A stretch of DNA of 63,795 bases, the filler included, from Kipferlia bialata (taxonomy: Eukaryota), in assembly GCA_003568945.1 (NCBI GenBank). It is 6 parts of 6 records of this genome, joined end to end, with 100 filler letters (N's around TTAATTAATTAA, not from the genome) between each part and the next. Parts side by side here need not be neighbours in the genome. Positions count along the whole stretch, not along the records: positions 26,047 to 38,966 come from BDIP01001014.1; 5 more parts are not named here. The stretch is one strand, 5' to 3'. The translations under genes and the position numbers were made by a program. How positions within the stretch are numbered: position 1 is the first letter of the stretch; each line of letters starts with the position of its first letter. A model generated the notes under the pieces. That model was given only the letters and a program-made list of their open reading frames with translations. It had not been told where the DNA came from and did no database searches. Of the stretch, positions 1-63,795 are shown one piece after another.

Positions 1-27008: not shown

Positions 27009-30000
27009 TGGGGACTGGATGGCAGTGTCAAGTATAGCATACAACACATACAGATACACATACACACACATAACCACATATGTGTGTCATAGTATGACTC
27101 ATACTGTTGCAAGAGAGATAGGCCTAGTAGCGCGCATACATATATGTGTGTCATTACTTGTCACTTCTAAATACATATATTCTTTCTAGTGGATCCATGT
27201 TACACCTAGGGGTGTGCGTTGTCCTGTACCACCTGGAGACAGATGTGCATATACACTTCTACATACATTATCAGTATTCATTAGGTCTACACCTATATAT
27301 TACTATACATTAATACCCAGGGTTGCCGTTGTGGTGTACCACTTAGAGACAGATACACACATATATATGTAGAATGCACATGTATGTATTAGTATAGTCA
27401 CACACATATATTTGCAGACATATTATTCACTAATACTCAGAGGTGTCGTTGTCCTGTATCACCTGGACACTGCTGCAGTGACAGGCACTTATAGAGTATA
27501 TATTGTGTATAGTACATATAGTACATCATACACTAATGCTCAAAGGTGCCGTTGTGCTGTACCATCAAGAGACAGATGCAGAGACAGGCACATACAGTAT
27601 ATATATAGTATATATAGTGACAGTACCTATATTGTATTGTATCCTTACCCCTAGGGGTGCTGTGGTCCTGTACCACCTGGACACTGATGCAGAGACAGAC
27701 CCATACATATATATAGTATGTATTGTATATATAGAATAGTACTATATACTGATACCCAGGGGTGCTGTTGTCCTGTACCACCTGGACACTGATGCAGAGA
27801 CAGGCACCTATATGTATATATATGAATATATATATGAATATATATAGTGAATAATACACTAACGCCTAGGGGTGCTGTGGTCCTGTACCACCTAGGCACT
27901 GATGCAGAGACAGACATTTATAGAGTATATATAGTATGTATTGTATATATAGTGCACTATATACTAATACCTAGGGGTGCCGTTGTGTTGTACCACCTAG
28001 AGACTGATATAGAGACAGGCACATACATATAGTATGTATAGTGACAGTACATATATTATTGTATTTTATCCTTACCCCTAGGGGTACCGTTGTGCTGTAC
28101 CACCTAGAGACTGATGCAGAGACAGACACTAACCAATGGGTGGAGCACACAGTGATAGAGCCAAGTGCTGACACACCAGGTGTATATACACATTAGTATA
28201 TACTATGTATATATTCTATGTCTATATGTATATTCTATGTATAGCTAGACCAAGGGGTGGGTGGAGCACACAGTGCTAGAGCCTAGTGCCGATACACCAG
28301 GTGGATATACACATTAGTTTATACTATGTGTAGCTAGACCAACCATATTGGCTGCAGTATAGTTCTATCCTTATATTTATACTAATATATCCAAATGAGT
28401 GGGTGGAGCACACAGTGTTGGAGCCAAGTCCCGATACCCCAGGTGTATATACTGTTTATAGTTATAGTGTTGGCTACAGTATAGTTCTATCCTTATATAC
28501 TTACGCTATATACCCTAATGAGTGGGTGGAGCACACAGTACTAGTGCCCAGTCCTGACACACCAGGTATACATTGATAAGACATATATAGTATGTGTATA
28601 CCATACACCTAAGTGCATTTGTGTACTGACTCCAGGCACCTATGGGAGTCTGATGTTTGGTACCTCTCTCTCCCTGACAGGGACATCCATAGCAATAGGG
28701 GCTAACCAGGAGGTATATATATAGACATGTGTATGTTTGGAGAGAGTGCTCTTAGTGTACTTCTTCTAGTAAGGTTTCGTTTGGAGTTGTTGTTTGTGAG
28801 CAACTTTAGAAATAGGTCCGGGATTACTATTCACAAGTTGAGATATCTTATCTTGTGTACGTTAGTATAATAATTGTGTTAAATCCACCGCCTCCCCCAC
28901 AGGTTGTCAATGGACGTCTCTGGGCTGGGGCGGTGTATGTGTACACACTGACAGAGGGTGAGTGAGGGGGTATTCTTGGGTCTTTCAACGTTGTACTTCT
29001 AGCCCTATTGTACTCTATTCTACTCTCCTTCAATCATGTTCTGAAGAAGTGAATATCCATCCCCTGCCCCTCACCACAGATGGTGTGTGGACACAGGAGG
29101 GACACATACCTATGCCACTGGACATTGTGCAGGTATAAGTATGTATATATATGTATACAATTATGTGTATATATGTATATATTAACTCAATGACACATAC
29201 CCATCCCAGTGGACATTGTGCAGGTATAAGTGTCCATTTGTATGTATATATATATGTGTGTAGATATATTTGTGTACAGATCATTTAATGACACATACCT
29301 ATGCACTGTATACATTGCTGACATAGTTGCTAAATTGTATTTGTTCCAAAACACAATTGTGCTTCCACTCATATATTGTCTAGACCCTCACTGCAGGACT
29401 ACGAGGAGGACTTTGGCTACTCGGTTGCCCTGGGCCCCGACTTCCTAGTCACATCCAGCACCCACAGTGTGTATGTGGCAGAGAGATCAGGTTAGTATAT
29501 GACACAAGAATACATGTGAATGTATGGATGTATATATACCTTTGTATGTATGTTGCAATAGTACTCACACCAGCTGAGGGTGTGTTGGGCACAGCTGCCA
29601 AGGTTGAGTATATGAGGAGTATACAGTGCTATGTCTCATAACAACAGATATATGTAAATACTATATGTGTATATATATTTGCATCGTGGACTTACACCAG
29701 CTGAGGGTGTGTGGGGTGAAGCTGTCAAGGTTGAGTCTCCTGATGGTGTGTTAATGTCCTCAGCCACTCTGGTATACGGACAAGGGACAGTGGGTATAGG
29801 AGCATTGGCCTCAAGTGTGACAGTGGAGGTATAAATGGTACATATATATGCATATTCATATATATATATATATATGGTACACATAAGGTGTCAGTGTCAT
29901 CTTCCGCTCGAGCATTGGCTCCAAGTGTGACAGTGGAGGTATGCCACAAAGAGAGCCTGTGAACACAACTTTACCCGAATACTGAAGGCAATACTTGCAT

Positions 30001-33000
30001 CCTTACCCCTCAGGGTGAGGTCTTAACCATATATAGTTGCATACATATATATATGAATAGACATTATTATATGCTAATGTATCTATGTATAGGTTGAGGT
30101 GGTCATACGCACTGACCCTCAAGGCGACCCTAACTAGGGCTGGTCTTGTCCTTCGTATGACACCTCCATCTATATATAAATACATACATATATGTATATA
30201 TGAATATACATTACTATATGCGAATGTATGTATGTATATAGGTTGAGGTGGTCATACCAACTGACCCTTAGGGTGAGGTCTTAACCAGAGCTGGCCTTGT
30301 CCTACTGTATGACACCTCCGTCCCTTTACACATATAGATGGACACTATATATATGTTTATATCTGAATAGACATTGTCCTCTCTGCTTAGTATAGGTTAT
30401 GGTCATACTAACTCTACAGGGAGAGACGCTCACCAGGGCTGGTCTTGTCCTACTGTATGACACCTCCATCCCCCTGTGGTACACTAGTACAGACACAGCT
30501 GCTGGGACAGGGTTATACCAGGCATGTATGGCACAAAGAATCCGTATAACTCAGACACACATGTATATAGACTAAACCTACGTACATACATTACTCCAGG
30601 TCCTCCAGTCCCCCTCCCCCCAGAGGGATGGGATGTATATCTATATCTATCTATATACCTATCACTGTGTCTGATCATGTATATTAGTGTACGTAACTCA
30701 CCCTCAGGTCCTCCAGTCCCCCTCTCCCCAGAGGGACGGGCTGTTCGGGGGTGCTCTCTCCTTTGACGTGACATCATTTGTCACAGATGGAGTGACGGTG
30801 GAGGTATGTATATGTACTTGCACATAGATAAGGTCATGTTTCTATCTGACTGTAGGCCCAGTTGCTAGTGAGTGAGTCTGCAACTGATGAAATATTTAGT
30901 ATTATATATATAGATACATGTATATAGTAAGGTAGTGGCAGTATCTAACATCCAGGCCCAGTTGCTAGTGAGTGAGTCCGGTGCCAATGTCCTGTTGGCA
31001 GAGGGGGCAGGGGTGGCACATTTGTATAGGTATAATATATACATACTTGTATATATATATACTATGCTATTAATGTATATATATGTATGTATATGCTGGT
31101 GCCGATGTCTTGTTGGCAGAGGGGGCTGGCGTTGCCCACCTTTACAGGTATGTATATTCTCTATATATATTCTCTATTGGTTTGACGTCTAGTCGATTCA
31201 GCGTCTCAGCGTCTCAACGTCTCAACGTCTCAGCGTCTCATACCCAGGTGCAGTGATGCTGGCACTGTGTATCCCATGACTCTGTTCCAGACTGTTGTAC
31301 AGACACCCAAGAGCAGTGAGACATTTGGATACAGGGTGGCTGTCAGGTAGATATATGTTGCTAGGAGTGTCTAGACTACAGACTGTAGTGTGTGTGGTAT
31401 AATCTTATGTATAGACTTATCACTAGCGGAGAGAGGATGGCCATCGGTAATGGGGGTGGTCCAGTGGTGGCTGTCTCTCTCTCTCTCTCTGTCTCTCTCT
31501 CCCCCTAAGTATGTACATACAACACTAATCAATAGGGGTGAGAGGATGGCCATCGTTTGTTGGGCTTACCCACATTCACTAGTTCTACCTGTATGTCTCT
31601 ATATATCTATCCATCTATAGGATATGTGTAATATCCAGTGGAGAGAGGATGGTCATCATTGTATTTCTCTCTCTCTCTCTCCCCCCCTAAGTATGTATAT
31701 ATAATTCTTATCAATAGGGGTGAGAGGATGGCCGTCGTTAGCGGGGGCGGAGCAGGAGGGGTGACTGTACTGGACTACTCAACGGTGGCAGGTACGTATA
31801 TAGCTGTATATATTTATATATGTATTCATATATATATAGAGATAGATACATATATACTAGTGTATACCATCTGACTGCACTGGACTACTCAACGGTGGCA
31901 GGTATATTTTTAATACATGTACAAATATATACTATTACTATGTATATATTTAATATACTATCTGACGGTGCTGGACCACTCAACGGTGGCAGGTACGTGT
32001 ATATATATACTAACAGTAGCAGGGTTGCATACTCCCGCACAGTGTGTTTATATACCTAAAACACTGTACACCCATTATATAGGCCTGTATGTCCCCGCTG
32101 CCCCAGTGCCAGCTGGATGTATACCTACGTCTGTGATCTAAATATATATATATATATATCCAATATATATATATACGTATAACCACAGGCCTGTATGTCC
32201 CGTCTGCCCCTGTCCTTGAGAGTGGGTTCAACGGAGAGAGCAGGAACTTTGGACAGTCCATCGCACTCTGTGATGACGGTATCACTGGTACAGGTACTAT
32301 ATATGAATGGGTGTATGTATACCTTCCAGTAGAGTGTGTCTCTATCACCTTACTACCAGGCCCCACTCTCTATGTGGGCAGTGCCCTAGATGGGATATTG
32401 GTATATATACTTATATATATTTACGTGTATGTACATATATAGTAGTCTAAGTATTTATACTATCTCATATCCAGCTACCACTGTCTACGTGGGCAGTGCC
32501 TCCCTAGATGGGACAGGGGGGGTATATGGGGTCATGGTGAGGTAGGGTATATGTATGTATAAGTGTATATACGTATGTAGATATGTTGTTGGGGAGAGAA
32601 TGAGAGAGATAGGATGGATGGGGACAGGGGGTGTGTATGTGATCATAGTCAGGTATGGTGCACTAACACTGAAGTGGGTGGGAGAGAGGGAGACTGGGTA
32701 TATGGGTTGTGGGGTGGTGCGATTTGGCATGTGTAAAGATTTATTAATTAGTATTAGTATTAGTATAATTAATGTACTCTGTACTGGTATGATATTAACA
32801 CCAGGTCCATTTACGCCAACTGCTGGATGCCAATGGCGGACCAGATGCCCACATGCGGTGCAGCAATGGGAAACATCAGGTATACATAGTATTTATACAC
32901 TTATAGTGCATAGTACATATTTATAGAGAGAGAGACAGAAAGGGAGAGAGAGAGGGAGAGAGTGATGCCCACATGCGGTGCAGCAAGGGGAAACATCAGG

Positions 33001-36000
33001 TATACCTTATATGTACTAAATATACATTTTATGTAACGACAGAGAGAGAGAGAGGGAGAGAGGGAGTGTAATGATTGATCAGATTCCCCCATGCAGCACA
33101 ACATTGGGAATTGTTTGAAATGCTTTTGTATACATGTATATACTAGTATATGATATATATATAATCCACATATGAATCTCTAACCCTCAGAGTTTATGAC
33201 GTCGAGACAGGGAATGTCTGCACAGACGACCTGTCAGCTGGTATGTTCATATATACAATCATATATATATATATATTCAAGTATTCACATACATAACAGC
33301 TAGAGAGGCAGAGAGACGGCCAGCCAGCTGGTATGTACACGTATACATATTTGTGTATGTGTATCTATGTATATTCAGTAGTGTAATATATGGTGTATGT
33401 ATATACACTCTTACTATTAGGCCTCTCTGCCTATTGGCAGACCCCCGAGGGATACTGTGTATATGTATATATNNNNNNNNNNNNNNNNNNNNNNNNNNNN
33501 NNNNNNNNNNNNNNNNNNNNNNNNNNNNNNNNNNNNNNNNNNNNNNNNNNNNNNNNNNNNNNNNNNNNNNCTATATGTATGATCTTACCCATAGGCCTCT
33601 CTGCCTATTGGCAGACCCCCGAGGGTGAAGACGTCCAACCACCCCAGCCGATGACTGTTAGGGATCCAGTCAACTTCCCAGGTATGTCATGAACATACTA
33701 GGCATACACACATATATCTATTATGTACATACTATATATACAATGTGTTATAGTTCATGTAACCAGCCCATGACGGTCAGAGATCCCGTCAACCACCCAG
33801 GTATGTGTGCTTATACTCTGTATACGATAGTATAGTAAATATAATTGTAGTACAATACACATGTGTGTATATATATTCTATCTCACTTCAGGCGAGTACC
33901 TCATAGACCTGACTGGCCCACCTGGCCATGTATTCTATATTTACACAGTATACATAAGTATATATAGTATATATATATTCATAGTATGTGTATTTGAACT
34001 TTCCCCAGGCGAATACCTCATAGACCTCACTGGCCCCCCTGCCCCTGGGTTACACACTCTCAGGGTGTGCTACAACGGTATGTGTATACAGACAGATATG
34101 TGTGTGTGTGTGTGTGTGTGTGTGTATACAGACAGATATGTGTATACTACTCATTCTAATGGTATATATATATATATACATATGGTACAATACATGCATC
34201 CACCCCCAGGTGTCACCATCACCTCAGGAAGTGCCCTCACACTATTAATATGTATATTATGTATATATATGTATATATATGTATATATATGTATATATAT
34301 ATATACTGTGTATATCTCCTCTAGTAGTGCCCCCAGTGTACAGACTATATATATACACATATATACATACTATGTATAAGTATATATATTCAATCGAACT
34401 TACGCAGGTGTCACCCTCACCTCTGGCAGTGCCCCCACACCATATATATATATATATATATACATACTGGGTATAAGTATATATATTCCAACTTACGCAG
34501 GGTGTCACCATCACCTCCGGCAGTGCCCCCACAATATATATATATATATGTATTTGTGTGTGTATCTACGTATGTATATGTGTAATGCTGCTATCATGCT
34601 TCAAGTCACCCATATCAGGTGTCACCATCACCTCTGGCAGTGCCCCCAGTGTACAGACTGTAGACCCCACTCTATCAACCATACACGGCACATGTACCAA
34701 GGATGAGCCACTACCCATATCCATATCCATACTAGACAGCTGTGGTGGGAGCATCACGGGTCTAACTGTCACTGCTACAGTAACAAATGCATCTGGTACC
34801 GTTGTGTACACTGGAGACGTGACAGAGGTTGTGGGTACCCCAGGGGTGTATGAGACTGTTACTGATAGCCTACCCGAGGGTGTGTACACTGTAAGTGCCT
34901 TAGCCGGAGGAGTCGTTGTTACTGGCACTCTCTATGTGTGTGCCTTCACTGTATCTGAGGGAGGTGTGGACTTCCACATTAGTGTGGAGTCATATGTACT
35001 GATAGACTCTGTCTCTGCCACTGCTGGTGTGCCACACTACGTGGGTCTAGCCCTCTATGACGTAGAGGGTAGTGCTGTTACAGCACTGGTTGATGTGTCA
35101 ATAAGGGACACTGGGACTGGGGCTGTGTACCCATTGACTATTAGTGGTAGTACCTACACAGGTAATATCATTGTATTGCTAGAGGCTACTATATATATAT
35201 GTGTGTGTGTATGTATGGTTATGTGGTGTATTTACTCCAGGTGTTATGGTGTATTTACTCCAGGTGTTGTGGTGCTAGAGGATATATAGTATATATGTAT
35301 ATAGCATATAGTATTTATGTATATGTTTTGTATTTACTCCAGGTGATGTGGTACTAGAGGATATATATTATATATGTATATAGCATATACTATATATGTA
35401 TATGTAGTGTATTCACTCCAGGTGATGTGGTGCTAGAGGCAGGCCAGGCATCCTTGATGGTGGTGGTGGGGGGGGAGTCATTCTTCATATTCAAGGTGGG
35501 ATGATTTTCAGCGGCTATGTTGCAATGTATATTTAGTAATAGTATATATCCGTCAAGGTTCGGTGCTACTGCACTATATATATAGTGTCTATGGATATAT
35601 ATACATTCTTGAATCCTTCTTCATATTCAAGGTATGTATATATATATCTATGCGTCTAACTGTATAGAGTTACTGTATTACGTATATATGGATGTATCTA
35701 TGTATTGCTATTTCGCCAGTGTCTCTCTTCATATTCAATGTTGGATATATGGTATATATCATATAGTAATAGTGATATTAATAGAGATATACGTCAATGT
35801 GTGATGATTTGTTCCTGTAGTATGTCAATGGTATATATATATGTACATACATATACAGTGTTTATTCTTCCTGTCTTTGTGGTCAGAGGATAACGTACTC
35901 TCACAGGTGTATATTGGCTTCACGTTTTCTCTAACCCTAGATTGATGTGGATGAGCCCTTCCCTGCTGAGCCTGTGTCCAAGGTGTGTGTGCATGCATAC

Positions 36001-36384
36001 ATACTTATACTACATACAGAATAACATGTCTCATGTCTGCTGTATATATGCATCCCAAATCATTAGTTGTAGCTCACTGTGTACACACGTGTATTTTATA
36101 TGCATTGTCTGAGCCATCGTATATTACTTGTAACCACCAAATACCAGTGCGCATAGGTTGGACCCTCTTTGTTCTTGCCTCTGTATTCATCTTTATATAC
36201 ATATTTGATATATTATTACCATACACATTATATAATATATAATATATACACTCTAATCACCCAGGTGCCTATGGTAGTGGGATGGACCCTCTTTGTCCTA
36301 GCCTCTGTCTTCATCGGTGTCAGGGAGGGCATGCGGTGCAAGTACAAGGACCATGTCAGACTTGACATGGGTGCTACCGCGTAG
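26401..36384 (+). CDS. Type I membrane surface protein: signal peptide, FG-GAP (integrin-alpha-like) beta-propeller, Ig/filamin-like domains, C-terminal TM helix
   Basis: MLLSLAVLATVLSLCYG signal peptide; repeats MFGTSLSL..IAIGA..AGAVYVY, DFGYSVAL, LFGGALSF, TFGYRVAV, NFGQSIAL..YVGS; Thr/Val-rich beta region 34619-35161; TM VVGWTLFVLASVFIGV then REGMRCKYKDHVRLDMGATA*. Confidence 0.8.
27200..28570 (+). repeat. Exon-echo tandem array: 8 acceptor-side and 3 donor-side partial copies around the real exon ~28082-28179
   Basis: ~110-bp period copies of [..CCYAG + GGTGCYGTKGTSCTGTACCACCTRGASACWGATGCAGAGACAG] upstream, and of [GGGTGGAGCACACAGT..ACMCCAG + GT] downstream. Confidence 0.9.
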
Positions 36385-37213
36385 AATATGAGTAGTAGTA
36401 ATAGAGAGGGAGAGAGAGAGTGAGGGGAGGGAGGGTATGAGGTGCAAGTACAAGGACCATGTCAGACTGGAGATGGGGGCAACCGCGTAGAATATGAATG
36501 AAAAGACATATAACATTTTTACATCATAGTTCCTTATGTTTTGTTAGAATGTCTTTGACAGGTATGCATCTGGTAAGGTGCAAGTACAATGACCATGTGA
36601 GACTGGACATGGGGGCAACAGCATAGATAATTGATACATATAGTAATAGTAACAATATTTGAGAGACAGAGAGAGAGCGAGAATGTAAGTACAATGGCCT
36701 TATGATATGGCCCACATCAGTCTGTATATGGGGGCAACAGCATATACACACGCCTTGTATGCAAAATAATGAGTGAGAGAGATTCAGTTGCGCCAAAGAT
36801 CATGCTAGACTGGCAAATTTGAATGAAACACATTTCTGGACAGATTCCATTCCATTTGGGTTCTTTAGCAACTTGTCCAAGGGCTAACTGTGGCAGAATA
36901 GTGTATATTGCTTCGTGAAGAAATACTCTGCTTGATTGGAAGGACTATGCAGGAATATTGAGAGACAGCGGGAGGGTTTCAACAAATTATTGAAATAGAG
37001 TTTCTATATTTTGAGATGTACTACATTGGGCAAATGTACTCAACAAAGAACACATAGAAAGTTTCAATTTGAAACCTTTCAGCGGCTTTCTCTCTTGGTG
37101 CTCCCTCGCATATTCCCTCTATTGAGCACTCCCTACCACACTTACTACTTACTATCTTACACAGAGAGGGGTGTCACTCAGTACGTATTGCCTATACGTG
37201 CCTGGTTTAGGCA

Positions 37214-37819
37214 ATGTCGAAGAAGAGTGAGCGCTTCGCCTTGCTGAACTCCAATGCTCCTAGCCCAACACCTAGCCCATCATTAGTGGCTCCTCCCTCT
37301 AGTGCCTCTGACAAGGCCCAGCACTCCACAGGACATACCTCCCAAGGTACTTTATAGGCTATAAATTATAGCACACCTCTGATCTGCATACACATATCTA
37401 CATTTACATACCTATATCAAATTTACTTATACACAGTCATATCATATGTACTCTAAAGCGCTCCCATATACATTATGTGGCATATATTCAACATACCTGA
37501 TGCAGCTCAGGGAATCGGTGCTCTAAACGGCCCTTCCTGGCGAAAGGAGATCTCCGTGCCCTCAGAGAGAGATTCCGACGACCCATACTTCAGTTACAGG
37601 TATAACACATAAGGGCCTAGGCTTGATAGCCACCAAATACATTGATTTCTCCTCAGTTCCAGGGAGGCCGTGCTGAGACACGGCAACTGGCAGGACAAGG
37701 AGCACATGCCAACCTGGGAGGAGTTTGAAGAGATGGAGGAGGACTACCAGAGAGCAATGGCCTCGGAGTCAAGGGACTCACTACGTGACTCCAGTGAGGA
37801 GACATCTGGATTTCCTTGA
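37214..37819 (+). CDS. Small 3-exon hypothetical protein (~130 aa)
   Basis: MSKKSERFALLNSNAPSPTPS.. | AQGIGALNGPSWRKEISV.. | SREAVLRHGNWQDKEHMPTWEEFEEMEEDYQR..SGFP*; introns join in phase (1, then 2). Confidence 0.6.
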
Positions 37820-38966
37820 CTGAGAGGGGGAGTTTGAAGAGATGGAAGAGGACTTCAAGAGAGAGAGAGGGAGAGAGAGACATGACCTCGGAGTCCAGTG
37901 AGACATCTGGACTCCCCTGAGTAGAATACATCCCGAGAACTATAAAGAGACTGATCAGTATATAGTACCTTACTAGGCCTAGTACGGCTTACTAGGCCTA
38001 GTACTACAAAAGTATGTATAACTTATACATTGTATAAGTCAGAATAGATTCTTGTCACTTTCTGCCTCGACGGTCCTAACCCTGTAAATACCTTACTACC
38101 GGGCTCTACTCCCGCCAATGGCAGTGCCATGCACATACAAATTGCAAACTCAGATCGACAATTTTGGATTGTGGGTGTGGCTCAAAAGATACATACAGGA
38201 AGATAGATGTTGGACCTTACAACTGATCATAGCATTCCAGCCGGGTCCCCACTGCTTAGAGCTCTTTTAAGTATGAGAAGTAGCCATATTTTGACGGATT
38301 CTATTCCACCATTCCACCATAATACAGCCTGTTGAGAACGAAACTGGCAATCTTCACGCTCAGCCTCAGTCTTAGGTTTAGCCAAGGGTGAACCAACTTT
38401 GTATTTAGTTACTTGCGTCCTATTGCGGTGACTGTGATCTACTTGAGAGGGGCTCTATCATTGAAATAGGATTACTATAGATTACCTCTTGAAGAGGTCC
38501 TCTTCACTTCTTGAAAAGATGAAGTGCAAATAGTATCAGTGTCAGTATCAATATCAGTCAATTGCTAACAGTGTCAGACTAGCACTGTCAGTCTGCCACT
38601 TCCTTCACTTCTTCTTGTGAAGCTGAAGGTTCCCCAGAGCTCTGTTGAGCTTCCTCACGTCACGCCTTTCCTGGGGTCACATCCAGATACAACATGATAC
38701 TGATAAGGAATAGAGTGGCAATCGTACTTTATCAGTGAAAAATTATCACAGTGTGGTACTATGTCATAGTCCGCCAGTACTACAGTTATAGCATCACTAA
38801 CTCAGTTATACTAGTTATAATGACTAAGATATAACTAGTTTATAACATATACTATATGTGTTACATATATAGTACTTGCCGAAGCCCCTTATTTCGCCAA
38901 AATATGGACCCTATTTTGGATGAAATGACCCCCCTTTGGATGGATGAAATAGTGTCGGGCATCATT

Positions 38967-39066
38967 NNNNNNNNNNNNNNNNNNNNNNNNNNNNNNNNNN
39001 NNNNNNNNNNTTAATTAATTAANNNNNNNNNNNNNNNNNNNNNNNNNNNNNNNNNNNNNNNNNNNN
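38967..39066. other. Artificial contig linker
   Basis: N44-TTAATTAATTAA-N44. Confidence 0.97.
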
Positions 39067-39114
<48 letters not shown>

Positions 39115-39167
39115 GTCTCTATGGCTTAGAGTACTTCTATAAAACCTCCGCCCACTGCATACTCTCG

Positions 39168-39198
<31 letters not shown>

Positions 39199-39204
39199 AT
39201 CTCC

Positions 39205-40598
39205 CTAAAGTACCTCACCCCACTGCATACTGTCATCTGGGTACACCATGCCCTGTGGCAAGGTAAGAGAGACACAGTCACCTCTGGAGAGTGGCAGAAG
39301 CCTTGAGTTAGGGTGAATATATACATATTTGTGTGTGGTACAAATATAGTGATTATACGATAATTGTCCTCTCCTACCACAGTATCCTTCACTCCCTCTC
39401 TTTGGTACTATATGCATACAATAGTATATGAATATATGCATACACTAGTATATACATATATACCTGTCCTCTCCCACCACTGATACCCGTTCTGCCTCCC
39501 TTAGAAAGGGGCCACTAGAAGCTTAAGATAAGAGGCTAGAGAGAGAGAGAGAGAGAACATTGTCAGAAAGGGGCCACTAGTAGCTTGAAATAAGGGGCTA
39601 GAGAGAGAGGGAGAGAACACATGACACATTGTCATAGAGGGGCCACTTGTTGCTGAGATGGGTATATAACCATATACTACATACAAAATTCCATATACTA
39701 TAAACTACATATATATATCCATACAGAGTGTCATAGTATAGTGTATTCATATGCATATACATAACTGTCTCAGAATGATACCCATGTATACATATTAGTG
39801 TAACCAGATACCTCTTGCGTCAAGTGACTCTTTCATCATACAGATTTCTCTTTCATCATACAGATTTCTCTTTCATCATACAGATTTCTTGTTATGACAT
39901 GTGTAAGTATCTATGCGTATATAACAAGTCTGTGCATATAGCACCTCTTGTGTCAAGTGCACACCAGTCCAGATACTCTCATCATCCATAGTATTAGCTA
40001 ATTGCGTAATTAATGTATATAATACATATTATTGATTCATCGTTAGTGTCTATAATACCTCTTGTGTCAAGTGCACCCCAGTCCAGGTACTGGCCAGTGA
40101 TGGTGTCACATATATAAATATATTCACTGACTCTTATATATAACTCGTTATACTACTCTCTCACTTCATACTATAGTTCTATAATGGAGTTACTCCATTG
40201 GAGTATACAGTAACTACATTCATTGATACCCACCCTTTGTACTTAGTGCACCCCAGTCCAGGTACTGGCCAGTGATGGTGTCATATATATATATACACAA
40301 ATATACATATANNNNNNNNNNNNNNNNNNNNNNNNNNNNNNNNNNNNNNNNNNNNNNNNNNNNNNNNNNNNNNNNNNNNNNNNNNNNNNNNNNNNNNNNN
40401 NNNNATTCAGTGCACCCCACTCCAGGTACTGGCCAGTGATGGTGTCATATATATATATAGTCAAGTATACTATATATAGTGTACTACTGTATATATTCAT
40501 AGAGTACCCTTTCTATTCAGTCTACCCCAGTCCAGGTACTGGCCAGTGATGGTGTCATAGGCTAGGACCTAGGTGTTATGGAGAATGTACACATATAT

Positions 40599-40634
<36 letters not shown>

Positions 40635-63795: not shown

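What the first reader, a model, noticed from the sequence alone, without database searches (positions are those of the whole stretch)
27200..28570. Largest echo array: a bank of 11 variant ends around one ~98-nt exon of a surface protein
Seen: 8 acceptor echoes encode frame-preserving variants (VCVVLYHLET, VAVVVYHLET, GVVVLYHLDT, GAVVLYHQET, GAVVLYHLDT x2, GAVVLYHLGT, GAVVLYHLET) versus the real GTVVLYHLET. Three donor echoes give VLEPSADTP, VLEPSPDTP and VLVPSPDTP versus VIEPSADTP. Most keep branch point and AG. Inference: deletion or conversion between echo and exon would give in-frame variants, a possible diversification cassette for an extracellular beta-propeller.
Basis: partly seen in the sequence, partly recalled or inferred. 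Interest (0 to 1): 0.78.

Follow-up and report, generated by a model that had tools for sequence, protein, structure and literature searches.

The report
Introns built from exon-end echoes
In this free-living protist most introns of the genes examined carry short silent copies of the neighbouring exon ends, and these copies differ from the real exon mainly at positions that do not change the protein, so they are likely snapshots of other working alleles left by recombination (which would be a trace of hidden sex) rather than a variation cassette for one surface protein.

Summary
The array is real: 8 copies of the start and 3 of the end of a 98-nt exon (28082-28179) of an integrin-alpha-like FG-GAP surface protein of Kipferlia bialata. 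It is not a special cassette. The same echoes flank 74 of 132 exon boundaries in five gene segments on three contigs, including proteins without membrane segments, and each echo adds about 100 nt to its intron. Splicing to any of the 11 echoes and reading on to the real partner site gives a frameshift, and the RNA-type contig uses only the real exon. The surprise is elsewhere: echoes differ from exons, and from each other, four to five times less at amino-acid-changing than at silent sites (ratios 0.22 and 0.25). Duplication and exchange within one lineage gives 0.64-0.88 in simulation. Silent divergence stays near 0.2 however alike the flanking intron is, and the array is mosaic. Best reading (55%): junction-spanning duplications whose exon parts are exchanged with divergent working alleles, so one genome holds a record of population alleles. 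Not found in ten literature searches; the nearest case is the human F7 intron 7 minisatellite. A second isolate would decide it.

The parts
26398..36384 (+). Host gene, 23 exons, 788-residue FG-GAP propeller / Ig-like / membrane-helix protein (public model KIPB_004654, Kipferlia bialata)
   Evidence: Exon chain translates exactly to P0002; Pfam FG-GAP_2 E=2e-06; model pLDDT 81, best fold matches integrin alpha chains
28082..28179 (+). Functional exon 3 (98 nt; residues 63-94, predicted strands 63-73 and 78-87 of the first propeller blade)
   Evidence: the only version in the 2,370-nt spliced contig of run X2
27211..27245 (+). Acceptor echo 1; one extra base, out of frame from its AG
27321..27357 (+). 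Acceptor echo 2 (AG kept)
27441..27489 (+). Acceptor echo 3 (AG kept)
27544..27591 (+). Acceptor echo 4 (AG lost)
27655..27700 (+). Acceptor echo 5; its upstream spacer is the closest to the real exon's spacer (0.85) yet it has 6 exonic differences
27760..27807 (+). Acceptor echo 6 (AG kept)
27870..27916 (+). Acceptor echo 7 (AG kept)
27975..28022 (+). Acceptor echo 8 (AG kept)
28258..28300 (+). Donor echo 1 (GT kept)
28400..28442 (+). Donor echo 2 (GT kept)
28512..28565 (+). Donor echo 3 (GT kept)
27000..27053 (+). Echo of the end of exon 2 in the same intron (GT lost), 5-prime of all acceptor echoes
36428..36626 (+). Two echoes of the last exon's end, including the stop codon, downstream of the gene where there is no donor site
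13148..25797 (+). Unrelated gene on another contig (35 curated exons; first 21 equal public model KIPB_004653) with 50 echoes and the strongest silent bias (0.11)
39214..46499 (-). Kelch-repeat gene segment (7 exons) and a 3-exon segment on a third contig, 16 echoes together

Best explanation
The array is the largest case of a pattern common in this genome, tandem copies of about 100 nt that span an exon-intron junction and stay silent, whose exon parts are likely exchanged by recombination with other working alleles, so that they would be snapshots of a very diverse, recombining population. Shown: the copies, their order and polarity, their spread across unrelated genes, the silent-site bias, the mosaic pattern, and use of the exon-proximal sites in the two spliced contigs. 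Inferred step 1: a unit arises by template switching or unequal exchange between an exon end and the TA/CT-rich intron; it is tolerated because it carries only one splice site and the site nearest the exon body is used. Inferred step 2: because introns diverge fast and only exon sequence still pairs between homologues, repair or meiotic exchange between divergent alleles replaces exon ends and echo cores, and adds or removes units. Two copies that were both working alleles until recently differ mainly at silent sites. Inferred step 3: after capture a copy decays neutrally, which gives the amino-acid-changing singletons and lost AG/GT. New protein variants would be an occasional by-product, not the purpose.
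For: Spread: 113 echoes at 74 of 132 boundaries in five gene segments on three contigs; 48 of 60 gap-free introns hold one; intron length = 131 + 102 per echo, r=0.89. Polarity: 58 of 58 upstream echoes begin within 15 nt of the exon start, 52 of 55 downstream echoes reach within 15 nt of its end; donor echoes precede acceptor echoes in 18 of 18 introns with both. Silent bias: mismatches by codon position 84/64/219; zero-fold versus four-fold divergence 0.22 (bootstrap over boundaries 0.15-0.29), echo versus echo 0.25 (0.19-0.37, 26 boundaries), second gene 0.11 (0.05-0.20); the frames of its first 21 exons equal the public model. Six single-lineage simulations with duplication, deletion and conversion give 0.64-0.73 and 0.83-0.88. 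Four-fold divergence is 0.23, 0.20, 0.21 for echoes whose intron flank is 0.87, 0.71, 0.54 identical (96 echoes, rho -0.07, p=0.51), so the exon part does not age with its flank. Variants shared by two or more echoes are more silent (9/528 zero-fold, 15/148 four-fold) than singletons (48/528, 41/148). Nearest paralogue is 35% identical, too far to be the donor. PMC8516963 (passages): metamonads lack Ku70/80, fornicates lost Rad51A and have two Dmc1, homologous repair is proposed as the main route, meiotic genes are kept.
Against: No second allele or isolate was found, so the central prediction is untested (empty; X1 shows no other letters over the array). It needs silent diversity near 0.2, which is very high (my knowledge). 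The simulation has no population-level selection on echoes. Echoes of one boundary are not independent (handled by bootstrap and unique-variant counts, 0.21), and the score cut-off of 15 drops decayed echoes, which could flatten the flank test. In the focal acceptor array unique variants are only weakly biased (10/30 zero-fold, 5/10 four-fold). The third contig gives 0.36 (0.24-0.51). An annotation-free test showed three-base periodicity of mismatches in two contigs (0.46, 0.44) but not in two others (0.25, 0.35), and two contigs have almost no echoes (1 and 2 pairs). Ploidy of this species was not established. PMC8516963 states that sex has not been directly observed in Metamonada.
Confidence: 0.55

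Rival explanations
1. Back-up copies under indirect selection: breaks near exon ends are often repaired by annealing or conversion from the echo on the same chromosome, so damaged echoes are purged when they move into the working position. No allele exchange is needed.
For: Mosaic units; zero-fold divergence does not rise as flanks diverge (0.058, 0.067, 0.042); 47 of 55 AG and 41 of 48 GT kept; no Ku-dependent end joining, single-strand annealing available (PMC8516963 passages).
Against: Needs scaled selection of at least 1.5-2.5 on each echo site. With use rates limited by the observed silent divergence this implies population mutation rates near 0.4-0.6 per site (my estimate), more extreme than the best explanation needs.
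Confidence: 0.17
2. Diversification cassette for the surface propeller: silent copies are kept as a bank of variants that are converted into the exon.
For: Largest array of the census, on a predicted surface propeller; the surface gene's ratio (0.25) is above the second gene's (0.11); units are mosaic; another 5-copy array lies at 50289-50722 in a gene that looks secreted by eye.
Against: Same structure in segments without membrane or signal-like stretches and after the stop codon; dN/dS 0.30, changes mostly conservative; the two confidence intervals overlap; no variant exon in X1 or X2 contigs.
Confidence: 0.1
3. Some echoes are expressed micro-exons: acceptor echoes 3, 6 and 8 keep AG and have GC right after base 44, so with a GC donor they would be 44-nt exons in the same phases as the 98-nt exon (18 residues shorter); selection on rare isoforms would explain the silent bias.
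For: The gene has one GC-AG intron (after exon 9); the phases fit.
Against: Neither spliced contig shows an echo-specific base; donor and stop-codon echoes show the same bias (0.18 for downstream echoes); read-through use shifts the frame in 11 of 11. Contigs drop rare isoforms, so this is not excluded.
Confidence: 0.07
4. Plain neutral slippage duplications; the silent bias comes from fast silent-site change in exons (codon or GC selection) and not from allele exchange.
For: At degenerate sites the exon has G/C and the echo A/T more often than the reverse (91 versus 54 unique changes, p=0.003; zero-fold 40 versus 33, p=0.48); 15 of 113 echoes are identical to the exon.
Against: Echo-versus-echo ratio is also 0.25; simulation gives 0.64 or more; GC at four-fold sites differs little (0.56 versus 0.54); exons would need silent change several times faster than neutral intron sequence of the same transcript.
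Confidence: 0.08
5. Assembly artefact: divergent alleles of a heterozygous cell laid out in tandem.
For: Short-read assembly (PMC5874029, methods section); silent bias is what alleles give.
Against: Unbranched contigs of run X1 span the units with no other letters at the depth of the flanks; tandem bubble arms would put acceptor echoes before donor echoes, the reverse of 18 of 18 introns; up to nine distinct versions.
Confidence: 0.03

Closest known systems
Human F7 intron 7 37-bp minisatellite with 5-prime pseudo-sites (PMC1557585, abstract read)
   Same: Tandem units whose first element spans the exon-intron boundary; downstream copies of the donor are functional in principle but silent; the most upstream donor is used.
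   Different: One locus, donors only, pseudo-sites identical in sequence. Here both donors and acceptors, most introns of the genes examined, units of about 100 nt with 15-63 nt of exon, and coding-type constraint in the copies.
Silent-cassette antigenic variation, Borrelia vls (PMC11499132, passages read); trypanosome VSG mosaics (search listing only)
   Same: Silent partial copies about 90% identical next to the expressed sequence; mosaic pattern pointing to segmental exchange.
   Different: vls is one surface locus with unidirectional conversion and raised dN/dS in variable regions. Here copies flank unrelated genes and differences are mostly silent; no variation within the culture was seen in contigs.
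Tandem mutually exclusive exons of Dscam type (recalled, no call)
   Same: Tandem duplicated exon sequence inside introns of a surface receptor; silent-biased divergence.
   Different: Those are whole exons with both splice sites and are spliced in; these are half exons with one site.
Intron birth by segmental duplication (PMC3265369, abstract read)
   Same: Short tandem duplication inside a gene that splicing makes harmless.
   Different: There the duplication creates a new intron within an exon; here it lengthens existing introns and creates no new junction in the contigs seen.
Integrin alpha chains (host protein)
   Same: Signal helix, FG-GAP propeller, Ig-like domains, single membrane helix; Foldseek E 2.6e-17 to integrin alphaX.
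   Different: 12% identity, TM-score about 0.4; the tail lacks the GFFKR motif (motif recalled); no beta partner tested.

Membership tests
Silent-cassette diversification system (vls type) | Silent partial copies about 90% identical beside the expressed sequence | tested here: met
   11 copies, scores 23-38 over 29-54 nt
Silent-cassette diversification system (vls type) | Confined to a variable surface antigen | tested here: not met
   66 of 113 echoes lie in four other gene segments with no hydrophobic window above 1.43; those segments are partial, so their cell location is not proven
Silent-cassette diversification system (vls type) | Copies enriched for amino-acid change | tested here: not met
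   dN/dS 0.30 in the array, 0.21 overall
Silent-cassette diversification system (vls type) | Frequent one-way conversion giving variant expressed sequences within a clone | tested here: inconclusive
   No other letters in X1 or X2 contigs over the exon; contigs drop rare variants; past exchange is suggested by mosaicism
Mutually exclusive exon array | Each copy has acceptor and donor and keeps frame | tested here: not met
   Read-through use shifts the frame in 11 of 11; three copies have a possible GC donor, unproven
Mutually exclusive exon array | Copies appear in mRNA | tested here: inconclusive
   One spliced contig per gene, real exons only; no raw reads available
Junction-spanning tandem repeat with silent pseudo-splice sites (F7 type) | Tandem units span the exon-intron boundary | tested here: met
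   intron flanks of echoes resemble the real flank above background
Junction-spanning tandem repeat with silent pseudo-splice sites (F7 type) | Exon-proximal site is used, others silent | tested here: met
   Spliced contigs of run X2, whose RNA status is the tool's guess
Junction-spanning tandem repeat with silent pseudo-splice sites (F7 type) | Copy number varies between individuals | not testable with these tools
   Only one sample found
FG-GAP propeller, integrin-alpha-like architecture (host protein) | Signal peptide, FG-GAP propeller, Ig-like domains, membrane helix | tested here: met
   (predicted model)
Integrin alpha (strict) | GFFKR tail motif (recalled) and a beta-chain partner | tested here: not met
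   Motif absent from the P0002 tail; partner not tested

The most novel reading that the evidence does not exclude
Kipferlia introns are largely built from captured ends of other alleles' exons. A single genome then carries a fossil sample of its population's working alleles (silent diversity about 0.2), gives sequence evidence of sexual or parasexual recombination in a free-living metamonad, and shows a route of intron growth driven by exchange between homologues that pair only at exons.
Probability: 0.45. Interest if true: 0.87.

Novelty: new variant of a known kind. Interest (0 to 1): 0.72.

Why it matters
Untranslated intron sequence that carries the mark of protein-level purifying selection is not expected, and duplication within one lineage did not reproduce it in simulation. 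If allele exchange is the cause, recombination and diversity can be read from one genome in a group where sex has not been directly observed (PMC8516963). It would also explain much of this organism's intron length, make it a natural test bed for how the spliceosome picks among near-identical sites, and warn annotators that echoes mimic micro-exons (my own gene finder picked several).

Tried and rejected
No whole genome was held, so the census is limited to the window. Metagenome searches for another allele found nothing: protein patterns, 258 stretches, none confirmed; a DNA pattern, 0 matches. No RNA holder is on record; X2 is an RNA guess with a 0.10 share, treated as transcript-derived only because its contigs skip introns. 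The joint 24046-24313 points at an echo identical to the exon over 33 nt; spacing within the contig fits the real 67-nt exon, so it was not counted as echo use. Joints in X1 between TA repeats were taken as false. An automatic gene finder chose echoes as exons and was replaced by hand curation. Two low-complexity hits in one kelch exon were dropped before counting (75 to 74 boundaries), and hits scoring 14 were left out. The second gene could not be named: no Pfam or PDB match, Atlas leads too weak. The segment at 46499-45928 resembles RTF1 from recall, but Pfam, PDB and Atlas gave no support. Paralogue origin was rejected. Three look-ups of earlier findings were empty. Junction microhomology was not tested. 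Supplements of the papers were not opened and could mention these repeats.

Full report
Source and gene. The window is six separate contigs joined by 100-nt linkers (N positions; two contig lengths equal those reported for the encoded proteins). The finding lies in the third (26047-38966). Its 543-nt exon retrieved one protein, P0002, named by NCBI as Kipferlia bialata KIPB_004654. A chain of 23 exons from 26398 to 36384 translates exactly to it, with one GC-AG intron. Pfam gives one FG-GAP_2 match. The predicted model (mean pLDDT 81) has an N-terminal helix, a long run of beta strands to about residue 465, further beta domains and a helix at 750-775; hydrophobic windows above 1.9 occur only at the start and at 750; the best fold matches are integrin alpha chains.

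Observation. Eight copies of the first 35-49 nt of exon 3 lie upstream and three copies of its last 43-54 nt downstream, with the peptides given. Six of eight keep AG in place; copy 1 is one base out of frame and copy 4 has AA; all three donor copies keep GT. Contigs of DNA run X1 reproduce the array, apart from a skipped 47-nt repeat, without differences and at the depth of the flanks; X1 may be the source sample. A 2,370-nt contig of run X2 (RNA by the tool's guess) lays as separate exon pieces including 28079-28175, with spacing that leaves no room for an echo. Using any echo as a splice site and reading to the real partner site adds a non-multiple of three bases and meets a stop in 11 of 11 cases, so only DNA-level exchange, or an unproven GC-donor micro-exon, could yield in-frame variants.

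It is a general feature. I curated 68 exons in five gene segments on three contigs. The first 21 exons of the second gene equal the public model P0152, and 8 listed pieces of a 5,847-nt X2 contig match 8 of its 14 later exons. Local alignment of each exon to its flanking introns, at a score reached by 0.4% of 782 control pairs, gave 113 echoes at 74 of 132 boundaries, median 36 nt. Upstream echoes copy exon starts (58 of 58), downstream echoes copy exon ends (52 of 55), and donor echoes come first in 18 of 18 introns with both. 48 of 60 gap-free introns hold an echo and length rises by 102 nt per echo (r=0.89). Echoes of the 543-nt exon are still 30-36 nt, and the stop-codon end has echoes too. 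An annotation-free scan found 14, 64, 81, 58, 1 and 2 local repeat pairs in the six contigs and none at control distances (a quarter of offsets), so density is uneven; the fifth contig includes ribosomal protein L32.

The anomaly. Mismatches fall at codon positions 1, 2, 3 as 84, 64, 219; dN/dS is 0.21 overall and 0.30 in this array. Zero-fold over four-fold divergence, which does not depend on transition bias, is 0.22 (0.15-0.29) for echo versus exon, 0.21 counting each variant once, and 0.25 (0.19-0.37) for echo versus echo; by gene 0.11, 0.25 and 0.36. If two copies share a chromosome and only one works at a time, at least half the branch length between them is neutral, so the ratio should be 0.5 or more (inference); six simulations with duplication, deletion and conversion gave 0.64-0.73 and, between echoes, 0.83-0.88. 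Silent divergence is about 0.2 whether the intron flank is 87% or 54% identical. In the array, echo 5 has the spacer closest to the real exon's (0.85) but 6 exonic differences, while echoes 5 and 6 differ at 2 exonic sites with spacers 0.66 alike; 18 of 45 informative site pairs show four gametes. Against: unique variants in the acceptor array are weakly biased (10/30 versus 5/10), mismatch periodicity was seen in two of four informative contigs, and the cut-off removes decayed echoes.

Mechanism. Two copies can both have been under protein-level selection if they worked at the same time on different chromosomes. Paralogues are too distant (35% identity), which leaves alleles. I propose that junction-spanning duplications arise at exon/microsatellite borders, persist because the exon-proximal splice site wins, and have their exon cores exchanged with divergent alleles, since only exon sequence still pairs between homologues. 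The excess of G/C in exons at degenerate sites (91 versus 54) would fit GC-biased allelic conversion but also codon selection. PMC8516963 (passages) reports no Ku70/80 in metamonads, loss of Rad51A with two Dmc1 in fornicates, retained meiotic genes, a probably haploid relative, and no direct observation of sex. These steps are inferred; no second allele was found. The main rival is indirect selection on echoes as same-chromosome back-ups, which needs scaled selection of 1.5-2.5 or more.

Comparison and novelty. The closest case is the human F7 intron 7 minisatellite, whose first unit spans the junction and whose downstream donors stay silent (PMC1557585, abstract). The vls cassette system shares silent copies of about 90% identity but is one surface locus with raised dN/dS in variable regions (PMC11499132, passages); two defining features were tested and not met. 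The genome paper's main text has no occurrence of 'tandem' or 'alternative', and its five 'repeat' passages shown do not concern introns (PMC5874029, passages and methods section; supplements not opened). Ten searches of the held library (listings only) showed no description of pervasive exon-end echoes with silent bias; subscription journals are largely missing from that library.

Verdict. Observation confirmed; cassette reading unlikely (10%). The array is the tail of a widespread and apparently undescribed genome pattern whose silent-site bias demands an explanation beyond simple duplication; allele exchange is the most likely (55%). Interest 0.72.

Noticed in passing
window 12926-13025, 25947-26046, 38967-39066, 51972-52071, 58919-59018: 100-nt linkers (N runs around a short all-frame stop): the window is six unlinked contigs, so gene neighbourhood across them means nothing.
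   Followed up: yes
window 26398-36384: Integrin-alpha-like architecture (FG-GAP propeller, Ig-like domains, membrane helix) in a metamonad, with full-length relatives in the same species (35%) and in Dysnectes brevis (28%).
   Followed up: partly
window 52072-63795: Two contigs with intron-rich genes but almost no echoes (1 and 2 repeat pairs); unexplained, perhaps low recombination or a different gene class.
   Followed up: partly
window 50289-50722: Five acceptor echoes before an exon at about 50798 in another gene on the + strand.
   Followed up: partly
window 36428-36744: Echoes of the stop-codon end of the gene, where no donor exists; the two strong ones keep the stop codon.
   Followed up: partly
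window 26290-26341: A diverged echo of the first exon's start, including a start codon and signal-peptide-like codons, behind an AG; the real start codon also follows an AG, so a 5-prime untranslated intron is likely.
   Followed up: no
window 30521-30522: GC-AG intron after exon 9 of the host gene.
   Followed up: yes
window 46499-45928 (minus): Three exons that resemble RTF1 from recall, with tandem donor echoes; unconfirmed by Pfam, PDB and Atlas; followed by a 35-nt G run and a phase break that may be a mis-join.
   Followed up: partly
window 13261-25797: Large unknown gene (5,847-nt contig in X2) split in the public annotation at an assembly gap; no family found.
   Followed up: partly
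window 9395-12452: Two long intronless open frames (1,857 and 993 nt) in an otherwise intron-dense genome; not examined.
   Followed up: no
window-wide acceptors: A branch-point-like motif sits only about 5-9 nt before the AG in most introns, as recalled for other metamonads.
   Followed up: no

What the first reader, a model, noticed from the sequence alone, without database searches (positions are those of the whole stretch)
36264..36745. Echoes also trail stop codons, so the process marks coding boundaries and not only splice sites
Seen: the final codons plus stop are re-copied downstream. FG-GAP gene GMRCKYKDHVRLDMGATA* is echoed at ~36433-36490 (5 synonymous changes, 1 D/E) and more decayed at ~36577 and ~36684. 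The same occurs after 37819 (echo 37828-37920), after 50898 (echoes ~50998, ~51140) and on the minus strand after 39205 (SMQWGEVL* echoed as SMQWAEVL* at 39137-39163). Inference: a DNA-level mechanism anchored in conserved exon sequence and ending in divergent non-coding DNA, e.g. one-sided homologous strand invasion, rather than a spliceosomal one.
Basis: partly seen in the sequence, partly recalled or inferred. Interest (0 to 1): 0.82.

Follow-up and report, generated by a model that had tools for sequence, protein, structure and literature searches.

The report
Other alleles' echoes at coding edges
In the free-living protist Kipferlia bialata, short copies of exon ends, including ends with a stop codon, are stacked about every 110 bases in the adjoining non-coding DNA, and their mostly silent differences suggest they are likely leftovers of recombination with divergent alleles from other individuals.

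Summary
The window is joined Kipferlia bialata contigs. Stops carry echoes as often as splice donors (4 of 11 vs 50 of 132), so splicing is not needed. The new result is that echo-versus-exon dN/dS is 0.21 (95% CI 0.16-0.27; dS 0.23), and echo-versus-echo is also 0.21. A sister-chromatid duplication decaying neutrally would give at least 0.5. The echoes were therefore coding sequence for most of their divergence, yet no close donor copy was found. Best reading: scars of offset recombination between highly divergent alleles, anchored in exons and closed by microhomology end joining. Boundaries are likely not read by any machinery: they are where homology ends and where selection tolerates a duplicate. 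The allelic origin is inferred; no second strain or whole genome was available.

The parts
36265..36384 (+). Last exon of FG-GAP gene KIPB_004654 (P0001), stop TAG 36382-36384
   Evidence: spliced alignment of P0001
36156..36191 (+). Acceptor-side echo of the start of the same exon (offset -124; 4 changes, all synonymous)
36385..36427 (+). Spacer after the real stop, ending in a GA-rich tract at the junction with echo 1
36428..36497 (+). Stop echo 1 (offset +106; 5 synonymous + D>E; stop kept; 7 nt of post-stop identity)
   Evidence: covered from 36437 by RNA? contig record 9
36577..36626 (+). Stop echo 2 (offset +242; 6 synonymous + K>N; stop kept)
36709..36744 (+). Stop echo 3, decayed
37657..37819 (+). 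Predicted last exon of the next gene, stop TGA
   Evidence: own prediction
37826..37920 (+). Its stop echo, split by a GA tract, TGA kept
39205..39301 (-). Predicted last exon of a minus-strand gene, ...SMQWGEVL*
   Evidence: (own prediction)
39137..39170 (-). Its stop echo SMQWAEVL*
50798..50898 (+). Last exon of KIPB_004656 (P0003)
50998..51037 (+). Stop echo 1 of P0003 (2 synonymous, E>G; stop kept)
51140..51162 (+). Stop echo 2 of P0003, weak
26284..26341 (+). Candidate start-codon echo upstream of the likely ATG at 26401 of P0001 (start inferred)
   Evidence: length of RNA? contig record 10
27211..28022 (+). Array of 8 acceptor echoes of P0001 exon 3, each a different mostly synonymous variant
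50289..50722 (+). Array of 5 acceptor echoes of P0003 exon 11

Best explanation
The echoes are ~110-bp head-to-tail duplications across coding edges, and they likely arise when a chromosome recombines with a highly divergent allele, pairing in the conserved exon and closing the other end out of register by microhomology end joining. Steps: (1, inferred) the population holds alleles about 20-35% apart at silent sites and far more divergent in the microsatellite-rich flanks, so strand invasion can start only in exons. (2, inferred) The copied or exchanged strand runs off the exon into non-matching DNA, cannot anneal back, and is joined by Pol-theta-type end joining to an internal exon position. 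The result is exon end of allele A, spacer, exon end of allele B. (3, shown as a pattern, cause inferred) Only events that leave one intact copy next to the exon survive: 3' ends downstream of donors and stops, 5' ends upstream of acceptors and probably starts. (4, inferred) Echo and exon edge are now direct repeats, so unequal inter-allelic exchange grows arrays with a shared inner junction and the same period. Which copy is the incoming one is not resolved.
For: dN/dS 0.214 over 146 echoes at 99 flanks (bootstrap CI 0.16-0.27); 0.205 in the annotated set and 0.236 in the predicted set. 162 of 277 changes are synonymous against 80+-7 in a permutation that keeps the substitution type; 0 of 277 create a stop. 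Echo-echo dN/dS 0.21 at dS 0.38; singletons 0.21, arrays 0.20. Polarity 49 of 49 and 46 of 46. Identity about 0.85-0.9 on the exon side collapses past the boundary; only 16 of 58 spacers are detectably homologous. No such duplication in 5,097 bp of intergenic DNA. Each of the three proteins is a one-member 90% cluster and P0002's paralogs are at most 53-59% identical, too far to be donors at dN 0.02. The flanking dinucleotide pattern continues into the echo at 22 of 94 junctions against 5.7 expected, a weak microhomology proxy. K. bialata has PolQ, Spo11, Msh2, Msh3, Rad52 and Dmc1 entries but none for Ku70 or Rad54 (PMC8516963 supplement rows); fornicates lack Rad51A (passage).
Against: No second allele or strain was seen: two metagenome scans found nothing, and the DNA contigs over the stretch were mostly absent. 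Spacers are more divergent than dS 0.23 predicts, so they may be partly new filler DNA. The ~110-bp scale is unexplained; exon part and spacer lengths are uncorrelated (rho 0.03), which argues against a fixed total-length ruler. Matching of echo amino-acid changes to paralog residues was not significant (7 of 16 vs 29%, p=0.14). Only 64 kb were analysed, and echo density varies strongly between contigs.
Confidence: 0.6

Rival explanations
1. Echoes start as ordinary sister-chromatid tandem duplications. The functional exon is later repeatedly replaced by gene conversion from divergent alleles, and the introns mutate fast, which produces the silent bias and the homology cliff.
For: Failed SDSA plus TMEJ makes tandem duplications from ~100 bp upward (PMC8654963 passages). 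16 of 58 spacers are homologous and some units match over their whole length (35250-35439, 92%). 11 of 95 echoes are identical to the exon.
Against: Neutral decay since capture is bounded at about 0.05 per site by dN (inference), yet 42 of 58 spacers show no significant homology. Exon-limited conversion would not do that. It still needs the same hyperdiverse allele pool.
Confidence: 0.22
2. The donors are near-identical paralogs, or a second haplotype of the same cell that is missing from the assembly or has been lost by loss of heterozygosity.
For: These genes belong to families (FG-GAP; 17 relatives of P0002, of which the 8 looked up are K. bialata proteins). The assembly is fragmented (PMC5874029 section 12).
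Against: The closest paralogs are 53-59% identical, clusters have one member, and eight distinct variants at one boundary need many donors.
Confidence: 0.08
3. Echoes are functional alternative exon ends or alternative last exons, kept by selection on the protein.
For: Low dN/dS; splice dinucleotides and stop codons are mostly retained.
Against: Echoes copy only 13-63 nt of one exon edge. Offsets are not frame-preserving (27 of 94 divisible by 3). The main RNA? contig (2370 nt, CDS 2367) ends about 1 nt after the real stop and no joint was listed.
Confidence: 0.05
4. Echoes are an assembly artefact that strings alleles of a mixed or heterozygous sample in tandem.
For: Short-read SPAdes assembly; the period is close to a typical short-read length (recalled); echoes look like alleles.
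Against: All 427 sampled 31-mers of 34600-38900 are in a separate contig set (run X1, which may be the source sample). A 170-nt contig of a second library (X2, depth 2) spans echo 1, spacer and echo 2 with 0 differences. Junctions join intron-like DNA to exon interiors, which no allele would contain (inference).
Confidence: 0.04

Closest known systems
Tandem duplication by failed SDSA followed by Pol-theta end joining (C. elegans helq-1/brc-1; PMC8654963, passages read)
   Same: Head-to-tail duplicate of the stretch copied during repair; sizes start near 100 bp; microhomology junctions. K. bialata has PolQ and no Ku70.
   Different: There the template is the sister and the copies are identical, with median ~1 kb, in mutants. 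Here copies differ like alleles, are narrowly ~110 bp, are seen only at coding edges, and account for roughly half of the intron length in three genes.
One-sided invasion (Puchta 1998, as cited in PMC9299229, passage read; the one-homologous/one-illegitimate-junction detail is recalled)
   Same: One end anchored by homology, the other joined without it.
   Different: Described for introduced templates. Here it would be natural, inter-allelic, recurrent and polar around exons.
Exon-biased crossing-over in hypervariable Schizophyllum commune (PMC4209137, abstract read)
   Same: In a hypervariable species recombination is confined to conserved exons.
   Different: The abstract reports crossovers, not offset duplications left beside exons.
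Intron gain by tandem duplication of exonic proto-splice sites (PMC2891723, abstract read)
   Same: Exon-like copies inside introns.
   Different: That route makes a new intron and, by my reasoning, puts the downstream-exon copy first. Here donor echoes precede acceptor echoes in 12 of 12 introns, and existing introns are lengthened.

Membership tests
Failed-SDSA/TMEJ tandem duplication | Direct head-to-tail duplication at the locus | tested here: met
Failed-SDSA/TMEJ tandem duplication | Sister template, so copies are identical at birth (pairwise dN/dS at least 0.5 after decay) | tested here: not met
   dN/dS 0.21, CI 0.16-0.27
Failed-SDSA/TMEJ tandem duplication | Junction microhomology or templated inserts | tested here: inconclusive
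   proxy enriched, 22 of 94 vs 5.7; donors unknown
Failed-SDSA/TMEJ tandem duplication | Dependence on Pol theta | not testable with these tools
   gene listed for K. bialata
One-sided invasion | One homologous and one non-homologous junction relative to an identified donor | tested here: inconclusive
   pattern fits; no donor found
Intron gain by tandem duplication | Intron starts with a copy of the downstream exon and ends with a copy of the upstream exon | tested here: not met
   opposite order in 12 of 12 introns
Duplicated alternative or mutually exclusive exons | Whole exon with both splice sites, frame-compatible | tested here: not met
   edge-only copies of 13-63 nt; offsets mod 3 = 27/40/27
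Duplicated alternative or mutually exclusive exons | Use in transcripts | tested here: inconclusive
   contigs of one RNA? run, no joints listed, sparse cover
cDNA/retro-templated repair | Copies span exon-exon junctions and lack intron bases | tested here: not met
   GT or AG kept in 70 of 88; no convincing junction

The most novel reading that the evidence does not exclude
Kipferlia's expanded introns and 3' flanks are a stacked archive of other individuals' alleles. A recurrent, exon-anchored inter-homolog repair route, in a lineage without Ku and Rad51A, deposits a ~110-bp layer at coding edges. One haploid assembly would then record a hyperdiverse (silent divergence 0.2-0.35), recombining population, i.e. 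cryptic sex in a free-living fornicate, and a new driver of intron growth.
Probability: 0.45. Interest if true: 0.88.

Novelty: new variant of a known kind. Interest (0 to 1): 0.72.

Why it matters
If allelic, the echoes give population diversity and evidence of inter-homolog recombination from a single genome of a group in which sex is debated (recalled). They explain intron length here: 138 + 99 bp per echo, r=0.92 over 51 introns, about 55% of that intron DNA. The genome paper treats intron abundance as ancestral and has no hit for 'duplicat', 'tandem' or 'heterozyg'. The echoes are also a natural splice-site-choice experiment, since most keep a decoy GT or AG about 110 nt from the real site. 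They also mislead gene prediction: my predictor took many as exons. Stop echoes are the control that removes splicing from the mechanism.

Tried and rejected
No whole genome was available, so the genome-wide tabulation was not possible. Metagenome scans for another strain found nothing. No RNA holder was listed on record; X2 is only a guessed RNA run. In one search the DNA run gave no long contig over the stretch, so alleles or echo-less haplotypes could not be tested, and the gene at 37214-37819 had no exon cover (uninformative). Only 1.5 kb was laid. Fixed-length ruler: not supported. A gradient of dN/dS from boundary to inner junction: none clear (0.19 vs 0.22). Decay with rank in arrays is slight (dS 0.23, 0.26, 0.29). 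Paralog-residue test was inconclusive. My gene predictor absorbed echoes as exons. For the replication set I raised the exon penalty, dropped 8 predicted exons (3 evident echoes, 5 doubtful ends) and those scoring under 11, and added 8 exons from 5 genes by hand; one added exon had the wrong frame but has no echo. A few weak hits in that set may be low-complexity matches. One echo across an assembly gap (offset 971) was left out of the spacing and junction tests. Earlier scan notes: none found. Ten paper searches (listings only, except for the papers cited) showed no report of this pattern; the library is open-access only, and I did not open the genome paper's supplements, which could bear on the novelty claim.

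Full report
Setting. The window is a chain of contigs separated by N-linker-N blocks. Exon queries returned Kipferlia bialata proteins KIPB_004654 (P0001, FG-GAP Pfam PF14312), KIPB_004653 (P0002) and KIPB_004656 (P0003), on contigs of 12920, 12921 and 12905 bp that match the window segments. Spliced alignment placed their 56 exons. The genome paper (PMC5874029; passages and section 12 read) describes an Illumina/SPAdes assembly with 124,912 introns and has no hit for duplication, tandem or heterozygosity terms.

Observation. All four stop echoes are confirmed. After the FG-GAP stop at 36384 come copies at +106 (57/63; 5 synonymous, 1 D>E), +242 (43/50; 6 synonymous, 1 K>N) and a decayed third. 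The stop codon itself is kept in 6 of the 7 copies. The minus-strand echo has a double change that keeps leucine (CTT>TTA).

General pattern. Aligning each annotated exon to its two flanks gave 95 echoes at 59 of 112 flanks; 6 of 2862 control pairs reach the cut-off. Upstream echoes copy the exon's 5' part (49 of 49) and downstream echoes its 3' part (46 of 46); in 12 of 12 introns with both kinds, donor echoes come first. The exon-derived part is 13-63 nt (median 32), spacing has median 110 (quartiles 98-120), and intron length is 138 + 99 bp per echo (r=0.92; 51 of 53 introns, 2 with long gaps dropped). My predicted exons elsewhere gave 51 more echoes, median first offset 106. Stops carry echoes in 4 of 11 cases and donors in 50 of 132 (Fisher p=1.0); 9 of the 11 stops are from my own models. 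One likely start-codon echo lies at 26284-26341. That the true start is ATG 26401 is inferred from an RNA? contig of 2370 nt against a 2367-nt CDS. Intergenic DNA (5,097 bp) has no comparable duplication, only one 16-nt repeat at 19 bp. Density varies: 88 of 166 flanks in three contigs of 42-43% GC, 5 of 42 in a contig of 44% GC, and 6 of 80 in two contigs of 51-54% GC.

What the differences say. If an echo were copied from the same chromosome and then decayed, it would change at all sites while the exon changed mainly at silent sites, so pairwise dN/dS = (1+w)/2, at least 0.5 (inference). Observed: dS 0.243, dN 0.050, ratio 0.205 in the annotated set, with 162 of 277 changes synonymous (80+-7 expected if neutral) and no new stop. 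The predicted set gives 0.236, with 2 stops in 131 changes. Combined: 0.214, bootstrap CI 0.16-0.27 over 99 flanks. The ratio holds for transitions (0.31) and transversions (0.21), for singletons and arrays, and between echoes of one array (0.21 at dS 0.38). Since dN caps neutral decay at about 0.05, at least 0.18 of the silent divergence arose while both copies were coding (inference). In the 8-copy array before exon 3 of P0001 the echoes are different synonymous versions, and four of the eight read G-T-Y where the exon has D-T-N. Echoes are unlikely to be translated: they have one splice site and no frame preference. No close donor was found among the annotated proteins. The simplest source is divergent alleles of other individuals.

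Edges. Identity is about 0.85-0.9 just inside the exon and falls to near background within 10-25 nt outside it. 16 of 58 first spacers are detectably homologous to the DNA beyond the echo, and GT or AG is kept in 70 of 88 echoes. At the inner junction the flanking dinucleotide repeat continues into the echo more often than expected (22 of 94 vs 5.7), a weak sign of microhomology. No echo convincingly crosses an exon-exon junction, which argues against a cDNA template.

Reality and transcripts. All 427 sampled words of 34600-38900 occur in contigs of run X1, which may be the source sample. In run X2 (RNA is a guess), a 170-nt contig at depth 2 matches 36437-36606 exactly. A 2370-nt contig at depth 37.7 carries the real last-exon sequence and ends at the place equivalent to 36385; no joint was listed. 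So the echoes are real DNA and do not appear in the main transcript contig. Contigs cannot fix a 3' end, so this is only a hint.

Mechanism. Shown: polar edge duplications, allele-like differences, a homology cliff, no splice dependence. Inferred: strand invasion between divergent homologs succeeds only in exons, as crossovers do in hypervariable Schizophyllum (PMC4209137 abstract). The extended strand fails to anneal in heterologous flank and is end-joined out of register, as failed SDSA intermediates are in C. elegans (PMC8654963 passages). Selection removes in-frame damage and leaves edge-spanning events, and unequal exchange then grows arrays. The gene set fits: NHEJ and Rad51A absent, Dmc1 duplicated (PMC8516963 passages); PolQ, Spo11, Msh2, Msh3 and Rad52 listed for K. 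bialata, Ku70 and Rad54 not (supplement rows; one supplementary file could not be searched). That Dmc1 tolerates mismatches is recalled. The ~110-bp scale also holds at stops (68-138), where splicing cannot select it, so it probably reflects the repair process (inference from four cases).

Verdict. The finding is real and is the useful control for a larger pattern. The parts are known repair routes; this architecture was not found in ten open-access searches. Novelty: new variant of a known kind. Interest 0.72; confidence in the inter-allelic mechanism 0.6, limited by one 64-kb window and no second strain.

Noticed in passing
window 37600-37656 (+): A 57-nt GT..AG intron whose sequence (37601-37651) is matched by many DNA contigs of run X1: 18 laid, summed depth about 57,700 against about 430-470 for kb-long contigs, 2-5 differences in 34-41 nt. 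A high-copy repeated intron, an Introner-like candidate. No second copy in the window; no paper with 'introner' and 'Kipferlia'.
   Followed up: partly
window 52072-63795 and 1-12925 versus 13026-51971: Echo density differs about sevenfold between contigs (11 of 122 vs 88 of 166 flanks). The two GC-rich contigs and the ribosomal-protein-like gene at 53163-53662 (L32 by recall) are nearly echo-free, which may mark recombination-cold regions.
   Followed up: partly
window 6-101 and 8024-8113: Inverted 85%-identical copy of an exon and its flanks: two related genes facing each other on one contig.
   Followed up: no
window 30521-30522: GC-AG intron donor in KIPB_004654.
   Followed up: no
window 13026-25946: KIPB_004653 belongs to a K. 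bialata family of very large proteins (up to 5,100 aa; one is named dynein heavy chain linker domain-containing). Many of its introns share an acceptor-side motif, a CT repeat followed by ACACCCTT..CAG.
   Followed up: partly
window 36385 and 26396-26401: The FG-GAP RNA? contig seems to start a few bases before the ATG and to end about 1 base after the stop, suggesting very short UTRs (inferred from length).
   Followed up: no
window 37969-38003 and 42829-42868: Short near-perfect palindromes in non-coding DNA.
   Followed up: no
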